Shown piece by piece: positions 1 through 64,000 of a stretch of 64,000 bases of DNA. The position numbers were made by a program, and so were the translations under genes. Positions within the stretch are counted from its first letter, which is position 1, and each line of letters begins with the position of its first letter. The notes below the pieces were generated by a model. The model made no database searches, was not told the DNA's origin, and saw only the letters and a program-made list of their open reading frames with translations. The DNA is taken from positions 62,001 through 126,000 of IMG/VR virus record IMGVR_UViG_3300045051_000720; one strand, written 5' to 3'.

Positions 1-1
1 T

Positions 2-36
2 AAAAAGCCCCCGCTCGGCGCGGGCCAAGAGGGGGC
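2..36 (-). terminator. Intrinsic terminator after the 60..626 gene
   Basis: On - strand GCCCCC...GGGGGC hairpin followed by TTTTTA. Confidence 0.7.
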
Positions 37-59
37 GAAGGAGTTAGGTTGGGTCAACC

Positions 60-626
60 TTAGATCGCACCAAACGCATGGTCGGTCGAGTACCAACGCG
101 CGCCATAGGCGAGGAAGTTGAATGTCATGCCGCCCGTGAGGGTCGACGCGACAGACACACCTACCGAAGACGCCGCCGTCGCGCCTGCGTTAACAATCAG
201 GTCAGCCGCGTTGGCACAGCGGATGGTCGCCGTACCAGTCGTGGCCGTCTTGATCGTAACCGTCTTGCCCTGCATGTTGGCGGTCGGAGGAAGCGTGTAG
301 ATGACCGGCGCGAACCCGGACAGCAGCACGAAGTTTTCCGCGATGCCAGTGAAGTTGCTCGTCAGCGGGCCGACGCCGCTGAAGGAGGGCAGCGCGGCAA
401 TCCAGCGGCCCGTTGTGGGCGTAGAGAGGACGTTGATGTTATCTACCGTCGCAGTCGACGATGCCGAGAAGTAGTAAAGGTTGGCGCCACCGTCGTTGGG
501 GGTGTTCGTTCCAAGGGTGCGAACCACAGCGTTCTCACCAAGGGTTGCAACACTGATGGCGGCTAGGGCGGCATTGGTGGCAACCGCGCCATTGGGGAGA
601 GCAGAGATGGGGACGATAGTAGCCAT
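60..626 (-). CDS. Putative virion structural / tail-fibre-like protein
   Basis: Ala/Thr/Gly-rich beta-type sequence with GGxxxYxF...GRW and YTLP...GKTVTIK motifs typical of fibre or baseplate modules; GGTGTATA motif upstream. Confidence 0.5.
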   Translation of the reverse strand: MATIVPISALPNGAVATNAALAAISVATLGENAVVRTLGTNTPNDGGANLYYFSASSTATVDNINVLSTPTTGRWIAALPSFSGVGPLTSNFTGIAENFVLLSGFAPVIYTLPPTANMQGKTVTIKTATTGTATIRCANAADLIVNAGATAASSVGVSVASTLTGGMTFNFLAYGARWYSTDHAFGAI

Positions 627-681
627 GGAAGTAAGAGGGGTTGTCCATCGCTATACACCCGCGCTCGCGCGGTTTATGCCG

Positions 682-987
682 CTAGGGATAGAGTTCTATC
701 CCGTAGGGTAGCTCGACTACGTAGGATGCATGGAACCGCTCCTTGCCATCCGCCGCGAAATAGATGCACTCCTGATTGTTGTGGAAGGTCTCAAACCCCT
801 TCTGGCTACCCCGACTCCACCACGTGTTGCTATTAGCCTTTAGCCACGCCTCGAAGGCGTTTGCTGCCGCCTTGTAGTCGGGAGTTAAAAGCAAGGTATC
901 GCCGTCCCCACCCTCGGCTAGGCAGGCCTGTTCGAGGGCGAGGAAGATGGTGGGGAGGGTGGTTGACATGGGGTTGAATTGAGCCAT
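682..987 (-). CDS. Hypothetical protein
   Basis: 101-aa ORF co-oriented with neighbours. Confidence 0.55.
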   Translation of the reverse strand: MAQFNPMSTTLPTIFLALEQACLAEGGDGDTLLLTPDYKAAANAFEAWLKANSNTWWSRGSQKGFETFHNNQECIYFAADGKERFHASYVVELPYGIELYP

Positions 988-1847
988 TTGTCTCTGATGG
1001 CGAGAACGGTTTCTGTTGTAAAAGCCACCCCACCTACATTGGTTGGGTTGTATTGCCTAAGATAGGCTATAAATTTATCGTATTTCCTTGACATTCTGAT
1101 AGTTGCATCAGAGTAAAGATAGTCTAAAAACACTATGGACCCTCGGGTTGACAGTTTTATATCTTTAGCTCGGCTATGGGAGTAACCATGCAAACGGGGT
1201 TTGACCCCTAATCGTTGTTCAATAAATGTTTGAACTCCTTCACAAAAATATGGAGAACCCGTAATTGAAACCCCTATTTTTCTATCTTTGGTATTAAAAT
1301 ATACGCTTCCATCTCCGTCGAATACTCCTCTTAAAAAATGAGACATCAAATCTCTAGGTACCTGCTGTTCGCTTGGAAACTGGAGAATGAGTGACTTGGC
1401 CGGTACGCATCCTAATTTACTAAGAGCATCGCTAATTTTTCGGCTGTAAATAGCCAGTACATACTTTTGCTTATGGAAAGGTTTACGTTTTGCCGGTTGA
1501 TGTAAATTTTGTGGAGAACCCATGGCACGCGCCATTTCAATAAGTAGGTATTGGTCGGGTTCGCACAACTGAAGTGTCAATCCCTCACGATTATTACATC
1601 CGTCCGAATACATCAGCCCTAAAAAATAAGCCTTTTCCGGATCGTCAATACGATCAAAATACGTTTCATTACACGATCTAAACCTAGAAGTGCGACTAAC
1701 ATATGAATCATATTTCTTGAGGATATTTCTTATCTGATCTTCGGTCACGCCATAGTCTTTCGCTATGTCAGACGGCTTCCTATGTCCGTTGACATGAGCA
1801 TCTATGATTCTTGGATGCTGCGATGGAAGTATTTTGACGTTTGGCAA
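918..1847 (-). CDS. LAGLIDADG homing endonuclease with N-terminal HTH
   Basis: YFLGLMYSDGC and FLRGVFDGDGS motifs; AT-rich. Confidence 0.9.
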   Translation of the reverse strand: MPNVKILPSQHPRIIDAHVNGHRKPSDIAKDYGVTEDQIRNILKKYDSYVSRTSRFRSCNETYFDRIDDPEKAYFLGLMYSDGCNNREGLTLQLCEPDQYLLIEMARAMGSPQNLHQPAKRKPFHKQKYVLAIYSRKISDALSKLGCVPAKSLILQFPSEQQVPRDLMSHFLRGVFDGDGSVYFNTKDRKIGVSITGSPYFCEGVQTFIEQRLGVKPRLHGYSHSRAKDIKLSTRGSIVFLDYLYSDATIRMSRKYDKFIAYLRQYNPTNVGGVAFTTETVLAIRDKWLNSTPCQPPSPPSSSPSNRPA

Positions 1848-1848
1848 G

Positions 1849-2946
1849 TTACAAATCTTTTAGCAAAATGTCTACGGCTTGTGCATAGGTGTGGTTTTGC
1901 AGTTCCAAACCTGCCTTGTTTAATCCCGTTTTCGCCCGTCGTTCAGCCTCCTCAAAACCCGCTATGATGTCGTCATCACCCGCTACGAATAAGTTGCCTA
2001 CGTTAAATTGGCCCTGCGCGGCAAAATGTACCCCATCAGCAGCGGGTCGCTTCCCATTAGGATTGACTAACACGGCAGTGTCGTCCGCCAGATAGTCCAA
2101 ATAGGCATGGGCACGCATAGCCACAGGCCATGCCCCCATGGCAGTAGCGTGGTAGCACGGAAGGTCCCGGCCTTCGCCTCCCGACATTGCAATCACAATC
2201 TCGCTAGACTGAAGAGTCTGATTGTAGATGGCATTCGTGGAAGCCCACGGAAGGAAGTTGATATTGTTGTACCGCTTTCCTTCAAGAGCCTGCCCTATAA
2301 ACTGCTCTAACGCGCCGGGCGGAAGAAACCCATTATGTACCGCACAGTTGAGACGATAGTCCTTGTTATTACCATACCGCTTAGCCCAAAGACGCAGAAC
2401 CTGAGGATGACCTTTACGAGCCTCCCACTTTCCGGCCATCAAGAACGAAATCGCGCCTTCTATCGCAGGTCGCTTAGGTAATAGACTAAAATTGTGAGCA
2501 TCAAATCCCAGCGGCAGGTATTCACTTTGGACCCCAAACATACCAAACACGGTTTGGGTATACCGACTCGTCACATAGACCCTGTTCTGCTGACGGAGCA
2601 CATTGATTTCGCAAGGCGTTAGACTGTCCAGCTCGAAGAACGTCAGGAGATTGTTGCCTCGCTCAGAGTAGGAATGGATGCTATCATTGATGTGCCACAA
2701 TCGGATTGTGGCATGTTTGCGCGAATGGCGTTGCTGCGCGCTGTTGTGACAAGCACAAAGCCACTGCGTAAATCCCGGGTCATCTTTCTGAGTAGATAGA
2801 TCAAACGGATTGCGTGGGTCTGGAGTGATAGGAAACAGAGCGGGATTTAACCCACGCTTGTACATTTCACGCAGCAGGGCAATAGAGACATTGCCAAAAC
2901 TCAGGGCGTTGATAGCAAACGAGGTTGCGAAGGGGGGAGTAGACAT
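1849..2946 (-). CDS. Glycosyltransferase (GT-B / GT4-like)
   Basis: GKWEARKG and SGGEGRDLP...AMG motifs. Confidence 0.75.
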   Translation of the reverse strand: MSTPPFATSFAINALSFGNVSIALLREMYKRGLNPALFPITPDPRNPFDLSTQKDDPGFTQWLCACHNSAQQRHSRKHATIRLWHINDSIHSYSERGNNLLTFFELDSLTPCEINVLRQQNRVYVTSRYTQTVFGMFGVQSEYLPLGFDAHNFSLLPKRPAIEGAISFLMAGKWEARKGHPQVLRLWAKRYGNNKDYRLNCAVHNGFLPPGALEQFIGQALEGKRYNNINFLPWASTNAIYNQTLQSSEIVIAMSGGEGRDLPCYHATAMGAWPVAMRAHAYLDYLADDTAVLVNPNGKRPAADGVHFAAQGQFNVGNLFVAGDDDIIAGFEEAERRAKTGLNKAGLELQNHTYAQAVDILLKDL

Positions 2947-2950
2947 AGGA

Positions 2951-3622
2951 TTACGTGATACCAAGGTGCGCCTTCACCAGCGCGAGGTTGTCGAAATAGA
3001 TCTGACGCGCGTGCTCGTGACTCACGTGCAACCGCTTTCCCACCTCACGCCAGCTCATGGTCTCATGGTCGGGTGAGAAATGCCTCCACTTGAGGATCAG
3101 ATCAAACCGCTTGTCCGTGCACACCTCGGCCGCGGCGCGGCGCACCTCATCGATCCCAATGTCGCGGTTGGTGGTTTGCACCACGTCGGTCTGCTCATCC
3201 TCAAGGGTGACAAACCCCCCGTTGGTGACCTGATAGGTATCGTCATCCACATCCAGCGGCGCCATGCCGGTGCCCGCATAAGGCCCAGCCGAGATCGGGT
3301 CGCGCGCGCCCTTCTTGAGCAGTCCACGACACATGTAGTCGGTGCGGTCGCCAATGTAGGTCGAGAGTTTGGTCCCGCGGCCCGGCTCGTACGCACAGAT
3401 GAACCGGTACAGATTGAACAGCTTCTCGTCATCCAGATCGCGCGCGTGGATGGTGTTGGGGTACGCGCTGGCATAGCGATTGACGACGGTGAAATAGATG
3501 CCCGAGTGCCGCTGGACCAGCTCAACCAAGGCCGTGCTGTCCTGCTCGGTTTTGACACGCGTGATGAGGTCGGATTCGGAGAGGCCGGTGTCGAGAGGTA
3601 AGGTGGGGTCGCGGCGACTCAT
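2951..3622 (-). CDS. Phage-encoded sigma-70-family factor
   Basis: Region 2-like ALVELVQRH...YEPGRGTKLSTY and region 4 HTH MSWREVGKRLHVSHEHARQI. Confidence 0.8.
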   Translation of the reverse strand: MSRRDPTLPLDTGLSESDLITRVKTEQDSTALVELVQRHSGIYFTVVNRYASAYPNTIHARDLDDEKLFNLYRFICAYEPGRGTKLSTYIGDRTDYMCRGLLKKGARDPISAGPYAGTGMAPLDVDDDTYQVTNGGFVTLEDEQTDVVQTTNRDIGIDEVRRAAAEVCTDKRFDLILKWRHFSPDHETMSWREVGKRLHVSHEHARQIYFDNLALVKAHLGIT

Positions 3623-4407
3623 CGGGTCTGTTCGTAGTCGAGAGGGTTGAAGGGGGTATCAGGACCGTCGATGAAGGTGCAGGTCTTGACGGGTACGTCA
3701 CCACATACATCGCGCGTCTGACCCGGGTCCCACCGGAGGCGATACATCAGTTCGCCCCACGTACTCGAACAGTCGTCACCGTTACGAAATCCATGTATGA
3801 TGGTACCAGTCTGTCCGTTGAAGTGCGTTGTGCGTACTCGGCGACCATACAGTGGGGCACAAGTGAATCCGCGCCCCCACTCACCCATACCGCTAGTGTA
3901 ATGCATCGTCCATCCATCTGGAATGGGACCTACCCATGGTGGGGGAGGTGGATTGAGACAGACTCTCATACTCTCGGGTATCTTGACCCCATCTCCTACC
4001 GCCACCTCCGCGCCTTTCAAGGGCACCAGCCCGCTTGCGCCTAGCGGCGCGCCAGATGTGGCTAGAACCGTCGATCCGCCGCCAGTTGAGGTCAGGGTAC
4101 CCCCCATGACGATCGGGGGCGTATTGGCCCGTTCTAGGGCCTTTAACGCCTCATCCAGCACCAGCATCAAGATCGGTGCGGCACACAGTGCTTCTAGGTC
4201 TATCAACACCCAGCCCGTTACCAACCATTTGAGGAGGGTGAGTCCCACTCCCACCCACCAGCCAAAGCAGACCGGACACCCCAATGGGTACACGATCCAC
4301 TCGGGGGACACCTTCCGTAGCCACGCCCGAGGCCGCGCGCAGATGCGTGATTGCCCAAGTACCCAGAAGGCGAAATATACAACCAGCGCATAGACAACGA
4401 GTTCCAT
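3619..4407 (-). CDS. Membrane protein (CPVCFGWW motif)
   Basis: N-terminal hydrophobic segments with CxxC; overlaps neighbouring stop/start. Confidence 0.6.
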   Translation of the reverse strand: MELVVYALVVYFAFWVLGQSRICARPRAWLRKVSPEWIVYPLGCPVCFGWWVGVGLTLLKWLVTGWVLIDLEALCAAPILMLVLDEALKALERANTPPIVMGGTLTSTGGGSTVLATSGAPLGASGLVPLKGAEVAVGDGVKIPESMRVCLNPPPPPWVGPIPDGWTMHYTSGMGEWGRGFTCAPLYGRRVRTTHFNGQTGTIIHGFRNGDDCSSTWGELMYRLRWDPGQTRDVCGDVPVKTCTFIDGPDTPFNPLDYEQTR

Positions 4408-4883
4408 CAGTTCGCGGAGGGGTCAGGCGGCCCCGAATCAGGCGCATGTTCCCCGTTCAGCTCATCCATCAAGGCGAAGCAGATCTGCCCCACCGCCGAG
4501 ATATCGGCATCGGTGATGGCCAACTTGTTGGGCGTGTAGTCATCATACCCCACCATGTCGCCGCACATATCGATCAGGTCCGCTATCAGCTCCGCTGTGC
4601 CGGGGCTAACCACCACCTGCTGCGCGAAGGTGTTGATCGGCTGAGTGAGGATATAGTACCCGTTCACCTTGTCGAGGGGTAACACCAACCCGGCCTTCTC
4701 CATATCATCCAGCGCGGCACGATATAAGGCCTCTTTATAGGGTTCCAGAGGGCTATCCTCGCCTATTCTCACGTTGACCAAATCGTGTTTGAGACTGAAG
4801 GTCGTCTGCCGCAGGAAGTGGCTGAACAAGTGGTTCTTGATGTCGAGGAGGGTCACAATGGCGGGCTGAGAGTGGGCTACCAC
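4407..4883 (-). CDS. Hypothetical protein
   Basis: 158-aa ORF directly downstream of a sigma70-type promoter. Confidence 0.7.
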   Translation of the reverse strand: MVAHSQPAIVTLLDIKNHLFSHFLRQTTFSLKHDLVNVRIGEDSPLEPYKEALYRAALDDMEKAGLVLPLDKVNGYYILTQPINTFAQQVVVSPGTAELIADLIDMCGDMVGYDDYTPNKLAITDADISAVGQICFALMDELNGEHAPDSGPPDPSAN

Positions 4884-4891
4884 TAGGTACC

Positions 4892-4920
4892 ATGATAGGG
4901 GGGTTGGGTGGTGGTGTCAA
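4892..4920 (-). promoter_or_regulatory. sigma70-type promoter
   Basis: TTGACA-N17-TATCAT. Confidence 0.75.
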
Positions 4921-5614
4921 CAGGTTGTTGAGTTGGGAGGCTGGAAACCATAGTATATTACACTGTAGTATATTAAGACTGATCTATTACGTCGCCAGCA
5001 TGGCGTGTTTCAGCCTTTGGCGGTCAGGCTTGCCCTGACCCTGCATCAATCGGGCGGAGCGTAGCGACGCTCGCGCGGGGTTGAGGGGCGCGTAAGCCCC
5101 TCTCCTTATTTGTCCACGGTGTCACTTTCCCTGTCCCCAGATGGGGTAAAACCAGAGAAGCGACAAGCCAATGGAAGTCGGGCGTTTACGAGCGCCGGGC
5201 GTTACTCAACTGGTTATTTTTATCGGTCCCCATTCGTCGTGTGACTCGGTGAGCCGGGATCTCGCGTATAGCTCGACACCGTTGTTGCCAACACTCACCG
5301 TTACCATCCCAATGAACACTCCTCCAGCATCGCAGGTTTGCCTACGACACGCCGCGCCGAAGGCTGGCCGGGAAAGGCACTGGGCGCGCGGCATGGGTAG
5401 AGTGACTATAAAGCCCAATCAGGTCGGCATTCCAGCCAACCATCCCGCCTGAGAAGTGACTACTCGGCGGCAGTAACGGGGACCTATCCATGTGACTAGG
5501 GCGGATGTGGTGACGACCGTCCCAAGCGTCGCCCATTATCCCGGGCCAGTGACTGTGTGCGGGTGTACCGCGAAAGAACAGGCGTTCCGTGTGAGGGATT
5601 GATGCCTACATCCC

Positions 5615-5687
5615 ATCATAGGCCCGTTGGACAGCCTTGTCAACCACGATTTTGGTGTTTGACATCACCACCCAACATGGCTACTAT
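5615..5687. promoter_or_regulatory. Divergent sigma70-type promoter pair
   Basis: - strand TTGACA-N17-TATGAT (5643-5615); + strand TTGACA-N17-TACTAT (5659-5687). Confidence 0.75.
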
Positions 5688-5708
5688 ACATTCTTAGCGA
5701 CCTTCACT

Positions 5709-7100
5709 ATGGCCTTCGGCAATCACTCTCGCCCGCGCGGCACCCGTGTCAACGGGGCTTATGTTCCCAACCCCGGTATCGCGCGGTTGTGGGAGGATTT
5801 CAAGGCATATGCCTCACCCCTCGGGTTTACACCCGATCAATGGCGATTCACCGAGGCGTTCTTCACCGGTCGCAACGTGTGTTTGTTGGGTCGAGCGGGT
5901 ACAGGCAAATCGTATGTGCTCAAGGCGCTGTTCGAGTACCTGACCAAACAGAAAGTGTCGGTGGGACGCACGGCCACGACTGGCGTTTCGGCGTTTGGGA
6001 TAGGTGGTCAAACGATCCATTCGTGGGCGGGGTTGGGTCTTGCGGACGAACATTCCGAGGCTATCATCGCGTCCATCCAGAAGAAGGGCAAGGTCAAGGC
6101 GCGGATTCGCGCGGCGCAGGTGTTGTTCATTGACGAGGTCTCGATGGCCAAGGCCGATCTGATGGACAAGCTGGATGCGGTGTTGCGCTATTACCGTGAC
6201 TCGGGCGATCCTTGGGGCGGCGTGCAAGTCGTTCTCTGCGGGGACTTTTTGCAACTTGCACCAGTCTTCAAGGGTGACGAGACCCAAGCCTTCGCTTTCC
6301 ACTCGGCGGTCTGGGATGAGGGTAACGTGCGTACCATCGTGCTCCAAAAGGTCGTTCGCCAGCAGGGCGATAATACGCTTTTGTCCATTCTCAACGACGT
6401 GCGCGTTGGCAATACCGATTCGCTCCATCTGCTGGACAGCCGGGTGGGCGCGACATGGCCCGACAACGAAATCGAGGCGGTGAGAATCTTCTGCAAGAAC
6501 ATTGATGTCGACGGGTACAACCGCGAACGCATGGCACAGCTCACCAGCGCCGCGAAGACCTACACTGCGCGCGATTCGGGCGAGTCTTTTCACACGGACA
6601 CGTTCAACAAGAACTGCCCCGCGCCGCAGGTGTTGGAGCTGAAGGTGGGGGCGCAGGTGCTCCTTGTTGCCAATCTGGATGTCCAGAGCGGCTTTGTGAA
6701 CGGTAGCGTAGGCATCGTCAAGGCTTTTGGTCCGAACGGGGTGACGGTCAAGTTCACCCAAGGTACGACCGTCGTCGAGCATAACGAGTGGACCATCAAG
6801 GAGCAGGCGGTCGGGATGGATGGCAAGATCATCTATCGCACGGTCGCCACGCGCCGACAGATCCCGCTCAAGGTGTGCTATGCGGTGACTACTCACCGGG
6901 TCCAAGGCATGACGCTGGACCGTGCGATTATTGACATGACGGAGGCCTTCACGACCGGGCAGGTGTACACCAGCCTGAGCCGTGTGCGTGATTTGGAATC
7001 ACTCTCGCTTGCCAGCGCCATTCCCCACTCGGCGATTCGAGTCAATCCCGAGTGCGTGGCGTTCTACGAGGAAGCGGAGCGGGCGGAGAACCCGTTTTAA
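5709..7100 (+). CDS. PIF1-family SF1B DNA helicase
   Basis: GRAGTGKS, IDEVSM, GDFLQLAPV, LKVGAQV, QGMTLD and GQVYTSLSR motifs; start moved to the ATG downstream of the promoter. Confidence 0.93.
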   Translation: MAFGNHSRPRGTRVNGAYVPNPGIARLWEDFKAYASPLGFTPDQWRFTEAFFTGRNVCLLGRAGTGKSYVLKALFEYLTKQKVSVGRTATTGVSAFGIGGQTIHSWAGLGLADEHSEAIIASIQKKGKVKARIRAAQVLFIDEVSMAKADLMDKLDAVLRYYRDSGDPWGGVQVVLCGDFLQLAPVFKGDETQAFAFHSAVWDEGNVRTIVLQKVVRQQGDNTLLSILNDVRVGNTDSLHLLDSRVGATWPDNEIEAVRIFCKNIDVDGYNRERMAQLTSAAKTYTARDSGESFHTDTFNKNCPAPQVLELKVGAQVLLVANLDVQSGFVNGSVGIVKAFGPNGVTVKFTQGTTVVEHNEWTIKEQAVGMDGKIIYRTVATRRQIPLKVCYAVTTHRVQGMTLDRAIIDMTEAFTTGQVYTSLSRVRDLESLSLASAIPHSAIRVNPECVAFYEEAERAENPF

Positions 7101-7829
7101 CGCAGCAGCTCGAAACGCCCCTCCTCCAGCACTATCTCAGGCCGGTGACACTTGGCTCCAGTGCGATGGTCGGTGATGCGACGGTCGATCAGGTTGTAGG
7201 TTCTCACCTTCTCACCCCGCCCGGCTCCGCCGTAGGCCGCGCGGGTTTGCTGTCCCTTAACCCACTGCGCCAGTTTGCCTGCGAGACACTCGCGGGCGAC
7301 GCGGCGGTTTTGCCACTGGTCGCGCCCGTTGATGAAGACCTCAAGGCCGGTTGGGGTGTGGCGTAGACGGACGGCAGAGCAAACCTTGTTCGCGTTTTGC
7401 CCGCCTGCACCCTGTGAGCCGCGCTGGAAGGACTCCGCCAGATCACACTCGCGCATGGTGGTAGACCCTTGAGGCTTGAGCAAGGTCACGGTGACGGCCA
7501 CATAGCTAGTGTGACGCCTGCCACCGCGCTCAGTGTGAGGCACGCGTTGGACGCAGTGACCACCCGTCTCGGCGTCAAACAAATCGATGGCGCGCCGGTC
7601 ATGGATAGTAAAGGACCATTTGGATGGACCCTCCTCGCCCAGTTCGGGCGTTAGCCGATTGCGCGCGGCGTAGGCTAGGTAGGCCGACCAGAGCTGGCCA
7701 GCGAACGCTTTGCTGTCTTCCCCACCCTCGCCGGACTGAACCTCAACGAGAACCCCAACCGCGTCAAAGCGACTCCAGCCGTGCGACGTAGCCGTTAGAC
7801 TGCGGGACCGTGGTGCGGGTTGGGTTCAT
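7097..7829 (-). CDS. Class I peptide chain release factor lacking domain I, predicted +1 programmed frameshift (join 7829-7767, 7765-7097; ~243 aa)
   Basis: GAGGQNANK catalytic motif, QRVPHTE (RF1-type PxT), VEVQSGEGGEDS and RTYN; the 21-codon first ORF ends GGAG-TCG-CTT-TGA-C. Confidence 0.85.
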
Positions 7830-7836
7830 GAGGCGC

Positions 7837-7865
7837 ATCATATACACACGAGGCGAGAACGTCAA
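7837..7865 (-). promoter_or_regulatory. sigma70-type promoter, probably leaderless, for the release factor gene
   Basis: TTGACG-N17-TATGAT, 7 nt before ATG 7829. Confidence 0.65.
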
Positions 7866-7880
7866 GCACAAAAGCTGGCG

Positions 7881-8528
7881 TTATCCCAGAAACGGCTTCC
7901 ACACGGGGTGCTTTGGGTCCTCGCGTAGATGCACGATCGGCGGCACACTCGCCGGAGCCTTCGGGCGCGGGCGCGGTAGACCCGCTTCTTCGGGGGTCTT
8001 GTCGGCCTTCATGGTGTTGATCCGCTTGTCGCAGGTGACGGTATTCTCCCATGTATCGCGACCACCTCGCGAGCGCGGATCGATGTGGTCAACCGACAGT
8101 TCGGCGCGGGTCAGTTTGCGCTTGGTGTAGGCGCAGATGAAGTTGTCGCGGCGGTGCACGTTACCCGTGGACCAGCGCGTGGTGCGCATGGGGATCTTGT
8201 CGAAGTGAGCACAGATGACCACCAGTGGCGCGCGGATGCGGCCCTCGGGATTGTCCGCACTGCGTCCGACGCCAATCCACAGGTCGCCTTCACGCACGGG
8301 CAGCTTAACCCAGTTTTCCCATGCGGTCGGTTGGGCACTGACCAGTACGTGATCGCCATTCTCGTCAACGGCGGTCGTGATGTCGAGCGCGTAGCCCGGG
8401 TGGTCTCCGTCAGACTGGGAGTTGAGAAACACCACCGCGTCTCTCACACTCATCTGATCTACGGGGGACCACGAGCGGTTGAGCTTGAGGACGATGGTCT
8501 TGTCGAGGATGCTGAGGTGATCGGACAT
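7881..8528 (-). CDS. HNH endonuclease (McrA-like)
   Basis: RDNFICAY, SVDHIDPRSRGG..TWENTV.C...N..KADKTPEEAG. Confidence 0.88.
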   Translation of the reverse strand: MSDHLSILDKTIVLKLNRSWSPVDQMSVRDAVVFLNSQSDGDHPGYALDITTAVDENGDHVLVSAQPTAWENWVKLPVREGDLWIGVGRSADNPEGRIRAPLVVICAHFDKIPMRTTRWSTGNVHRRDNFICAYTKRKLTRAELSVDHIDPRSRGGRDTWENTVTCDKRINTMKADKTPEEAGLPRPRPKAPASVPPIVHLREDPKHPVWKPFLG

Positions 8529-8577
8529 GGTGAGTGAGGGGCTAGAGTTAGGGTCTTTGTGTGATCTGATGGGAAAA

Positions 8578-8665
8578 TGGCGGAAGCGAGAGGGCACGAT
8601 CCCCAACGCACGAGTCGTCCTGCGGTGTAGCACACCGTGGCAGTCGCCTGACTGCTTTCGCTTCC
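8578..8665 (-). tRNA. tRNA-Ser(GCT)
   Basis: Cloverleaf, long variable arm, G73-CCA. Confidence 0.8.
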
Positions 8666-8666
8666 G

Positions 8667-8755
8667 TGGCGGTAACAAGTGGGGTTCAACCACTGTGCAA
8701 TGAAGCACACTCTGGGTTTCGGGTCCAGTCGAGGAAAACGTCCTCAGTTGCTACC
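8667..8755 (-). tRNA. tRNA-Ser(CGA)
   Basis: Cloverleaf, long variable arm, GCCA end. Confidence 0.75.
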
Positions 8756-8842
8756 GGCGGAGTGGTGCCGTACTGCCCGGCTGCCGGTTGCCCGACACAA
8801 CGCTTTCCAAGCGCCGTCCACCTCTAGGTGGCCCAACCCTCC
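8756..8842 (-). tRNA. tRNA-Ser(GGA)
   Basis: GGCGC-TTGGAAA-GCGTT anticodon arm, long variable arm, bulged acceptor stem. Confidence 0.72.
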
Positions 8843-8875
8843 AAAAAGATACAGACCCGAGCGGGGTCTGTAAAG

Positions 8876-8969
8876 TGGCGGTGAGTTGAGATCTTGCGTC
8901 CCAAGGCGGGGTTGGCCCTCCTCCATTCGCTTTCAAGGCGGCGGCAGCGCCTCGGCTGCTTAACTCACC
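8876..8969 (-). tRNA. tRNA-Ser(TGA)
   Basis: CTTGAAA loop, long variable arm, GCCA end. Confidence 0.8.
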
Positions 8970-8973
8970 AAAG

Positions 8974-9049
8974 TGGTGCGGACACCCCGAGTTGCACGGG
9001 GACTATCCCTCGTTAGGACCGAGGTTGACTGTCTGTTGCCGATGTCCGC
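8974..9049 (-). tRNA. tRNA-Arg(CCT)
   Basis: CCTCG-GTCCTAA-CGAGG arm, ACCA end. Confidence 0.82.
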
Positions 9050-9537
9050 GAAAAATACTTGTCGCGCTCGACGGTGCGGCGACCCAGCTCTGCGCTGAGG
9101 AAGGCTGTCATCTTGCCGTTGTGACTCATGAGCTTGTCGGCCCACCCCACCATCAGCTGGTTGGGGCACACAAACGGTCCGCGCGCGTTGACGATCAGTT
9201 GGTAGGCATCAGAGTAAGGTATCCTGTGGTGGACCAGCCAGATGAAGGCTGCTGCGCTTGACCGCGATACGCCTGCGAAGCAGTGAAAGAGGATGGACTG
9301 GTCGGGGCTGGTTTGGGCGTAGACACCCAGTAGCCGCCGTATCATCGCCTCTGTGGGAGCGAGAGGGTTGGACGAGTTGCCCGTATCAGCGAACACAAAT
9401 GAGTGGAGAGTGAAGGGGTACTTGAACGCTCGGATGTCGGGGCCGGGTTGGTGGACCTCGTGGAAAGAGATGATGTGGTCCAGCAGAACCGTCGCGAAGG
9501 CAGGAACCTCGGAGACGCCACAAATAGCGAAGGGCAT
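9013..9537 (-). CDS. Cys-dependent (dual-specificity / tyrosine) phosphatase
   Basis: HCFAGVSRS P-loop, FAD acid loop and PN motif; own promoter at 9543-9571. Confidence 0.9.
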   Translation of the reverse strand: MPFAICGVSEVPAFATVLLDHIISFHEVHQPGPDIRAFKYPFTLHSFVFADTGNSSNPLAPTEAMIRRLLGVYAQTSPDQSILFHCFAGVSRSSAAAFIWLVHHRIPYSDAYQLIVNARGPFVCPNQLMVGWADKLMSHNGKMTAFLSAELGRRTVERDKYFSRTSATDSQPRS

Positions 9538-9572
9538 AGCCGATGCTAGTCCGTAATGAGGGCGCTGTCAAG

Positions 9573-9665
9573 TGGCGCGAACGGCAGGATTCTCACCCAC
9601 ATCAGGGCCGAGCGGCCCTTCACCTGCGTTCGAAGCGCAGTTGACGCTATTATGTCGGCGTTCGC
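9573..9665 (-). tRNA. tRNA-Arg(TCG), long variable arm
   Basis: CTGCG-CTTCGAA-CGCAG arm, GCCA end. Confidence 0.8.
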
Positions 9666-9666
9666 A

Positions 9667-9755
9667 TGGTCTCGACGGCGAGAGTTGCACTCGCAGATTG
9701 GCTTGCGCCAGACGGTTTAGAGGACCGTTGCCTTGTCTACCCGAGCCCCGTCGAG
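9667..9755 (-). tRNA. tRNA-Arg(TCT), long variable arm
   Basis: ACGGT-CCTCTAA-ACCGT arm, ACCA end. Confidence 0.75.
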
Positions 9756-9760
9756 GGAAA

Positions 9761-9837
9761 TGGCGCGAGACCGGGGATTCAAACCCCGACTGATCCTCGT
9801 TCGCAACGAGGGCGACTATTCGGTTGCCGAGTCTCGC
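9761..9837 (-). tRNA. tRNA-Arg(GCG)
   Basis: CCTCG-TTGCGAA-CGAGG arm, GCCA end. Confidence 0.82.
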
Positions 9838-9932
9838 AAAGAGATTGCACCGTCCCCAGTCGATGCGTCGCTGGGGAGCAGGACACCAGTAGGACATCGC
9901 ATTAGTCCACCCGGAGATTCCACGGTGCAAAT

Positions 9933-10007
9933 TGGGGCGCACGACCGGATCTACCCCGGCCCTCCAAGCGTCACAGGCTCGGGTGCTTCTACTACACTAC
10001 GTGCGCC
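9933..10007 (-). tRNA. tRNA-His(GTG)
   Basis: G-1:C73 pair, CTGTGAC loop. Confidence 0.85.
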
Positions 10008-10013
10008 ATAAGG

Positions 10014-10089
10014 TGGAGCTTCAGTAGGGGTTCTCACCCTCCTCTCTCGGATACAAGCCGAGGCCATCGAATGTCTATGGGTCTGAAGC
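10014..10089 (-). tRNA. tRNA-Thr(TGT)
   Basis: CTCGG-CTTGTAT-CCGAG arm, CCA end. Confidence 0.82.
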
Positions 10090-10093
10090 GAAA

Positions 10094-10167
10094 TGGAGCC
10101 GAGGACCGGTAACGCTCCGGTGTCTATCGTTTACGAAACGATGGCTCTGCTTTTGAGCTACCAAGGC
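10094..10167 (-). tRNA. tRNA-Thr(CGT)
   Basis: ATCGT-TTCGTAA-ACGAT arm, CCA end. Confidence 0.85.
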
Positions 10168-10171
10168 AAAG

Positions 10172-10247
10172 TGGTGGTCCCGGGAGAGCAACGATCCTCC
10201 ACGTCACGCCTATAAAGCGCGCAGTCTGCCGATTAACTTACAGGACC
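10172..10247 (-). tRNA. tRNA-Ile(TAT)
   Basis: CGCGC-TTTATAG-GCGTG arm, ACCA end. Confidence 0.78.
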
Positions 10248-10361
10248 AAAAGGAGGGCATCGGAATCATCTCGGCGCGCAGTGTGCACCTTACGATCCGT
10301 CAGCCCTATAGGTGGTTTGTTTACGAGACGGTGCGTTTAACGACACAGGGCGCAAACGAAA

Positions 10362-10481
10362 TGGTTCCACGGCTCAGGTCGATCAACCCCACCTTTGGCC
10401 AGCCACCTCAGCGAGGTTTGGTAGCTCGTTAGGCCCTTCGCTTCTGACGCCTCCAGTTGGATTGCCCTCAGTGACCGTGAA
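10362..10481 (-). ncRNA. Oversized tRNA-like RNA (120 nt)
   Basis: TTCACGG/CCGTGGA acceptor-like stem plus ACCA; internal arms non-canonical. Confidence 0.45.
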
Positions 10482-10484
10482 AGA

Positions 10485-10570
10485 TGGTGGGCGTGGAGGG
10501 ATGCGAGCCCTCAAGGACAACGGAATTTGAACCCGTCGCTTCTACCAGTTTCGCTTTCGTCCACACGCCC
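10485..10570 (-). tRNA. tRNA-Leu(CAA), atypical architecture
   Basis: ACGGG-TTCAAAT-TCCGT arm; extra GGACG/TGTCC pairing. Confidence 0.8.
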
Positions 10571-10572
10571 GA

Positions 10573-10655
10573 TCGGCATGGTGGGATTCGGACCCACAGG
10601 GGATAGCGCATTTTAAGTGCGCCGGTTGTCGCCAGTTTCCCTTATCCACATGCCG
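10573..10655 (-). tRNA. tRNA-Leu(TAA), atypical architecture
   Basis: GCGCA-CTTAAAA-TGCGC arm; extra GGATA/TATCC pairing; CCA not encoded. Confidence 0.8.
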
Positions 10656-10661
10656 GTAAGA

Positions 10662-10736
10662 TGGTGGGACCATGGAGCCAACGCACTCCAATCTCCGCGC
10701 TGAGAACGCGGCGAACTACTCTTATTCGATGATCCC
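10662..10736 (-). tRNA. tRNA-Glu(CTC)
   Basis: CCGCG-TTCTCAG-CGCGG arm, ACCA end. Confidence 0.82.
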
Positions 10737-10737
10737 G

Positions 10738-10820
10738 TAGGCGTGGAGAGATTCGGACTCTCAAGGACACGTGATCCTAAGTCACGCGGTTCTGCCAATT
10801 TCCCTTCCGTCCACACGCCC
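10738..10820 (-). tRNA. tRNA-Leu(TAG), atypical architecture
   Basis: CGTGA-CTTAGGA-TCACG arm; extra GGACG/TGTCC pairing. Confidence 0.8.
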
Positions 10821-10826
10821 ATAAAA

Positions 10827-10917
10827 TGGTGGCCTCGGGGGGAGTCGGACCCCCACGCTACTATGATTTCGCTCGCGAATCTCATTCGCGCATGTCTACC
10901 AGTTCCATCACGAGGCC
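10827..10917 (-). tRNA. tRNA-Leu(GAG)
   Basis: Class II cloverleaf, ATGAGAT loop, ACCA end. Confidence 0.85.
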
Positions 10918-10994
10918 GAGGTCCCAGTCGGAGTTGCACCGACCCTGTTCGTCATTACCAATGACGCGCCGTGGCTACACTCGGCATTGGGACC
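10918..10994 (-). tRNA. tRNA-Thr(GGT)
   Basis: CGTCA-TTGGTAA-TGACG arm. Confidence 0.82.
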
Positions 10995-10999
10995 ATAAA

Positions 11000-11076
11000 T
11001 GGGGGCTCAGGTCAGATTTGCACTGACGACCGTCTCCGTATGGGGGAGCCGCGCTAGCTAGCTGCGCCACTGAGCC
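11000..11076 (-). tRNA. tRNA-Met(CAT) elongator (Ile2 not excluded)
   Basis: CTCC-CCCATAC-GGAG arm, CCA end. Confidence 0.72.
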
Positions 11077-11077
11077 G

Positions 11078-11153
11078 TGGTGGTCCCGTCGAGATTCGCA
11101 CTCGCCTCATCCGATTAAGAGTCGGAGTCCTCGCCTATCTAGGAGTCGAGACC
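11078..11153 (-). tRNA. tRNA-Lys(CTT)
   Basis: TCCGA-CTCTTAA-TCGGA arm, ACCA end. Confidence 0.87.
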
Positions 11154-11161
11154 GTAAAGTA

Positions 11162-11452
11162 TTCAACCGCGTAGCCGCGTTTCTGTTGCCGGGCCATCCC
11201 GACCGACATCCATTTCTCTCACCCACGGTCACCCGTGAACGGGTATCGTTTATAGACACCTGCACCAACCACGCCCTGCTTGACGGCCAGAACTAGCCTC
11301 GGGCTCCATTTGGCTTGCTGGTATCGTGTGGTTATCGCGAGTGTCTACCGACGTAACATCGTCGGGACTGCTCTCCCATCGACTTCTGTCCAGACGCGAA
11401 CTTGACCTCTACGCACGCATCGAGTGCGCGGCAGCGGATGTCTGCGGTTGAA
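11162..11452 (-). ncRNA. rnpB: RNase P RNA (compact, ~290 nt)
   Basis: P1 TTCAACCGC/GCGGTTGAA; P2 GACATCC/GGATGTC; CR-I GAGGTCAAGTTCGCGT pairing with CR-V AACAGAAACGCGGCTA (P4); CAGCAAGCCAAAT; GAGAGAAATG. Confidence 0.85.
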
Positions 11453-11455
11453 AGA

Positions 11456-11530
11456 TGGTGGAGGTACCGAGTGCCGCCCTCGGGCTTGAGTCATGCCATG
11501 ACCCTGTGCTGCTGTTATCACTATACCCCC
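11456..11530 (-). tRNA. tRNA-Ala(GGC)
   Basis: G3:U70 pair, ATGGCAT loop, ACCA end. Confidence 0.87.
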
Positions 11531-11604
11531 GCTGCCTCGGAGCGAATTGCACGCCCACCTAACACCTTCAGAGGGTGTCGGACTAGCTGTTATCCCACGA
11601 GGCA
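11531..11604 (-). tRNA. tRNA-Gln(CTG)
   Basis: U1-A72, ACACC-CTCTGAA-GGTGT arm. Confidence 0.85.
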
Positions 11605-11638
11605 AAAGTGATAGGGGTGACAAAACTGACCCGTCATT

Positions 11639-11709
11639 GGGTCAGTAGTGTAGTGGTAGCACGTCCGCCTGACTGGCGGGGGGCGCGGGTTCAAATCCCG
11701 TCTGATCCA
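11639..11709 (+). tRNA. tRNA-Val(GAC), inverted relative to the array
   Basis: Canonical GTGT-AGTGGTA-GCAC D arm and GGTTCAAATCC T loop on the + strand. Confidence 0.72.
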
Positions 11710-11715
11710 TTTAAT

Positions 11716-11791
11716 TGGCTGCCCACCACGGATGACAGCCGTGACCCTCGCCTTCAAAGGGCGGTATGCTTGACGTTTACATCAATGGGCA
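11716..11791 (-). tRNA. tRNA-Gln(TTG)
   Basis: CTTTGAA loop, GCCA end. Confidence 0.82.
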
Positions 11792-11798
11792 ATGAGAG

Positions 11799-11876
11799 TG
11801 GTCGGCGTGGAGGGATTCGCACCCCCGATCCTTCGCTTCCGGAGCGAGCATGTTGGCTAGGCTACACCACACGCCG
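11799..11876 (-). tRNA. tRNA-Pro(CGG)
   Basis: C1-G72, TCCGGAA loop, ACCA end. Confidence 0.85.
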
Positions 11877-11977
11877 ATATTGCGGGCCGGTTATCCATCC
11901 GGCGGCACCCGGCTTGATGGTGAGCAAGACGGAGACTCTGGAATTGGCGTGATTTTATGGCTCACGCCGCCGCAAAA

Positions 11978-12055
11978 TGGTCCTCGCGGCAGGCTTCGCT
12001 CCTGCGGCCTTCTGCATGTCGTGCAGCCGCTCTAACTGGGCTGAGCTACGCGAGG
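11978..12055 (-). tRNA. tRNA-Val(GAC)
   Basis: CTGC-ACGACAT-GCAG arm, ACCA end. Confidence 0.82.
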
Positions 12056-12060
12056 GAAAG

Positions 12061-12138
12061 TGGTCGGGCCAGTTGGATTCGCACCAACGATCTCATGCTC
12101 CCCGAGCATGCGCGATGACTAGGCTACGCTATGACCCG
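12061..12138 (-). tRNA. tRNA-Pro(GGG)
   Basis: CATGC-TCGGGGA-GCATG arm, ACCA end. Confidence 0.87.
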
Positions 12139-12237
12139 ATTGGCAGATACCGTCTGTTACTCCCACCGTGGTGTCCCGTCTGCCGCGGGGCTTTAGGTGG
12201 TGTTTGGGTAATCCAAACGTCTCGTGAACGGCTAAGA

Positions 12238-12336
12238 TGGCTGTACCGGTAGGAGCCGCCCCTACACCGCCGCAGGTCATGCGTACGGGCTCGCTTAACA
12301 GGCGAGTGCAACGAACGTGCTATTTGCCTCGGTACA
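12238..12336 (-). tRNA. tRNA-Asn(GTT), long variable arm
   Basis: CTCGC-CTGTTAA-GCGAG arm, GCCA end, 99 nt. Confidence 0.78.
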
Positions 12337-12342
12337 ATAAAA

Positions 12343-12418
12343 TGGTCGTCGCTGAGGGACTCGCACCCCCGAACCTCTGCGTGTAGGGCAGGTACCGTAG
12401 CTGCTGGGTCAAGCGACG
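12343..12418 (-). tRNA. tRNA-Val(TAC)
   Basis: CCTACAC loop, ACCA end. Confidence 0.82.
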
Positions 12419-12422
12419 AAAG

Positions 12423-12499
12423 TGGCGCGATAGATGGGTGCTGCCCCCACTTGTCTCGGCATAGACAGTGCCGCGAGCATGCTGTTGCTCTTCTACCGC
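12423..12499 (-). tRNA. tRNA-Asp(GTC)
   Basis: CGGCA-CTGTCTA-TGCCG arm, GCCA end. Confidence 0.85.
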
Positions 12500-12501
12500 G
12501 T

Positions 12502-12573
12502 ACGGATGGAGGGACTCGCACCCCCGTTATGTCCGGTCCCAAACCGGAAGCCATTGCTGCTAGGCGACATCCG
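12502..12573 (-). tRNA. tRNA-Pro(TGG)
   Basis: TCCGG-TTTGGGA-CCGGA arm. Confidence 0.8.
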
Positions 12574-12580
12574 TGTGAAA

Positions 12581-12653
12581 TGGATGCAGGGCCGAGGAAT
12601 CGCACCCGGTCAGGGCGACGGGTATGAACCGCGCTTGGTCTAACCTCCCTGCG
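12581..12653 (-). tRNA. Initiator-like tRNA-fMet(CAT) with reduced D arm
   Basis: C1:A72 mismatch, TTCATAC loop, CCA end. Confidence 0.7.
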
Positions 12654-12660
12654 TAAAGTG

Positions 12661-12810
12661 TTCCCTTTGTAGGCGTGCTCCAACGCCTCGTTGTTTGTCA
12701 AAATGGCCGGTGCTCTACCGTTGAGCTAGCATCCTCCTTGCGAAGGACCGCAGGTGTCGAACCTGTATCTCCGGCAAGTGTTACCTTGCGGGCTTTTGAC
12801 CTCTAGGGAA
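12661..12810 (-). ncRNA. YrlA-like Y RNA (circularly permuted tRNA-mimic domain on a long stem)
   Basis: T arm (CAGGTTCGACACCTG), then closed acceptor stem, then D arm (GCTCAACGGTAGAGC), enclosed by GCCGG/CCGGC, GTCAAAA/TTTTGAC and TTCCCT/AGGGAA stems. Confidence 0.72.
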
Positions 12811-12812
12811 AG

Positions 12813-12885
12813 TGGTGGAGCCCCGGGCATCGCAGCCCAACGACAGCCGGATTTTCAGTCCAGCCCGTGCACTCGCACTGACTCC
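12813..12885 (-). tRNA. tRNA-Phe(GAA)
   Basis: CTGGA-CTGAAAA-TCCGG arm, ACCA end; short D arm. Confidence 0.72.
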
Positions 12886-12943
12886 GGAGCCATCGTTAGG
12901 TCCGCCGATGGCGCAGGCGGTCTCGGGTTATTGACGAGGAAGA

Positions 12944-13020
12944 TGGGACGGACGGTGGGTAGCGCGCCCACATGAAGCCGGATTTGGAGTTCGGTGCCTT
13001 ACTTGTCGAGCCACGTCCGT
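12944..13020 (-). tRNA. tRNA-Trp(CCA)
   Basis: CTCCAAA loop, CCA end. Confidence 0.8.
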
Positions 13021-13195
13021 ATGAAAAGGTGGAGCGAAGAGATGGTCATTTATTCACCGGGCTGGGACCAATCCACGAGGTGCCCGATCCAGATGTCTCC
13101 TGCCTCGCTCCGTTTGGAGACCAACGAGTGATGTGGTGTCAGGTTCCTGTAGGCTTCACTGACACCGACCCGCGGCGTGAACCGCGAGGTGAAGA

Positions 13196-13269
13196 TGGTG
13201 GTCAAGTCGGGTGCTGCCCCCGCGTCTAACGGTTATCGACCGTTGGCTCTACTGTTGAGCTACATGACC
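13196..13269 (-). tRNA. tRNA-Ile(GAT)
   Basis: AACGG-TCGATAA-CCGTT arm, ACCA end. Confidence 0.87.
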
Positions 13270-13399
13270 AAAATTGCTGTCGCGGTCAACCCGCGTTTCG
13301 GCTCAGCTTGGCCGTTTGCAAAATGGCGACTACGTTAACCAGTCTTGACCGGAGGCGTGCTTGCGGGCGCGTCGTAGCCCGTTGGGTATTAGCCCAAAG

Positions 13400-13491
13400 T
13401 GGTGGACCCGGAGGGAGTTGCACCCCCGACGCCCCGTTAGGGGTCCAGATTTACAGTCTGGTGCAGCCATCTGACAGCTACCTCGTGGTCC
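13400..13491 (-). tRNA. tRNA-Tyr(GTA)
   Basis: CCAGA-CTGTAAA-TCTGG arm, long variable arm, ACCA end. Confidence 0.85.
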
Positions 13492-13497
13492 GAAAAA

Positions 13498-13572
13498 TGG
13501 AGCGTCGTGCGGGACTCCCACCCGCGTGTGTCTGCTTGGAAGGCAGATGCCTTGGTTCTCGGCCAACGACGC
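13498..13572 (-). tRNA. tRNA-Gly(TCC)
   Basis: TCTGC-CTTCCAA-GCAGA arm, TCCA end. Confidence 0.87.
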
Positions 13573-13632
13573 ATGGGGTTTATCGCCACCGCGGAGCGGC
13601 TGATTGGTTACAGCGGGGTGGAAGCCCCAAGA

Positions 13633-13707
13633 TGGTGGAGTCAACGAGATCCGCCCTCGTATGTCACGGATGCAAACCGTGTGCCTTTCTATGTCGGCCA
13701 TGACCCC
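13633..13707 (-). tRNA. tRNA-Ala(TGC)
   Basis: G3:U70, CACGG-TTTGCAT-CCGTG arm. Confidence 0.87.
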
Positions 13708-13709
13708 AT

Positions 13710-13781
13710 TGGACCCGGCGAGTGCCGCCCTCGCGCCTCCGCGTTGCGAACGCAGCGTGCTACTGTTGTCACCACGAGCCC
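13710..13781 (-). tRNA. tRNA-Ala(CGC)
   Basis: G3:U70, CTGCG-TTCGCAA-CGCGG arm. Confidence 0.85.
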
Positions 13782-13786
13782 GAAAA

Positions 13787-13967
13787 GAGTGACACGATAG
13801 ACTTGTCCGGCAGTCTGGGGAGTCTTGCGGGACTCCTATGGCCTAAACCACGTCTTACGCCGCCTCTTGCCTTAACGCGCGGCCCTTTCCCTTGCGGGTA
13901 CTCAGGGGCTCATCGGCTGTGGATAGAGGACGGACTGTTGGTCCGGGTAGTATCTATCGTGTTGCCC
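13787..13967 (-). ncRNA. 6S-RNA-like rod (~180 nt)
   Basis: Closing stem ACACGATAGAT/GTCTATCGTGT, internal stems, central bubble with 3-prime hairpin GGAGTC-CCGCAA-GACTCC. Confidence 0.45.
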
Positions 13968-14053
13968 CGGTTAGGATCGACTCCGCCGAGGCGAAAAAGG
14001 ATGCCGGACCCCAGCTTTCGCTTGCGGGCGTCCCCTCGCGGGTCCGACGTAAG

Positions 14054-14129
14054 TGGAGGCGCGCCACGGTGCTGCCCCGTGCAAACAGTGTTTTGCAAAC
14101 ACGTCTCGTCGCTGGCTGAGTCGCGCGCC
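14054..14129 (-). tRNA. tRNA-Cys(GCA)
   Basis: TTGCAAA loop, U73-CCA. Confidence 0.85.
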
Positions 14130-14176
14130 ATTGAGCTAACCACGCCAAGGGGGACCAACAGGTGTCGCTCAGGAAA

Positions 14177-14252
14177 TGGTGGGTCCATCGGGCATCGATC
14201 CCGCTTCCACGGTTTAAAAGACCGCTGCTAATCCGGCTACAGCTCTGGACCC
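14177..14252 (-). tRNA. tRNA-Lys(TTT)
   Basis: GCGGT-CTTTTAA-ACCGT arm, ACCA end. Confidence 0.85.
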
Positions 14253-14254
14253 AT

Positions 14255-14326
14255 TGCGGGTAGGGAGACTTGCGCTCCCCTCTCAGCCTTGGCAAAGCCG
14301 TGCGTCGCTATCTACGCTTCACCCGC
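14255..14326 (-). tRNA. tRNA-Gly(GCC)
   Basis: CGGCT-TTGCCAA-GGCTG arm. Confidence 0.82.
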
Positions 14327-14427
14327 GAAAAGTGTCCGATGGGAGAACTGTCAAACCCCCTATGCCCTATGCGCATGGCGTCTCGTTGGTCGGACCCAAC
14401 GGCAGGTATCGATCCTGCGAACATGAC

Positions 14428-14502
14428 GGTGACCGCACCCGGATTCCCACCGGGGTTCTTCGCTGGAAAGGCGAGAGTACTGGGGTGCTATACGATGCGG
14501 CC
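14428..14502 (-). tRNA. tRNA-Glu(TTC)
   Basis: TCGC-CTTTCCA-GCGA arm. Confidence 0.82.
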
Positions 14503-14515
14503 AAAAGTGGGCTGA

Positions 14516-15118
14516 CTACGAAGCCGTCCGACCAGTCGCCGGAGTGAGAAATGACGGAACACAAGGACGGTCAGGACGATTATACCGACTCCTTGGACAG
14601 AGAGCACCTAAAGGTAGAGCCGGTGGGGTAATCTTAGGCGCGTTCTCCCTCTTCCGTTTGTGTTCTATTTGACCATGAAAGCGATCAAATCCTAGCATTC
14701 TAGCGGCTGTGATAGCAACGTGATGGTCTTGTGTCTGTCCGAGACGAAAGGAGAGATCGTTGCGATCTTCTAGTCCGAAATCTTTGACGAGCTTATCTTT
14801 TTGGGAGCTGGTCAGATACTGGAAGATAGCCCTTCGATGAATACTTCGAGGCTCTTTCACCGTTGGCTTGTTTCGGGTAGCCCTTTCTGCGCGGTGATGT
14901 GCCTCGTGACAATCCCGACACAGTACCTCCAGATCCTCCATTCGTTCGTTACCACCTACCCGTTCGTAGGTTTTGTGATGGACATCGGTGCCGTGTTCAT
15001 GACATCGATTACAAACGGGACCATAGTAAGCAATCGCCTCAGCCCGCTTGGCCTTCCAGATGGGTGACTGGAGGTATTGACGATGGAGCAATTGATTGTC
15101 GGTAAGATGCTGGGCCAC
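14516..15118 (-). CDS. HNH endonuclease
   Basis: YLQSPIWKAKR...CNRC...VHHKTY...DLEVLCRDCHEAHH. Confidence 0.88.
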   Translation of the reverse strand: MAQHLTDNQLLHRQYLQSPIWKAKRAEAIAYYGPVCNRCHEHGTDVHHKTYERVGGNERMEDLEVLCRDCHEAHHRAERATRNKPTVKEPRSIHRRAIFQYLTSSQKDKLVKDFGLEDRNDLSFRLGQTQDHHVAITAARMLGFDRFHGQIEHKRKRENAPKITPPALPLGALCPRSRYNRPDRPCVPSFLTPATGRTAS

Positions 15119-15132
15119 GGGTGATATATACC

Positions 15133-15161
15133 ATGATAGCTCGCTATCCGCCTACTGTCAA
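15133..15161 (-). promoter_or_regulatory. Internal sigma70-type promoter before the HNH gene
   Basis: TTGACA-N17-TATCAT; lacks the spacer YAAC element. Confidence 0.65.
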
Positions 15162-15403
15162 TCGCTGTAAAGTGACCATCGCGCAAGCCGGACCAATGGC
15201 CCTGTTGAACGCCTCGCGCACTCAGCTGCGATGGTAACGTCTGCATCTAGAGACCCTTGCCGCGCAATCGGGCAGGTGAGAGGAGCTTGTTAACGCCTAC
15301 AAGCGGAGATAGCATGACTTGATAGGCTCATGCGGGCCGTAGACGCAGGTTGAAGAACATGGCTTCACGCCACACTCTGGGTGTGCATCTGACCTCGACT
15401 GCG

Positions 15404-15415
15404 ATTTCAAAGACC
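15404..15415 (-). promoter_or_regulatory. boxA-like antitermination element
   Basis: GGTCTTTGAAAT just downstream of the attenuator terminator. Confidence 0.45.
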
Positions 15416-15425
15416 TGCTCTAGCT

Positions 15426-15456
15426 AACAAAAAGACCCACCTATCTGGTGGGTCTC
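15426..15456 (-). terminator. Attenuator intrinsic terminator
   Basis: AGACCCACC-AGATA-GGTGGGTCT hairpin followed by TTTTGTT. Confidence 0.88.
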
Positions 15457-15481
15457 GGAAAGGATTAGACTGGATGTCGTC

Positions 15482-15607
15482 TTAGGTCCCGAGACCCCCT
15501 GTGGTGACCGGCTTGGCGTTCAGCCAAAAGCTGATCATATCCACGCACGTATACCCTTCACGGAGGGACCGTGTCGTGGGCAGTGGTGACTTTTGGAGGT
15601 GGGACAT
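15482..15607 (-). CDS. Attenuator leader peptide (41 aa, contains all 20 amino acids)
   Basis: MSHLQKSPLPTTRSLREGYTCVDMISFWLNAKPVTTGGLGT-stop; last codons GGGTCTCGGGA complement TTCCGAGACCC of the terminator 5-prime arm. Confidence 0.78.
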   Translation of the reverse strand: MSHLQKSPLPTTRSLREGYTCVDMISFWLNAKPVTTGGLGT

Positions 15608-15637
15608 TGAAGGTGAGAAAAGTGAAGGTTGAGGCGA

Positions 15638-15698
15638 TATACACCCGCACGGTGCGGGTTTATATCGACATCATAGGCGAGTTAGACGCGCTCGTCAA
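15638..15698 (-). promoter_or_regulatory. Tandem promoters for the leader / tRNA unit
   Basis: TTGACG-N17-TATGAT (15698-15670) and ATAAAC-N12-GGTGTATA (15663-15638). Confidence 0.7.
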
Positions 15699-15766
15699 GG
15701 GTTGGTTGCGCTGATCTCGCGTGGGTTGTGTAACACACTGGCGCGGAGCAGGTTGGGTATAAAGAA

Positions 15767-15909
15767 AGGATGGATGGGGTTACGACCCACTGATTGACCG
15801 TTCACGTACCACGTTCGTACGCCGGTTTGTCTTTCGACCGTGTGCGTTCTGATGGTCAGCACACTCGCGTCATCAACCGTAGCGTGTCAGCAATCCACGC
15901 CGCCATCCT
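15767..15909 (-). ncRNA. Expanded tRNA-like RNA B
   Basis: AGGATGG/CCATCCT acceptor stem, GCGTG-GATTGCTGA-CACGC D-like arm, GTGGG-TCGTAAC-CCCAT T-like arm, ~90 nt insert. Confidence 0.55.
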
Positions 15910-16047
15910 AAAGGTCAACTCCCCTTGACGCGCGTGAGTGGCCTGAAGCAAGGTCGGCATTGCGCCCGAGGGTAGCAATCCTAGTCGCGGTACCGTCAGA
16001 GGCGCGCCAGAGGGGGAGTTCAAGGAGGGAGCGACCCACCAAGAGAA

Positions 16048-16170
16048 TGGATAGGTCGGGCGCAACTCCGACTGGTAGGTTTCCCCACGCCGGGCGCGCC
16101 TTTCGGCGGACCACTTGTTGAGGCTTACTCCGCATTACGCTTGCATGTCTGCTTTCCATGCCGCTATCCA
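16048..16170 (-). ncRNA. Expanded tRNA-like RNA A
   Basis: TGGATAG/CTATCCA acceptor stem, GCATG-GAAAGCAGA-CATGC D-like arm, GTCGG...CCGAC T-like arm, ~70 nt insert. Confidence 0.55.
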
Positions 16171-16634
16171 AAAGGATGCCCACCCCTTGCGTTCGCCATC
16201 TTGGGCGACCCAAAGCGTGTCATTCGGGACATGCATCCTAGCTCGTGCTCGACGGGTTGTGATGGTTGTCATGAGACAAGCGCATCGCCGGTAAGGGAGG
16301 ATAGAGCCAGACCACGCGCGACCGCGAGTGATCGTGTATACCTTGAGGGGTGGGCAGAGGGGATGAGAAAGAACAAAAGGGGGCGAGCCGCTGTTATGAG
16401 GTTACGGCTCAGGCGAATGAATGACCACGGCAGCGCAAGGAGGAAAACAGATAAACTCCCTCGCCACAGCGCCTCATTACCCGTCAGTATCCCACGCCAT
16501 CGCGAGACCTGACACTCGGCTTTTACGTGGTACCAAGTCGGGGATGTAACTGACTAGCCTGCTCGGCCGCCACTATTCCCGGCGGGATTGCCCCGCTATG
16601 CACCCGCCGTTGCGGGAAGTGAAAGAACGTATCC

Positions 16635-16714
16635 TATACACCCCATGGTAGGCGTGTTGGATGGCACTGTCAAGAGAGATTGGCGTTGACAGTGGGGTCT
16701 AACCCGACTAGACT
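16635..16714. promoter_or_regulatory. Divergent promoter pair
   Basis: - strand TTGACA-N17-TACCAT (16673-16645) plus GGTGTATA; + strand TTGACA-N17-TAGACT (16686-16714). Confidence 0.75.
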
Positions 16715-16720
16715 GAGGGG

Positions 16721-17428
16721 ATGAAGTACATGGGGTCCAAAGCGCGCTATACCAAGAGCATCTTACCCATCATCCTTGCCAACCGCGCGCCCGACCAATG
16801 GTATGTTGAGCCGTTCGTAGGCGGAGCCAATGTGATTGACAAGGTATCGGGGCCGCGCATCGGGGCCGACATCAATCCTTACCTCATCGCCCTGCTAGAG
16901 GCGCTACGGGATGGTTGGATACCACCACGGTTGACCCGCGACGAATATAACACCATCCGCGCGGACAAGGGCGCACACGAGACCTGTTTGGTTGGCTGGG
17001 CCGGTGTTGGCTGCTCATACAGCGGCAAATGGTTTGGCGGCTATGCTGGTACCGTTCAAACCCGAGACGGGGTCCGCGATTACATCGCCGAGGCTATCGC
17101 CAACGCGACGCGGCAGGCCAAGGGATTAGCGGGAGCCGAGTTTGTCAGTCTGTCGTACGACCAGATCACTTTGCCACCATCGAGCCTTGTGTACTGTGAC
17201 CCGCCCTATGCGGACACAACCTCATACGCTAACACGTTTGACACGCCTGCGTTTTGGGAGTGGTGTTGTCATGCTGTGGACGCTGGCCATCGGGTGTTTG
17301 TCTCGGAGTATCGTGCCCCCGAGGACTGGTGCTGTGTGTGGGAAGGTCGGGCGACGAGCAGCTTGTCGGCCAACGGCAAGTGTGGAGGTAACAAAGTCTC
17401 GACCGAGAGATTATTCACCAAGGGTTGA
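16721..17428 (+). CDS. DNA adenine methyltransferase (Dam / D12 class)
   Basis: KYMGSK, YVEPFVGGA, YCDPPY. Confidence 0.9.
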   Translation: MKYMGSKARYTKSILPIILANRAPDQWYVEPFVGGANVIDKVSGPRIGADINPYLIALLEALRDGWIPPRLTRDEYNTIRADKGAHETCLVGWAGVGCSYSGKWFGGYAGTVQTRDGVRDYIAEAIANATRQAKGLAGAEFVSLSYDQITLPPSSLVYCDPPYADTTSYANTFDTPAFWEWCCHAVDAGHRVFVSEYRAPEDWCCVWEGRATSSLSANGKCGGNKVSTERLFTKG

Positions 17429-17459
17429 CAGTGAGGTTCAACACCCCTATGATAGGGTC

Positions 17460-18356
17460 ATGGTCGTCACGTGTTATGGTTTTCGCGGGGTGGGTAGTCA
17501 GATCGATAGAATCGAAGAGGGCTTTCGCGCGCTTGGTCACGAGGTGACCTCTGACGTGGGGTTGGCCGATTTGGTATATTGCAACGATTCGGGGTCGTTC
17601 GGTCAGGTCATCGACGCCAAGGCGCGCGGGACGATTCGCGGCAAGGTGGTGTTTAACCAACTGGATCTTGCGCCACATCTCGGTGCGGCTTTCCCCCTTG
17701 CGCTCATTCGAGAGCAACTGACCCACGCCGATGCGGTGACTACCATCTCACAGACAGTCGCGCGCGACATCAAGGCGCGGCTGGGTATTGACGCGACCGT
17801 CATCTACAATCCGATCCGGGCGGTCACCCGCGCGCGGGGTGTGCGTCTCTATAAGGGGCTGTTCGTCGGTAGGGTTCAGGACCATGAAAAAAGAGCGGTC
17901 ATCGGAGCGGCGGCTCTTTCCATCCTTGGCTATGGGTGGGACGACATGGTCACGGTGGGTCGCGAGCTACCGCCCTATGGAGGTCAGTACTATGGCGAGG
18001 CTACGGATGCGGAGCTGAGCGGGTTTTACAACACCTGCGACTATCTGATTTGCCCCACCCGCAACGCCTTTCTCGGGCCCCCCATCCTCGAAGCGATGGC
18101 GTGCGGGTGCATCCCGGTCGTGTGTCGCGACCTTGACATCCTCGACGAGTTCCTGCCCGCGACTCTCTTTCCCGAGTACCGGGAGGTGGAGCCCACCGCC
18201 CCGTCGATCGCTCGGTTCATCGCGAGGTATCAGGGCGACATCTCGCGAGCGGAGATGAGCGACCGGCTGTACAACCACTACGCGCGCACGTGGGCGGGGG
18301 CGCTCAGCCCGGCGGGCGTGGCGAGTGCGATTGAGCGGGTTTATCGGAGCCTATGA
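17460..18356 (+). CDS. Glycosyltransferase family 4
   Basis: FVGR...EK and FLGPPILEAMACG; leaderless start after promoter 17425-17453. Confidence 0.85.
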   Translation: MVVTCYGFRGVGSQIDRIEEGFRALGHEVTSDVGLADLVYCNDSGSFGQVIDAKARGTIRGKVVFNQLDLAPHLGAAFPLALIREQLTHADAVTTISQTVARDIKARLGIDATVIYNPIRAVTRARGVRLYKGLFVGRVQDHEKRAVIGAAALSILGYGWDDMVTVGRELPPYGGQYYGEATDAELSGFYNTCDYLICPTRNAFLGPPILEAMACGCIPVVCRDLDILDEFLPATLFPEYREVEPTAPSIARFIARYQGDISRAEMSDRLYNHYARTWAGALSPAGVASAIERVYRSL

Positions 18357-19198
18357 CCTACACCGAGCCCCCCCTTGCCGTCCTCGTCCTTGACTTCGAG
18401 CGTGAGGAGGAGACCCGTGCATGTCTCGCCTCCATCCGCGACCACATCAAGATCCCGCACAAGGTCATCTATCTCCATAACGGACCCGCTGATTACCCTT
18501 CCGCCCTCCTCAAGGAGGGACTCATCCACCAGCTCATCCAGCCCGCAACGAATAACGGCCTCGGCATCGGGACGCGCGATCTGTTCGCGGCATCGTTTAG
18601 TCGCTACTCGCTCTACCTCCAACCCGATCAGGTCTTGCGTGTGGACATCACTCCCGAGGTCTTCGCCAACCTGACGGGCATGCTGGGGGGTAAGATGATG
18701 CTCCAGATCAAGGACGAACCCACGCCGCGCGATTCAGGGTGGACGGTCGCGTCTGTCAGCCTCGCCGGACAAGTGTGTGGTCCAAGTGAGTACAGTGAAA
18801 GGGCACACCTCATCGAGACGGCCTTCTATAAAGGGTTGGAGTGGAACGGATTGCCGTGCCACGGCGCAGGACCTTATCACGATGGCGAGTGGCGCGAGGC
18901 TACCATTCAGCGGTACTACCGCGAGCACCAGCTCATTCACGCGACCCATCTCCCTCCCCTCGTAGAGGACCGAGGCTATCGTGCGCGACGCCAGAATCCG
19001 GATGGTTCGGTGTGGGAGCACCAACCCGACACGAAGGCCTTGACACTTGTGCGCGGGCCGGTGCGCGAACGGTATGTGTATCCCAAGCTCAGTCCGCGCG
19101 AGTGGGAGTCTGTGCTGGCTACGCAGGCATGGCCGGCGGGCCAGATTCCTGAGGACGAGGTCAAGGACAGCTTCACGGTACCCCATTGGCACGCATGA
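18353..19198 (+). CDS. Glycosyltransferase (GT-A / GT2-like)
   Basis: LAVLVLDF.R...CLASI, HNG, NNGLGIG, YLQPD. Confidence 0.7.
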   Translation: MTYTEPPLAVLVLDFEREEETRACLASIRDHIKIPHKVIYLHNGPADYPSALLKEGLIHQLIQPATNNGLGIGTRDLFAASFSRYSLYLQPDQVLRVDITPEVFANLTGMLGGKMMLQIKDEPTPRDSGWTVASVSLAGQVCGPSEYSERAHLIETAFYKGLEWNGLPCHGAGPYHDGEWREATIQRYYREHQLIHATHLPPLVEDRGYRARRQNPDGSVWEHQPDTKALTLVRGPVRERYVYPKLSPREWESVLATQAWPAGQIPEDEVKDSFTVPHWHA

Positions 19199-19992
19199 GT
19201 CTATCCTTGTACGCTTACGCGTTTAACTGTGCCAAAAGGGACTTCGATCTCGACGGCGCGGTTGCCAACTTCCTTGCCTTCAGCGACGAGGTCGTGATCG
19301 CCACTCTCGCCACCCAAGAGGATGACACCCTAGATCGCCTCCGCGCCCACGCTGCGGCCAACCCGCGCCTCAAGGTGGTGGTTTCCGACATGGACATCAA
19401 GCGCAACAACCGCTTCGACGGCGACCTCAAGACCCTCGCACTTCAGGCCTGCACCCATCCTATCCGAGTCATCGCGGACGCCGACGAACGTTTCGTCATC
19501 AGCCAGCGCATGTGGTGGGATGCGTTGGGGGCGAGACTGTTGGAGCAACCGACAATCGATGGGTGGCTCATCCCTGTCATCGATCTGTACGGGAGCAAAG
19601 ACACCATCCGCGCCGACCAGCATGTTGGGCTCAAGATGCGCATCCATAAGGCCACGGTGGTCAAGAGGGGAGTGCATCACCTAGCGGAGCGCGGCGCGGG
19701 GCTTATCGACACCTCGATGTCCGACACTACTGACCCGTTGCTCGCGGACGGCAGCATGGCGAGGTTCGCGCCGGTTGTCAATCCCAGCCAGCTCCATCCC
19801 CTGATGTGCAACCAACTGCCGGTGTTCGTGTTGCACTACGGCTACCTTGACCTCGCCCGCCGCGCCAAACTCGGTCGCGAGTTTTGGAAGACTCACTGGG
19901 AAGCGCGCTCGGGCCACGTAGAAAACGTGGCGGTTGACAAGGCCTCGTTGGAGGGTTATCCTGTGGTGCCCCATGGACTGAAGCTGACATGA
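19195..19992 (+). CDS. Glycosyltransferase (GT2-like)
   Basis: DEVVI, DDT, DADE and LHYGY motifs. Confidence 0.8.
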   Translation: MSLSLYAYAFNCAKRDFDLDGAVANFLAFSDEVVIATLATQEDDTLDRLRAHAAANPRLKVVVSDMDIKRNNRFDGDLKTLALQACTHPIRVIADADERFVISQRMWWDALGARLLEQPTIDGWLIPVIDLYGSKDTIRADQHVGLKMRIHKATVVKRGVHHLAERGAGLIDTSMSDTTDPLLADGSMARFAPVVNPSQLHPLMCNQLPVFVLHYGYLDLARRAKLGREFWKTHWEARSGHVENVAVDKASLEGYPVVPHGLKLT

Positions 19993-20479
19993 CCACCAAA
20001 CCCTTCATCGAGATCCACGAGACCGTGGGCGGCAAGGTTGCAACAGCCTATCGTCCCGCTGAGGGACACTGTCCCATGCTGATGGGTATTGCCTTGGCAT
20101 CGGCCACTCGCGTTATCACCCAGTCCTTCCTCGCCGAGATGGAGTTGGGCGAGGAGCATCGCAAGCCCATTGAGCGCGAGATCGTGGCGACCTACCTGCG
20201 CGACCTCCAGATGGGAGACATGGGCGAGGCCGAGAGCACGGATGTGAAGGATTTGTCATGACCCACCGCGAACGCATCCTCACCAAGCTCGCCGCCGCGT
20301 GGGATCACGCACCCAACGCGCGTCTCGGCCAGCTCCTTGAGTCGGTTGAGAACGTAGGCTGGGACATCAGCCCTCAGCGCGTGGCTGCGCCGAGGCTTTT
20401 ATGGATGGGTAATGACCTGTTCGAGGCGGCGCTGGACCAGTGGAACGCCGATGCGGGGCGGAAGGTGGTGGGGGTATGA
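19989..20479 (+). CDS. Two small hypothetical proteins (19989-20261, 20258-20479)
   Basis: ATGA-coupled ORFs. Confidence 0.6.
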
Positions 20480-21330
20480 CCGTGCCGCGCAACTGGCTCT
20501 GCCTCATCACGTCTGACCGGGAAGAGGTTAACGTTGATGAGTTGACCCGCGACGTGTGGCCTCACTTCGACGGTATCTGTGCGGTGGTCCACCCACAGGG
20601 CGGAGACGACAAGGTCAAAGCCATCCTTGAGGACCGCAAGGGCGACGGTTTCGTTGTCGAGCAGCCCTACCTCTGGCATCATAGCCACGCGATGAACCGT
20701 TGGCTGCTTGACCCGCGCGTTCACCTGATGGACGCCTGTTGGATTCGCGACAGCTCTGAACGCTTCAATCCCACCTTCACCGCGAGCCTCGCCGCGTTCT
20801 CGGCCGACCTCCTACGTCATGACATCTGGAACCTCGCCCAGCGATCCAAGCTTCTCATGTTCCGCCGCTGGTACGGGCAGCAGTTTTTCAACGGCCTGCA
20901 CTGGGGATTGAGTGGCACGAACGGTGCAACCATCGCGATGGACCGCATGGCCCAGTTCGCTAACGACCGCGACTATGCCTACTCTGTGCGCGACGAGAAG
21001 CGGCCCGCGACGCACCGCTACGAGCACGAATTGAGGTATTTGATCGACTACGGTCCCAACGGCAACCACCTTGCACTATTCCACCCCAACCAAGCTGACC
21101 TCGAACGCGCGCAATGGGGTCTGTTCCACTACACCACGTGGCTGCGCGGGCAGGGTGTGACCACTGCTGACCAGCTCATTAACTGGTGGCAGCGCAACCC
21201 CATCGACGCGCAACACGTGGCATGGATCAATGCCGAGCGTCCGCTCCGCAACGCCTACCGTTTCTTTGCTCTCCACCATACCAACGAGGCCATCCTTGCC
21301 GATGAGGACACATGGAGGCTAACCCTATGA
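20476..21330 (+). CDS. Probable GT-A-fold glycosyltransferase
   Basis: FDGICAV, DSSE, GLHWGL; cluster context. Confidence 0.5.
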   Translation: MTVPRNWLCLITSDREEVNVDELTRDVWPHFDGICAVVHPQGGDDKVKAILEDRKGDGFVVEQPYLWHHSHAMNRWLLDPRVHLMDACWIRDSSERFNPTFTASLAAFSADLLRHDIWNLAQRSKLLMFRRWYGQQFFNGLHWGLSGTNGATIAMDRMAQFANDRDYAYSVRDEKRPATHRYEHELRYLIDYGPNGNHLALFHPNQADLERAQWGLFHYTTWLRGQGVTTADQLINWWQRNPIDAQHVAWINAERPLRNAYRFFALHHTNEAILADEDTWRLTL

Positions 21331-24300
21331 GTGATCCCATCACCCTTACCGAGGCCCAGTGCTACGAGGCGATTGAACGCTGGCAAGACTATGCGGTGTT
21401 CATGTATCACACTGAGCGCGGGGTAGCCTTGTTTGCGACCAACAGCATCCAGCACGATGGACGACACGTTACCATGTCTATCGAGCCGGACGGACGTATC
21501 GCGGCAACGCGCAAGGAGGACGGTGTCAAAGTGGTCTACGATGTCGTCATCACTACCGCGCCCTTACAGGGAGACAACAGCCTCGACAACGTCCAGTACC
21601 TCGCGCGGGTGTCGGACGTGGCTTCGCTTCCGCCAAACGACCAGACCTATTTCAACGGTTTGCGCCCGTTTGTCTATTCTCTGTTCCAGCGTACGGTGGC
21701 CAATCAGTTCATCGCGCGCATGGCTCCCGAGACTATCAAGGTCATCGCTCATGACCTGTCGTTGGCTGCGCCTAAAGCCGCCCCATGACCATCTACCTTG
21801 TCCTCCGCCACGATGGGACCTTTCGCGCCCACTCCTACGTCTCCTACTGGACCGACGACATGCAGGCGGCGCGAGTGTACACCAAGCTTGGACCGGCCAA
21901 GGCTCTGGTCACTCGCTGGCAGCGCGAGAACCCCAATGAACCCACGCCTACCCTGCTCATGCTGCCTTTCGAGGCTGCCGACATGCACGTGGTAGACCTG
22001 AGCGAGTCTACATCCAAGGCCATCGCGCGCATTGAGCGGCGTAAGCTGGAGCGGGCCAAGATGCAGGCCGCGTGGGAGATCGAGGAGCTACAACGCAAGC
22101 AGGCCGAGATCCAGCAGCGACTGGCCACCCTTCACCATGAGCACTAGAACCTCCCACGCCGACGCCAACTATTTTTCCGTCTCGGCGAACACCTACCAGT
22201 GGTTCGCTGGTACCCCCGAAGCCCGTTCCGATACTCAGCCGCCGAGCGATCTGACCTTTAGACCCGACCAACCCGCCAACTGGGATGCGGTTCTAAAGAT
22301 CTGCGACGAGACGAACGGGTTGCGGTGGTATACCGTTCGCGCAGCACAGGGGCGAGAGAATGCCCTTGACCTCAACAACCGCGTGACCGATTGCCTGATC
22401 AAAGGCGAGTGGGGGCTGGACGCTGCATCTGGTGATCAGGTTATCACGGTCAAGGGTGGGTGCAGAGGCATCCGGCTGTGGGGAGAGGTTTACTCCACCG
22501 GTCGCAACGCCGACATCGTGGTTGGAGCATGGAGCGATCAGTGCCACGACGTGTCAACCGATCTCGATTTCTCGCAGCTTGGTCGTCCTGATGGACGGCC
22601 TTTGACCGTTATCCTTGCGCGTTGTAAGGGGGTGAAGCTGCCACCCGGCGCGCGTGTGTTGCGCCTCAAGAGTCTCGGCTATTCCGCGTACTGGTGGCTC
22701 AAGCTCGCCGCCGTCAAGCTGGGGGTGCTGCGATGAACGTCTCGGTCCCCAACGTGTCTACCTACATCCCCCTCCTCATCTGCGGAGAGGGTACCAGTCA
22801 AGAGATCGCTCGCGTGGGTGCGGACGGCACCGTCGTCCTCTCCAAACCCGGCGCGGACAAGGAAGCGGCGCGGCTGTTCTGGGACGCCATCCAGTTTAAG
22901 GGCAAGACCTTTCGCGCGCGCATTGCCGAGCTGGAGGCCGCACAGCCCAAGGAGGTGTACGTCGTGACAAAGGGCCAGTACAGCGACTACGGCATCCTTG
23001 GGGTCTATCTTGACCGTACCCTAGCCGACGAGTTCGCGGCCCAGCGTCATGCTGACGTTGAAGTCTGGCCTCTTGGTGCGCTTGACTTGCCTCGCGGCCA
23101 TCGTCGCTACTCCGTGATCATGGATGGCGAGGGCAGCACGGCGGTGTATGGCGTGAACGAGGTCGACTCATCGGACGAGGGCGCGGATGAGAACCTGACG
23201 GAGACTGATGACACTGGTCCCAAGAACGAGTGGGGTTACTCTACTCGCTATGTCTACACCGGCTATCGCCGGTTCTATGTCACCACCGACATGGGTGAGC
23301 AAGGCGCACTCAAGATCGCCAACGAACGGCGCGCCCAACTCATCGCGCTCAACCAATGGCCACAAAAGGGTGCACTCGTCGAGTAAGATGGCATCCCATC
23401 ACCCAGCCGCCGCGCTGCGCGGGCCGGGTGCTTGTTTATTGCCCTACCTACCCTCACCGTCGCGTCCGCCCCATCTCAATCGACCTTCTGCAATGGTGCA
23501 CCGACGCTACGCATTGGCATCCTCTGGTTGATCCCTATCCATCCCCGCCATGACCCATCGCCCGCGCCTTTGGTTCCTCACTCGCTACGAGCACCGGGGT
23601 TGTGTGCGCCTTGCTATCTATCACGCGCGCGATGCGCTTGACGCAAAGGCGATGGTAGAGCGAGAGCCGGCGGTGAGGGAGATCGATCCCGACTGGGTTC
23701 GATCCCACCAGATCGAGGCGGACCTCCTGACCAGCCAGTGGGCAGATCTCGTGCTGCGGCAGTGGTTCCGGGCCGACTATGTGCGCAAGCTCCGCCAGAG
23801 CATCGACACCCTCGCACCGTGGGCCTTCGCTTATGGTCACCGCGCGCCTTAGGGGTTGACACCGCCATCCAACCCGGCTACCATGGGATCATGACCCTTG
23901 ACTATACCCCCACCATCCGCGCCGAGATCGAGGTAGAGGTTGCTCGGCTCAAGAGGCGGTTGGAGGCGAGGGCCGAAGTTGCCGGTTGGCCTATCGTCGA
24001 TGATGTGGCGGCCGAGTACGTCGAGCTGGGCTATCTCGTCAACCTCCATCACGGGCACGACCTGTTTGGGGAGAACGACACGATTTGCGGTCTGCCTATC
24101 TCCATCAATCGCGCCTGTCCGCGCACCATTCGGGTGGGTGCGGACGATGTGTACTCCGTTGATGAATGGGTGGTCTATGATGAAGACGGCGAGCCCGAGA
24201 CGCGTTCCCTTACCCACAAAACCGACCTGTTTGAGGAGACCATCTGGTAATGCTCATCCAACACGCCATCTACGTTCCGGCCGAGGACTGTTTCCTCGTG

Positions 24301-24967
24301 TCCGCCCACCGCGACATCCCGAATGTTTACACCTTCCCCGATGGTCAGACCCTCGCCATCTCTGGTGCGCTTGAGTGGACACATCGCGATGGTGACCTTA
24401 TCGCGCTGGAGGGGCGTTATGAGGAATGGAACTTGATGGACGACTGGCCCTTCGAGGACATCGCCGCGCGATTGCTGTTCCAGCGCGGGGACGAATGGCG
24501 ACCCATCAAGGAGGCTACGGCGAGTGAGCTGGAGACCCTCGCGCGCGGCGAGGGGTGGACGGCACGGGTGGCGGCGCACTGGTTGACCAAATAATATGCA
24601 CTATCGCGACGGTACGGAAGCCCAAGTGGGCGACATTGTAACAGGCCGAGGCTACAACCTCCCCTATCTTATCGTGGGTCCCGTGACCCAGCTCATCCCC
24701 GCTAACGGGGACGCTTGCAATCTGCGCGTCGAGGTGCGCGTGGCCAAGTGGCATGACTACTCTCACGAGGACGGTTGTCCCGACACCCCCGCCCACTTCA
24801 CCTTCGAGACCTACGAGGAGGCAGGCGCGGTACGGGACTTCGAGCTGGTCTATCGCGAGGGCTGGAAGCAGACGCAGGTGGCCCGTTCGATCTGGCTGCC
24901 CAAGGACGCGAGGGGGTTTGTCGAGGACGAACGGGGGCGGCGCTGCATGGTGGTAGAGAAGCCGTGA
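21327..24967 (+). CDS. Run of translationally coupled hypothetical proteins (21327-21788, 21785-22147, 22137-22736, 22733-23386, 23550-23852, 23891-24250, 24250-24594, 24596-24967)
   Basis: Overlapping start/stop codons and consistent GC3; no recognisable motifs. Confidence 0.6.
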
Positions 24968-25599
24968 TCTCACGTCGCTCATTCCTGACCCGCATGTTGG
25001 TGGCTGCTGGGCTGGCCCCGCTGGCAGCGCGCGCCGCCAAAGACCCGGGTTATCATGTCGGCATTGACCCTGCTGGTCCCGGCTCTGATGCCACGGACCA
25101 TCACGCTGTCTGGGTGAATGGCCCGGCCATCAAGGTCCCGAGCAATCGGGTGATGTGGCCTCACGATGACGTGTTTCGGCGCGAGTGGGTGATGGTGTCC
25201 CGCTATATCGGTGATTGGGACGGCACGTTCAAATTGGCGCGCGGCTGCACGAATCCCGCGTATATCCTCGCGGACTTGTATGACAGGGCGCGGGAAGGGC
25301 GGTTGCCCGAGCCAGACTGGGTCCTGCAAGATAGCGTGGGTTTCCTCGACTGGCAGATGCTGTATGATTTCGGGCGGTGGTGCGACGAAACTGTGGTCGG
25401 TACAGGGGTAGTCATCACCAACGGTAGCGCGGTTCATACGCGACTGAACGCCTTCACCCCCCGCTTGACGGTTCACGCAGCCCTTGTAAACGAAGAGCAG
25501 ATTGACGGGCTCCGCGAGACCCTCCGTATGCACTGCCTCAGCTGGCAGTCCACGGACCCGCGCTATCGCACTAGTTGGCCGGGTATTTCCTACGCATGA
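24964..25599 (+). CDS. Tat-signal protein carrying a tail-tip protein J-like segment
   Basis: SRRSFL, hydrophobic stretch, ARA; KVPSN..Y.G.WDGTFK....NPA..L.D...D...LY..G..CD..V...PR.T as in lambda gpJ. Confidence 0.7.
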   Translation: MISRRSFLTRMLVAAGLAPLAARAAKDPGYHVGIDPAGPGSDATDHHAVWVNGPAIKVPSNRVMWPHDDVFRREWVMVSRYIGDWDGTFKLARGCTNPAYILADLYDRAREGRLPEPDWVLQDSVGFLDWQMLYDFGRWCDETVVGTGVVITNGSAVHTRLNAFTPRLTVHAALVNEEQIDGLRETLRMHCLSWQSTDPRYRTSWPGISYA

Positions 25600-26351
25600 C
25601 CTCACGTCTACCCATCACCCTTTGTTTATGGACCAGCACGAAGGGCCACTTCGGTCATAGAGACGTGTACCGGACAACGCTTGCGCATCTAGACCGCCAG
25701 TTGCCGATCTCCACGTTTGGACAACTCGTTACACACGCGAAAGTTAGCCCCGGTGACGAGGCTGTGGCTGCCGATATGGTTGCCGATCTTGAGGCGCGCG
25801 GGTTTAAGGTACTCACCACCACCGCTGACTGGGGGCGTGGTCTCAGTCATCAGGCTCAGTACATGGCCGATGTCGTCAAGCTGTCCAAGGAGAAGGCGGT
25901 TTACGAGCAGCCCTACGTGCTGTGGCTCGAAGACGACTCGACGTTGGATAGTCATGTCGTTCCACTTGACGACCTCCTCGCGCAGTCCTGTCAGATGCTC
26001 GCTAAGGACCATGACCTGACTTCGATTCGCTTACTCCGTCCCACCGATTTGAGCACGAGCCCTATGGTGAGCGTACCACCCGAGCAATCAGACCCGCGCT
26101 GGTTCTACTCGCCCGATTTCAACTTCCAGCCCGCATTGCTTCGCTCTCGCGACTTCTACCTTGCCGCGCGGTTTGTCGAGGAGAACCCCCAAGCCGCCGC
26201 GTTGGTTCAGTGTGAGGCGCTATGGCGCATGGTGCTGACTCCGTTCTCGCGGTCCCCGCGCCAGCATCTGGTCTATCATCCAACCTACGCGAGCACTACG
26301 CATCTCGGTGTTCCTGAGTATCCCGCTATCAAAGCAAGTCTCAACCTATGA
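25596..26351 (+). CDS. Probable GT-A glycosyltransferase
   Basis: YVLWLEDD motif and C-terminal HLG. Confidence 0.6.
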   Translation: MTSRLPITLCLWTSTKGHFGHRDVYRTTLAHLDRQLPISTFGQLVTHAKVSPGDEAVAADMVADLEARGFKVLTTTADWGRGLSHQAQYMADVVKLSKEKAVYEQPYVLWLEDDSTLDSHVVPLDDLLAQSCQMLAKDHDLTSIRLLRPTDLSTSPMVSVPPEQSDPRWFYSPDFNFQPALLRSRDFYLAARFVEENPQAAALVQCEALWRMVLTPFSRSPRQHLVYHPTYASTTHLGVPEYPAIKASLNL

Positions 26352-26511
26352 CCCTCCCCCTCCCCCCCCACGCCTTGGGTAAGGCCCACCAATACCGCCT
26401 CGTCAAGATCGGTAACCAAGAAGCGTGGGTCCAGCGCAAACGGTTCCGGCGCTCCAAGCACCGCGGCGCGTGTGTGGGGGCGTTTGGGGGAGGTCGGAAG
26501 TGAACAGATAG

Positions 26512-27297
26512 ATGGAAGATTTCATGATTACGCATCGCGACACAGATTGGGCGTGGAAAATACCTTTACGAGACACAAGGGGTGAAGTTATTGCCTATGC
26601 ACTGGTTGATGAGGAGGACTATGCTTGGCTTTCATCATTTCGCTTTTCTGTCAAGCGAAACAGACTAAAACATGACGTTATTCTTTACGCCTATACTAGT
26701 CACCGAGAGTCACTAACAGCAAGCGGGCCAGCCTTACATCGGATGGTTATGCATCGCCATTATGGCGATATTGAGGGCAAGATAGTGGATCATAAAAAAG
26801 ATACTTTGGACAATCGTAAGGATAACTTGAGGTTAACTGATCGCACCGGGAACGCCCGCAATAAAAGCAAGCATGTTCAAACGACATACAAAGGGGTTCG
26901 ACAGATTAAGGGCTATGGACGATATAGGGCTTATATCTGTATCGAGTATAAGCAAAAACACATCGGATCTTTCGATGACCCTAAGGATGCAGCCATCGCC
27001 TATGATTTGATAGCTAGGCAAGAATTTGGAGAGTTCGCCCATCTCAATTTTCCACATGCGACCGAATCAGACTATGATCGGGTTAGGATGATGATAGCTG
27101 AAGCAAAAGTAGTTAAGGGAACCTCTCGATATAGAGGAGTATCAAAGAGTTTTGGTAAATGGGTAGCACAGCTTTCTACTGGGGGACAGCACTACCGTCT
27201 TGGCAGATTTGATTCCGAGGAAGAAGCGGCTTTGGCCTATAACGAAGCTGCTGCCAAACATTTTGGCCCCAAAGCTCGACTAAATATAATCAAATGA
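26512..27297 (+). CDS. HNH-AP2 homing endonuclease
   Basis: VDH...LDNRKDNLR; two AP2 domains (YKGV...AAIAYD, SRYRGV...AALAYN); AT-rich. Confidence 0.9.
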   Translation: MEDFMITHRDTDWAWKIPLRDTRGEVIAYALVDEEDYAWLSSFRFSVKRNRLKHDVILYAYTSHRESLTASGPALHRMVMHRHYGDIEGKIVDHKKDTLDNRKDNLRLTDRTGNARNKSKHVQTTYKGVRQIKGYGRYRAYICIEYKQKHIGSFDDPKDAAIAYDLIARQEFGEFAHLNFPHATESDYDRVRMMIAEAKVVKGTSRYRGVSKSFGKWVAQLSTGGQHYRLGRFDSEEEAALAYNEAAAKHFGPKARLNIIK

Positions 27298-28031
27298 ATC
27301 AACTACAATGGCGTAAAATGGGGATACGGATGTCGGGGTGTGAGGCACCAATAGAAGACCTTATCAAGCAGCATTCTTCTCTGCTACCCACTGATCACAT
27401 CTACACGTTATTAGAAGTAGGGTCGGCGGGGTGTGTGACGCTGCGTGCATTTAGCGATATTTTACGTGAGGCTCGTGGGGACAAATGGCGCACAATAGGA
27501 CTCGATCTCACGCTAGATAAAGCATGGTCAGTTGATATGACTGAAGTCCATCAATCATTTGCAGGTTTACGTGAGCAGATTATTGTTGCGGGCCAGTTAG
27601 ATGCTCTGATGGGGGACTTGCGTGGGATGAGTCTCTTGTTATTGGACGACCCCCGTGCGTTCGTTCGGGATACGCTATCCTACGCACCGGACCTGACTTT
27701 TATTGATGGGTCTCACGGTGTAAGTTGTGCCAGAGACTTCGTCGCCGTCGAACCGAAAGTGCCGATTGGAGGACTCATCCTATTCCATGATTATGGCATC
27801 CCAGAGCAGGGCACCGACTGGCAGACCCTTGACCGCGAGTTCATCTCTGTCCGCTCCTATGTCCACCGATTGGGCCTCAACCAACCCTGCAACGCGCCCC
27901 GCAAGGGCTGGCGGTGGGTGGGCGAGATCAAAGGGTCCCGGCATTGGGGCGGCGACGGTAACTCATGCGCGGTCGTCCAGCGGACGGAGGAGCCATTGGC
28001 AGACCAGTCGGAGCTGTCGATTGATCCATGA
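27294..28031 (+). CDS. Class I SAM-dependent methyltransferase
   Basis: LEVGS, FIDGSH, GGLILFHDY. Confidence 0.8.
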   Translation: MNQLQWRKMGIRMSGCEAPIEDLIKQHSSLLPTDHIYTLLEVGSAGCVTLRAFSDILREARGDKWRTIGLDLTLDKAWSVDMTEVHQSFAGLREQIIVAGQLDALMGDLRGMSLLLLDDPRAFVRDTLSYAPDLTFIDGSHGVSCARDFVAVEPKVPIGGLILFHDYGIPEQGTDWQTLDREFISVRSYVHRLGLNQPCNAPRKGWRWVGEIKGSRHWGGDGNSCAVVQRTEEPLADQSELSIDP

Positions 28032-28039
28032 GACAGGGT

Positions 28040-28981
28040 TTACAGATCGGGTACCGGAGGCAACGCGAGCAGGCTTCGTGCACTTTGTCGCGCCTGTTGC
28101 GGGGTCCACGACCGAATAGTCTCTTCTCTGACGCGACAGATCTCCATCCACTTAACATATTTCCGCTCCATCCTCAGCCCTGTATGTTCGGCGTAGAGCC
28201 AGTCCATCAGGCGCTGGATGTTGCACTGAGCACCGTAACGCAGCACGTGCGTGCCTCCGTCCTTAAAAATTGTGTTGGGATGGGGGATTCCCAAACGTCG
28301 CTCCAGATGTTGGGCGATTTGGTGCAGAATCGTTGGGGTGCCTACGAGACTCCAACTGGTGATTACAGTGTTGCGTCGTTTGCAATAGGTAATAGAGCCA
28401 TCTCCTTCGAACATCCCGAGAATGAACCAACGGATCAAATGGTCGGGAATAGGAGGCAGCGGCAAGTCAAGATAGGTTTTCCCGGGACGCAAGCCAAGAT
28501 TGATCAGATCTTCATATATTCGTTTTCGGGTCAACGCCAATGTGCATATGTCTTGCGCGGGGTGAAGACACCCCGTCTGGGGACCGACCATGGTAGTGCG
28601 ACGTACGTAGTACAGAGGTTTGGTGTGCCCCATGATGCGATTGATGGTTTGCAGATAGCTTTCATCGGTGATGGCTACTCCAATAGACATCGCCTTAACG
28701 CTCGCACTCATGCATCCATCCGCGTAGATGAAGCCGAGAATCTGGGCTTTCGCGGGGGTGTCGATGACGCTGAAGAAGGTCTCATCCACAGAGTAGAGGG
28801 TGACGAATCGCTGCTTCGAGGTCAGTTTTACCCCGGTTTGGCGCATGTTGCGCGCCAATGCAGAGGCGCTGATGCCGAATCGCTGAGCAAGACCCTTACG
28901 GGTCTCAGTATCGGGGTTGGCGCGCGCCGCCGCAAGGGCGGCTTGCAGGTTGGCCTTGAACAAGTGGCTAGACATATCCAT
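28040..28981 (-). CDS. LAGLIDADG homing endonuclease
   Basis: ILGFIYADGC and FILGMFEGDGS; paralogous to 918..1847. Confidence 0.9.
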   Translation of the reverse strand: MDMSSHLFKANLQAALAAARANPDTETRKGLAQRFGISASALARNMRQTGVKLTSKQRFVTLYSVDETFFSVIDTPAKAQILGFIYADGCMSASVKAMSIGVAITDESYLQTINRIMGHTKPLYYVRRTTMVGPQTGCLHPAQDICTLALTRKRIYEDLINLGLRPGKTYLDLPLPPIPDHLIRWFILGMFEGDGSITYCKRRNTVITSWSLVGTPTILHQIAQHLERRLGIPHPNTIFKDGGTHVLRYGAQCNIQRLMDWLYAEHTGLRMERKYVKWMEICRVREETIRSWTPQQARQSARSLLALPPVPDL

Positions 28982-29065
28982 CTATACACCGCCGCGTTGC
29001 ACAGTTCGGCTGTCTCTCTCGTAATCTATCTCAGATACTAGCCTAACCTTTTACCCATTAACACA

Positions 29066-29446
29066 ATGCGTACCCTAACCAACCATGTCACTAACGGGCT
29101 AAACGAAGCCCTCCGTATCACCGTCCTCGATGAACCCGGCCAAGGTGGAGCCTGCCACGAGTATCTCACCGACTACATCACGACCGACGAGGACGGCAGC
29201 CCCGCGCACGCGACCCAGTACGTCGTGTTCCAGAACGGCCCCGTCAAGGAGAACGGCGTCAACGGCACGTCGCAGGAGGCTCTCCTCGCCATTCTCATCG
29301 ACCGCCTGCGCGGGTTCCAGTCAGGCCAGTTCGCTTGCCCCGATAACGCCGAGGCTCTCGCCCACCTTGAGGGTGCGCTAGCCGCCCTCAATCGACGCAC
29401 AAACGCACGGGTGTTTCGGGGTGTGGAGGGAACGAACGTCGTCTGA
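29066..29446 (+). CDS. tad1: Tad1-family anti-defence (immune-signal sponge) protein
   Basis: GGACHEY, FQNG..KE, LLAILIDRLRGFQSGQF...NAEALAHLE...NRR...R..RGVEGTN; co-linear with Tad1 as recalled. Confidence 0.8.
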   Translation: MRTLTNHVTNGLNEALRITVLDEPGQGGACHEYLTDYITTDEDGSPAHATQYVVFQNGPVKENGVNGTSQEALLAILIDRLRGFQSGQFACPDNAEALAHLEGALAALNRRTNARVFRGVEGTNVV

Positions 29447-29645
29447 ATATGTGGACCATCCTCGCTACCCGCCCTTTTTCCATGTCGTTCACCGATCCGT
29501 GTGGTAATGACCTCTTCCCTACTGTCGCGGAAGGGGTGTTAACCGTTGAGCAGGACGAGTGGGACCACCAGCGTGCGCGCTGGACGGACGGGGTCAGCTC
29601 GGTGAAGATTGATGTGGCCTATGCGTGGGAGCAGATGAAGGGAAC

Positions 29646-30464
29646 ATGAGTATCCTCGCTTCAGTCTACGGTGGCAACCTCGGGGACACCCTCTGGCTCA
29701 CCCCCCTTGCGCGCTACGAGGACCTGACCGTGTGGATGCGCGGCGATGACACCAAAGCCCGTTCTGTCGCTCCGATCCTCGACGGGGTTTGCTCGGTCGT
29801 TCTCAAGCCCAACCCCCCCGAGACCCTCAAAGCGCCTATTCGCGCGCATGTGACGCAGCAGATCTTGGCGGCATATGGTCATGGCGGTAAGCCCTCCATC
29901 CCGCGGGTCATCTTGCGTCCCGACGAGGTGCAGTGGGCGGTTGACTACGTTAAGGGCGTAACGGGCGGTCACTCCTCCAAGATAGTAGCCATGGTCAACC
30001 ACTGCTCTGGCTCCGCCGACCCAACCAACTATCGCGCGGCCTATGTGCGGGGCAACCCGGCGGTGTTCGAATCCCTCGCGCGGTTTTGGAAGGGCGCTGG
30101 TTACAAGGTGCTTCAGTTCGGTCCCGCGCCGGGATTCTACACCCCAGACGTGTTCACGCCGATCGAGGGCGCTATCCCCGTGCGCGGGCTCAGCGTGCGG
30201 CAGCTCGCGGCGGTTTATCATGTCATTGGTAAGCTCATCTCGCTCGATACAGGCGACCGATGGCTGATGCTGGCCGTTGGCGGCAAGGTTGCTTGCCTCG
30301 TCCCACCTCATTCCGACCAGATGGGCTATCGCCATTGGGACCTACTGCTCGACGCCACCTGTTGGGGCGACGAACGCTCGCGCGAGGGTTATGCTCTTCA
30401 TCACGACTGGACCCATCTGTGCAACACCCACCTGTTTGACGAGATCGAATACCTCACGCTATGA
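29646..30464 (+). CDS. GT9 (heptosyltransferase-like) glycosyltransferase
   Basis: GNLGDTLWLTP and ISLDTG motifs. Confidence 0.75.
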   Translation: MSILASVYGGNLGDTLWLTPLARYEDLTVWMRGDDTKARSVAPILDGVCSVVLKPNPPETLKAPIRAHVTQQILAAYGHGGKPSIPRVILRPDEVQWAVDYVKGVTGGHSSKIVAMVNHCSGSADPTNYRAAYVRGNPAVFESLARFWKGAGYKVLQFGPAPGFYTPDVFTPIEGAIPVRGLSVRQLAAVYHVIGKLISLDTGDRWLMLAVGGKVACLVPPHSDQMGYRHWDLLLDATCWGDERSREGYALHHDWTHLCNTHLFDEIEYLTL

Positions 30465-31140
30465 CCATCTACCTTGCCCATCCTGTCGGCTACGCCTACG
30501 ATCTCCTTGCTCGCGCCGCGGTTAAGGCGCGTTGCGATCCCACTAGCATCCAAGCCAAGGAGACCCTCCTCCTGCTCGACGAGGCCATTCAGGCGCAGGT
30601 CGGTGTTCTCCTTCACGAGCAGATCTGCGCATCGGACGAGTATCGCGTGTTGATGGCCATCAACGAACAGGGAGGCGACCATGACGCCGCTCAACGCGCG
30701 CTAGGAGCACGCTTCGCATGATTCGGGTACCCGTAGACGAGGCGTATGCCTTCGACATGCTCTCGATCCTGCGTGTCAAGAATGAGCATGTATTGACGGA
30801 CGCGGGAGTTGACGCCCACGACCGCCTTGCCAACGCCATCCGCGACGAGGTGGGTGGTGAGCTGTTTACCGCCATCATCGCGTCGCCCGAGTACACTGCG
30901 CTCGTGCGCATCAACAGCGCGCTGTTTGACGCCCTTGAGATGCTCAAGCGCACCGACAAGCACTTCGAGGCCGCGACTGATGGCGAGTGGCCACCCAAGC
31001 ACACGATAGGCGAGTGGCCCGGCGCGGCCAGTGAGGTGGACCAGATGGTCTATCGCCGCTACCTCTGCAAGCGTGCGCTTCAACAACGCTTCTTCCCAAC
31101 CGTCGCCCTGACCGAGCGCAAGATCGGTTATTCATCATGA
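30461..31140 (+). CDS. Two related small helical proteins (30461-30721, 30718-31140)
   Basis: Both share YAxD.L....VK and I.AS.EY..L..IN, resembling small proteins linked to GT9 clusters. Confidence 0.6.
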
Positions 31141-32096
31141 GTCTGCCTACCAATCGTCCTGTCCGATGCTGGGGTGTTAGGGCCAGCCTAATCGGAGACA
31201 CGCTGTCTGCACTGCCTACGTTGAACTGGCTCGAACGCCGCTTTCCCGGGTCTTACAAGCACTGGGTGGTCGCGCGCAAGTGCTCGCAGTCCATCCAGCT
31301 CTACCTCAATCACCCGCTCATCGACAAGCTGGTCGTGACCGATTGTCACGAGGGCATGGGGCCACGCGACATTGAACTGGCCAACACGTGTGACATTCGA
31401 TTCGACATCATGCCCCAGCACCCCGAGGGCGACATCTGGCCCAACCGGCGCAACCTATGGGAGGAAACGTGGGTGATGGCCGGGTTGCCACTGAGCGAGT
31501 ACCATGCGTTGCCACCTGCTGAGCAGCGGTCACATCTGGTGCAGTGGTTCGAGGTCGAGAAGCAACCCGCCAAAACCATCGCGCTGTGGCCTTGTGCGGG
31601 CTACGGCATCGAGAACAAGCGCAACCCTAGTCGCGAGTGGTATGTCAAACTGCTCAACCAGCTTCACGCCGAGGGATGCATCATCTACCAGTTCGGCCAC
31701 CCCAAGGACTATACCTTCGACCTGTGGAGTGGTCCGACCTACCGCGATTTCCGCCGGCTGGCGTTCTTCGATCAGATCAAGCTGACGCTGGGGTGTGACC
31801 TGATGATCGGGACCGACAGCGGGTCCGCGCTGGTTGTCGGGGCCTACGAGAAGATCCCGCAGATTAGCCTGCTTACGAATCATTGGCCGGGGCATACCGA
31901 AAATCCGACTGCGTTCGCGACCCTCAACCCGCTCAACACCAGCTTCTTCTCGCCCGGCACGGCGGACGGTATCAAGCAGGAGGAGGTAGTCGCTAAGGCC
32001 TTGGAGCTGGTTGCCTCGCGCGCGGGTGAACAACACGCTGCCGATGGTACGGTGCCTAACGTCGCCGAGAGCGTGACCCATGGAGGACGACACTGA
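31137..32096 (+). CDS. GT9 glycosyltransferase
   Basis: SLIGDTL..LP and IGTDSG motifs. Confidence 0.82.
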   Translation: MSLPTNRPVRCWGVRASLIGDTLSALPTLNWLERRFPGSYKHWVVARKCSQSIQLYLNHPLIDKLVVTDCHEGMGPRDIELANTCDIRFDIMPQHPEGDIWPNRRNLWEETWVMAGLPLSEYHALPPAEQRSHLVQWFEVEKQPAKTIALWPCAGYGIENKRNPSREWYVKLLNQLHAEGCIIYQFGHPKDYTFDLWSGPTYRDFRRLAFFDQIKLTLGCDLMIGTDSGSALVVGAYEKIPQISLLTNHWPGHTENPTAFATLNPLNTSFFSPGTADGIKQEEVVAKALELVASRAGEQHAADGTVPNVAESVTHGGRH

Positions 32097-32728
32097 TGAG
32101 TGTGGTCATCGACTCCAACCTGTTCGCGGATCTGCCTGCGTGGGAGATGAAGAATGTGCTCGGCAGCGCCACGCATACGTTTTTCGGGCTCACCATGAGT
32201 CAGCATCCCCACGCGGTCATCAAGCTCAACCAGCTCCTGAACGCCACGAGACCGGCGCGCATCGTGGAGGTCGGGACGGGGGCGGGTGGACTCACGGTTT
32301 TGTTTGCCCTGTTCTGCAAGGCCACAGGCGCGGCCCTTCACTCGTACGACCAGCAGGGTGGGAAACATCACGAGCTACTGGCTCAACTGGGGTATCCCGT
32401 GCGACGTGGTGACGCGTTGGGAGATCCGGCGGTAGTGGAGGAAATCAAATCTATCGTCGCGCGCGAGGGGCGTTCGGTGATCTTCGCGGACGCCGGGAAA
32501 GCGATCGAGGCAAATCTGCTCATCCCCGTCATGAAGCCCGGCGACCTCATCCTCATGCACGACTTCGCCCCCGATGCAGAGACCTTCCGCCGCGACATCC
32601 AAGGTGTCCGATGGAACTGGTTCGAGGCGTGGTACGAGCGCGTGGCGGAGGTTTCAAACGCGCACGGTATTGTGTACTCACCCTATACGAACGACGTGGT
32701 CTGGAGCGTCGGAATAAAGACCCGCTGA
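32096..32728 (+). CDS. Class I methyltransferase (CmcI-like)
   Basis: IVEVGTGAGG, PGDLILMHD. Confidence 0.75.
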   Translation: MSVVIDSNLFADLPAWEMKNVLGSATHTFFGLTMSQHPHAVIKLNQLLNATRPARIVEVGTGAGGLTVLFALFCKATGAALHSYDQQGGKHHELLAQLGYPVRRGDALGDPAVVEEIKSIVAREGRSVIFADAGKAIEANLLIPVMKPGDLILMHDFAPDAETFRRDIQGVRWNWFEAWYERVAEVSNAHGIVYSPYTNDVVWSVGIKTR

Positions 32729-33744
32729 TGCGCGTTGCCTATTTCGATTTGGGGCTCTCTCGGGAAGAGTACACACTCCAGCCCCGCCATTACGGCGGAG
32801 GCGCGGTCGCGGCCCGCTACCTCAAAGAGTCCGATGTCGACTTCCACATCTTCGCGCCGCCCGATGCGTTCGACAACGTCGGGGTGGACGAACGTCGGGA
32901 CCGGTGCAACCCGTTACCTTACGAGGTCTGCAAGTGGTTGGCCGAAGGTGGCTCCCTAGACAAGGTGTGGCCCAATGGGGCGGCGGGGTTTCCTTTTGAC
33001 CTCATCCTTCATCCACACACCTGTGCCACGATCAATCGGGGGAGCTATCGCGGGCCGGTGTGTCACTTCTGTGGCTTCGATGGGTCTGCCGGGCACCCCG
33101 GCAACGATTACGTCTTATTGTACGACAAGACCTTCCGCGCCCAGTTCGGCGAGTGCGCGAAATATGTGCGCATAGGCAAGCCCGTGCCTGCGCAGTGTCC
33201 CGAGAAACCCAGCGCGTTCAGCAGTGCGGAGCAGCCCTTTTTGTTCCAAGTGAGCCGCCATGACGACCACATGGGCAGCATTGCCATCGCCAAGGCCTGT
33301 CTTGAGGCGGGTATCCCGGGCGTGTTCGCCGGACCGATTCACCACGATTACCCCCTGCGCGACTACATTGATGGCAAGACCACGACGTACCTCGGTGAGA
33401 TCGACGAACAGACCAAGATGGACCTGCACCGCCGCGCGCGGTTGGGTGTGTTGTGCGCCGACTGGGACCTGCCTTTTTCGCAGACCCTGATCGAGGCCCA
33501 AGGTCAAGGCACACCCATCTACGTCAACCGACGCGGCCCGTTCCTCAAGACCTATCTGAAGGACGGGGTGAATGGGTTTGACGCGGCGGGGTGTTCGCTG
33601 CGGGAGGCGTTTGAGCGCGCGCCGTTGATTGACCCGCAAGAGTGTTGGGCGTCAGCCAAGGCATATGACGTGCCGGTGATGGTCGAGTCCTTCCGCCGAG
33701 CCTTCAACGAGATCGTCGCCGAGTGGCGCGCCACTCATCCCTAA
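32728..33744 (+). CDS. Glycosyltransferase family 4
   Basis: HYGGG, PFSQTLIEAQGQGTP, DGVNGF. Confidence 0.8.
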   Translation: MRVAYFDLGLSREEYTLQPRHYGGGAVAARYLKESDVDFHIFAPPDAFDNVGVDERRDRCNPLPYEVCKWLAEGGSLDKVWPNGAAGFPFDLILHPHTCATINRGSYRGPVCHFCGFDGSAGHPGNDYVLLYDKTFRAQFGECAKYVRIGKPVPAQCPEKPSAFSSAEQPFLFQVSRHDDHMGSIAIAKACLEAGIPGVFAGPIHHDYPLRDYIDGKTTTYLGEIDEQTKMDLHRRARLGVLCADWDLPFSQTLIEAQGQGTPIYVNRRGPFLKTYLKDGVNGFDAAGCSLREAFERAPLIDPQECWASAKAYDVPVMVESFRRAFNEIVAEWRATHP

Positions 33745-34487
33745 TGCACCTATCCTATGTCACCGTGTCGGTGGACTACTCCGACTATCTGGCTATCACC
33801 CTGCGCCACAACCGCCCTCACTTCGACGATATGATCGTGGTCACCGCGCCGCGCGATCGGGCGACGCAGGAGTTGTGCGCGCGCGAGGGGGTGCGGTGCG
33901 TGGTAACGGACGCTTTCTACCATCCATTCGGCGTGGCCTTCAACAAAGGCGCGGGACTGAACGCGGGGCTGGCGGCCCTCAAGGAGCCGCAGTGGGTGGC
34001 GATTTTCGACGCCGATACCTTTGTTCATCCCACCTTCCGGCAGGACCTCGAAGCCCTGCCGCTGGACATCGAGTGGCTCTACGGCACCGAGCGCGTCCTT
34101 CTCCCTACCTACGCCGACTACATCGCCCTTGTCACTGGCGCGCGGTCTGTTGAGTCGTTTGAGTCGCCGCGTGGCTTTGCGTTCGGCTGGATGCAGTTGA
34201 TACACTGGGGTAGCCACGCCATGCAGTCCTGCGTGCCGGGTGAGTGGTATCCCCAAGGGCGGGATTGCACCGAGGTGGACTGGAGATTTTTTCGGCGCTG
34301 GGGCAATCTGATCAACGACTACGCCGCCGCTGAGGGGCGCATTGCCAAGCTGCCGTTCAAGTCGTTCAATTTGGGTCCCCACGGAGTCAACCATCAAGCG
34401 CGCCGGTCTCCCGCTTTCGTCCCTTCCATCTGGGGCGACGGTAGTGACGACATCCCAATGGGTGGACCCCCAATGCCTCATGACTGA
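33744..34487 (+). CDS. Glycosyltransferase family 2
   Basis: FNKGAGLNAG, FDAD. Confidence 0.8.
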   Translation: MHLSYVTVSVDYSDYLAITLRHNRPHFDDMIVVTAPRDRATQELCAREGVRCVVTDAFYHPFGVAFNKGAGLNAGLAALKEPQWVAIFDADTFVHPTFRQDLEALPLDIEWLYGTERVLLPTYADYIALVTGARSVESFESPRGFAFGWMQLIHWGSHAMQSCVPGEWYPQGRDCTEVDWRFFRRWGNLINDYAAAEGRIAKLPFKSFNLGPHGVNHQARRSPAFVPSIWGDGSDDIPMGGPPMPHD

Positions 34488-35136
34488 TCCTCTCTCCCTC
34501 ATCAACTGGGTCCTCAAGGACCTGCCGGTCCCTCTCGTTGGGTCGGTGTGTTACGACGGTCAGAAGCAAACCAAGGAGTGCACCGCCAAGGCGTTTGCGG
34601 CCTTCACTGAATGCTACTCGCTCGTCCGACCGCGCCGTGTCCTTGAGATCGGCACCCACGCAGGTGGCTCCGCGCTGATGGCCCTCGCGCTGACCGAGGC
34701 GTCTGTGCTGTCCGTCGATATAGGCTCGACGTGGATCACACCCGAGCGTTCATTCGCCGATTGGGGGTGCGAGTCAGGTGAGGGCGGCCTATATCAGGTT
34801 GAGCGCGTGTTGCGTGCGGCGTTTCCAGACCGGTTTAGTTTGCTCATTGGCGATTCAACTGACCCTAGCACTCGTGCGACCATCAAGGTGTGCCATACGT
34901 TGGAGCCCTTTGACCTCGCGTTTATCGACGGGAATCATGCCTACGAGTACGTGCTCAGCGACATCCGGTTCGCGCGCTCGTTAGGTGTTAAGACCCTCAT
35001 CCTCGACGACATGAACAGTAGCGACCCCAACAGCGATGTGGCCCGCGCCGCGCGCGAGGAGGGGTTGGTGATTGTCAAGGAGTGGGCGACTATCCATTCG
35101 GGTGGCGTGAGCTTCGCGTTGACGCGGGTGCCCTAG
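34480..35136 (+). CDS. Class I SAM-dependent methyltransferase
   Basis: LEIGTHAGGS, FIDGNH, ILDD. Confidence 0.85.
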   Translation: MTDPLSLINWVLKDLPVPLVGSVCYDGQKQTKECTAKAFAAFTECYSLVRPRRVLEIGTHAGGSALMALALTEASVLSVDIGSTWITPERSFADWGCESGEGGLYQVERVLRAAFPDRFSLLIGDSTDPSTRATIKVCHTLEPFDLAFIDGNHAYEYVLSDIRFARSLGVKTLILDDMNSSDPNSDVARAAREEGLVIVKEWATIHSGGVSFALTRVP

Positions 35137-35152
35137 ACGACTATCATAGGCT

Positions 35153-36331
35153 ATGCCCCTACCGCGATTTGACTGGCCTCTCGCTACGGATTCGTTCAGC
35201 CTGCTTGACCGCGCCCGCATTGCGTGGTGGCAACTGACCACCCCCCAGTTCACCATGGGTCCGCGCGTCGAGGAGTTCGAGCGCGAGATGAGCAAGCTGG
35301 CGGGGGTGCGCGCGTTGGGGGTATGCAACGGATCTGTTGCCAACCAGCTGGTGTTCGAGCTGTGGAAGGTCAAGCATCCTGACCAGCCGAGGCCCCTCGT
35401 CATCGTTCCTGCCGTGACGTGGGTGTCCAGCATTACCCCGGCCATGATGGCGGGTTTTGAGATTGCGTTCTGCGACATCAACCTGACCGATCTCAGCTTC
35501 GACTACGACATGCTCGCGCGGATGCTGGAGAACCGGTCTGGACAACCGACCATCATCTGGCCCACCGCCTTGATTGGCTTTTGTCCCGACATGGAGCGCC
35601 TCCATCAGCTTGCCGCCAAACACGGCGCGGAGGTGTTCCTTGACGCTTGTGAGAACACCCTCAGCTATACGCGGTGGGACCAGTCTATCCTCGCAAGTGC
35701 CGCACTGACAACGACTAGCTGCTATTTCAGCCATCAGATCACTGCGGTGGAACTGGGTTTTGTTTTCTTCCGCGACGAGTCCGACTACATGCTCGCGCGG
35801 ATGTTCCGCAACCACGGCATGTCACGCTCGCTGACCGGCCCTCACGCCGCCGCGCGCAAGCTGATTGAGGACGCCAATCCGTCTATAGACCCGTCCTTCC
35901 TATTCGCCGTACCCGGCACCAACCTGCGCCCGAGCGATGTCCACGCTATGTTCGGGCTGAGAGACATCAAGCGGGTGGACCGGTACCGCCTGCACCGCAC
36001 GGCCATCTACCGCCGGTTCCACGAGGGGTTGGACCAATCCCGCTACTACCTCCCGCCACTCACCGAGACCCATGTGGGGTTCTGTTTACCGATCATGCGG
36101 CGAGACGATGCAATCGGCTTTGTCAAGCAGATGCTGAACGGGATGGGTGTGGCCACTCGTCCGCTCATTGGCGGGAATCTCCTCCATCAACCCCCGTTCA
36201 AGCGGTACGGGCGGCCGGAGGACTATCCTAATGCCGAGTGGGTTCACCAGCACGCTGGGTATTGCGGCCTACATCCGGGCGTGACCGAGGACATGGTGGA
36301 TGGGCTCGTGGAGGTCCTCAACGGTCTATGA
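35153..36331 (+). CDS. DegT/DnrJ-family PLP enzyme, ColD-like 3-dehydratase
   Basis: NGSVAN, DACE, SCYFSHQITAVE (His in place of the catalytic Lys), RNHG. Confidence 0.8.
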   Translation: MPLPRFDWPLATDSFSLLDRARIAWWQLTTPQFTMGPRVEEFEREMSKLAGVRALGVCNGSVANQLVFELWKVKHPDQPRPLVIVPAVTWVSSITPAMMAGFEIAFCDINLTDLSFDYDMLARMLENRSGQPTIIWPTALIGFCPDMERLHQLAAKHGAEVFLDACENTLSYTRWDQSILASAALTTTSCYFSHQITAVELGFVFFRDESDYMLARMFRNHGMSRSLTGPHAAARKLIEDANPSIDPSFLFAVPGTNLRPSDVHAMFGLRDIKRVDRYRLHRTAIYRRFHEGLDQSRYYLPPLTETHVGFCLPIMRRDDAIGFVKQMLNGMGVATRPLIGGNLLHQPPFKRYGRPEDYPNAEWVHQHAGYCGLHPGVTEDMVDGLVEVLNGL

Positions 36332-36753
36332 AGACGCTCGCGGAACTGCCCGCGCTAGATCAGCTAGCCCACTGCCCTCTCAACACCCGCATCTGGTTTG
36401 AGGAGGAGAGTCAGCCGTACCGCGTGCGGGCGCGTAGCTCGCGCTATCTTGTCTGCACCAAACCGTTCAACCCAAAGCACACCGTCCTTTACACCATCGT
36501 GGACCTCGTGGAGAACGTGCGCGGCCCAGAGAATCTCGTCTTTGGGATGGGTGCGGAGAGCGACGAAGACTGCGTTGCGATGATTGAGCGGCTACACGGG
36601 ATCACCAGACCGCTAACCGCCAAGGAGACGGCGGAGGTAAAAACACTCCCGCGCAACCTGCGGCGGGTATGTCAACCACTGTTGGTTGAACCAACCGAGG
36701 TATCTCATCGTCACCGCATCGATCTCAAGGTGGCGCGGGTAGCGTTGTCATGA
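36328..36753 (+). CDS. Hypothetical protein
   Basis: Coupled ORF. Confidence 0.6.
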   Translation: MKTLAELPALDQLAHCPLNTRIWFEEESQPYRVRARSSRYLVCTKPFNPKHTVLYTIVDLVENVRGPENLVFGMGAESDEDCVAMIERLHGITRPLTAKETAEVKTLPRNLRRVCQPLLVEPTEVSHRHRIDLKVARVALS

Positions 36754-36919
36754 TAGCCCGCGCCAAGCGTTACCGTCTGGTCAAGCGTCTCGTCAACGAG
36801 TACCTCGACGCGGCCATTCGTGATCAACGCCGTCGTCCTCACATGGCGCGACTCAACTTGACCGGCGCGCAGGGTGTGCTGGACGCCGCGGTGAGATGCG
36901 AAGCGAAGGCGGGATTTGG

Positions 36920-37618
36920 ATGACCCCCCAACCGATCCTCCTCCCTGATGGCGAGACTCTCTTACCGATCACCCTCTACGGAGTGAATCGCGACCCTCTC
37001 GTTACTGATTGGCACCGCCGCGTCATCAACCACTTCTGCTGGACGTGGAATTATATCGAGGCCCCTTTCCACCTCGGGGTCTCGCACGGCTATGTGATGA
37101 ACACCATCCTGCGCGCGCTGGTGCAGGAGGTGAATCCCCCAACCTACGTCATGTTCTGTGATAATGACAACATCCCCATGCGGCGGGAGGCTTTGGACAG
37201 CATGGTTATGTCGGTGCGGAACAAGGTCACGGTCTATGGCTGTGCGTGGCAAAGTTCGCATAAGGTAGGGCCTAACGGGTCGGTTCAGCACGCCTATGCC
37301 AGCCAAGCCTGTTTGTGTTTCCCTCTTTCGCTCTATCGCGCGTTAGGGTGTCCCGATTGTGACCATTTCAACCCGTGCTCTGACACGAGCGAGGAGATTA
37401 CTTACGAAGCCCAGCTCCGCGGGTACCAGCTCTCGCTTTTATACCCATCTCACAGTGAGGAACCCACCGTCGCGCTGGACAACGGGTGTCAATACGGCCA
37501 CTCTATCGTGTACGGCCCGAACCTCTGGTTCCATGAGACGCGCGCTGATTTGCCGGGTGCTAGTGAGCGTTTTGTAGCGATGGCCAAGCGGGTCATCGCG
37601 GGGGAGTTCCAATGCTGA
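36920..37618 (+). CDS. Probable GT-A glycosyltransferase
   Basis: SHG..MN, FCDND (DxD). Confidence 0.6.
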   Translation: MTPQPILLPDGETLLPITLYGVNRDPLVTDWHRRVINHFCWTWNYIEAPFHLGVSHGYVMNTILRALVQEVNPPTYVMFCDNDNIPMRREALDSMVMSVRNKVTVYGCAWQSSHKVGPNGSVQHAYASQACLCFPLSLYRALGCPDCDHFNPCSDTSEEITYEAQLRGYQLSLLYPSHSEEPTVALDNGCQYGHSIVYGPNLWFHETRADLPGASERFVAMAKRVIAGEFQC

Positions 37619-37843
37619 TCGCCGACTCGTTAGGTGGCAACCTTACCGATTACCCCTCGGTCCTTGACGCCCTGCGCGAGGCCAATGTGATGACCATCAA
37701 ACCAATGGATGGTCACTCTCGCGTGCGCGAGAGGTGTGATCGGTACTACCAGATCTACTTGACCCGCGATCAGGTGCTGGCGTGGGCTGATGAGTTGCGC
37801 GCAATGGTTGACAAGGGGGTCTAACCCCGCTAACATGGGGTCA

Positions 37844-39160
37844 GTGGATACCCCTTTCGCCGCTGATTTCCGCGCGTTGTTGACCAAGCATGGGATCACT
37901 GCGCCTCGGGCTGCACATGGGTCCTATGTCTTCAATCCCGCCAAGCCCAGTGTGCTTTACTCTGGCCCCGTGCACGACGCCGAAGAGATGGTTGCGGCGG
38001 TGAGTGCGCTCGTGGAGTCTCGATGGTCAGTTGCGGGGGAGCAGGTGGGACGGTTTGAGCGCGCGTTTGCTCAGACCGTGGGCAACCGCTACGGCGTCAT
38101 GGTCAACTCAGGGTCCTCAGCCAATCTCGTTTTGATTGGCGCGGCGAAGGAGGTGTTTGGGTGGACCACGGATGATGAGGTCATCACCTCGTGTGTGGGT
38201 TTCCCCACGACCGCATCCCCTATCGTCCAGCACGGACTGACTCCTGCGTGGGTGGACATTGAGTGGGACAGCCTGAACCTAGACCTCGGCGCGGTCAAGC
38301 GGGCTATCACGAACCGCACTCGCGCGGTGCTGGTCGCGCCTGTATTGGGCAACCCACCCGATATGGATGCTCTCATCGCACTGTGCCGCGAGAACGGGCT
38401 GGTGTTGTTAGTCGATGACTGCGATGGACTCGGCACCAAATGGGATGGGTTACCACTGCCCGCGCTGCCGGGCGTCTATGCTTCCACTTGTTCGCTTTAC
38501 CCCAGTCATCATATATCGACTGGGGGCGGCGGCATGGTGACCTCCAATGATGAGAGGGTGATCGATGTCGCGCGCAGTCTCGCTAGTTGGGCCAAGGACT
38601 GCTTCTGTTCTGGCGTGGGCAACCTTATCCCCAACGGTTGCTGCGGCAAACGATTCTCGCGCTGGCTTGAGTCGGAACCCGACCTCATCGTGGACCACCG
38701 CTACACCTTCCCTCGGATCGGCTACAACCTGCTCCCCCTTGAGATCCAAGGGGCAATGGGTCTCACCCAGCTGATCAAGCTGCCCTCCATCATTGCCAAG
38801 CGGCGCGCTAACCACGATCTAATCGCGCAGTGGTTGTACGCTATCCCCGGAGTGCGCGGCGTGAGGGTTGAGCCCAAAGCAGAGGTGTCGTGGTTCGGGG
38901 TACCAATCGTTGCGGAGACACAGGCGCTCAAGGAGGAGCTGCTCAATCACCTTGAGGCACACGGGATTCAGACGCGCGGGTATTTCGCCGGCAACCTGCT
39001 CGCGCAGAAGGGTTTCGCTCATCTGGGTGACTATCGCGCCTATCCGAATGCCAATCAGGTTCTACGGAAGGTATTTTTCGTGGGCTGTGCGCCCACGTAT
39101 AGTCCCGCGCATCTTGCCCATATCGAATCGACCCTCAAGACCTTCGTGCCACCGACATGA
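37844..39160 (+). CDS. rfbH: CDP-4-keto-6-deoxyglucose 3-dehydrase (RfbH/DdhC-like)
   Basis: NSGSSANL, FPTT, LGNP, DDCD, SLYPSHHISTG, Fe-S Cys cluster DCFC...CCGKRF, IGYNL. Confidence 0.85.
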   Translation: MDTPFAADFRALLTKHGITAPRAAHGSYVFNPAKPSVLYSGPVHDAEEMVAAVSALVESRWSVAGEQVGRFERAFAQTVGNRYGVMVNSGSSANLVLIGAAKEVFGWTTDDEVITSCVGFPTTASPIVQHGLTPAWVDIEWDSLNLDLGAVKRAITNRTRAVLVAPVLGNPPDMDALIALCRENGLVLLVDDCDGLGTKWDGLPLPALPGVYASTCSLYPSHHISTGGGGMVTSNDERVIDVARSLASWAKDCFCSGVGNLIPNGCCGKRFSRWLESEPDLIVDHRYTFPRIGYNLLPLEIQGAMGLTQLIKLPSIIAKRRANHDLIAQWLYAIPGVRGVRVEPKAEVSWFGVPIVAETQALKEELLNHLEAHGIQTRGYFAGNLLAQKGFAHLGDYRAYPNANQVLRKVFFVGCAPTYSPAHLAHIESTLKTFVPPT

Positions 39161-39871
39161 CCTCATCCATTTGGACCAGCCAAGACGGTAACACCACTCT
39201 CATTCTCTCTAAGGTGGACGGTTTCACACTGTGGCCCGCAGGAAGCAGCGGCAGCAGCAGCTACCCCCGCCGTCTCTCGGTCTATGTCAATGGGGTAGAC
39301 GTGCTGATCCGTGAGGATGCTGACATCGAGTCGCTACTCGCTATGCTGAAGACGCGAGTGGCGAAAGGAGCAATGGGATGACCAAGACCACCATCGAACT
39401 GGAGCGTCATACAGTTGTCGAGACTGACAACGGGACGCCCCTATGTGCCATAAGTCCATCGGTTGACGTGATGGATCGTGTGATGCAGACGGCCAACGAG
39501 GCTGGACTCAAGGTCTATCACCACGCCGTGCGTGGCGCGCGCCAAGTGTTGTCGACGCGTACCGTCGCCGATCCGGTTCGATCCTACGATACTTATGCCG
39601 CAACGATGACCGAGCGGACAGTCGAATACGTCTGGTTTGTTGACATCTACCTCCAATGAGCCTCACCAATCACGACCTGTGGCAGCTGCGCTGGTTCTGG
39701 GAGGACAAGGGTGATGTCACCCGCTACTGCCGGTGGGATGAGATTGAGGCGGAGGTAGAGCGCACGCACCCCGAGATCACGCAGGCCTACCGCAACCTGA
39801 TCGCGGCGCGACGCACGCTGTCCGCAGTGCTGGTAGCCGCGACGAATGGGCTACCGGAGGACGAATCATGA
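39157..39871 (+). CDS. Three small hypothetical proteins
   Basis: ATGA-coupled ORFs 39157-39381, 39378-39659, 39656-39871. Confidence 0.55.
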
Positions 39872-40707
39872 GCGCGTCCGTTATGGGGGTAGGTTTCGTC
39901 GGTGGTCGCTACTGCGCGATGTACCCGGACGCCATGCCGGAACCTCGCTATACCGTCAAGCCCACGCGAGATGACGTTCTCTTCACCCGTTCGACCGTCG
40001 ATAACTACGCGCCGCTTCACGGTGATTTCCACACCGACATCGAGACCAACTTGCTTCACCTAACCGAGGTGCTCCCCCACGTCTCCGGGATATTCAACTT
40101 CGTGTCGAGCTGGTTCACGGTCGCCAACGCCGGGCAGTGTTTCGATTCGCCCGCGCGCGAGGACGACCTCTGCGACCCCAACGGGTACTACAGCGCGACA
40201 AAGGCCTGCGCCGAACACCTTGTACGCTCCCACACCCAAACCGCTCAAGCGGGGCTTATCCCCGGCCCGCGTGCCTACCGCATCCTGCGTCTTGGTAACG
40301 TGCTTGGCATTGACCCACGCGCGTCCAAGACTAAAAACGCGCTTGTTCACCTGCTCGCCAAGGTCAAAGCGGGCGAGGACGTGACGGTGTATACCGGCGA
40401 TTGTCTGCGCGACGTGATGCATGTTGATGACACTTGCCGCGCGATTCGGCTGTGTCTTGAGCGTGGCACACTCGACACCATCTACCATATCGGCTACGGG
40501 ACCAGTGTGCGTACCATCGATTTGATCGAGCACGCGAAGGGCGTGACGGGGTCGCATTCACGCATTACGCTCGTCGCGCCGCCGAGGTTCCATCAAATCG
40601 TGCAGGTGCCTGATTTCCATTTTTGCACAGCCAAGCTCCGCGGGCTGGGCTTCGTCCCTGATATGGACCCCTACCAAGCGGTTGAGCGGGTGTTGGCAAA
40701 CCTATGA
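39868..40707 (+). CDS. NAD-dependent sugar epimerase / reductase
   Basis: GxGFVG, YSATK, RLGNVLG, RDVMHVDD. Confidence 0.85.
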   Translation: MSASVMGVGFVGGRYCAMYPDAMPEPRYTVKPTRDDVLFTRSTVDNYAPLHGDFHTDIETNLLHLTEVLPHVSGIFNFVSSWFTVANAGQCFDSPAREDDLCDPNGYYSATKACAEHLVRSHTQTAQAGLIPGPRAYRILRLGNVLGIDPRASKTKNALVHLLAKVKAGEDVTVYTGDCLRDVMHVDDTCRAIRLCLERGTLDTIYHIGYGTSVRTIDLIEHAKGVTGSHSRITLVAPPRFHQIVQVPDFHFCTAKLRGLGFVPDMDPYQAVERVLANL

Positions 40708-41174
40708 GACCTAAGCTGCGCATCTGGGTCTTCTCCTATGGCGAGGAGAACACCATGTACGACCCCTCATGGCCGACCGTTCGGGTTCGCGCCCGCACTC
40801 GCCGCCAAGCTCGTCGTCGTGCTGAGGTCAAGGCTCAGCAGCTCCTCCGCCAACACCGCGCGCGGTGGGAATGGTTGGATGGTGATTGGCAACCCATCCC
40901 GCTACCTAAGGGCGGTATCATGCCATGGTCGAAGGGAGAGGTCGTCAAACCGCGCGGGCGGCGTAAGGCCCCCAAGCCGTTCGTATGGCCCAAGTGCCTT
41001 GGGGGCAGTCAAGAGGCCTTCGCGTCGTTCATCAGTGGGCCTATCCTCCAGACCATTGAGGCGGCTCCTGCGCTGGCGGACCTGTTTGGCAAGACGACTT
41101 TGAGCGACGGACCAACCATTCCCCTCGCGCAGTTTGCCTACACTCGCGCGCGACCTACGTGGAGGCCAGTATGA
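40704..41174 (+). CDS. Hypothetical protein
   Basis: Coupled ORF. Confidence 0.5.
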   Translation: MRPKLRIWVFSYGEENTMYDPSWPTVRVRARTRRQARRRAEVKAQQLLRQHRARWEWLDGDWQPIPLPKGGIMPWSKGEVVKPRGRRKAPKPFVWPKCLGGSQEAFASFISGPILQTIEAAPALADLFGKTTLSDGPTIPLAQFAYTRARPTWRPV

Positions 41175-42007
41175 TCATCGCCTCGGCCCTCTACTATGCC
41201 GGCTCTCTCGCCAATCCGGCGAGCCTCGTGCGGGACAATCGTTTTTATCCAGCCAAGGCAGTTCAAACCTTTGGGGTCTGGTGGCAATACCTGCGCCGCC
41301 ACTATCCCGACGTGCCAGTAGTGCTGTTTGCGGACACCGCGTCGCCGATACCCATCCGTCCTCTGTTAAACACACTGCCCGAACCGTGGTGGGACGTGGA
41401 CGAGCGACACCTACCCTGCTCAGAGGACATGGTCCCGCAGGTGATGGTCAAGTGGCTTTCTGCTCACTCGGGCAAGTACTTCTGGCCCATGCAGCGTAAC
41501 CTCGTCGAGGCCATTTGCTGGGCCTATCGCGCGAACAAATCGCTGCTGTGGATCGATGCGGACGCTTTTCTCAATACCGACATCCGGCCCCTCCTGCGCG
41601 GGTGTGATTGCGCCGCTAGTGGAATCCAACCCCACCAGATGACCATGGATTCGGTGTGCTTCTATCTCAGCGCGCGCCGTCTCCACGCACTGGACGGTCT
41701 GGTAGACCTTCCGTCCTTCCTCACCACCATGCTGAATGAGGGACCCACGGAGACGCGCATGCACACGCTCCAAGAGGGTGGTCTATACAAGCTGTTTGCG
41801 TATGGCGACGTGCGCGCGCTCGGCCGCGATATCCAACTCGCGCATCTGAGCTGCTACGATCGGTTTCTCACTTTCCTCCGGCGCAATCCCCTCGACACAC
41901 CCGAGTACCGCGCGCTCGTCACGGCGCTGAAGGGGGTGGATTGGACAACACTGCCCAGCGTCGAGCGCGCCTTCTGGGACATGCTTTATCCCGACAACGC
42001 TGTATGA
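41171..42007 (+). CDS. Probable GT-A glycosyltransferase
   Basis: LWIDADAFL DxD motif. Confidence 0.6.
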   Translation: MIIASALYYAGSLANPASLVRDNRFYPAKAVQTFGVWWQYLRRHYPDVPVVLFADTASPIPIRPLLNTLPEPWWDVDERHLPCSEDMVPQVMVKWLSAHSGKYFWPMQRNLVEAICWAYRANKSLLWIDADAFLNTDIRPLLRGCDCAASGIQPHQMTMDSVCFYLSARRLHALDGLVDLPSFLTTMLNEGPTETRMHTLQEGGLYKLFAYGDVRALGRDIQLAHLSCYDRFLTFLRRNPLDTPEYRALVTALKGVDWTTLPSVERAFWDMLYPDNAV

Positions 42008-42520
42008 CCATCACCGAACGCAACGACTTCATCACCCATTTGACCTGTATCCTCAACGATCTGCCCGGGGACTTGCACACCATGGTCAATGTCAATGGGC
42101 CAACTGGCCCTGCGCTCGACCTCGTGATGTATGAGCGCAAGTCGTGGCCGAGTGGCCGGGCTATCGTGACCAAGAGCGACCTTCCGTTGTGTGCCACGGT
42201 GACCATCACCTATGACGAGCTGGGTGAGGCCATGACGCGCGGCTGGGGTTATCCGCAACACCTGATCCGCAAACGCTGGGACATCGCCCTTGCGGCGCAA
42301 CGTGCAGATTCATGACCATCACCGACCGTATTGCCTCGCTCCTCTGGGACTACACCATCGCGCATAACGCGCGACCGACCGTGCTGCGTTTGACCCGCGA
42401 GGACGAACAGGCTCTAGGTGTGTTGACCTGTTTATACGGTGGACCCGATGTGTGTGGCGCGCCCCCTCCTCCACGCTTCATGGGGATGGTTATTGAGCTG
42501 GACGCCGAGAGGACAGAGGT

Positions 42521-43096
42521 ATGCTGACGCGCCTGCATCACGTCGTCGAAATCGGCGCGGGTGACGTTGCGTCATCTGCCCTGAGCTGGGCTACCCACGC
42601 GGACCGCGTTTCGCTTTATGAACCGAACGTCCTGCTTTGGAGCGACCTGATGCGCGGCGCGGCGGGTCTGGACAACGTGACGGCGCGCAACATGGCCGTC
42701 AGCGATGTTGGAGGTAACCAACCCCTCTATCATCTGGGCCTCGGGTCATACCTCGCGGGTGCGCCGTCGTTTTATGCGACATCTATCGAGCCTGAGGGTG
42801 TGCCGTTCATCGTGTCCCTCGCGCGCGCGGTGGAGGTCATCACAATCAATCAGGCGGTGCCCGAGGACACGGATCTCCTCATCATCACGATTGGCGGCGG
42901 CGAGTGGCGGTTGCTGGCCCCCATGACAATGCGCCCCAAGACCATCGAGACGGCGCACTATTGCCACAATGCCGCGCAGTGGGCAGACACGCATCGTACG
43001 TGGGATTGGTTGCAGGGAGCGGGCTACGTGGGGATGGTGATGGCGACTAATCAGCACTCCACCTTCCACCGTGTGAGATGGACCTTGACACCCTAG
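42521..43096 (+). CDS. FkbM-like methyltransferase
   Basis: VEIGAG, YEPN, NMAVSD. Confidence 0.65.
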   Translation: MLTRLHHVVEIGAGDVASSALSWATHADRVSLYEPNVLLWSDLMRGAAGLDNVTARNMAVSDVGGNQPLYHLGLGSYLAGAPSFYATSIEPEGVPFIVSLARAVEVITINQAVPEDTDLLIITIGGGEWRLLAPMTMRPKTIETAHYCHNAAQWADTHRTWDWLQGAGYVGMVMATNQHSTFHRVRWTLTP

Positions 43097-43280
43097 GTCA
43101 ACCCCGCTACGATAGGGTCATGCGCTTCATCACTGATCCTCGGGTGTTCAACTACGTCATCATGACGCTGTACGCCCTGTCGGCAGCTCGCTGGGCCTAC
43201 CTGCACAAGTGGGCGGATATGTGTTACTGGCTCTCGGCTATCGCCATCACGGCGACGGTGACGTGGGGGTATAAGCACTG

Positions 43281-44138
43281 ATGAGCCTCATCATCGAGAC
43301 CGACATCGGTCATGACCCCGATGACCTGTTCGCCATCTGCTACCTCGCGGCGGCGGGAGCGGACATCCTCGCCATTTGCGTGACGCCGGGTGACCCTGAC
43401 CAGATAGCCATCGCGCGGTTTGCGTGCGAACGGTTGGGGTTGGACATACCCATCGGCGCGGCTAAGCTGGGGCGCGAGAAGCTGTCGTCCGGTTCCATCC
43501 ACCACGCGCTGCTCAAACGGTACGGCAAGGACCTGTGTGCGGAGGCGGACGGGTTAGGGCACGACATCATCGCGTCAACAGTGCAGCATGGCAGCGAGCT
43601 GTTCGTCATCGGTCCGGTCACCAGTGTAGGGACCTACCTGTCGATCCATCGACATCAACGATGCCCTTTCACTCGCGCGACCATGCAGGGAGGGTTCGTT
43701 CCCTACTCACTGTACCGCCCTCCGGTGACCCTTCCCAAGTTTGAGGGGCGCGGGCACATGCCCACTTTCAACCTAAACGGCGACGTGGGGAATGCTTACT
43801 ACTTCCTGTCTGCGCCTATGGCGCGCCAGATGGTTGGCAAAAATGTGTGCCATACGATGCTGTTTGACGCGGCCCGATTCGCACGGTTCACCAAGCCCAC
43901 CTGTGCCGCCGCTGAGCTGTTCGCGGAGGCGGCTACTCTACTTCTCGCAGACGGTCGGACCAAGGCTTTCCACGACCCCACTGCCGCGGTGTGTCACCTC
44001 CATCCTGAGGTTGGCACATGGATCGACGGCAAGACCATCCGGTGCAAGGATGGGTGGACCACGGTCCCCGGCGAGGACAAGGTGTTGGTGGACATCGATA
44101 GGGATGCCCTGTGGGGGCGACTGGAGACGTGGTCATGA
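43281..44138 (+). CDS. Nucleoside hydrolase (IUNH family)
   Basis: ETDIGHDPDDLFA, IGPVT, MQGG, FN...D, HDP. Confidence 0.85.
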   Translation: MSLIIETDIGHDPDDLFAICYLAAAGADILAICVTPGDPDQIAIARFACERLGLDIPIGAAKLGREKLSSGSIHHALLKRYGKDLCAEADGLGHDIIASTVQHGSELFVIGPVTSVGTYLSIHRHQRCPFTRATMQGGFVPYSLYRPPVTLPKFEGRGHMPTFNLNGDVGNAYYFLSAPMARQMVGKNVCHTMLFDAARFARFTKPTCAAAELFAEAATLLLADGRTKAFHDPTAAVCHLHPEVGTWIDGKTIRCKDGWTTVPGEDKVLVDIDRDALWGRLETWS

Positions 44139-44662
44139 AGAGGGGTGGCAGGGGTCGCGGTTGGAGTAAAGAAGACGAAGACGTTCTTCGAGCAGAATAT
44201 CCAAAGGGTGATTTGGCGGCGGTTGCATTGCGTCTTGGGAGAACAGAGACGGCAGTGAGGATGCATTCAAAAATACTTGGATTTCGTCGGCCTCGACGTT
44301 TCCATGGTAGCCGTAATCCAAACTTTGCTGGTTATGGCAGGATATCAAAAAGTTATTTTAGTCGAGTCAAAAGAGGTGCTTATAAAAAGGGGTTAGAAAT
44401 GTCAGTGTCATTGGAATATCTTAATTCTATCACAGTAGATCGTTGTCCTTTTTGTGGTAGGGCCTTGGTTTACAAAAACTTTAGTGTTGGGGAAGAGGTG
44501 ACCGCCTCCTTGGACCGTATTGATTCTAGACGGGGCTATATTGAAGGTAATTTACGTTGGATTCATAAAGACATTAACATCATGAAGTCTAATATGACCG
44601 ACGCTGAATTTTTGGGTTGGGTGTTTGACATATGGAGGCACACACATGATCAAGGGATCTAA
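44135..44662 (+). CDS. HNH-like homing endonuclease with N-terminal HTH
   Basis: TASLDRIDSRRGYIEGNLRWIHKDINIMK; AT-rich. Confidence 0.75.
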   Translation: MKRGGRGRGWSKEDEDVLRAEYPKGDLAAVALRLGRTETAVRMHSKILGFRRPRRFHGSRNPNFAGYGRISKSYFSRVKRGAYKKGLEMSVSLEYLNSITVDRCPFCGRALVYKNFSVGEEVTASLDRIDSRRGYIEGNLRWIHKDINIMKSNMTDAEFLGWVFDIWRHTHDQGI

Positions 44663-46082
44663 TTGGACCGCAGAAGAAGATTGCGTGCTCCGCGCTCTTT
44701 ACTCCCACGCTACGACAAAGCGTGAAGATTTGTTGTCAGCGTTACCCAAACGCACTTGGAAAGCCATTCTTAGTCGAGCTAACAAAAAATTAGGTCTGAC
44801 ACAAAAATATCATATTGGCAGCCCGCGGGGCACAGCCAATCCGTTAGCTACAGGAAAGGGTCAAATTATTGGCTCATTTATGTATCAAATGAGACAGAGC
44901 GCGGATACTCGTAATTTGGAGCGTCCTTTGCTTGATGGGTCTGATGAGGGCTACGATTACCTTAACGAAATCATTACAGAAGTCTGTCCGTTGTCAGGTA
45001 GGCCGCTTACGTTTCCTAAATTTAGTGGAGATCAGTCTAAGACTGCGTCTCTTGACAGAATAGATTCTTCACTAGGCTATGTTAAAGGTAACGTAAGATG
45101 GGTTCATAAGACGGTCAATATCATGAAAAAGAATATGGGAGACGCACAATTCATGGACCTTATCGAGGATATGGTTGAGCATTGTGTTGTAGCAAAGCCA
45201 AAAACAGACGAAGAGCGTTCGCGTATGAAAAAGATACTTGTTTGCACGATTGCCCGTAATGTTGAAAAGCAATTACCAGAGTGGGCCAAACGCCTAGAGC
45301 GGTTACGTTTTTTGCTGGCTCAAGAAGGTTGGCTAACTGATTTCAGTGTTTACGAAAACGATTCAACGGATTTAACCTCTTCTACCGCGAAGGCCTTGTT
45401 AGATGGGTTGGGTAATCAGGATTCTCGGATCTGGTTTACTTCTGAGGTGATTGGTACTAAGCACTATGGTTCAATATGGAATATAGATCGTTTACGTAAT
45501 CTGGCTAATGCCCGGCAAAAATGTTTAGATCAGATTGGGTCAGACGCACTGCAAACCTATCACAAAATTGCGTATATAGAGCCTGACGTTACTTATGACC
45601 CAGTGTGGTGTAGTGAATTGGTGTTGGCTCGTCACCCCCGAGCCGCTGGGCTAGGCGAACCAGACATCTATAGCGGATGGAGTCTTCGCACTCAAAAAAA
45701 TCCAAAGGAAAGTATTTTTTTGTTTGATACCTGTGCCACCCGCGCGACCAAGGATGATGTGTGTTGGGACATCACCGAGCGCAACGGTACTTGGCGCGGC
45801 GCAACGGTTGTACCGACCGATCTGGGCGGTCACGATGCAATGTGCCTCCATCCTGTGTGGTCAACGTTCTCGTGCTTCTGCGTCTACAACGCCGAGCCGT
45901 TCAAACGTGGCGTGCGGTGGGGGTTCGTCAATGCCCGACTCAACACGGGGCAGACGCCCGTGGGAGATACTGCGTTTCTTGGCTGGTTGGATGCGGACAC
46001 TTCGGTAGTCTGCGAGGCGTTCCGCGCGCGGGGCTATGATAAGGTCTATCTCAACACCAACTGTTTGATCAGACACGCATGA
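44646..46082 (+). CDS. HNH-like endonuclease in frame with a glycosyltransferase (GT domain from 45225)
   Basis: TASLDRIDSSLGYVKGNVRWVHK, then KILVCTIARN, YENDSTD, LANARQKCL, EPD. Confidence 0.7.
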   Translation: MIKGSNWTAEEDCVLRALYSHATTKREDLLSALPKRTWKAILSRANKKLGLTQKYHIGSPRGTANPLATGKGQIIGSFMYQMRQSADTRNLERPLLDGSDEGYDYLNEIITEVCPLSGRPLTFPKFSGDQSKTASLDRIDSSLGYVKGNVRWVHKTVNIMKKNMGDAQFMDLIEDMVEHCVVAKPKTDEERSRMKKILVCTIARNVEKQLPEWAKRLERLRFLLAQEGWLTDFSVYENDSTDLTSSTAKALLDGLGNQDSRIWFTSEVIGTKHYGSIWNIDRLRNLANARQKCLDQIGSDALQTYHKIAYIEPDVTYDPVWCSELVLARHPRAAGLGEPDIYSGWSLRTQKNPKESIFLFDTCATRATKDDVCWDITERNGTWRGATVVPTDLGGHDAMCLHPVWSTFSCFCVYNAEPFKRGVRWGFVNARLNTGQTPVGDTAFLGWLDADTSVVCEAFRARGYDKVYLNTNCLIRHA

Positions 46083-46906
46083 ACCCGCGTCGTCAAGTCC
46101 GCTTCGGTTTCCCCACAAACGGGTTCAGCGTAGGCGACACCTTCCTGTTCACTCCGGTGTGCCGCTACACTGACGTGACCTACGAGATCCCCGTCGACTC
46201 ATTTTGCGCGTCGGACATCGCGTCCGTCCTCCAGAGCGTGGCCCGCATCGAGTACGTCCATACTCCCATCAAGGAGGAGGAGTCGTTCGCGCAGTACGTG
46301 GCCCAGTATGGCCCGGTCCCTCAGATCCCACCCGTGCGTTGCCTCCACTCTGCACGACGTTGGTTGCTGCGGTATGGCATTGACGCGCCTAACGCTCTCC
46401 CTTACGCCGAGCCGCCGATGGCGGACGTAGAGTGGGCGATGAAGTGGCTTCGGCTGTACCGGCGTCCCATCGTGTTTACTCCCATTCCCGGCGGTCTGAG
46501 CAATCCCGCCGACCTGTTAGCGCGGTATAAGTACGTGCCGCCGCAGGTGTGGACTGCGACATTGGAGCGCCTCGCGCGCGACCACGACCTCCTCTACTTC
46601 ACCGCCCGGGAACACCACGTGCCCTTTCCCCACGTCAAGACCCTTCTTGGGTTTCCCGTGGCTAAGATCGCGGCTATCATGTGGCTCTGCAAGCGCCACC
46701 TCGGCGTCGAGAACGGGCTCCTGCATCTGGCCATTGCTATGGGAGCGACCTGCCGGGTGGGTATGCCCACCATTGACGGCAAATCCCTCTGCGAGGTGGC
46801 CGACTACTACGTCTATGCGGGTGATATGTGGCGCACGGAGCCGTGCCGTGCGTTCTATCATCTGTTCGACGACGCATCGGACCACGCCAATATCGTCTAT
46901 TCATGA
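46079..46906 (+). CDS. GT9-like glycosyltransferase
   Basis: VGDTFLFTP and GVENGLLHLAIAMG. Confidence 0.72.
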   Translation: MNPRRQVRFGFPTNGFSVGDTFLFTPVCRYTDVTYEIPVDSFCASDIASVLQSVARIEYVHTPIKEEESFAQYVAQYGPVPQIPPVRCLHSARRWLLRYGIDAPNALPYAEPPMADVEWAMKWLRLYRRPIVFTPIPGGLSNPADLLARYKYVPPQVWTATLERLARDHDLLYFTAREHHVPFPHVKTLLGFPVAKIAAIMWLCKRHLGVENGLLHLAIAMGATCRVGMPTIDGKSLCEVADYYVYAGDMWRTEPCRAFYHLFDDASDHANIVYS

Positions 46907-47436
46907 ACCTCCATCTCGGCTGCGGCAATGTGCGCCTGCCCGGCTTTGTTAACATCGACAGCCGTCACCTTCCCGCGGTAGACCGGGTGGACAACATCCG
47001 CCATTTGCGCTCGGTACCGGATGGTTCGGTCGATCTTGTCTACTGCTCCCACGTACTAGAGCACTTCAGCCGGTGGGACTACCCGCAGGTGCTGGCAACG
47101 TGGCATCGCGTGTTGCGGCGCGGAGGCGTCTTGCGCGTAGCCGTGCCCGATTTCCGTGCCATCGTCAACCGCTATATCGACACGCACGACCTGCCAGACC
47201 TTATCGGTCTGCTCTATGGCGGACAAGACTACCCCGAGAACCACCATCACTACGCGTGGGACATTGCGTCGTTGACGCATGACCTAACCGCAGTGGGGTT
47301 CACTAATGTGCGCCGGTACGACGCGCGAGCCACTGAGTACGCTCACATCCACGATTGCAGTCAAGCCTACCTGCCGCGCATGGACAAGGTCAATGGGGAG
47401 CTGATGAGCCTCAACGTCGAGTGCGAGAAGCGTTGA
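46903..47436 (+). CDS. Class I methyltransferase (type 11)
   Basis: LHLGCG, SHVLEHF, HRVLRRGGVLRVAVPD. Confidence 0.88.
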   Translation: MNLHLGCGNVRLPGFVNIDSRHLPAVDRVDNIRHLRSVPDGSVDLVYCSHVLEHFSRWDYPQVLATWHRVLRRGGVLRVAVPDFRAIVNRYIDTHDLPDLIGLLYGGQDYPENHHHYAWDIASLTHDLTAVGFTNVRRYDARATEYAHIHDCSQAYLPRMDKVNGELMSLNVECEKR

Positions 47437-47467
47437 CACCACCATCCAATCACCCTATCATTAGGTC

Positions 47468-47968
47468 ATGACTCCTCTCACGCGCGCCCACCTTCTCATT
47501 CTCCTCACCTTCGGTCTAATCTGCGGTGTCGTTGCCTGCGGCTACGCTCCCCATAAGGACCCACCCCTTTTTACCTACCCCACCGCGCGCATGGCCGAGG
47601 AGTCGGCGCGCCTGCACGCGCGTGACATTGGCGGGTCTTTTAATCAGAACCTGTGCTGCGGGTCTATGGTGCCGCTTATGCAGGCGGGCGACTGGATTGT
47701 CGTCGCGGACCCAATCAAGGTCCCCTTCACCGACGATCTGCTCGGGCGCCCTTGCGTGTACCAGCCCAAGTGGTTGCCGGCGGGACAATACGTACTCCAT
47801 CGCTTCACCTCGGGCAGCGCGCGCGACGGGTTCATCGCCAGCGGTGATGGGGTCAAACCAGACATCGATCCACGCACCGGGCGCGATTTTCACTCAGAGG
47901 CCAGCTATCGGGTCACCGCCGCGGACTATCGCGGGCGCGTTGAGGGCATCTATCGGGTCAAACCCTAA
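47468..47968 (+). CDS. S26 signal-peptidase-like protein
   Basis: N-terminal TM segment, GSMVP...GD, VLHR, GD. Confidence 0.6.
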   Translation: MTPLTRAHLLILLTFGLICGVVACGYAPHKDPPLFTYPTARMAEESARLHARDIGGSFNQNLCCGSMVPLMQAGDWIVVADPIKVPFTDDLLGRPCVYQPKWLPAGQYVLHRFTSGSARDGFIASGDGVKPDIDPRTGRDFHSEASYRVTAADYRGRVEGIYRVKP

Positions 47969-48193
47969 CACCATGTCGAAAGGCTCACGCAGGAGACCGG
48001 GCAAACCCGGCGCATATGAGCGCGGCTACGAGGCCATCAACTGGGCCAAGGGGCGACCTGTGCGTAGGGTGACCAAGCTGACGACGCAGGAGACGTTGAC
48101 GAAGGACTATACCGACAAGGCGGACTGGGTCATCCTGCCTCTCGAAGACCTGCTTGGTCCTTCCTACGCCAAGCGAGGACGTACTCTCTCGTC

Positions 48194-48508
48194 ATGAGCA
48201 TCAACCGTCGCTTCTTTCTCCGTGCCCTTATCGGCGCACCCATCGCCGCCAAGGCCGTCGAGCGCATCATCGCGGCTGGTGGACCTAAGGTTCAGCCTGT
48301 TAAACCGACACCCGAGCCATCATGGACAAAGGGAGCGGCTGACAAGGTGGACCCCCGCTGTTATGCGATATCGGGGGCCGCTAGGTACTCTAGCGACGGC
48401 TGCCCGTGCTTTTCTATACAGTCGTCACGGCAGACGGGCAGCTTCGGTTTATTCCCTTCTCATGACCGGCGTCATTCTCTGCGCTTTTCAATCCGAGGAC
48501 ACGCTTGA
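48194..48508 (+). CDS. Small protein with Tat-like signal
   Basis: MSINRRFFLRALIGAPIAAKA. Confidence 0.45.
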   Translation: MSINRRFFLRALIGAPIAAKAVERIIAAGGPKVQPVKPTPEPSWTKGAADKVDPRCYAISGAARYSSDGCPCFSIQSSRQTGSFGLFPSHDRRHSLRFSIRGHA

Positions 48509-49235
48509 CGCCTGCCTCGCCCCTTGGCTGGCTACTAAGCGCGCACATCCGGGTGACTATATCATCTGCGCGGTGAGTGTGCCCTTCGAGGGTTTCCCCC
48601 AAGACCCACCCGACCGCACTCGCCAGATCCTAGACGGCTATGCTGCGACCGGTGAGATTGACCATCTCATCACGAGCGACCAACCGATGAAGGAAACCGA
48701 GGCGCGCGGACGCGCGTTGCGGTGGTTGGTGGAGAAGGGGGCGGCGCTGACGGTCATGGTTGACAGTGATGAGACGTGGTCTCAAGAGCAGATCACTGCC
48801 GCGCTGGCTTTCGTCGACGCCAATCCGTGGGTGCAGTGGTTCCGCGTACCCTACAAGCAGATGGTCTTCACGCGCGACCAGTGGTTGGCTCAGCCCTTCA
48901 TCCCGGCGCGTATACACCGCACGCACATCCACGGTGGGTACGTTGCAGCGGGTTTCTGGGACGACAACAACGTGTTCTATCGACGCCCATGGGAGGCAGA
49001 TGGGAAGGTTGTACGGGATGCTGAGCTAGCGTGTCTCGTTATCCCTCAGGCCTTGGTCTGGGTATCGCACGAGACGTGGTTATCGAACGCCCGAAGCCGC
49101 GCCAAGGTGCGATATCAAACGTCTCGCGGCTGGCAGTGTTCGTTCTGTTGGGATGAAGCGACCGATTCGCTCAGATTCAATGACGCCTACTATGCTCTGA
49201 CGGGTGAGTGCATCCCCGAGGTTGTCCATGCCTGA
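48462..49235 (+). CDS. GT2-like glycosyltransferase
   Basis: VMVDSDE, EARGRAL, SHETWL. Confidence 0.65.
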   Translation: MTGVILCAFQSEDTLDACLAPWLATKRAHPGDYIICAVSVPFEGFPQDPPDRTRQILDGYAATGEIDHLITSDQPMKETEARGRALRWLVEKGAALTVMVDSDETWSQEQITAALAFVDANPWVQWFRVPYKQMVFTRDQWLAQPFIPARIHRTHIHGGYVAAGFWDDNNVFYRRPWEADGKVVRDAELACLVIPQALVWVSHETWLSNARSRAKVRYQTSRGWQCSFCWDEATDSLRFNDAYYALTGECIPEVVHA

Positions 49236-49549
49236 TCTTATCGCCCCCGAGGGTTTCCGCTGGGTATGCGTCGGTGAAGATCTCGCCGCCAACGACTTCG
49301 AGCGCAATGCGTGGGGGCAGTGGGAGGGTGTCTACTCCTACTATAAGGTCACTCGCACCCACCGATGCATGGTGCCTTATACCTATCTGCGCGCATTCCT
49401 CGGGGTTTATCAGCATCCGGCGTTTGTCGCTGGGTCGCATCGTGCTGCACGTCTCGCCCCTTTGTGGGCGTGACCTACACCTGCCGCGCCCGCGTTTTGG
49501 GCACAGGTTGTTCACCAAACGGGGTCGTGTATAACCCTTTCCCGCTATC

Positions 49550-52015
49550 ATGACGAAGCAAATTTCGACCACCTATTCTTACGATGAGTGCTTGAGCGCC
49601 TCCCAAGCCTATTTCGAAGGAGATGATTTAGCTGCCAAGGTCTTTGTTGATAAGTATGCCTTACGCGACAATGAGGGGAATTTATTGGAGAAGACCCCCG
49701 ATCAAATGCATTGGCGAATCGCACGGGAGTTTGCGCGCGTTGAGAAGAGCAAGTTCAAACATCCGTTGGGGGTAGATGGGATTTATGGTCTGCTTGACCA
49801 TTTCCGTTACATCATTCCGCAGGGATCACCGATGTTTGGAATAGGAAATCCTTATCAAACCATCTCGTTATCCAACTGCTTTTTGTTGGACGTTCCTCTT
49901 GATTCTTATTCGTCTATCCTTCAGGTAGATGAGCAATTGGTCAATATATGCAAACGACGAGGTGGGGTTGGAATTGATTTGTCTAATCTACGGCCTGCGG
50001 GAACGATAACGCGTAACGCTGCGCGTCAGTCAACAGGCATCGTAACGTGGATGGAACGGTATTCCAATTCTATTCGCGAAGTAGGACAAGGAGGGCGCAG
50101 AGGGGCATTGATGCTGACTTTGTCTATTCATCATCCGGACATCATTTCTTTTTGCACGATTAAAAACGATCCAGCCAAGGTAACGGGGGCTAACATATCG
50201 GTTCGTTTGACGCGGGAATTTTTAGACGCCGTCAAGAAAGACGAAGAATATGAACTGCGGTTTCCCGTAGATGCAGCGAAGCCCATTATCTCTACTAAGA
50301 TGCGCGCCAAGGAAGTATGGGATGTTATTATCAAATCTGCTTGGCTGCGCGCAGAGCCCGGATTATTGATGTGGGACAACGTGACAGAAAACACACCCGC
50401 TGATTGTTATGAGGAATACCAAAGTCGCGGTACCAATCCCTGCTCGGAGTTAAATCTTTCACCATTAGACAGTTGTAGACTTTTATGTCTCAATTTGCTG
50501 TCTTATGTCGTCAAACCGTTCACCAAAGAAGCTGCTTTTGATTTTGCTCTTTTTCATCAGCACGGTAAGATTGCCCAGCGTTTCATGGATGATTTGGTCG
50601 ATTTAGAGTCTGAGAAAATAGACTCTATTCTTGCGAAGATTCAGACCGACCCCGAATCAGATCTCGTCAAACGTAACGAGATAGTGTTATGGCAACGCGT
50701 CAAACGCTTCAATGACGAAGGAAGACGCACCGGTACTGGGATTACTGCACTTGGTGATGCCCTAGCCGCCCTAGGGATTGCTTATGGTTCTGAGCAATCA
50801 ATTCAAGTTACGGAAGATATTTATCGCTCTTTGAAGTTGGCTTGTTATGAGTCGTCTATTGATATGGCAGAAGAGTTGGGGTGTTTCAAAGTTTACGATG
50901 CCGCTCGTGAAAAGGATTGTCCTTTTATCAAGAGAATAGCCAAAGAATCTCCTGCTTTGTATGCACGCATGGTTAAGTTTGGTCGACGGAACATTTCATT
51001 AACGACTACCGCTCCGACTGGCTCGGTCAGTCTTATGACTCGCACCACATCGGGGATTGAACCCTTATTTATGACGGGTTATACTCGGAGGAAGAAAATC
51101 AATCCAAATGAGAAAAATGTAAAGGTTGATTTTGTTGACCAAAATGGGGATGCGTGGCAAGAGTTTGTAGTTTATCATCCTACTATTAAAACGTGGATGA
51201 CCATTACTGGGGAAACGAATGTCAAAAAATCTCCGTGGTACGGATGTTGCGCTGAAGATATTGATTGGATCAATCGTGTCAAGTTACAGGCAGCAGCGCA
51301 AAAACACGTTTGTCATGCTATATCATCTACGATCAATCTTCCAGAAAACGTGACGAAGGTAAAAGTGAGTGAGATTTATCAGACCGCTTTTGAGAACGGG
51401 CTCAAAGGTATCACGGTTTACCGCAAGAATTGTCGTAGCGGGGTCATGGTTGAAACCGCCGCCTCCGATCGCGGTGAGAGGATTGTCAAAACTAAGGCCC
51501 CTAAACGACCCTATAGGCTACATGGGGAAGCGCACCATTTTACAATCAAAGGACACCGTTATTTTGTTGCTGTGGGGCTACTAGAAGGGGAACCATATGA
51601 GATATTTGGTGGTGAGAATTGCGATTCCGAGGGTGAGGTCTTGATACCCAAAAATGTAGTTGAGGGGCAACTCGTCAAACATGCCCGAGGTAAGTATAGT
51701 TTAGTAATTGCCGACCACGATTATCCTGTCGTAGGCCCATACTCCGATACCACTGTAGACTCTCTTACAAGAATGATTTCGACAGCTCTCCGTCACGGGG
51801 CAGATATTTCATTCGTTGTTCATCAGTTGGAAAAAACAAAGGGCGAGATGCAAAGTTTTTCCAAAATTCTTGCGCGTACACTCAAAAAATATATCAAGGA
51901 CGGTACTAAAGTAACAGGAGACAAGTGCCCAGAATGTAAGAGGGAAGATTGTGAACTGATTAGAGAAGATGGGTGCATTAAATGCGTGACATGTGGATGG
52001 ACGAAATGCGGATGA
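49550..52015 (+). CDS. nrdJ: Class II (B12-dependent) ribonucleotide reductase
   Basis: SNCF, RRGALM, TNPCSE, APTGS, SSTINLP, KGITVYR, C-terminal Cys pairs. Confidence 0.92.
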   Translation: MTKQISTTYSYDECLSASQAYFEGDDLAAKVFVDKYALRDNEGNLLEKTPDQMHWRIAREFARVEKSKFKHPLGVDGIYGLLDHFRYIIPQGSPMFGIGNPYQTISLSNCFLLDVPLDSYSSILQVDEQLVNICKRRGGVGIDLSNLRPAGTITRNAARQSTGIVTWMERYSNSIREVGQGGRRGALMLTLSIHHPDIISFCTIKNDPAKVTGANISVRLTREFLDAVKKDEEYELRFPVDAAKPIISTKMRAKEVWDVIIKSAWLRAEPGLLMWDNVTENTPADCYEEYQSRGTNPCSELNLSPLDSCRLLCLNLLSYVVKPFTKEAAFDFALFHQHGKIAQRFMDDLVDLESEKIDSILAKIQTDPESDLVKRNEIVLWQRVKRFNDEGRRTGTGITALGDALAALGIAYGSEQSIQVTEDIYRSLKLACYESSIDMAEELGCFKVYDAAREKDCPFIKRIAKESPALYARMVKFGRRNISLTTTAPTGSVSLMTRTTSGIEPLFMTGYTRRKKINPNEKNVKVDFVDQNGDAWQEFVVYHPTIKTWMTITGETNVKKSPWYGCCAEDIDWINRVKLQAAAQKHVCHAISSTINLPENVTKVKVSEIYQTAFENGLKGITVYRKNCRSGVMVETAASDRGERIVKTKAPKRPYRLHGEAHHFTIKGHRYFVAVGLLEGEPYEIFGGENCDSEGEVLIPKNVVEGQLVKHARGKYSLVIADHDYPVVGPYSDTTVDSLTRMISTALRHGADISFVVHQLEKTKGEMQSFSKILARTLKKYIKDGTKVTGDKCPECKREDCELIREDGCIKCVTCGWTKCG

Positions 52016-53037
52016 CTAACAAGACCAAACAATACCTTGAACGGGCCTGCCAGATTCATAAGAATAAATATGACTATTCACTAGTGAGCGACATCACGAC
52101 GAATAAGCAGTATATTGAAATCAAGTGCCCTATACATGGTGTGTTTAAGCAAGCCGTCTCATCGCATGTCAATGCCAAACAGGGCTGCCCACGATGTGGG
52201 GGTAACTTTCGCAGGACAACAGAAGAGGTGATGGATGAGATTCGCAAGGTACACGGAGACAGATTTACCTATACCCCGTTTCAGTATAAATGTAATAAGC
52301 AGAAAATTGAGATATTCTGTAAAGTGCACGGCTCATTCAAGACTGGTGTTAAAGAACATCTGAACGGTGGTGGGTGTCCTAAGTGCGCTAAGAACGCCAA
52401 AATGAATACGGAGGATTTTATCAAGAAGGCGCGTAAAAAACACGGGGATCGTTATGATTATAGCAAAGTAGATTATCGGTTGTGTGACCAACATGTAACC
52501 ATTACCTGTCGAACTCATGGAGATTATTTACAAACTCCGCACGCGCATCTTGCCGGATATGGTTGTTCTAGATGTGTGGCCAATTCGTCTCGCAAGGAAA
52601 ATTGCTGGCTAGATTCGCTACAGATTGTGGGTTTGCTTAGACAGCATAAGGTCAAAGTAGGAAAAAGGAGATATACAGTAGATGGGTTCGATCCAAAGAC
52701 AAATACGATATATGAGTTTAACGGAGATTATTTCCATGGTAATTACAAGTATTTCGATGGTTGTTGGACTAACCGCGTAACGAAAACGTCGTTTGCCGAG
52801 TTGGCGCGTAAAACACGCGAAAAAGAAAAGGCGTTGAAACAAGCGGGGTATACAGTTGTCTCGATCTGGGAGAGTGACTATCTCGCTTCCTTGGGCAAAG
52901 AATACCGCGATGAGGTTGACTCCACGCAACGGCGGGTCAATCAATTGGCTTTCATTAGAGAATGGCAATTAGCTGACGACGAATGTTTTGATTGGCAGAA
53001 TTTTGCGGCCTTGTTAGGCAAGCCTAAATCTGTCTAG
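52012..53037 (+). CDS. Homing-type endonuclease (repeated C..HG zinc modules plus PD-(D/E)xK domain)
   Basis: CPIHG/CKVHG/CRTHG repeats, VDGFD..YEFNGDYFHG, IWE; AT-rich. Confidence 0.8.
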   Translation: MTNKTKQYLERACQIHKNKYDYSLVSDITTNKQYIEIKCPIHGVFKQAVSSHVNAKQGCPRCGGNFRRTTEEVMDEIRKVHGDRFTYTPFQYKCNKQKIEIFCKVHGSFKTGVKEHLNGGGCPKCAKNAKMNTEDFIKKARKKHGDRYDYSKVDYRLCDQHVTITCRTHGDYLQTPHAHLAGYGCSRCVANSSRKENCWLDSLQIVGLLRQHKVKVGKRRYTVDGFDPKTNTIYEFNGDYFHGNYKYFDGCWTNRVTKTSFAELARKTREKEKALKQAGYTVVSIWESDYLASLGKEYRDEVDSTQRRVNQLAFIREWQLADDECFDWQNFAALLGKPKSV

Positions 53038-53104
53038 GTGCTCGCGCCCTTGGCGAGCCGGTTAGATAGTTGACACCCCCATCCAACGTGGCTAGCATAG
53101 GTGG

Positions 53105-53851
53105 ATGACCATTATCATCTCCGACCTCCACGGGTGTTGGTTTTCGACCGTACGTTTGCTCAACACCTGTGCCGCGCAATACCCCGGCGCGCGGCTGGTG
53201 CTGTTGGGCGATCTGGTTGATCGCGGTCCCCACTCGCGCGCGGTGGTGGAGTTCGCGATGGGTCATCAGATACCCACGGTACTCGGGAATCACGAGTCAC
53301 TTTGCCTTGCCTACTCCGCCCATGCCCGCCAAGGCTACGATGCACGATGTGCGAGCTACTACGAGCGCGACATCTGGCTCTACAACGGGGGTGAAGAGAC
53401 CCTCGCCAACTGGCTCCCCGACGAGTCACAGTGGCGGGAGGGTCTGCCCAAGGATGTGCTCGATTGGATGGCGGCGCTCCCACCCTATATCATCCTTGAT
53501 GAGGTGGACGAACAGGGGCGCAAGTTGCTTTGTTCGCATACCGGCTACGGGCTGGATGCCGATAGCGGCGGCTGGTTCCGCGCGCTATGGGGGCGGCATG
53601 AATATGGCGACGGGGAGTTCCCCGAGGACAACCTATACAGAGCGTTCGGTCACACCCAAAAGCGCGAGGCTGAGGTGACGGACAAGTGGGCGATGATAGA
53701 CAGCGGCGCGGCGTACGCCAAGCGCGGCCTTGGCACCCTCACCGCCTTCATTTGGCCTACCAAAGCCCTTATCCAGCAACGCTTTGACGAGACCCCAATC
53801 CAACCCCAATTCAGTATCGTTGGCGGGTGTATAGAAAAGGCATCCTTCTAA
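53105..53851 (+). CDS. Metallophosphoesterase (Ser/Thr phosphatase family)
   Basis: SDLHG, GDLVDRG, GNHE, FGHT. Confidence 0.9.
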   Translation: MTIIISDLHGCWFSTVRLLNTCAAQYPGARLVLLGDLVDRGPHSRAVVEFAMGHQIPTVLGNHESLCLAYSAHARQGYDARCASYYERDIWLYNGGEETLANWLPDESQWREGLPKDVLDWMAALPPYIILDEVDEQGRKLLCSHTGYGLDADSGGWFRALWGRHEYGDGEFPEDNLYRAFGHTQKREAEVTDKWAMIDSGAAYAKRGLGTLTAFIWPTKALIQQRFDETPIQPQFSIVGGCIEKASF

Positions 53852-53853
53852 CC

Positions 53854-54252
53854 ATGCCCCCCGAATCCACCCCTCCTTTTGTGAGTTCACTCCCGCCTGA
53901 GCTGCTGGACGGTCTGGACGATAGAGGGAGATACCTTTACCAATCGGTAGACCGCATCACGCAGGCCCAAGCGTGGCTGATCGAACGGTCTAAGGAGCAT
54001 ACTGAGACCCTCGCTGCGGTGCGGTTGCAGGTCGAGAAAACAAATGGACGTACGACCGCCAGCGAGGCCAAGATCCTCGCGCTGGAAAGCGACCCCGGTC
54101 TCAAGCTGGCTCGGGTGGGCGCGACCCTTGTGCGATCAAAGTGGTTTTGGGGCGCGGCGGCATCGGCGATTATCGTCACGATTTCGGTAGTTGGTGGATA
54201 TGGAGCCGTTGCTCCGCTACAGGCAATAGTTAAGTTGGTGTTTGGGCTTTAA
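53854..54252 (+). CDS. Coiled-coil plus C-terminal TM protein (holin-like)
   Basis: VEKTNGR coiled coil then hydrophobic helix; GGTGTATA upstream. Confidence 0.45.
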   Translation: MPPESTPPFVSSLPPELLDGLDDRGRYLYQSVDRITQAQAWLIERSKEHTETLAAVRLQVEKTNGRTTASEAKILALESDPGLKLARVGATLVRSKWFWGAAASAIIVTISVVGGYGAVAPLQAIVKLVFGL

Positions 54253-55348
54253 TCTGTTTCCAGCCCTTGCACTTGTGCTTTGGGGGACCACCAATTCTTT
54301 TCCATCCGAGTACTTCGGAAGTTTTTTCTTTGGCCAACCAATAAAAAGGTTCATAGGGCAGGTTGTTTTGGTGGCAGAATAAACGAAGATTATCGATGTG
54401 AATAGTCTGGCCCGTGGGGTCAATGAGATCAAGACTAAGTATTTTTAAGCAACGACGTGAAATAATGGTTTCGTCGGTAGTTTCGGGGAGTTTCCACCCA
54501 CGATGACTTAGTTGTCTCTTAGCCAAGACGGCCCCTATAGCCTGAGGACGAAGGTTGTTCTTTTTACAAAAGTTACCAATTCCAATACCACTAATTATTT
54601 CTCCCGTGGGAGCGCGTAACGTAAAATGTCTTTCACATTTGCTAACCTCATCTAAACGTTCTTGCAGACGCCATCCTTGGTATTCTAGTTGTTTTTTGTC
54701 TAATAGCCGCAAAAACGAGGCAAGGGTAAATCCATACTCTTGAATGGTTTGTCGGATGTTTGATACTACTAGGGTCCTGCCGTCTTTGTGTTGGAGGTAG
54801 TATCGTTTCCCCACCCTCTCGCCCAATTTGGGGTTATCAAGTTGTTCGCGTGTTAAGCTTACAGAACAAAATCCTTTATGTGTGCGGTATTTTTCGGGGT
54901 GTTTGACGATATACTTCATTTGAGAATTAGATAGTCCATGCGTACGACAAAAGGCTGCTAGATTTACTCCTTCAACGATTTCCCATGTATCAATTCGTCG
55001 TACCCGAAATGGGCGCGAATGGTTCGCGCGAATTTTTTCAATTGATTCGGGCGATAACAAACGATTATCTCCGCAATTTTTCAGGTTAAACCCATTGGGG
55101 ATGTACGCATTAAAACGTTGCGCATAAAAATGTTCCAGTTTATTTAGTTGGGCTATGTCAGTGATATCCTTTTCTAAAATTTCAACGTCGAACGCGTGAT
55201 GCCCGTATTTTTGTGCGGCGTTGAACAAAAGCGGGTTGGTTGTTTGCTCCCACCAGCGACCTCCGGAGTATCGGCGTCGAAAAGAGGTAACGCTTTGGCC
55301 GATGTAACTCTTACCCGTCTCTCGATGGTAGATGCGATAGATGATCAT
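54230..55348 (-). CDS. GIY-YIG homing endonuclease
   Basis: IIYRIY...GKSYIGQS...R, PNGFN; C-terminal repeats; AT-rich. Confidence 0.85.
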   Translation of the reverse strand: MIIYRIYHRETGKSYIGQSVTSFRRRYSGGRWWEQTTNPLLFNAAQKYGHHAFDVEILEKDITDIAQLNKLEHFYAQRFNAYIPNGFNLKNCGDNRLLSPESIEKIRANHSRPFRVRRIDTWEIVEGVNLAAFCRTHGLSNSQMKYIVKHPEKYRTHKGFCSVSLTREQLDNPKLGERVGKRYYLQHKDGRTLVVSNIRQTIQEYGFTLASFLRLLDKKQLEYQGWRLQERLDEVSKCERHFTLRAPTGEIISGIGIGNFCKKNNLRPQAIGAVLAKRQLSHRGWKLPETTDETIISRRCLKILSLDLIDPTGQTIHIDNLRLFCHQNNLPYEPFYWLAKEKTSEVLGWKRIGGPPKHKCKGWKQIKAQTPT

Positions 55349-55503
55349 GAGGGTATGGTGTGATACACCTACCGTCGGCATATTTTGGACTAAATGGGGT
55401 GTGTTTATGGTTGAAGGCATCTCTTTCGAGGCGATTTCTTCATTTATGACGGCGTATCGCCTAGGGTCTTGACAAGGGCGGTTAACCCGCCTATGATGGG
55501 GTC

Positions 55504-55785
55504 ATGCCATATGAACACCCCACCGATGACCTGAGACAGGTCCTTGTCGAGCACTGGGAGCAGGTAGGTCCCGAGGGCGCGACCGAGATTGGGTATAGGA
55601 TCTTGAGAGGGCTGCACTATCGCGTGCAGCGCAAGTGGCTTGTGTTTGACGGGGTGCCGTCTGACCCCAAGCAGCACTTTATGGGGACAATGGACGGCAC
55701 CGAGATCAATGGGGTTAAAGGACGACCAGAGTGGTGTGACCTTCCTATCGTGTCTGAGACCGAAGCACAAACCCCTTCTACATGA
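55504..55785 (+). CDS. Hypothetical protein
   Basis: Leaderless ORF after promoter 55469-55497. Confidence 0.65.
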   Translation: MPYEHPTDDLRQVLVEHWEQVGPEGATEIGYRILRGLHYRVQRKWLVFDGVPSDPKQHFMGTMDGTEINGVKGRPEWCDLPIVSETEAQTPST

Positions 55786-56831
55786 CCAAAATCGCTATCG
55801 TCACGGGCGCGAATAGCATGGATGCCAAGTCCCTCGCGCGCTTCCTCCAGTATAAGGACTATCATGTAGTCCTCACCTTCCGCCGCAACTCTCTCTTCAA
55901 TCGCGATGACTGGTATCGTGAGGTACAGATTGACGCCGCCAATGTCGGACGGTTCTCATTTGAGGTCTGTGACATCACCGACCAGAACAGTGTGCGCGAG
56001 TGCCTGACCGCTGTCCTTGCCAAGCACGGTGCGGTGCACGAGCTGTACATGATAGCTGCCATGAGCCACGTGGGCTACTCCTTCACCCAAAAGGAATACT
56101 CCATCGCCGCGAACGGGCAGTCCTACTATTTTTTCCTTGAGGCCCTTCGCCTGCTCTCGCCCACTACGCGCGTCTATGGTGCGCTCACATCCGAGCTAGC
56201 GGGCAATGTGCCTGACGGATCGGTCTTCAATGAAGACACTCTCTGGCATCCCAAGAGTCCCTACTCGATCGGTAAGGCCCTTGGCGGTCACTGGATTCAG
56301 TTCTACCGCGAGTCGCGCGACGCGGGGATGTTCGCTTGCTTTGGTATCCTGTTCAACCACTCCAACTGGTTCAGAACCAACGACTTCTACGTGATGAAGT
56401 GTGCACAAGCGGCGGCGGAGATAGTGGAGGGCAAGCGTATGTCACTCGCCCTCGGAAATCTGTCGTTTTACCGTGACGAACACTGGAGCGACTACGGGGT
56501 TGAGATGATGTGGGCCATGCTCCAACGAGACACCCCCCAAGACTACGTCGTGGGCACGGGGGTGTGTCATCATGGCGAGGAGTATCTCGACCACGCGTTT
56601 GGCCACTTCAACCTTGATTGGCACAAGCACGTGGTGATTGACGAAACTCTCAAGCGCCCCAACGAGGTGCACCGTTTGGTTGCGGACAGTACTCGCGCGC
56701 AACGCGACCTCGGCTGGAACCCGCGTCGGCTGTCGTTCCAGAACCACATGCGGCATCTGTGTGAGTATGCTTATGTCAAAGCGCGCGGGCAGGTACCTGT
56801 GCTGCCAAACATGTATACGCTGTACCCATGA
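55782..56831 (+). CDS. gmd: GDP-mannose 4,6-dehydratase
   Basis: AIVTGANSMD, AAMSHVGYSF, TSEL, PKSPYSIGK, GILFNH, LGNL..RD, RPNEV. Confidence 0.87.
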   Translation: MTKIAIVTGANSMDAKSLARFLQYKDYHVVLTFRRNSLFNRDDWYREVQIDAANVGRFSFEVCDITDQNSVRECLTAVLAKHGAVHELYMIAAMSHVGYSFTQKEYSIAANGQSYYFFLEALRLLSPTTRVYGALTSELAGNVPDGSVFNEDTLWHPKSPYSIGKALGGHWIQFYRESRDAGMFACFGILFNHSNWFRTNDFYVMKCAQAAAEIVEGKRMSLALGNLSFYRDEHWSDYGVEMMWAMLQRDTPQDYVVGTGVCHHGEEYLDHAFGHFNLDWHKHVVIDETLKRPNEVHRLVADSTRAQRDLGWNPRRLSFQNHMRHLCEYAYVKARGQVPVLPNMYTLYP

Positions 56832-58068
56832 CCGACGTAACCGATCAAGTCTCCTTCGGCTCGGTCGACGACGAAGCGTTGCCCCTTCACCGCTGCATCT
56901 GCGGACGCGAGTTCGGCTCGTGGGAGGAGATTCTCTCCATCTATCCCGACCACCCGTGGCAGTGTCCGCACTGCGGCGCGCGGCTGGTGTTTACCAATTC
57001 AATCAGGGTGTACCGCTGTGAGTGAGATTCCCAACGACATCTACGACCAAATCCCACCTCGCTCCATCCTGATCGTCCGGGGGACCGACGAGGAGGCCCA
57101 AGCGGTCAAGGAGAAGGTTGGGCTTACGACCACGGTCTTCCCGGTCAAGCGGGACACCGATATTTTTTGCATCGTCGAGGAGAGTCTCAACGCCGCGGGG
57201 TGGTTTAAGAGGATGACATGACCCCCACCGAATCCATCCGTGCGCTGGTCGGGCGCTATCAACTGGGCTACTACTTCAACCCCGGCGGGTGCGAGTTCTT
57301 CTCGTCCGCTCATCCATCCATCCCGCACTGCCAGACAAGTGGTGGCTATGAAGAGGAGAAAGACGCCGCCAAGCTCGCGGCGTGGTGTGCGCAACACGAG
57401 GCTGTGCTGACCACCCCACAGCCCGACACCTATCTCTGGTATAGCGAGGGGCAGTACCCCGTCCGCGTGATTCGCGGCAAGTGCTTTCACCGATGCACGC
57501 TCGCGTGTCAGGTCGATGGCGATCACGGCGTTGAGGAATGGGAGCAGGAGTTTGACGACATCGAGGAGATCGAGGGTGGGTGGCGACTGCGCTGTGTGAC
57601 ACGCGGCGAACCCGCGACCTATGTGATTGTCAAACCCGACACGCCCGAGGCCCGCGCTGAGTGGGAGAAGAGATTGTTCACTGACCATCCTTGATGGCCA
57701 TCCGCCGCGCTAAAGATCCCTCGGCTAAGCCATCTCGCGCGCAGATGGATGCCATCATCCGGCGGTATGTCAAGGATGGGGTGACGCCCGATTGGCGCAA
57801 GGACATGCCGATTGCGTACAACCTCTTCAAGCGTTACCCCAGTCTGGCGTTCTGGACCCATCACGAGCTACCCTTTGGACTGAACAGCATGGCGTGGTTC
57901 CTGACCGAGCAGGGTGCGGCACAGCTGGAGAGCGATTGGGTAGTGTTTCACTACGACATTCCTAAGGAACCAGAGTTACCGCCTATTGAGATCCTTATTA
58001 AGCCGCCTTCTCCTTATCATGCTTCCCCCGCAAGGCCTAAAACTGTAGCAGAGTTTTTACGTACCTGA
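56828..58068 (+). CDS. Four small hypothetical proteins, the first a zinc ribbon
   Basis: 56828-57025 (CxC..CPHC), 57018-57221, 57218-57694, 57694-58068. Confidence 0.55.
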
Positions 58069-58982
58069 CCGTATTTTTTGTCAAATCTCTTTTGGGTATG
58101 TTCGGTCCATTTGATATGTCCCGCGTCGTATGCTCTAAGCCACTGCTGGTCATCAACGTTGGGGTCTAAGATTACATATTCCTTACCCCATTCCTTACAT
58201 TTTAGAGACGCCGCCTCGGTCTTCAAATGAACTTCATTGGTAGTCCAAAACTCGATAGGTTTGATTTCGTAGACGATTGCTGGGGTGATAAAATCAGGAT
58301 AGTAGAGGCGGGCGTAACCAGTTTCGTCAATGTAGGGAATAGCGTAGGTTGGATTTTCGCCACTTTCCCAAGGAATTTGTTGCTTCTCTAAGATATCTAT
58401 CATGAAAAATAGTTCTGACTTACTACGGAAATAGTGGCCCTTGTACCATCCTTCGTACCCTCTGCTGCTATGCGTCCAACGTCCATTAGAAACACGTCCC
58501 TTGAGTCTTTGTAGGTTATGTTGTTTAATAAGTCGACGTAATATGACCAAACTTACGCCGTATTTGGCACAGATTTGTTTACGGTGTAAACCACTATGGA
58601 CGTAATCCGCCATCATGGATTGTCTAGTTTCGGGTCGGATGTAATAGTCCCGAAGGGTGACTCCATTTTTTATCAAGTGGCGACCAACGCGATTCGTGTG
58701 TATGCCTAATTGACGCCCTACCTCTGACAGTGATAAGCCATCCTTGACATATAGATCGATCATCTTGTTGGTTATTTCTTTACTCCATGGTGCACGATAT
58801 ATCTTCTTGAGATCTAAAAGGGTTATGAGATCGTGTGCGTATATGTATCGGTGTATTGTATGTTGGCTCACTCCTAGTTCTTGTGCGACCTGCCGCTGGG
58901 TTTTTCCTTCTGATAATTGCTTACGTATCAATTGGTCTTCTTCGGGCGAGAAGATCCATATTCCATGAGGACCCCTATTCAT
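58017..58982 (-). CDS. HTH-repeat plus TnsA-like PD-(D/E)xK endonuclease
   Basis: FRSKSE, YYPDF, YEIKP; AT-rich. Confidence 0.78.
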   Translation of the reverse strand: MNRGPHGIWIFSPEEDQLIRKQLSEGKTQRQVAQELGVSQHTIHRYIYAHDLITLLDLKKIYRAPWSKEITNKMIDLYVKDGLSLSEVGRQLGIHTNRVGRHLIKNGVTLRDYYIRPETRQSMMADYVHSGLHRKQICAKYGVSLVILRRLIKQHNLQRLKGRVSNGRWTHSSRGYEGWYKGHYFRSKSELFFMIDILEKQQIPWESGENPTYAIPYIDETGYARLYYPDFITPAIVYEIKPIEFWTTNEVHLKTEAASLKCKEWGKEYVILDPNVDDQQWLRAYDAGHIKWTEHTQKRFDKKYGQVRKNSATVLGLAGEA

Positions 58983-59046
58983 CCGTGTTGACACCAAGGT
59001 CTAACTATCCTATCATTGCACTTACATGCAGCCATTTTTGTTCTTT

Positions 59047-59196
59047 TCATCGCTTGCCCTCCTTTGCCGTGCTCAAAAACGAATCAAGGATGCGTCGGAT
59101 CAGTTCCGCCGTCTTGAGCCCTTGGGTAAGGGCAACTTGTTCGAGGCCGCGCTTCTGCACGTCTGTCAGATAGATATTGGTTCGGATGTATGACAT
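59047..59196 (-). CDS. Ribbon-helix-helix (CopG-like) regulator, 49 aa, below the ORF-track cut-off
   Basis: MSYIRTNIYLTDVQKRGLEQVALTQGLKTAELIRRILDSFL...; ATAAAC-N12-GGTGTATA upstream. Confidence 0.75.
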   Translation of the reverse strand: MSYIRTNIYLTDVQKRGLEQVALTQGLKTAELIRRILDSFLSTAKEGKR

Positions 59197-59231
59197 GGCG
59201 TTCACTATACACCTACTAACCCACCGTTTAT

Positions 59232-60458
59232 ATGGCCACTCCTAAGCCCTCCAAAACTGCACCCGTAACACCCGCTGAACCAACGGGTTCTGCCGAGGCT
59301 CAGTTGACGAAGTTTCTCAACGCCAACAAGGACGAGCACTTCAACTACGTCGAGGACGCTAACTACGCCGTGTCGACTGGGTCCCTCAACCTAGACGCAG
59401 AGCTTGGGCTACTGGGGCCATCGCTGGTACGTTTGGTCGGCCCGAGCGCCAGTGGAAAAACCTCGTTCGCATTCGGCGTCACGAAGGAGTTTCTTGCGAC
59501 CGTGCCGGGTTCGCGCGCCGTGTACATAAAAGCCGAGGGGAAACTGTCGGCCGATCTCAAGGAGCGCACCGGTTTGACTTTCATTACCGATCCCAAGCTA
59601 TGGGCTGACGGCACGGTGTTTGTATTCGAGTCTAATGTGTACGAGGTGGTCATCAGTCTCATCCGCGAACTGATTACCAACAACCCACAGAACCATCGGT
59701 ACGCCTTCATCCTTGATAGCATGGATGGGCTGATCCTACGGGAGGACGCCGCCAAGACGGTTGACCAGAATGTACGCGTAGCCGGCGCCCCCAAAATTAC
59801 AAAGGAATTTTTACAAAAGGTCAGTGTCGCGATGACCAAGCGCGGGCACCTCTGTTTCTTCCTCGGGCAGGTTTCTGCCGAGATCAAGCTGGACCCTTAT
59901 GCTAAAGGCCCACCCCGTCTAGTGCCCGGTGCTGGTGGTTCAGCGGTCCAACACTTCGCATCACACGTGCTGGAGTTCCAGAACTGGTACGAAGGTGACC
60001 TCATCCTTGAGAAGCCTGAGGAGCGGCTCAACCGCATGACCAACAAAGCGTTGGGGCACATCTGCAAGGTCAAGATCAACAAGACCGACCGCGAGAAGCG
60101 GTACGTGACCGTGGAGATCCCCATCAAGCACAGTCAAACGGGTGGGGGGTCTATCTGGCGTGAGCGCGAGATCGCAGATGCTCTGCTTATGTGGCAGCTC
60201 GTTACCAAGACCAATCCCAACCCGCCTGAGCCCAAGAAGGGCAAGGAGGAACCTGCCAAGGACAAGAAGGGCGGTTCGTGGCTCTACTTCGCGCCGTCGC
60301 TGGTTTCTGACCTAGAAAAGGCGGGTATGGAGCTGTCCAAAGACGAACGGGGTTCCGTCAAGATCCAAGGCATGAACCAGCTCTACGACCTCCTCGAATC
60401 CCGCAAGGACGTGTCCGACTACCTCTTCAACCGCTTCCGCGCGATGGTGGGGTCATGA
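59232..60458 (+). CDS. RecA/UvsX-like recombinase
   Basis: VSTGSLNLD, GPSASGKTS, ILDSMDGL, GG.A..HFAS. Confidence 0.88.
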   Translation: MATPKPSKTAPVTPAEPTGSAEAQLTKFLNANKDEHFNYVEDANYAVSTGSLNLDAELGLLGPSLVRLVGPSASGKTSFAFGVTKEFLATVPGSRAVYIKAEGKLSADLKERTGLTFITDPKLWADGTVFVFESNVYEVVISLIRELITNNPQNHRYAFILDSMDGLILREDAAKTVDQNVRVAGAPKITKEFLQKVSVAMTKRGHLCFFLGQVSAEIKLDPYAKGPPRLVPGAGGSAVQHFASHVLEFQNWYEGDLILEKPEERLNRMTNKALGHICKVKINKTDREKRYVTVEIPIKHSQTGGGSIWREREIADALLMWQLVTKTNPNPPEPKKGKEEPAKDKKGGSWLYFAPSLVSDLEKAGMELSKDERGSVKIQGMNQLYDLLESRKDVSDYLFNRFRAMVGS

Positions 60459-60630
60459 TCGATTTCGACCTGATGGGCTGGATGCTGGATGAAGAGGTGC
60501 GCCCCGTTGCGCCGCCCGACATCGACATATCCGACATCCCCTTCGACGAGTTGGGCGAAGCACACATCCGCCGCGCGGCGACCGAGGCGCGCGAAGAGGT
60601 GGACGATCCACGAGGTTTTCTCAATGACCA

Positions 60631-60870
60631 ATGACCGCCGCTGACATCGTCAAGGCTCATCAGTATCTCTACTACGTCCGCGCCCAGCCAATCTGGACGG
60701 ACTATGATTACGACCGGTTCTGTTCGGTCCATTCTATTGAGGGAGGTGGTGGGTCGGACCGCGCGGCCGATTACGCACCTGACATCGTTAACCTTGCCGA
60801 GCGCATGACACTCGCACCGCATGAATGGTGGCCCGATCTCGTGACCGCGCGGCTGCGTGAGTGTATCTAA
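60631..60870 (+). CDS. Small protein resembling NAD-ligase subdomain Ia
   Basis: YLYYV...PIWTDYDYD. Confidence 0.55.
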   Translation: MTAADIVKAHQYLYYVRAQPIWTDYDYDRFCSVHSIEGGGGSDRAADYAPDIVNLAERMTLAPHEWWPDLVTARLRECI

Positions 60871-60881
60871 GACAGACCCAC

Positions 60882-61298
60882 ATGATGTTCAGAACCCTTA
60901 ACGGACGAGAGCGAGATGTCAGCATCAAGAGATATTTGATCGACTGGTCACCCGAGCGGGAGGTGTCCTCGTTCCAGCGCGACACCAAGCGGTTTCTCTA
61001 TCCCTACTGGCGACACGACATCGTGCTCGAAGAATTTCGCATCCCCGGCGCGGGGTTGCTACGTGTTGATTTACTCAACGTGGTCAAGGGCATCATGGTT
61101 GAGGTGTCTCCCGAGTCCAGCCACTCATATAACGCCTTCTTCCACCGCGGCTCGATGAACGTGTTCAAGGATGCGCTGAAGCGCGACTTGGCCAAGGCCA
61201 AGTGGGCTGAGGCCAATGGGTTTCAGTACGTCGAGATCATCGGCTCGGACTTCCCTTTGTCCCAAGCCGTGTTCGAGCGGCAGGGGGTGACGCTATGA
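60882..61298 (+). CDS. PD-(D/E)xK-like nuclease
   Basis: EEFRIP..LRVD...VEV...H...FFH...RD..K. Confidence 0.6.
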   Translation: MMFRTLNGRERDVSIKRYLIDWSPEREVSSFQRDTKRFLYPYWRHDIVLEEFRIPGAGLLRVDLLNVVKGIMVEVSPESSHSYNAFFHRGSMNVFKDALKRDLAKAKWAEANGFQYVEIIGSDFPLSQAVFERQGVTL

Positions 61299-61485
61299 TG
61301 TCATACGAGTACAACCGCGGCTACGAGGCCGCTAAGCGGGTCATCGCGCATGATGTGGAGAACGGGGACTATATCAATCGACGCGTCGCCGCTGCACACC
61401 ACGCCGCGGTGGGGCGAAGTAGCCTCGATCAAGACGAGTGGACGCAGGGCTGGGTGGCGTATTGTGAGGAGGCGGCGGAGATTTT

Positions 61486-62037
61486 ATGATCACCCTCGAC
61501 GTAGAGACCGGCGGACTCATCGCCACCCAACATGCCCTGCTGAGTATCGGCGCAGTGGACTACACAACCGGCGACGAGTTCTATATCGAGTGTCGCGCGG
61601 GGAGTGCCCTAGAATTGGATGACAAAGCCTTGGCGGTGAATGGCTTCACCCGCGAGCAAGCTCTCGACCCTGCCAAACCCTTTCGGGACGTTGCTTACGT
61701 GCGATTCCTTGACTGGTGTAAGGGGCGTGATTGTCTTGTAGGTGGTCAACAGGTGGGGGCGTTTGATCTCAACTGGCTCAAGCAGGTCCACGTCTACACG
61801 GAAAGTGCGGCAAAGGCGGAGAACTACGTCCACTACGAGGACATCAAGGGTATTACGGCGTGGCCGTTCGGTCATCGTTCCGTTGACCTCCATAGCGTCG
61901 CCTATGCCAAGTTGGGTAAGTCACTCTCCCTCGATGGGATTCTCCAAGCACTCGGCTTGACCCCTGAACCCAAACCCCACAACGCGCTCACGGGCGCGCG
62001 GCTGGAGCGGGACGCATTCAAGCTGTTGTTAGCCTAA
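61486..62037 (+). CDS. DEDDh 3-5 exonuclease
   Basis: LDVETGG, FD, HNAL. Confidence 0.85.
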   Translation: MITLDVETGGLIATQHALLSIGAVDYTTGDEFYIECRAGSALELDDKALAVNGFTREQALDPAKPFRDVAYVRFLDWCKGRDCLVGGQQVGAFDLNWLKQVHVYTESAAKAENYVHYEDIKGITAWPFGHRSVDLHSVAYAKLGKSLSLDGILQALGLTPEPKPHNALTGARLERDAFKLLLA

Positions 62038-62047
62038 CCCCTACCTT

Positions 62048-63448
62048 ATGAGTAAGTCCCAGCCCAACCGTTACGATCAAGACACTGTCGCGCAGTTGCG
62101 CACTCACCTCAAGGACTGCGAGAGCATCAGCGATGCGCTGACCGCTCTCCAAGAGCGCCTTCAGATCACGCGCGACCACGCGCAGCGCCTCAATCGCCAG
62201 TACGCTTTCTGGGGCCGTGCCGAGGGGACCAAGGGTTACGACACCCCCCCACAAACCCCCAACGAAGAGCCCGAGAACGAGGCCGATCTACCCGGCGCGC
62301 CGGGGACCCACGTGTCCTTCAAGGGTGACACGGGTGTCATCGATCTCGTGTCCGAGATGCCCAAGACGCTGGATGAGCTGCTCGCTGCCTGTCAAGTCGA
62401 TCCTGAGATCTGGGAGGTCGAGCGGTACGTGTGCAATCAGTGGCAGATGGGCCGCAAAGACAAGCGGGTCAACCTCACGTGGAGAGAGGGCGTCGCTACG
62501 GGTTTTGTCGACGACTCGGGCAAGATTGCCCGCGCGCCGCTGTGGCAGGTGAAGGCGTGGTTGCGGCGCAAGGTCGAGAAGACCACCCTCAACCTGATGC
62601 TGGAGCAGTTCGCCCTAAAGGCGGCCAAACACGCGCCGCGCAAGTGGGTGTTCGAGCGACCCAAGCGCGCGAAAGGCGACTGTTGTTATGTGCTCAACGG
62701 GCAGGACCTGCACCTCGCGAAGCTGGCGTGGTCACCAGAGACGGGCGGGGCGGACTGGGACATCAACATCGCGCGCAAGGTGGACGACGCTGCCGTCGAG
62801 GATCTGATGGGTAAGGTGCCTATCGAGCGCATCGACGAGGTGATTGTGATCGTCGGCTCGGACCTCCTTCAGGTGGACAACGACAAGAGCACCACCACGG
62901 CGGGGACGTATGTCGATTCCGACTCGCGCCTCGCCAAGGTCTACAATGTGGCCTGCGACATGCTCACGGCGCGCATCGAGCGGCTCGCCTCGCGTTTCAA
63001 GGTCAAGGCTATAGTCATCCCCGGCAACCACGATTCGACTGTGTCCTTCTTCCTCGGTCGCTATCTCGCGGCGTGGTTCCGTACCCACCCCAATGTTGAG
63101 GTGGACTCGCGTCCCCTCAGCCGCAAGTACCACGGGTTCGGCAAGACCCTTTTGACGTTTGACCACGGCGACGAGACCAAGATCAAGGACCTCCCGCTCA
63201 TCATCATGCGCGAGAATCAGGCGACTATCAGTCAGTACCGCTTCATGGAGGCCTTGACGGGCCACCTCCACCACGAGGAGAGCAACGACATCAAGGGTAT
63301 CGTGTTGCGCGTCGCGCCCGCGTTGTGCGCGGCTGACAAGTGGCACGCGCGCAAGGGTCTGGTTGGCTCGATTCGGCGTTCGCAAGGGTTGCTCTATCAG
63401 CGCGAGAACGGGCTGGAGGCCATCTACTATTCAACTCCCCTCGACTAA
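62048..63448 (+). CDS. Calcineurin-like metallophosphoesterase / nuclease
   Basis: DLH, GSD, GNHD, HGD, GHLHH. Confidence 0.8.
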   Translation: MSKSQPNRYDQDTVAQLRTHLKDCESISDALTALQERLQITRDHAQRLNRQYAFWGRAEGTKGYDTPPQTPNEEPENEADLPGAPGTHVSFKGDTGVIDLVSEMPKTLDELLAACQVDPEIWEVERYVCNQWQMGRKDKRVNLTWREGVATGFVDDSGKIARAPLWQVKAWLRRKVEKTTLNLMLEQFALKAAKHAPRKWVFERPKRAKGDCCYVLNGQDLHLAKLAWSPETGGADWDINIARKVDDAAVEDLMGKVPIERIDEVIVIVGSDLLQVDNDKSTTTAGTYVDSDSRLAKVYNVACDMLTARIERLASRFKVKAIVIPGNHDSTVSFFLGRYLAAWFRTHPNVEVDSRPLSRKYHGFGKTLLTFDHGDETKIKDLPLIIMRENQATISQYRFMEALTGHLHHEESNDIKGIVLRVAPALCAADKWHARKGLVGSIRRSQGLLYQRENGLEAIYYSTPLD

Positions 63449-64000
63449 TGACCGGCGACCTCCACATGATAGAGCAACTGGCCGCGCAGCGCCGCGCGCG
63501 AGGCGAGCCTGAGACCTTTTACCAACCCGTGACCAAAGACCTATCCGTTCACTTCTCCTCCGCCTCCAACGAATGGCAGACGCCGAGTTGGCTGTTTGAC
63601 CGCCTCAACGCCGAGTTCGCGTTCGATCTTGACGCTGCCGCCAGCGACGCCAACCATCTCTGTGCGCGATACTATACCGCCGAGCAGGACGCCCTCAAGC
63701 AGGACTGGGGGAAGGATGGTACGGTGGCTTTCATAAATCCCCCCTACGGGCGCCTTGGCCCGCGCTTCCTATCATATGGACACGAGCAGACCATCGCTCA
63801 TCCTCATTTAACCGCGGTCTTCCTTGTACCCGCCCGGCCCGACACCAAGGTATGGCACGAGCACTGCGCGCGCGGCGAGGTGCGCTTCATGCGGGGGCGT
63901 ATAGGCTTCATCAATCCCGCCCTGCCGTCGTTTCGCGCGGATGGTGATTTCAAGGTCTCACCCGCGCCTTTCCCCAGCGCCATCGTGGTCTTCGGCGCGA
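63448..64000 (+). CDS. Phage N6-adenine DNA methyltransferase (3-prime end runs off the window)
   Basis: EWQTP..LFD.L..EF.FDLDAAA, NPPY, LVPARPDT, APFPS. Confidence 0.88.
   Translation, partial: MTGDLHMIEQLAAQRRARGEPETFYQPVTKDLSVHFSSASNEWQTPSWLFDRLNAEFAFDLDAAASDANHLCARYYTAEQDALKQDWGKDGTVAFINPPYGRLGPRFLSYGHEQTIAHPHLTAVFLVPARPDTKVWHEHCARGEVRFMRGRIGFINPALPSFRADGDFKVSPAPFPSAIVVFGA

Follow-up and report, generated by a model that had tools for sequence, protein, structure and literature searches.

Three leucine tRNA genes of an uncultured phage from the rhizosphere, with the anticodons UAG, UAA, and CAA, possess a secondary structure of five helices, in which two three-way junctions replace the single four-way junction. 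The additional helix, here called helix X, joins the four nucleotides that directly follow U8 to those at the start of the variable region (GGAC or GGAT with GTCC or ATCC), and in comparative terms its covariation supports it as well as the canonical stems of these tRNAs are supported. The five-helix tRNA-Leu is a family and not a one-off. We consider it likely, with a probability of about 0.8, that the three genes encode functional leucine tRNAs which form a structural type of their own; their charging, decoding, expression, and three-dimensional arrangement are inferred. The cloverleaf, with its single four-way junction, is regarded as universal among tRNAs of the bacterial type; a 2024 paper states that every known bacterial tRNA conforms to it (PMC11551756), and a 2023 review of tRNA identity attributes a long variable arm to tRNA-Leu everywhere except in animal mitochondria (PMC9976931).

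Three Leucine tRNA Genes in a Phage tRNA Array

The window, the whole stretch of 64,000 nucleotides that was analyzed, is part of a 219,464-bp IMG/VR virus record (rhizosphere metagenome; 59% GC) whose completeness is estimated at 96% by CheckV. A dense tRNA array occupies its minus strand at about 8570-14330, and within this array the interval 10485-10820 contains four tRNA genes, Leu(UAG), Glu(CUC)-like, Leu(UAA), and Leu(CAA), all on the minus strand (Table 1). The Glu(CUC)-like gene is called by neither ARAGORN nor Rfam, and it had been left out of the original prediction, which covered the same interval. Leu(UAA) is separated from the next gene by a spacer of 2 nt.

Table 1. Leucine tRNA genes of the five-helix form, the strands of their helix X, and the neighboring tRNA genes (window positions).
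Feature	Positions	Strand	Basis and remarks
tRNA-Leu(UAG), five-helix	10738-10820	-	Manual parse; R1 89.9 bits; 82 nt + A73, CCA not encoded
Leu(UAG) helix X, 5′ strand GGAC	10809-10812	-	Directly after U8 (10813); facultative fifth nucleotide G 10808
Leu(UAG) helix X, 3′ strand GTCC	10765-10768	-	Pairs with 10809-10812; covariation
tRNA-Glu(CUC)-like	10660-10735	-	Manual parse; between Leu(UAA) and Leu(UAG); outside the five-helix family
tRNA-Leu(UAA), five-helix	10573-10655	-	Manual parse; R1 91.7 bits; 82 nt + A73, CCA not encoded
Leu(UAA) helix X, 5′ strand GGAT	10644-10647	-	Fifth nucleotide A 10643
Leu(UAA) helix X, 3′ strand ATCC	10601-10604	-	T 10605 pairs with A 10643; linker CCT 10598-10600
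tRNA-Leu(CAA), five-helix	10488-10570	-	Manual parse; R1 86.2 bits; 82 nt + A73, CCA encoded at 10485-10487
Leu(CAA) helix X, 5′ strand GGAC	10559-10562	-	Fifth nucleotide G 10558
Leu(CAA) helix X, 3′ strand GTCC	10515-10518	-	T 10519; linker TT 10513-10514
tRNA-Leu(GAG), ordinary class II	10827-10917	-	ARAGORN; Rfam 43.7 bits; fourth Leu tRNA of the phage

Read from the 5′ end, all three genes consist of a 7-bp acceptor stem, T8, GGAC or GGAT with one further nucleotide, a linker of 0-2 nt, and a D arm of the leucine type (AGG or AGC, the loop GAAAYTGGNAGAA, then CCG or GCG). The anticodon arm follows without a preceding spacer, and after it come one nucleotide, GTCC or ATCC, a linker of 2-3 nt whose last nucleotide is T, the T arm, and the 3′ strand of the acceptor. 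For example, in Leu(UAG) the acceptor stem GGGCGTG/CACGCCT is followed by T8, the anticodon arm reads CGTGA-CTTAGGA-TCACG, and the subsequent TGTCC, of which T 10769 is a position-44-like nucleotide, leads to the T arm through a TT linker (10763-10764) that ends in U48. The standard stems are thus present, namely a 7-bp acceptor, a 5-bp T stem with a 7-nt loop, and a 5-bp anticodon stem with a 7-nt loop, U33, and a purine at position 37. The distance from the acceptor to the anticodon stem amounts to 26-27 nt, as against the usual ~19-21, and the variable region is only 7-8 nt long and forms no hairpin, which does not meet the class II criterion of a hairpin and at least 10 nt. The connector between the acceptor and the D stem measures 6-8 nt, four of which are paired to the variable region; a canonical 2-nt connector (positions 8 and 9) and a four-way junction are hence not met either.

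The original prediction had stated that Leu(CAA), Leu(UAA), and Leu(UAG) lack the class II variable hairpin, that an insertion in each is complementary to the variable region (GGACG/TGTCC, GGATA/TATCC, and GGACG/TGTCC, respectively), and that the neighboring Leu(GAG) is a normal class II tRNA. All three statements held on the minus-strand parse. The complementary segments were confirmed at 10808-10812/10765-10769 (UAG), 10643-10647/10601-10605 (UAA), and 10558-10562/10515-10519 (CAA), and Leu(GAG), which is recognized by ARAGORN and Rfam, has a variable region of class II length (19 nt) and scores only 30.9 bits with R1, the covariance model described below.

The T loops of the window copies are deviant, being TCCGAAT (C55) in Leu(UAG) and Leu(UAA) and CTCGCAT (C54, C58) in Leu(CAA). 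Odd T loops are common to most tRNAs of the window phage, and a missing CCA is also seen among its ordinary tRNAs.

Collection of a Homologous Family

Since three paralogs cannot settle whether the complementarity is real or due to chance, a search for homologs was needed. The collection patterns made use of the D loop and the T loop only, with neither strand of helix X constrained. With such a pattern, the same architecture was found in 23 viral contigs, all of which have complementary strands, and in metagenome contigs at least 120 loci were obtained. A covariance model, R1, was built from 22 sequences and picked up more divergent neighbors. Furthermore, a structure-blind scanner, which asked for an acceptor stem, a T arm, a leucine anticodon arm, a long 5′ region, and a short variable region and never required the pairing of helix X, yielded 85 clean distinct members, to which two were added by hand. 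The family comprises about 87-89 distinct homologs, which come from over 50 contigs of viral and metagenome origin that vary in GC content, and it falls into two length subtypes, one with a 5-nt insert and an 8-nt variable region (as in the Leu(UAA) of the window) and the other with 7 nt in both places (as in its Leu(UAG) and Leu(CAA)). A scan for the TCCGAAT T loop of the window revealed no further five-helix genes.

Comparative Evidence for Helix X

Helix X is paired in 96.0% of the cells of a MAFFT alignment built from 87 distinct sequences. The corresponding values are 100% for the acceptor, 97.1% for the D, 95.4% for the anticodon, and 93.3% for the T stem. Of the four pairs of helix X, three have undergone changes on both sides. 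In a model-guided alignment of 89 distinct sequences, 98.6% of the cells of helix X are paired. There, pair X1 is GC in 85 and GU in 4 sequences; X2 is GC in 77, GU in 8, AU in 2, and UA in 2; X3 is AU in 79, CG in 5, GC in 1, and otherwise in 4; and X4 is UA in 56, CG in 27, UG in 4, GC in 1, and otherwise in 1. About a dozen fully paired versions of the helix occur across the family: GGAC/GTCC, GGAT/ATCC, GGAT/ATTC, GGAT/GTCC, GGCC/GGCC, GGCC/GGTC, GGGT/ACCC, GGCT/AGCT, GAAC/GTTT, GACT/AGTT, and, with 5 bp, GTAGT/ACTAC and GTATC/GATAC. Intermediates with one mismatch are few, such as GGAT/ACCC (A.C), GGTC/GTCC (U.U), and GGAT/TTCT (U.U, locus L373); single mismatches were recorded as A.C in L169 and L407 and as U.U in L394.

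All four core pairs are formed in 78 of the 87 sequences, and when the 3′ strands of helix X were shuffled among the sequences, this value was reached in none of 5000 shuffles (mean 55.6, maximum 63). Sliding the 3′ partners of all 23 pairs by 1-3 columns lowered the overall pairing from ~97% to 36-49%. RNAalifold, unprompted, predicted exactly the five helices, and in the mutual information of the MAFFT alignment, columns 57, 56, and 55 are the best partners of columns 11, 12, and 13. Compensatory changes are present in all five helices. One caveat lies in the composition of helix X, whose outermost pair never departs from G-C or G.U and whose third pair is A-U in ~88%, so that for much of the helix the sequence is conserved along with the pairing.

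Next to the anticodon stem, a fifth pair is standard in 52 of 76 members and mismatched in the other 24 (G.A, A.C, A.G, etc.). Helices of 5 bp exist in L332, L360, and the three genes of the window. The fifth pair resembles the 26.44 pair of ordinary tRNAs. The enclosed D arm has a normal 3-bp stem of the leucine type, with the 10.25 pair usually A.G, and in the three genes of locus L138 this stem consists of three covarying Watson-Crick pairs (GAG/CTC, CCG/CGG, and CCA/TGG).

With regard to the remaining claims of the original prediction, covariation of the pairing held in the enlarged alignments of 87-89 sequences, and the enclosure of the D and anticodon arms between two three-way junctions held at the level of secondary structure. 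The claim of a 5-bp helix between the connector strands held in part, for the conserved portion is 4 bp and the fifth pair is facultative. A covariance model of homologous tRNA-Leu, part of a check proposed there, was built (R1), and the comparative evidence supports the helix.

It could be argued that no extra helix exists, and that these genes encode class-I-like leucine tRNAs with an enlarged 8-10 connector and a variable loop of 7-8 nt, the complementarity being a by-product of sequence conservation or of another pairing, for instance one with the T arm. Three observations speak for this reading: GGA and TCC are strongly conserved in sequence, GTTC and ATCC of the invariant T arm are also complementary to GGAC and GGAT, and helix X seldom appears in thermodynamic ensembles. 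Against it, several versions of helix X are unable to pair with the T arm (GGCC/GGCC, GGGT/ACCC, GTAGT/ACTAC, and GTATC/GATAC), the partners with the highest mutual information are the proposed ones, and pairing collapses when partners are slid. In nearest-neighbor folding, the five-helix model of the three window genes lies 5-6 kcal/mol above the minimum free energy (MFE), with low ensemble probability for the pairs of helix X. This is weak evidence against the helix because the ordinary tRNAs of the same cluster misfold in silico as well, their own cloverleaf lying 0.8-9.3 kcal/mol above the MFE. We regard the absence of the helix as very unlikely. A further candidate, in which the 5′ insert pairs with the T arm (GTTC/ATCC), was rejected, since variant inserts cannot form it and the T arm would be broken.

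Leucine Identity and the Tertiary Core

The canonical tertiary core of tRNA is built on the contacts U8.A14.A21, A15.U48, G18.55, G19.C56, and T54.A58. Across 87 sequences of the five-helix family, T8, G19, A20a, A21, C56, and A73 are invariant, and A14 (95%), A15 (98%), G18 (92%), U48 (99%), and T54 and A58 (both within 92-99%) are nearly so. In Escherichia coli, the set of leucine identity elements for leucyl-tRNA synthetase (LeuRS) comprises A73, A15-U48, G18G19, and A20a, and the long variable arm is dispensable, arm-less variants being active (PMC9976931). This bacterial set is fully kept in the five-helix family as far as sequence conservation goes; recognition by LeuRS is an inference. 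G18:U55 and U54:A58 matter for leucylation in E. coli, yet the T loops of the window deviate at these positions.

Specificity for leucine is evident throughout the family. Anticodons of the 85 members are exclusively those of leucine (UAA in 42, CAA in 27, UAG in 15, and GAG in 1), the anticodon loops are intact with U33 and a purine at 37, CCA is encoded in 77 of the 85, and 22 loci carry two or three isoacceptors. Among 542 tRNA-like elements, the five-helix architecture was found in 67 leucine tRNAs as against one non-leucine element, which looks unrelated. In the window phage, the four leucine tRNAs together cover all six leucine codons, and UUA, UUG, and CUA make up 29% of its leucine codons (174 ORFs). 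Moreover, a related soil phage carries the five-helix Leu(UAG) without listed differences, and 12 substitutions are seen in the class II Leu(GAG) next to it; as sequence evidence only, this comparison is listed in support of purifying selection on the five-helix Leu(UAG).

These data bear on the possibility that the genes are decaying pseudogenes or functionless tRNA-like remnants. In favor of this reading, standard tools miss the genes, the T loops of the window copies are odd, and two of the three lack an encoded CCA. On the other hand, the form has been conserved in over 50 contigs that differ in GC content, and compensatory changes occur in each of the five helices. The anticodon loops are undamaged and carry leucine anticodons only, the odd T loops and the missing CCA are shared by the ordinary tRNAs of the window, and the related soil phage copy is without listed differences. 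Decay therefore appears very improbable. The available sequencing runs offered no usable RNA evidence, and the runs labeled as RNA in which words of the region recur probably consist of DNA.

That these tRNAs work, and are charged and used in decoding, is inferred. The window phage encodes neither a LeuRS nor a CCA-adding enzyme, and therefore the enzymes of the host must serve. The host itself could not be inferred from the phage helicase and ribonucleotide reductase, for which no close named relative was found. Leucylation would be carried out by the LeuRS of the host, which would rely on A73 and the conserved core, the variable arm not being involved in bacteria such as E. coli. On the ribosome, the UAA and CAA tRNAs would read UUA and UUG, and the UAG tRNA would read CUA and CUG in phage genes. 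Some LeuRS enzymes are known to charge tRNA-Leu without a long variable arm, and the E. coli enzyme fails to charge the type I tRNA-Leu(CAA) of Streptomyces coelicolor (PMC6614811); because of this rejection, not every bacterial LeuRS can be taken to accept a tRNA-Leu with a short variable region.

Inferred Geometry of the Five-Helix Form

The outer end of helix X begins directly after U8 and is 2-3 nt, the last of them U48, away from the T stem, and its inner end is connected to the D stem by a linker of 1-3 nt and to the anticodon stem by 0-1 nt. Given that the canonical core nucleotides have been retained, a normal L-shape is the simplest model. In this model the D stem would stack on the anticodon stem as usual, and helix X would lie alongside the D stem in antiparallel orientation, with the U8/U48 layer at one end and the 10.25/27.43 layer at the other. 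There it would fill the space of nucleotide 9 and the base triples of the variable loop, where the arm of class II tRNAs is rooted. We infer this to be the most likely arrangement, and an alternative stacking cannot be excluded from sequence.

In such an alternative, helix X takes over the position of the D stem in a coaxial stack with the anticodon stem, leaving the D hairpin as a side arm that extends to the T loop. The junction on the 3′ strand is only 0-1 nt long, and the junction lengths permit either stacking. The count of layers also agrees, 4 bp, the fifth pair, and 5 bp giving 10, as do the D stem, the 26.44 pair, and the anticodon stem of an ordinary tRNA, and the fifth pair of helix X behaves like 26.44. 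In addition, two of the three L138 members lack G18G19, suggesting that contact between the D loop and the T loop is perhaps dispensable. On the contrary, the conservation of U8, A14, A21, A15, and U48 at 95-100% fits a canonical core with the D stem under U8.A14 and A15.U48, and the 3′ strand of the D stem enters the anticodon stem without an intervening nucleotide. We therefore hold coaxial replacement to be unlikely.

Distribution, Annotation, and Earlier Descriptions

BLAST of the region against 50,697 phage records gave no match, and BLAST with AT-richer homologs matched only neighboring ordinary tRNAs. When the D-loop/T-loop pattern was run over one genome per species for 185,579 prokaryote species, 42 loci were returned, of which only one (L281) scores with the model. 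This locus, with three copies, is on a 4,136-bp contig that has been binned in a Phycisphaeraceae metagenome-assembled genome, and the contig is likely a phage fragment. The cultured phages Tunturi_5, Mwe-JY26, AP-16-3, S-SRM01, and Cece were searched whole with the model and no five-helix gene was found, their leucine tRNAs being only of the ordinary short-variable or class II kind. The family is thus widespread and almost confined to phage-like contigs.

Standard annotation largely overlooks these genes. ARAGORN calls none of the three in the window, and with the Rfam tRNA model (RF00005; gathering threshold 29 bits) Leu(UAG) scores 20.9 bits, Leu(UAA) 23.5 bits, and Leu(CAA) has no match. 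Over the family, ARAGORN gave an output for 9 of 87 members and never the correct ends and anticodon together, and the Rfam threshold was reached by 5 of 15 members from seven loci.

The original prediction knew of no such topology elsewhere, which agrees with the open-access and preprint literature that was searched. No open-access paper or preprint was found to describe a five-helix tRNA-Leu, characteristic sequence strings of the family are absent from the searchable papers of both kinds, and reviews of non-canonical tRNAs and tRNA identity, together with an abstract on allo-tRNAs, mention neither such a helix nor an arm-less phage tRNA-Leu. As judged from this literature, the five-helix tRNA-Leu is apparently an undescribed structural variant; an earlier description elsewhere is not excluded.

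Relation to Known tRNAs and Possible Origin

The five-helix form shares with the bacterial class II tRNA-Leu its leucine anticodons, A73, U48, the 7/5 acceptor and T arms, and a leucine-type D arm with a 3-bp stem and the loop GAAAYUGGNANAA (A14, A15, G18G19, A20a, A21). Unlike class II tRNA-Leu, it has no variable hairpin and carries instead 4-5 nt inserted between U8 and the D stem. A long variable arm is also missing from the type I tRNA-Leu(CAA) of S. coelicolor and from animal mitochondrial tRNA-Leu (PMC6614811). However, type I tRNA-Leu is an ordinary cloverleaf with a 5-nt variable loop (A44-C48), a 2-nt 8-9 connector, and no extra helix, and its criteria of a 4-5-nt variable loop and a normal connector are not met by the five-helix form, in which a variable region of 7-8 nt pairs with a connector of 6-8 nt. 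Other phage tRNA-Leu with a reduced arm (L078, L079, Tunturi_5, and Mwe-JY26) are ordinary cloverleaves with variable loops of 5-10 nt; these resemble the S. coelicolor type I and do not belong to the five-helix type.

Departures from the cloverleaf, presumably with an L-like shape, are also known in tRNA-Sec, tRNA-Pyl, allo-tRNAs (8/4 and 9/3), and armless mitochondrial tRNAs (PMC7609411, PMC5389517). These change the lengths of stems or drop arms, and none adds a helix between connector and variable region. Moreover, the allo-tRNA and tRNA-Sec configurations (8/4, 9/3, 8/5, and 9/4) are not met, the arrangement being 7/5 in all five-helix members.

The evolutionary origin of the form is a matter of inference. 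The variable arms of several class II phage tRNA-Leu, such as TGTCC-GAAA-GGACGT and TGTCC-ACAA-GGACGT, carry the same two strands as helix X of the window, in which the 5′ strand is GGAC and the 3′ strand GTCC is preceded by T and followed by TT. A GUCC/GGAC arm is also present in E. coli tRNA-Leu. As a hypothesis, helix X may derive from the class II variable-arm stem through a shift of the 3′ strand into the 8-10 connector.

Possible Purpose of the Form and Its Implications

The safest statement on the purpose of helix X, which is again inferred, is that it would serve as a structural substitute that keeps the core rigid in the absence of the variable arm. A rival account of the purpose, which is possible, invokes counter-defense: a remodeled, arm-less core would escape tRNA nucleases or toxins that recognize class II tRNAs and would still be charged. 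It addresses the reason for the form and does not conflict with the structural explanation. Evasion of tRNA-targeting defenses by phage tRNAs is an established theme (PMC10264068, PMC11464382), the window phage encodes the tRNA-repair ligase RtcB, which adjoins the five-helix trio in L187, reduction of the variable arm arose in several forms in phage tRNA-Leu, and the family is practically absent from cellular genomes. Against counter-defense, the literature covered contains no nuclease that selects bacterial tRNA-Leu by its variable arm, bacterial Schlafen cuts the anticodon arm at 30/31 and has not been reported to be specific for type II tRNAs (PMC13056530), ordinary class II leucine tRNAs coexist in the same phages (Leu(GAG) of the window; L033, L078, and L088), and RtcB is common in large phages anyway. 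A link of bacterial Schlafen to the five-helix tRNA-Leu, considered as a candidate, is unsupported by that publication (PMC13056530).

A bolder reading, which we put forward as no more than a possibility, sees in these genes a third structural class of elongator tRNA with a “split variable arm,” in which the arm stem of class II has been rewired to draw one strand from the 8-10 connector, and which phages would have evolved and kept to preserve recognition by LeuRS and the ribosome while dropping features that defenses recognize. What is removed or changed would be the protruding arm, or the core, that host tRNA-targeting defenses or other host factors recognize.

For the annotation of phage genomes, the blind spot of tRNA finders would mean that phage tRNA repertoires and analyses of codon supply undercount leucine tRNAs. 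Since bacterial LeuRS ignores the anticodon, the five-helix form is possibly a new scaffold for orthogonal or suppressor tRNAs. If the main reading is true, a helix can stand in for base triples or for the variable arm when the core of tRNA is rebuilt, and the family would provide a natural test of how far LeuRS, RNase P, the CCA-adding enzyme, EF-Tu, and the ribosome tolerate an altered core, and possibly a new front in the conflict between phage and host over tRNAs.

Leucine tRNAs in Related and Other Phages

When window positions 10737-10920 were compared with a 1,179-nt contig from soil metagenome run X2, the pair formed by Leu(UAG), which belongs to the five-helix family (tRNA-Leu with a helix between the 8-10 connector and the variable region in place of the class II arm), and class II Leu(GAG) was found to be present in this related phage as well. 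All 12 substitutions listed for the region compared fall within Leu(GAG), which leaves Leu(UAG) without any listed substitution. Separately, tRNA-Leu genes with an ordinary cloverleaf and a variable loop of just 5-7 nt, here called "type I" Leu, occur in both cultured and uncultured phages, and in the record of the cultured phage Tunturi_5 the two that were checked are both unannotated.

Other tRNA-like Genes, RtcB Ligases and tmRNA

Several further tRNA-like genes lie in the window's array (Table). The tRNA-Glu(CUC)-like gene has a T loop of apparently 8 nt and received no call from ARAGORN or Rfam. The class II-like tRNA has G as its discriminator and a long variable arm that forms a hairpin (GGGCC-GCTC-GGCCC), and its anticodon, UCG, reads CGA, an Arg codon; an Arg anticodon here sits on a Ser-like body, which could point to recoding or to mis-parsing. 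The 95-nt element has a variable region of 24 nt and no recognisable D arm, and the 85-nt element combines a short variable hairpin with the anticodon loop CCTCTAA, in which position 33 is C.

RtcB-type RNA (tRNA) ligases are encoded by the window's phage and by contig L187, the latter 58% identical to the RtcB of Tunturiibacter phage Tunturi_5. In addition to five-helix genes, the phage contigs bearing this family encode tmRNA, as well as tRNAs that resemble amber suppressors, with a CUA anticodon that ARAGORN labels Pyl.

Features discussed in this part, with locations (L-numbers are compared phage or metagenome contigs)
Feature	Location	Strand	Remark
"Type I" Leu	PP885688.1 231669-231744, 232112-232186
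"Type I" Leu	PP438418.1 211-285
"Type I" Leu	L078:9592-9669, 9764-9841
"Type I" Leu	L079:6375-6452, 6613-6690
tRNA-Glu(CUC)-like	window 10660-10735	minus	between Leu(UAA) and Leu(UAG)
Class II-like tRNA	window 9577-9665	minus	UCG, 89 nt
Long tRNA-like element	window 12242-12336	minus	GUU, 95 nt
Long tRNA-like element	window 9671-9755	minus	85 nt
RtcB-type ligase	G000:C1:131160-132473		window's phage, outside the window
RtcB-type ligase, second	L187:6719-7924		directly adjoins five-helix Leu trio
tmRNA	L033:2039-2422, L088:5523-5903, L138:5705-6146, L139:4278-4660
Amber-suppressor-like tRNA	L033:10182-10256, L078:661-736		CUA
tRNAs without U55 (examples)	window 12065-12138, 11803-11876, 11004-11076, 10920-10994	minus
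Five-helix Leu without G18G19	L138:1198-1278, 1285-1366	minus

T Loops and D Loops

The near-universal U55 of the T loop is missing from most tRNAs of the window's phage (window 8570-14330, minus strand), the loops reading TGCGAAT, TGCAAAT, TGCAACT, TCCGAAT, or TCCGACT. This absence is odd in its own right, and the poor sensitivity of ARAGORN and Rfam on these tRNAs is attributed to it. G55 or C55 is also found in 10 of the 87 five-helix family members, these from other phages. Two five-helix Leu tRNAs on L138 have CAG or CCAG in place of G18G19, with a clean 3-bp D stem and T loops of TGCAAYT; it is possible that the D-loop/T-loop contact is different in some members of the family.

Follow-up and report, generated by a model that had tools for sequence, protein, structure and literature searches.

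A 219-kb soil phage carries, inside its tRNA gene cluster, a shrunken homologue of bacterial type-A RNase P RNA, the RNA enzyme that trims tRNA precursors. It belongs to a conserved phage family which is not detected by the standard Rfam models in the members scanned and of which we found no report. The DNA examined (hereafter the window) is a stretch of 64,000 nucleotides, bases 62001-126000 of the 219,464-bp virus record IMGVR_UViG_3300045051_000720, which is about 96% complete, has 59% G+C and comes from a rhizosphere metagenome. All tRNA genes of this genome lie in one minus-strand array at window 8.5-14.3 kb, in which ARAGORN finds 14 genes and Rfam adds about a dozen more. The element occupies window 11452-11162 on the minus strand (291 nt) and fills a 302-nt gap in this array. 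A sequence-only reading of this region had proposed a compact RNase P RNA containing P1, P2, the P4 pseudoknot and several conserved-region motifs, with a short and divergent specificity domain and no RnpA gene in the window. This observation was confirmed, as every motif named is present, in the order of a bacterial type-A RNase P RNA.

We compared the element with E. coli rnpB, using Rfam's structure line. All features described below are on the minus strand. P1 is formed by UUCAACCGC (11452-11444) and GCGGUUGAA (11170-11162), and P2 by GACAUCC (11442-11436) and GGAUGUC (11211-11205). After a single G, the P3 hairpin (11434-11409) follows, leading into the GAGG motif (11409-11406). J3/4 (AGGUC) and the P4 5' strand, AAGUUCGCGU (11403-11394), together occupy 11408-11394 and correspond to CR-I, with a bulged U at 11400. 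The P5 5' strand CUGG (11393-11390) pairs with CCAG (11321-11318), and the P6 5' strand CAGAA (11388-11384), within J5/7, pairs with UUCUG (11292-11288), which comprises four loop nucleotides plus the first nucleotide of the P17 3' strand. The reduced specificity-domain segment is 68 nt long (11389-11322). It is followed by the P5 3' strand, J5/15 (CAA) and the P15 5' strand GCC (11321-11312), with the motif AGCAAGCCAAAU at 11319-11308. The interior of the P15 arm (11311-11271) contains the L15 5' strand AAAUGGA, P16 (GCCC/GGGC) and the P17 hairpin (GGCU and GGCC around the loop AGUUCU). The L15 3' strand GGUU, the P15 3' strand GGU and an invariant GC occupy 11270-11262.

Two hairpins (11260-11242 and 11241-11220) are located in the P18 position. 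J18/2, AGAGAAAUG (CR-IV), runs into the P2 3' strand (11219-11205 in all) and includes the motif GAGAAAUG at 11218-11211, whereas E. coli has AGAUGAAUG at the same place. A small P19-like hairpin in J2/4 (11203-11188) precedes ACAGAA (11186-11181) and the P4 3' strand ACGCGGCU (11180-11173), which together with the following A (11186-11172) correspond to CR-V; E. coli has ACAGAACCCGGCUUA. The ordered motif series occurs once in the window and in none of 100 dinucleotide-preserving shuffles. Unconstrained folding recovered the P1 closing helix, with an MFE of -118.6 kcal/mol (z = -2.4 against shuffles).

The element is tightly enclosed by two minus-strand tRNA genes. Upstream is an unannotated tRNA-Ala(GGC)-like gene (11530-11456) with G3:U70 and an encoded ACCA, which was read from the sequence and is missed by both ARAGORN and the Rfam tRNA model; its 3' end lies 3 nt before P1. 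Downstream, an 8-nt U-rich spacer (11161-11154) leads to tRNA-Lys(CUU) at 11153-11081 (Rfam tRNA, 33.3 bits). A search for RnpA (PF00825) in the whole 219-kb record found none. The array module also holds a release-factor-like protein, HNH endonucleases and a DSPc-like phosphatase, none of which resembles a known RNase P protein.

No Rfam RNase P model matched the element at the gathering threshold, at E<=10 on 621 nt or 306 nt around it, or in the whole phage genome, and six other family members also gave no hit, whereas E. coli rnpB scored 318.6 bits in the same search. The absence of a covariance-model match had been named beforehand as grounds for rejecting the RNase P reading, and for the curated models this condition is literally fulfilled. 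We regard it as a failure of sensitivity rather than a refutation, on the comparative evidence given below. Sequence similarity to bacterial RNase P RNA is confined to the core junctions, which explains the miss; the full model also charges for the missing specificity domain and treats the covarying P4 strands as conserved single-stranded sequence.

To identify homologues, we first compared the element with 50,697 phage records by blastn, which returned nothing, and an exact three-motif pattern of the window copy likewise found nothing in IMG/VR. The proteins of this phage are only remotely similar to those of known phages. However, a PIF1-like helicase encoded 4 kb away has many relatives at 50-77% identity in a large protein database, several of them on contigs of about 100-200 kb. 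The contigs of 12 of these helicases (13 loci, two of them identical in the element) yielded homologues of the element on nine distinct contigs. A looser family signature pattern then gave 76 loci in IMG/VR, ten of which were true members and seven of these distinct, on contigs of 29-205 kb. In total, 17 distinct sequences of 221-328 nt were obtained, including the window copy, with about 45% to 61% G+C in the elements. The family is distributed among large soil and freshwater phages on contigs of 11-205 kb, and all 16 further homologues lie within tRNA arrays in the same orientation as the tRNAs. The homologue on contig L013 (contigs are designated here by L numbers) has the same tRNA-Lys(CUU)/tRNA-Gln(CUG) synteny as the window. 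On the other hand, three related contigs (L012, L260 and L261) show no copy in the stretches examined, within 10 kb of the helicase, and nhmmer found no copy at 240 loci with more distant helicases (identity <=48%) from IMG/VR, JGI metagenomes and GTDB genomes.

Base pairs were placed in homologous columns by fixed offsets from invariant anchors, with segment lengths set by hand from the sequences. Across the 17 sequences, 33 columns in P2, P4, P5, P6, P15, P16 and P17 (551 cells) are 97.6% canonical, 27 columns carry double-sided (compensatory) changes and only 3 are invariant. Sliding the 3' partner by 1-2 positions reduces pairing to 34-38%, and pairing each 5' nucleotide with the 3' nucleotide of another sequence gives 65%. 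In P2, whose 3' strand starts at the G of the J18/2 AAUG, six of 7 columns are compensatory. The P4 pseudoknot has 8 columns that are 94-100% canonical, 5 of them compensatory (e.g., UCGCGU/ACGCGG, UCGCUC/GGGCGG, UCGAUA/UAUCGG and UCUAGA/UCUAGG). All 4 columns of P5 are compensatory and 100% canonical (CUGG/CCAG, UUGC/GCAA, GUAC/GUAC and CAGA/UCUG). All 5 columns of the type-A-specific P6 pseudoknot are compensatory and 94-100% canonical (CAGAA/UUCUG, CAGCA/UGCUG, AACAC/GUGUU, CCCUC/GAGGG and AAACC/GGUUU). P15 has 3 bp and is 100% paired, with pair types GU, CG, UA and GC (GCC/GGU, GUC/GAU, CCC/GGG, CGC/GCG, CUC/GAG and UCC/GGA), and P16 and P17 columns are also compensatory. Thus, both pseudoknots that define the type-A catalytic domain are supported.

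An independent pair count for P15 and P17, based on a MAFFT alignment of the P15 arm, gave 94% pairing and a covariation score of 0.658, compared with 0.169 +/- 0.035 in shuffles, and none of 500 shuffles reached this score. RNAalifold also recovered P5 and a P7-like helix with compensatory pairs. Among single-stranded motifs, the L15 GGU is invariant and AGA[G/C]AAAUG of J18/2 occurs in all 17 members. P1 is present with differing sequences in 16 of 17 members. A P3 hairpin of variable length (3-10 bp) is found in the 10 first-found members in which it was folded, and the P19-like hairpin is optional, being present in 6 of these first 10. Both hairpins in the P18 position are absent in L262 and L017. 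The bulged U of P4 is present in 16 of 17 members, the exception being L010, which lacks it in its secondary structure, and L275 has an aberrant 5' half. Not every copy need be active.

We also built covariance models without the specificity domain. Ten bacterial type-A RNase P RNAs were retrieved, and nine of them plus E. coli rnpB were used for two bacterial-only models. For the 3' half (R1, J5/15 to the 3' end), the top seven hits in 281 kb of phage loci fall on the elements, on the right strand, over the full model length and with GCAA, GGGU, AGAnAAAUG and ACAGAA in register; the best is L262 (24.5 bits, E = 2.5e-4), whereas the window copy, although the best hit in its 7-kb array (11318-11155), is weak (11.6 bits, E = 0.028). 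The model of the 5' part (R2) returned only noise, and a linear profile of the phage family did not find E. coli rnpB. A reciprocal model built only from phage 3' halves (R3), which scores 96 bits at window 11321-11157, had the E. coli rnpB 3' half as its top hit in 33 kb of bacterial DNA (717-851), although weakly (E = 0.09), and six of its nine best hits were correct rnpB 3' halves.

The family keeps the complete catalytic domain, with P1-P2-P3, the P4 pseudoknot with its bulged U, P5, the P6 pseudoknot, P15-P16-P17 with the GGU loop, J18/2 and ACAGAA. The segment between the P5 strands is reduced to 42-120 nt in the family, compared with roughly 160 nt in E. coli, and the full specificity domain (P7-P14) that docks the T-loop/D-loop elbow of tRNA in bacteria is not present. 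What remains is a P7-like helix (GYCG/YGRU), an invariant GG/CC helix, the motifs GGGAG and CGUUA..ACC.CA.GGUA, and one or two variable hairpins, with no room for P8, P9, P13 or P14. Most elements used by bacterial RNase P to bind the tRNA elbow are thus lacking, and substrate binding may be weak or different.

On the substrate side, 155 of 167 tRNAs found by ARAGORN in the first ten phage arrays (93%) encode the 3'-CCA. This fits the invariant L15 GGU, which pairs with CCA in bacterial RNase P; in the phage RNAs this contact is inferred from sequence alone. The sequence-only reading further suggested that the RNA is a ribozyme dedicated to maturing elbow-divergent tRNAs. The variant elbow is real. 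Only 44 of the 167 tRNAs have UUC at T-loop positions 54-56, and UGC is the most common (55). In a wider set of 244 tRNAs, those with UUC have GG in the D-loop in 108 of 110 cases, whereas those with UGC lack GG in 65 of 67 cases and mostly have AG, which looks like a concerted switch of the 18-55 tertiary pair. However, five phages with essentially only canonical tRNAs (L262, L275, L289, L295 and L324) carry the same RNA, and the length of the specificity domain does not track elbow type. The variant elbow therefore does not explain the ribozyme. Overall, this interpretation was partly supported: a compact phage homologue of bacterial RNase P RNA is upheld, a dedication to divergent elbows is not supported as stated, and use of the host RnpA remains an inference.

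We consider the type-A fold, its conservation, the phage family and its genomic context to be established by the analysis, and hold the fold and the homology with high confidence. Catalysis, binding of CCA, expression, the protein partner and the release pathway are inferred. The best-supported mechanism, which is inferred and which we consider likely, is that the RNA is an active ribozyme for pre-tRNA 5' processing. It would be transcribed as part of the polycistronic tRNA array and released by processing of the two tRNAs that abut it, with RNase P cleavage at the 5' end of tRNA-Lys setting its 3' end. In at least five members, including the window, P1 starts 0-3 nt after the CCA of an upstream tRNA, and a U-rich spacer of about 8 nt precedes the next tRNA in most members, so that normal end-processing of the tRNAs would excise the RNA. 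It would then cleave the 5' leaders of the CCA-bearing pre-tRNAs of the phage, probably together with the host's RnpA because the phage encodes none, and would give the phage extra or host-independent maturation capacity for its roughly 27-tRNA array. A search of sequencing runs found the phage in full only in the source rhizosphere DNA run and in no RNA library.

The main alternative, although unlikely, is that the RNA is a decoy or sponge, which keeps the RNase P fold in order to sequester the host's RnpA or pre-tRNAs and thereby shuts down or redirects host tRNA maturation. The phage has no RnpA, the specificity domain is heavily reduced, the regions that contact RnpA in bacterial holoenzymes (J18/2, J2/4 and P15) are the best conserved, and a viral RNase P-like RNA discussed as a possible decoy exists in camelpox virus (PMC3001073). 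However, a decoy does not need an invariant GGU matched to CCA-encoding phage tRNAs, the bulged U of P4 or the ACAGAA core motif, all of which are conserved, and placement inside the phage's own tRNA array suggests that the RNA serves those tRNAs. It is also unlikely that a former RNase P RNA is now only a folded spacer that organizes cleavage of the array transcript or stabilizes it. The tight embedding between tRNAs with P1 mimicking a closed stem, the variable peripheral helices and the core irregularities of L010 and L275 are in agreement with this view, but a spacer would not preserve two long-range pseudoknots, nor single-stranded core motifs identical or near-identical to those of bacterial RNase P across contigs of very different base composition.

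A decaying, functionless remnant of a captured host rnpB is very improbable: although the Rfam models fail and the specificity domain is largely deleted, the double-sided changes in 27 of 33 helix columns over 17 divergent copies require selection on the fold, and the position in the arrays is conserved. A part of a two-piece (permuted) tmRNA, suggested by a partial alpha_tmRNA hit of 15 bits at 11402-11483, was rejected, since the hit is caused by the T-arm, acceptor and CCA of the adjacent tRNA-Ala-like gene, ARAGORN finds no tmRNA, there is no tag reading frame, and the remainder aligns to the RNase P architecture. A more speculative possibility, which is doubtful but not excluded, is that the RNA is one half of an orthogonal tRNA-maturation system. 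With its stripped-down specificity domain, it might recognize pre-tRNAs mainly through the acceptor stem, the leader and the CCA/GGU contact, and could process phage tRNAs that the host enzyme handles poorly, including the A18/G55 variant-elbow tRNAs of this subclade, perhaps without RnpA or with an unrecognized phage protein. This would keep phage translation running when host RNase P is limiting, inhibited or destroyed during infection.

RNase P RNA is one of the few universal ribozymes, and our literature searches, which covered an incomplete library and so cannot exclude an existing report, found no phage-encoded RNase P RNA. The huge-phage survey does not mention RNase P, and the 2024 RNase P review mentions phages only as sources of substrates. 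A search of phage records with E. coli rnpB gave only hits that look like mislabeled bacterial or MAG-like records; for example, the hit in "Microcystis phage MaAM05" lies among fabI, engB and mtgA, and these were rejected as evidence for canonical rnpB in phages. A conserved phage family would add tRNA 5' maturation to the translation-related functions carried by large phages (tRNAs, tmRNA, release factors and aminoacyl-tRNA synthetases). It also offers a natural series of bacterial-type RNase P RNAs down to about 221 nt with a minimal specificity domain, with partner tRNAs in both canonical and variant-elbow forms, which makes the old question of how much of this domain is needed for tRNA recognition directly testable with natural sequences. 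In addition, it exposes a blind spot of the curated covariance models, and similar genes are probably being overlooked in viral metagenomes.

Other large RNAs, such as tmRNA, GOLLD and ROOL RNAs, are also located in or beside phage or prophage tRNA clusters (PMC6582537), and a tmRNA lies 1.6 kb from the L279 copy, but these have different folds, and no Rfam family of any kind matches the element. The camelpox virus RNA is likewise a virus-borne relative of the host-type RNase P RNA and raises the same question of enzyme versus decoy, but it is a eukaryote-type RNA of a eukaryotic virus, whereas the phage family shows strong covariation and a matched CCA/GGU system. The type T RNase P RNA of Thermoproteaceae (RF02357) and engineered C-domain-only "mini/micro" P RNAs work with a drastically reduced or absent specificity domain, showing that such a design can be catalytic. 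Type T is archaeal in its core features and gave no match in the Rfam scan, and the phage RNAs keep a small remnant of the specificity domain and the bacterial type-A hallmarks P6 and L15 GGU. Compared with bacterial type-A RNase P RNA (RF00010; e.g., E. coli M1 RNA, 377 nt), the phage RNAs have the same order and topology of P1, P2, P3, P4 with its bulged U, P5, P6, P15, P16, P17 and J18/2, and the same or nearly the same core motifs (GAGG..AAGU, CAA after P5, AAAU in L15, GGU before the P15 3' strand, GC after P15, AGAnnAAUG and ACAGAA...GGCU.A). They differ in their length (221-328 nt instead of about 330-420 nt), in the specificity domain of 42-120 nt, in a P15 of 3 rather than 4 bp, in a J3/4 and a P4 3' end that are one nucleotide shorter in most members, in two hairpins or none in place of P18, and in being encoded by a phage inside a tRNA array.

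Analysis of the tRNA array (window 8578-14326) revealed an unannotated tRNA-Ala(GGC)-like gene on the minus strand at window 11456-11530, which has a G3:U70 acceptor pair, an encoded ACCA and an odd T-loop (GGCGGCA). This gene was missed by both ARAGORN and the Rfam tRNA model, and it produced the weak alpha_tmRNA hit. The tRNA-Lys(CUU) gene (window 11081-11153, minus strand) was found by Rfam at 33 bits but was missed by ARAGORN, and several other tRNAs of the array were seen by only one of the two tools. The best-scoring tRNA of the array (60 bits; window 11638-11710), a Val-GAC with a canonical GGUUCAAAUCC T-loop, is called on the plus strand, inside an otherwise minus-strand array of mostly variant tRNAs. 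Its reverse complement would read as Asp-GUC.

Comparison of the tRNA arrays of the window and 16 related loci (phage contig loci designated by L numbers) showed a concerted variant of the tRNA elbow. tRNAs with a UGC T-loop (G55) lack the D-loop GG in 65 of 67 cases and usually have AG, whereas tRNAs with UUC have GG in 108 of 110 cases. The variant dominates in the window and in L010, L014, L016, L018, L259 and L323, but is absent in L262, L275, L289, L295 and L324.

Two members of the RNase P-like RNA family were found to be irregular. The first is the L010/L011 copy (11905-12190, minus strand): L010 has the closest helicase (77%) but a very divergent RNA, and its P4 5' strand is 1 nt short, giving 7 contiguous pairs with no bulged U. 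The L275 copy (570-930, minus strand) has a 5' part that does not form P2 or P1, and it reads CCAGAA instead of ACAGAA.

Additional protein-coding genes were observed in and around the array. A short release-factor-like protein (RF-1 plus the end of the PCRF domain) is conserved at the edge of the tRNA array in this phage group, and is encoded at window 7097-7582 (minus strand) as well as at L010 5791-6183, L012 13116-13766, L014 3335-3985 and L259 5954-6595. An ORF with a weak dual-specificity-phosphatase (DSPc) match is conserved inside the tRNA array (window 9013-9537, minus strand; L010 9012-9542, L012 14249-14767, L014 5252-5785 and L259 7835-8509). LAGLIDADG and HNH homing-endonuclease-like genes (window 918-1847, 7881-8708 and 14516-15118, all on the minus strand) flank and interrupt the array, as they do in the relatives. 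Farther along, on the plus strand (window 17142-47000), there is a long run of sugar-modification genes (glycosyltransferases and two DegT/DnrJ aminotransferases), followed by ribonucleotide reductase and a RecA/UvsX-like gene.

We also examined an rnpB-like stretch in the record named Microcystis phage MaAM05 (locus L339; MW495066.1 112323-118518). This stretch lies among fabI, engB and mtgA, and this part of the record looks like bacterial chromosome.

A TROVE (Ro60-like) protein gene lies next to the tRNA array in L262 (13224-14534, minus strand), and weak, sub-threshold YrlA (Y RNA-like) hits occur in the L289 array (2682-3654), suggesting that a Ro/Y-RNA module might be present in some relatives. 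In L279, a 108-kb viral contig, a strong tmRNA (161.7 bits; 3020-3403, plus strand) is located 1.6 kb downstream of the RNase P-like RNA.

What the first reader, a model, noticed from the sequence alone, without database searches (positions are those of the whole stretch)
12661..12810. YrlA-type Y RNA (permuted tRNA mimic) with no Ro60 gene in view
SEEN: tRNA arms in swapped order (T arm, loop-closed acceptor stem, D arm) on top of nested stems GCCGG/CCGGC, GTCAAAA/TTTTGAC and TTCCCT/AGGGAA. It keeps canonical GG and TTCGA elbow loops, unlike the real array tRNAs. KNOWN: bacterial YrlA RNAs have this permuted tRNA domain plus a Ro60-binding helix with a GNCGAA(N)G motif; here it reads GTCAAAAG. 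INFERENCE: it binds host Ro60/Rsr or acts as a decoy for tRNA-elbow-binding enzymes.
Basis: partly seen in the sequence, partly recalled or inferred. Interest (0 to 1): 0.68.

Follow-up and report, generated by a model that had tools for sequence, protein, structure and literature searches.

The report
Orphan YrlA-like tRNA mimic in phage
A 219-kb soil phage carries, inside its tRNA gene array, a ~150-nt gene for a circularly permuted tRNA look-alike of the YrlA (bacterial Y RNA) type, but no gene for the Ro60 protein that partners every described phage Y RNA, so it either borrows a host Ro60 or works without one.

Summary
On the minus strand (12811->12661) the order is outer helix, second helix, 5-bp "anticodon-like" stem, 4-nt variable loop, T arm with UUCGA, 7-bp acceptor-like stem closed by GCAA, D arm with GG, then the closing strands. 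It is not two adjacent tRNAs. Its tertiary 15:48 pair is A:U, fitting the G:C/A:U covariation in 15 of 16 related elements. An independent sediment contig and a groundwater contig keep 12661-12886 at ~99% identity while flanks are replaced, and the break falls exactly at the helix end (12661).

Architecture and topology match YrlA, including mycobacteriophage Catera's. Formal membership is incomplete:
- Rfam gives 17.5 bits against a cut-off of 69 (Catera's own YrlA gets 36).
- The Ro60-binding motif has a mismatch (GUCAAAAG vs GNCGAANG).
- No Ro-family gene exists in the 96%-complete genome by five profiles and two custom searches, whereas 6 of 7 comparison virus records have one beside the RNA.

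The phage does encode RtcB. All 20 tabulated minus-strand tRNA or tRNA-like genes of the array have non-canonical T-loops (16 also lack the D-loop GG); this element keeps the canonical elbow. Best reading: a Ro60-gene-less YrlA-class elbow mimic. Function is inferred, expression untested, host unknown.

The parts
12661..12811 (-). Whole YrlA-like tRNA-mimic RNA gene (~150 nt), from the outer helix 5' strand to its 3' strand
   Evidence: Fold and layout. Rfam YrlA aligns end to end over 12679-12796 at 17.5 bits. Conservation in independent contigs X2 and X3 stops exactly at 12661.
12805..12810 (-). P1 5' strand UUCCCU; pairs with 12661-12666 (AGGGAA)
   Evidence: X2 and X3 carry C instead of U at 12805, which turns the innermost pair U-A into C.A without compensation.
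12793..12800 (-). P2 5' strand GUCAAAA plus G; a one-mismatch look-alike of the Ro60-binding motif GNCGAAN0-1G. Pairs with 12697-12703 (UUUUGAC).
   Evidence: Motif definition from Chen 2014.
12774..12789 (-). V-like hairpin GCAAG-GUAACA-CUUGC upstream of the T arm; overlaps P3 by 2 nt and competes with it
   Evidence: Appears in the MFE and centroid folds. Isoenergetic with the P3 fold. V stem-loops in this position are common in YrlA-like RNAs.
12771..12775 (-). P3 5' strand GCCGG (equivalent to anticodon-stem positions 39-43); pairs with 12706-12710 (CCGGC, positions 27-31)
   Evidence: 5/5 Watson-Crick pairs placed immediately outside the variable loop and N26.
12750..12770 (-). Variable loop AGAU (U48 pairs with A15) and T arm (A)CAGG-UUCGACA-CCUG(C) with a canonical T-loop
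12731..12748 (-). Acceptor-like stem-loop GUCCUUC-GCAA-GGAGGAU: 7 bp plus a GNRA loop, no free CCA end
   Evidence: All seven positions differ from L059 while all seven pairs are kept.
12712..12728 (-). U8-A9 and D arm GCUC-AACGGUA-GAGC with A14, A15, G18 and G19
   Evidence: The D stem is identical to the YrlA-invariant GCUC/GAGC.
12671..12688 (-). 3'-side hairpin AGGCGU-UGGAGC-ACGCCU between P2 and P1
   Evidence: Catera's YrlA has a hairpin in the equivalent position.
12819..12891 (-). Neighbouring odd tRNA-like gene (GAA anticodon loop, 8-bp acceptor or G-1, followed by CCACCA). It is conserved together with the element as one block.
   Evidence: Rfam tRNA-Sec model 22 bits, E 0.11. ARAGORN does not call it. 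Its fold is not better than shuffles. X3 and X2 contigs cover 12661-12886 and 12661-12874 at ~99%.

Best explanation
The element is a gene for a YrlA-class RNA: a circularly permuted, anticodon-less, non-chargeable tRNA mimic.

What is shown:
- The sequence encodes T, acceptor-like and D arms in permuted order with a canonical elbow and a 15:48 pair, closed by nested helices.
- It is a discrete unit conserved in related phages.
- The phage genome contains no Ro-family gene.

What is inferred:
1. It is transcribed with the minus-strand tRNA array. A promoter-like site lies at 15161->15133 and a terminator-like site at 8872->8850.
2. It is released by the enzymes that trim its tRNA neighbours. 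The upstream tRNA-like gene ends in CCA 5 nt before P1.
3. It folds into an L-shape whose elbow looks like that of a standard tRNA.
4. It acts through that elbow, binding (titrating or recruiting) a host factor that recognises canonical tRNA elbows. This would not need a phage Ro60 ring.
5. It belongs to a tRNA-conflict toolkit that also includes about 20 tRNAs with remodelled elbows and an RtcB RNA ligase.

With a 7-bp acceptor-like stem it may, like M. smegmatis YrlA, be nicked by RNase P.
For: Architecture and chance tests.

Class-level structure, from 16 elements including this one:
- 88.4% of cells are paired, against 65.3% in shuffles and 34-47% with slid partners.
- Covariation score 0.608 against 0.195, exceeded by 0 of 500 shuffles.
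- The Levitt pair is C:G in 10 and U:A in 5 sequences; ours is U:A.

Discrete conserved unit:
- The X3 sediment contig (37 kb) matches 12661-12886 with 1 substitution and 1 indel, while four of five other matched tRNA blocks are only 93-94% identical.
- 1300 unrelated bases replace the 106 nt downstream.
- X2 also breaks at 12661.
- X7 keeps the downstream flank up to 12661 but lacks the element.

No Ro-family gene:
- TROVE, vWA_Ro60, phrog_850, DUF2828 and DUF7788 all give no hit at E<=1 or better.
- A custom HMM of 7 Ro proteins and phmmer against 1938 ORFs give nothing.
- The same tools find a Ro-like gene beside the RNA in 6 of 7 comparison virus records and in 12 of 23 YrlA-like loci.

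Other support:
- The Ro motif is degenerate.
- The closest structural relative, L059, sits between tRNAs and has no terminal helix.
- Elbow contrast with the array's own tRNAs.
- RtcB is present.
- Wang et al. predict that YrlA's effector is an elbow-binding tRNA protein and report RNase P cleavage of a 7-bp-stem YrlA.
Against: - There is no expression data; no RNA run holds the sequence.
- The near-identical copies offer no compensatory changes. The one substitution weakens P1.
- The thermodynamic MFE prefers the V hairpin over P3.
- Rfam scores it at 17.5 bits, and the model gives sub-threshold hits in 13 of 14 control genomes.
- My own covariance model could not separate YrlA-like elements from plain tRNA-tRNA junctions.
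- The long P1/P2 terminal helix, with a near-motif on the 5' strand next to an internal loop, is what a Ro60-binding module looks like. A host Rsr partner therefore remains quite possible.
- The record is 96%, not 100%, complete.
- No elbow-binding target has been identified.
Confidence: 0.45

Rival explanations
1. It is a conventional Y RNA that uses the host's Ro60/Rsr. The P1/P2 terminal helix with GUCAAAAG docks on a host-encoded Ro60 ring, and the tRNA-like module tethers an effector such as PNPase, as in the Deinococcus/Salmonella RYPER complex. The phage thereby redirects host RNA decay.
For: - The family's only demonstrated partner is Ro60/Rsr.
- The element keeps a 6+7-bp terminal helix. 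A near-motif lies on the 5' strand next to an internal loop, at about the distance from the T arm seen in the Rfam consensus.
- Catera's published YrlA has the same topology, and I found no exact motif in it by eye (GCCGAGAG).
- Thermus phage phiLo Ro60/Yrl recruits host PNPase.
Against: - There is no Ro-family gene in 219 kb, whereas in the comparison sets the gene lies within about 2.5 kb of the RNA.
- The mismatch removes the G of the conserved CGAA.
- L059 has no terminal helix.
- The host is unknown, so a host rsr could not be checked.
Confidence: 0.3
2. It is a relic: a YrlA gene left behind after loss of the phage Ro60 gene, or a recently acquired cassette, with no present function.
For: - Phage tRNA arrays are mosaic. 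The element is present in relatives X2/X3 and absent in X7, with a junction at 12661.
- HNH and LAGLIDADG endonuclease genes flank the array.
- 99% identity could reflect recent transfer rather than selection.
- The Ro motif is degenerate.
Against: - All helices and both elbow loops are intact: 7/7, 5/5, 7/7 and 6/6 pairs.
- The block is more conserved than 4 of 5 neighbouring tRNA blocks in X3, while spacers are replaced.
- It keeps a canonical elbow in a genome whose own tRNAs have drifted or been selected away from it.
Confidence: 0.13
3. It is a permuted tRNA precursor that is processed into a working, chargeable molecule. RNase P would cut in the GCAA loop, CCA would be added, and the ends might be joined by the phage RtcB.
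For: - A 7-bp acceptor-like stem like that of M. smegmatis YrlA, which is cut by RNase P and receives CCA.
- The phage encodes RtcB.
Against: - There are no anticodon-loop nucleotides and no bulge-helix-bulge motif. P3 continues into 18 nt on one side and 2 nt on the other, then a 7-bp helix.
- ARAGORN calls no tRNA or permuted tmRNA here.
- The phage has no CCA-adding enzyme.
- The stem has G2.U71, not G3.U70.
Confidence: 0.08
4. It is an artefact: the 3' half of one tRNA followed by the 5' half of the next (a 'dimeric tRNA' hit).
For: Chen 2014 warn about this. Most hits of my first loose pattern, and many high scores of my own model, were such junctions.
Against: The two acceptor-like strands pair with each other 7/7 across a 4-nt loop. 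P3's strands pair 5/5. No partner acceptor strand, D arm or anticodon arm exists upstream or downstream.
Confidence: 0.02

Closest known systems
Mycobacteriophage (Bixzunavirus, e.g. Catera/Bxz1) YrlA, one of the 22 phage YrlA RNAs of Chen et al. 2014
   Same: - Phage-encoded and associated with the tRNA gene region.
- Same topology: long outer helix, 5' hairpins including a V stem-loop, T arm with UUCGA, loop-closed acceptor-like stem, D arm GCUC/GAGC with GG, 3' hairpin, outer helix.
- Also scores below Rfam's cut-off (36 bits).
   Different: - Catera's RNA lies 190 nt upstream of its Ro60 gene on the same strand. Ours has no Ro-family gene in the genome.
- Catera has YUAY (UUAC) in the V region, a long interrupted acceptor-like stem and G15:C48. 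Ours has a 7-bp stem with GCAA, A15:U48, a 5-bp GC-rich P3 and no YUAY.
Mycobacterium smegmatis / Salmonella Typhimurium YrlA (Rfam RF02553; crystal structure of the tRNA-like domain, Wang et al. 2018)
   Same: A circularly permuted tRNA mimic with all the elbow tertiary contacts possible. M. smegmatis also has a 7-bp acceptor-like stem.
   Different: Those RNAs are bound by Rsr, are encoded beside rsr (and rtcBA in Salmonella), and carry an exact GNCGAAN0-1G. Ours fails all three sequence or context criteria.
L059 element (metagenome contig Ga0163200_1017782, positions 36-105), undescribed
   Same: - Same junction CCGG-AGAU, same 1 + 7 bp/GCAA + 2 register, same D arm with A15:U48, same CCGG P3.
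- Lies inside a tRNA array.
- T and acceptor-like stems covary with ours.
   Different: It has no P1/P2 outer helices or side hairpins and is directly flanked by tRNAs whose elbows are canonical. The contig is only 2.2 kb, so the presence of Ro cannot be judged.
Circularly permuted tRNA genes (Cyanidioschyzon merolae) and two-piece tmRNA genes
   Same: The 3' half (T arm, 3' acceptor strand) precedes the 5' half (5' acceptor strand, D arm) in the gene. This comparison rests on my own knowledge of those families.
   Different: There is no anticodon loop, no processing motif at the termini, no CCA, no tag reading frame and no ARAGORN call.

Membership tests
YrlA (Chen et al. 2014; Rfam RF02553) | Near-invariant T stem-loop with a tRNA-type T-loop | tested here: met
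   CAGG-UUCGACA-CCUG with G53, U54, U55, C56, G57, A58 and C61. The fifth pair is A.C.
YrlA (Chen et al. 2014; Rfam RF02553) | Near-invariant D stem-loop (GCUC/GAGC, GG in the loop) preceded by UA | tested here: met
   UA-GCUC-AACGGUA-GAGC. The D stem is identical in all 16 aligned elements, though that was fixed by my search pattern.
YrlA (Chen et al. 2014; Rfam RF02553) | [quoted passage not shown] | tested here: met
   7/7 pairs plus GCAA. It uses the minority 7-bp/GNRA register, shared with L059, L060 and L038.
YrlA (Chen et al. 2014; Rfam RF02553) | tRNA tertiary pairs possible, with 15:48 covariation (G:C or A:U) | tested here: met
   A15:U48. 15 of 16 elements keep a standard pair: C:G in 10, U:A in 5.
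YrlA (Chen et al. 2014; Rfam RF02553) | Domain closed by an anticodon-like stem that continues into a terminal helix formed by the 5' and 3' ends | tested here: met
   P3 5 bp, P2 7 bp, P1 6 bp. Flank cofold reached by 16 of 2000 shuffles. P3 competes with an isoenergetic V hairpin.
YrlA (Chen et al. 2014; Rfam RF02553) | GNCGAAN0-1G motif near the 5' end (presumed Ro60 contact) | tested here: not met
   Only GUCAAAAG, with G->A at the fourth position. No exact match in the 5' flank.
YrlA (Chen et al. 2014; Rfam RF02553) | Conserved YUAY at the start of the V loop | tested here: not met
   The V-like loop reads GUAACA and the junction reads AUAC; there is no YUAY.
YrlA (Chen et al. 2014; Rfam RF02553) | Encoded within ~4 kb of a Ro60 ortholog on the same strand | tested here: not met
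   No Ro-family gene anywhere in the 219-kb record: PF05731, PF25045, phrog_850, PF11443, PF25043, custom HMMs and phmmer. No minus-strand ORF over 400 aa lies within 8 kb.
YrlA (Chen et al. 2014; Rfam RF02553) | Rfam gathering score (69 bits) | tested here: not met
   17.5 bits, E 0.06-1.3 depending on search space. Ro-linked phage and bacterial copies score 28-63 bits and also fail, so the test is over-strict for this diversity.
YrlA (Chen et al. 2014; Rfam RF02553) | Bound by Ro60/Rsr; modified by TruB/DusA; (M. smegmatis) cut by RNase P | not testable with these tools
   This needs biochemistry. The complex predictor offered here takes proteins only.
Functional permuted tRNA gene | Anticodon loop nucleotides and a processing motif at the joined termini | tested here: not met
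   P3 is followed by 2 nt and preceded by 18 nt, then a 7-bp helix. There is no 7-nt loop and no ARAGORN call.
Adjacent-tRNA (dimeric tRNA) junction | Each half has its own partner strands in the flanks; the two acceptor strands are not complementary to each other | tested here: not met
   The strands pair with each other 7/7. The best distant partners reach 6/7 including G.U, in the wrong places.

The most novel reading that the evidence does not exclude
YrlA-type tRNA mimics can work without any Ro60. In this phage the canonical-elbow mimic is a decoy or adaptor for a host factor that recognises standard tRNA elbows (a defence nuclease, RNase P or a modification enzyme). The phage's own translation would run on a parallel set of tRNAs whose elbow has been rewritten (A18/G55-type) so that they escape that factor, with RtcB repairing collateral cuts. 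This would be an 'orthogonal elbow plus decoy' counter-defence strategy.
Probability: 0.25. Interest if true: 0.85.

Novelty: new variant of a known kind. Interest (0 to 1): 0.62.

Why it matters
Every Y RNA described so far, from humans to phages, is defined by its Ro60 partner, and the role of the tRNA-like half of bacterial Y RNAs is an open question (Chen 2014; Wang 2018).

A well-formed, conserved YrlA-type RNA in a near-complete phage genome with no Ro-family gene separates the two halves of the problem. Either the phage exploits a host Ro60, which would be a new kind of host takeover, or the tRNA-like module has a Ro60-independent job.

The surroundings point to the tRNA elbow as a battleground between this phage and its host, and they give a concrete system for finding the unknown elbow-binding effector:
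- a full set of phage tRNAs with a rewritten elbow;
- an RtcB ligase;
- cassette-like exchange of the element between related phages.

Tried and rejected
1. A loose T-loop...D-arm pattern in IMG/VR returned almost only adjacent tRNA pairs. Abandoned for a fixed-geometry pattern.
2. Pif1 helicase as an anchor for related loci: only 27-28% identical relatives. They were not examined further.
3. My own covariance model R1 of the T/acceptor-like/D core, built without the window. It scored the element at 48.8 bits but scored plain tRNA-tRNA junctions at 40-60 bits, so it is uninformative as a membership test.
4. Host inference:
   - RtcB is <=32%, DNA polymerase <=30% and terminase <=25% identical to any cultured phage, with hits scattered over unrelated hosts.
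   - blastn of the array against cultured phages gave no match.
   - The host remains unknown.
5. First Ro60 screen, TROVE plus vWA_Ro60 only. It led me to think the L030/L065/L066 proviruses were Ro-less. That was wrong. They carry a divergent DUF2828/DUF7788 Ro-like gene found through a DNA match to DyoEdafos. The claim is withdrawn, and our phage was re-screened with the broader models.
6. One search used an antisense ORF of L034 in a custom HMM. It was redone correctly.
7. L062 (complete 42.6-kb phage G008) as a second orphan: it shares P3 and the junction, but its acceptor-like stem is poor, there are no tRNAs nearby, and its fold is no better than shuffles. I keep it only as a doubtful relative.
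8. RtcB as a constant companion of phage YrlA-like RNAs: absent from all seven comparison records.
9. TROVE search in metagenome records: they are not held by that tool. Replaced by a local HMM census of the fetched flanks.
10. Two Rfam calls exceeded size limits. Two review papers were not held.
11. No RNA-seq run holds the sequence, so expression could not be examined.

Full report
**What is there.** The window is bases 62001-126000 of a 219,464-bp virus record from a rhizosphere metagenome. The record is linear and estimated 96% complete. Between about 8.5 and 14.3 kb it carries a dense tRNA array on the minus strand: 14 ARAGORN calls, 13 of them on the minus strand, plus further Rfam tRNA calls. 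The finding lies inside this array and must be read on the minus strand.

Read 5'->3' (12811->12661) the RNA is as follows:
- UUCCCU (P1)
- AGAG
- GUCAAAA (P2)
- an 18-nt stretch that can form a hairpin GCAAG-GUAACA-CUUGC
- GCCGG (P3)
- AGAU(A)
- T arm CAGG-UUCGACA-CCUG
- CG
- GUCCUUC-GCAA-GGAGGAU
- GC-UA
- D arm GCUC-AACGGUA-GAGC
- A
- CCGGC (P3')
- CA
- UUUUGAC (P2')
- a hairpin AGGCGU-UGGAGC-ACGCCU
- AGGGAA (P1')

**Is it more than chance, and is it two tRNAs?** Chen et al. 2014 warn that two adjacent tRNAs mimic this arm order. My first loose pattern search did return almost only such junctions. Here that explanation fails:
- The two acceptor-like strands pair with each other 7/7 across a 4-nt GNRA loop.
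- The two P3 strands pair 5/5 directly outside the variable loop and N26.
- Neither has a proper partner in the flanks.

With the core held fixed, the flanks cofold at -32.2 kcal/mol against -23.3 +/- 3.2 for dinucleotide shuffles, and only 16 of 2000 shuffles do as well. The fold with P3 (-44.5) and the fold in which the V-like hairpin replaces P3 (-44.9) are isoenergetic. Nearest-neighbour energies ignore the tertiary contacts that would favour the tRNA-like form.

**Comparative evidence.**

(a) Near relatives. Contigs from independent studies were laid on 11500-14500.
- A 37-kb sediment contig (X3) is a colinear relative of the array. Its tRNA genes match, and its spacers are replaced.
- Over window 12661-12886 it differs by one substitution and one 2-nt insertion, which falls in the CA linker. 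Four of the five other matched blocks are only 93-94% identical. 1300 unrelated bases replace the 106 nt downstream of 12661.
- A groundwater contig (X2) matches 12661-12874 and also diverges at 12661.
- A soil contig (X7) keeps the downstream flank up to exactly 12661 and then diverges.
- The 3' end of P1 is therefore a boundary in three independent relatives, and the element behaves as a discrete cassette together with the odd tRNA-like gene at 12819-12891.
- These copies are too similar to show compensatory changes. The one substitution (12805) turns the innermost P1 pair into C.A.

(b) The structural class. A fixed-geometry pattern that leaves all stems free recovered YrlA-like elements from viral, genomic and metagenomic collections. 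In an alignment of 16 cores including ours:
- 88.4% of pair cells are standard pairs, against 65.3% in shuffles and 34-47% with slid partners.
- The covariation score is 0.608 against 0.195 (0 of 500 shuffles reach it).
- The tertiary 15:48 pair is C:G in 10 and U:A in 5 sequences. Ours is U:A, matching the covariation Chen et al. used as evidence for a tRNA fold.
- The D stem and loop motifs were fixed by the pattern. The T-stem interior, acceptor-like stem, P3 and position 48 were not.

(c) The closest structural relative is L059 positions 36-105, a minimal version lying between tRNAs in another array. It shares the CCGG-AGAU junction, the 7-bp/GCAA register, A15:U48 and a CCGG P3. All seven acceptor-stem positions differ from ours while all seven pairs are kept. 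It has no outer helices.

**Comparison with YrlA.** By the published criteria:
- Met: the T arm, the D arm, the acceptor-like stem-loop, the tertiary pair and the closing helix.
- Not met: the exact GNCGAAN0-1G motif (it reads GUCAAAAG), the YUAY element, and linkage to Ro60.

Rfam's YrlA model aligns end to end at this spot, but at 17.5 bits against a gathering score of 69. It gives sub-threshold hits in 13 of 14 control genomes, so the score alone proves nothing. Bona fide Ro-linked copies also fail the threshold:
- Catera's YrlA scores 36.1 bits.
- Other phage copies score 28-46 bits.
- Three tandem copies next to a Verrucomicrobium Ro60 score 49-63 bits.

Catera's RNA has the same topology as ours: outer helix, 5' hairpins including V, T arm, acceptor-like stem, D arm, 3' hairpin. 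A home-made covariance model could not separate such elements from tRNA junctions and is disregarded.

**Ro60.** My first screens, TROVE and vWA_Ro60, were negative for the phage, but they turned out to have a blind spot. A DNA match led to a divergent 'Ro-like RNA binding protein' type, Pfam DUF2828 + DUF7788, which those models miss and which PHROG 850 covers.

After that correction:
- 6 of 7 comparison virus records have a Ro-family gene beside their YrlA-like RNA.
- 12 of 23 YrlA-like loci have one inside the fetched flank. Most of the rest are short contigs. None of 5 tRNA-junction controls has one.
- In cultured phages, Ro60 (363 records, mostly actinophages) lies in or next to the tRNA cluster.

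Our phage remains negative with phrog_850, DUF2828 and DUF7788 at E<=1. It is also negative with a 7-protein Ro-family HMM and with phmmer of seven Ro proteins against all 1938 ORFs. Those seven proteins only partly detect one another by phmmer. The five TROVE-type proteins are mutually detectable at E from about 1e-5 to 1e-122. The two divergent DUF2828-type proteins (L066, DyoEdafos) find each other but none of the classical ones. The absence is therefore well supported for 96% of the genome, and it is unusual for this RNA class.

**Context.**
- The phage encodes a full-length RtcB RNA ligase about 56 kb downstream, outside the window, and a protein with a 2H-phosphoesterase/Acb1-like domain. 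It has no CCA-adding enzyme.
- None of the 20 minus-strand tRNA or tRNA-like genes tabulated in the array has the canonical GTTCRA T-loop. At least ten read N54-G55-C56-R57-A58. Sixteen lack GG in the D-loop and typically have AG there.
- Only the mimic and one opposite-strand tRNA-Val keep the standard elbow.
- A strong promoter-like site (15161->15133) and a terminator-like hairpin (8872->8850) bracket the array on the minus strand. The element has no signals of its own.
- The upstream tRNA-like gene ends in CCA 5 nt before P1.

**How it most likely works.**
- Shown: the architecture, the conservation as a unit, and the absence of a Ro-family gene.
- Inferred: co-transcription with the array and release by tRNA-processing enzymes; an L-shaped fold with a standard elbow on a body that can be neither charged nor decoded; action through the elbow on a host factor.

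I rank the explanations as follows:
- Ro60-independent reading: 0.45. The motif is degenerate, the nearest relative has no terminal helix, and the elbow contrast with the phage's own tRNAs suggests that the canonical elbow is what matters.
- Host-Rsr reading: 0.30. It is favoured by the retained terminal helix and by family precedent, including phiLo's recruitment of host PNPase.
- Relic: 0.13.
- Processed permuted tRNA: 0.08.
- tRNA-junction artefact: 0.02.

Wang et al. predicted that YrlA's unknown effector is an elbow-binding tRNA protein, and noted that a 7-bp acceptor-like stem makes M. smegmatis YrlA an RNase P substrate. Both points apply here.

**Novelty and limits.** In the papers I could search, every phage Y RNA is paired with a phage Ro60. 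I found no description of an orphan one, but two reviews were not held.

I class this as a new variant of a known kind. The limits are:
- no expression data;
- no host;
- no compensatory changes in P1-P3;
- a thermodynamic alternative to P3.

Noticed in passing
window 8578-14326, minus strand (all array tRNAs): The tRNA elbow is systematically remodelled. None of the 20 tabulated minus-strand tRNA or tRNA-like genes has the canonical GTTCRA T-loop; at least ten read U/A54-G55-C56-R57-A58, e.g. GTGCGAA, GTGCAAn, GAGCGAA. Sixteen lack G18G19 and typically have AG instead, i.e. an apparent G18/U55 -> A18/G55 swap. Many have an encoded CCA. This would remove the TruB target U55 and could change recognition by elbow-binding proteins.
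   Followed up: partly
window 12819-12891 (-), with CCACCA at 12818-12813: An odd tRNA-like gene conserved at ~99% together with the mimic in X2/X3. It has a 6-bp anticodon stem with loop CUGAAAA (anticodon GAA), an 8-bp acceptor (or G-1 plus 7 bp), a tiny D arm and a 6-nt T-loop. ARAGORN does not call it; Rfam tRNA-Sec gives 22 bits.
   Followed up: partly
window 11638-11710 (+): A fully canonical tRNA-Val(gac) (Rfam 60 bits) on the opposite strand, in a gap of the minus-strand array. The array also has its own non-canonical tRNA-Val(gac) at 11978-12055.
   Followed up: no
window 12575-12660 (-): The spacer between the mimic and tRNA-Pro(tgg) looks by eye like a degenerate tRNA (GCAGGGA...GGGTGCGATTCC...CCCTGC). 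Neither tRNA tool calls it. It is conserved in the X7 contig but replaced by 1300 nt in X3.
   Followed up: no
G000:C1:131010-132506 (outside the window; L028 1351-2847): A full-length RtcB RNA ligase (498 aa, 279 bits) next to a PD-(D/E)XK nuclease, <=32% identical to any cultured-phage RtcB.
   Followed up: partly
G000:C1:23247-25772 (outside the window; L068): An 842-aa protein with a central 2H-phosphoesterase domain (2'-5' RNA ligase superfamily, 33.8 bits; Acb1 anti-CBASS model 24.7 bits, below its cut-off).
   Followed up: no
L066 9052-10488(-); L079 2544-3962(-) (DyoEdafos gp55): A divergent Ro-like family (Pfam DUF2828 + DUF7788) sits beside YrlA-like RNAs but is invisible to the TROVE and vWA_Ro60 models. 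PHROG 850 unites it with classical Ro60. Surveys of Ro60 that rely on TROVE alone will undercount.
   Followed up: yes
L038 5276-7522 (Verrucomicrobium sp. BvORR106); L033 779-2621 with G004:53413-55059: Tandem arrays of three YrlA-like RNAs. In Verrucomicrobium they lie just downstream of a divergent Ro60 (TROVE 24.9 bits, vWA_Ro60 75.9 bits). In a 74-kb phage contig they are interleaved with tRNAs upstream of a TROVE gene.
   Followed up: partly
L012 1974-2046 and L014 (IMG/VR contigs): A composite tRNA-like sequence: 5' acceptor strand, D arm, T arm, a closed hairpin CGGCACC-GTC-GGTGCCG, a second D arm, then the 3' acceptor strand and GCCA.
   Followed up: no
window 14516-15118 (-) and 918-1847 (-): HNH and LAGLIDADG endonuclease genes flank the tRNA array. 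A strong promoter-like site at 15161->15133 lies just upstream of the HNH gene. This fits the cassette-like mosaicism of the array.
   Followed up: no
window ~17100-56900 (+): A large cluster of sugar-modifying genes: several glycosyltransferases, two DegT/DnrJ aminotransferases, a GDP-mannose 4,6-dehydratase, and a D12 adenine methyltransferase nearby. Possibly DNA or virion glycosylation.
   Followed up: no
L078 9406-9485 and 9850-9975 (Streptomyces phage Jay2Jay): In the Ro60-containing tRNA array, Rfam reports a short tmRNA-like match (33 bits, below cut-off) and a 126-nt 'tRNA' match (33 bits), but no YrlA at E<=0.1. The Y RNA of this phage may be one of these.
   Followed up: no
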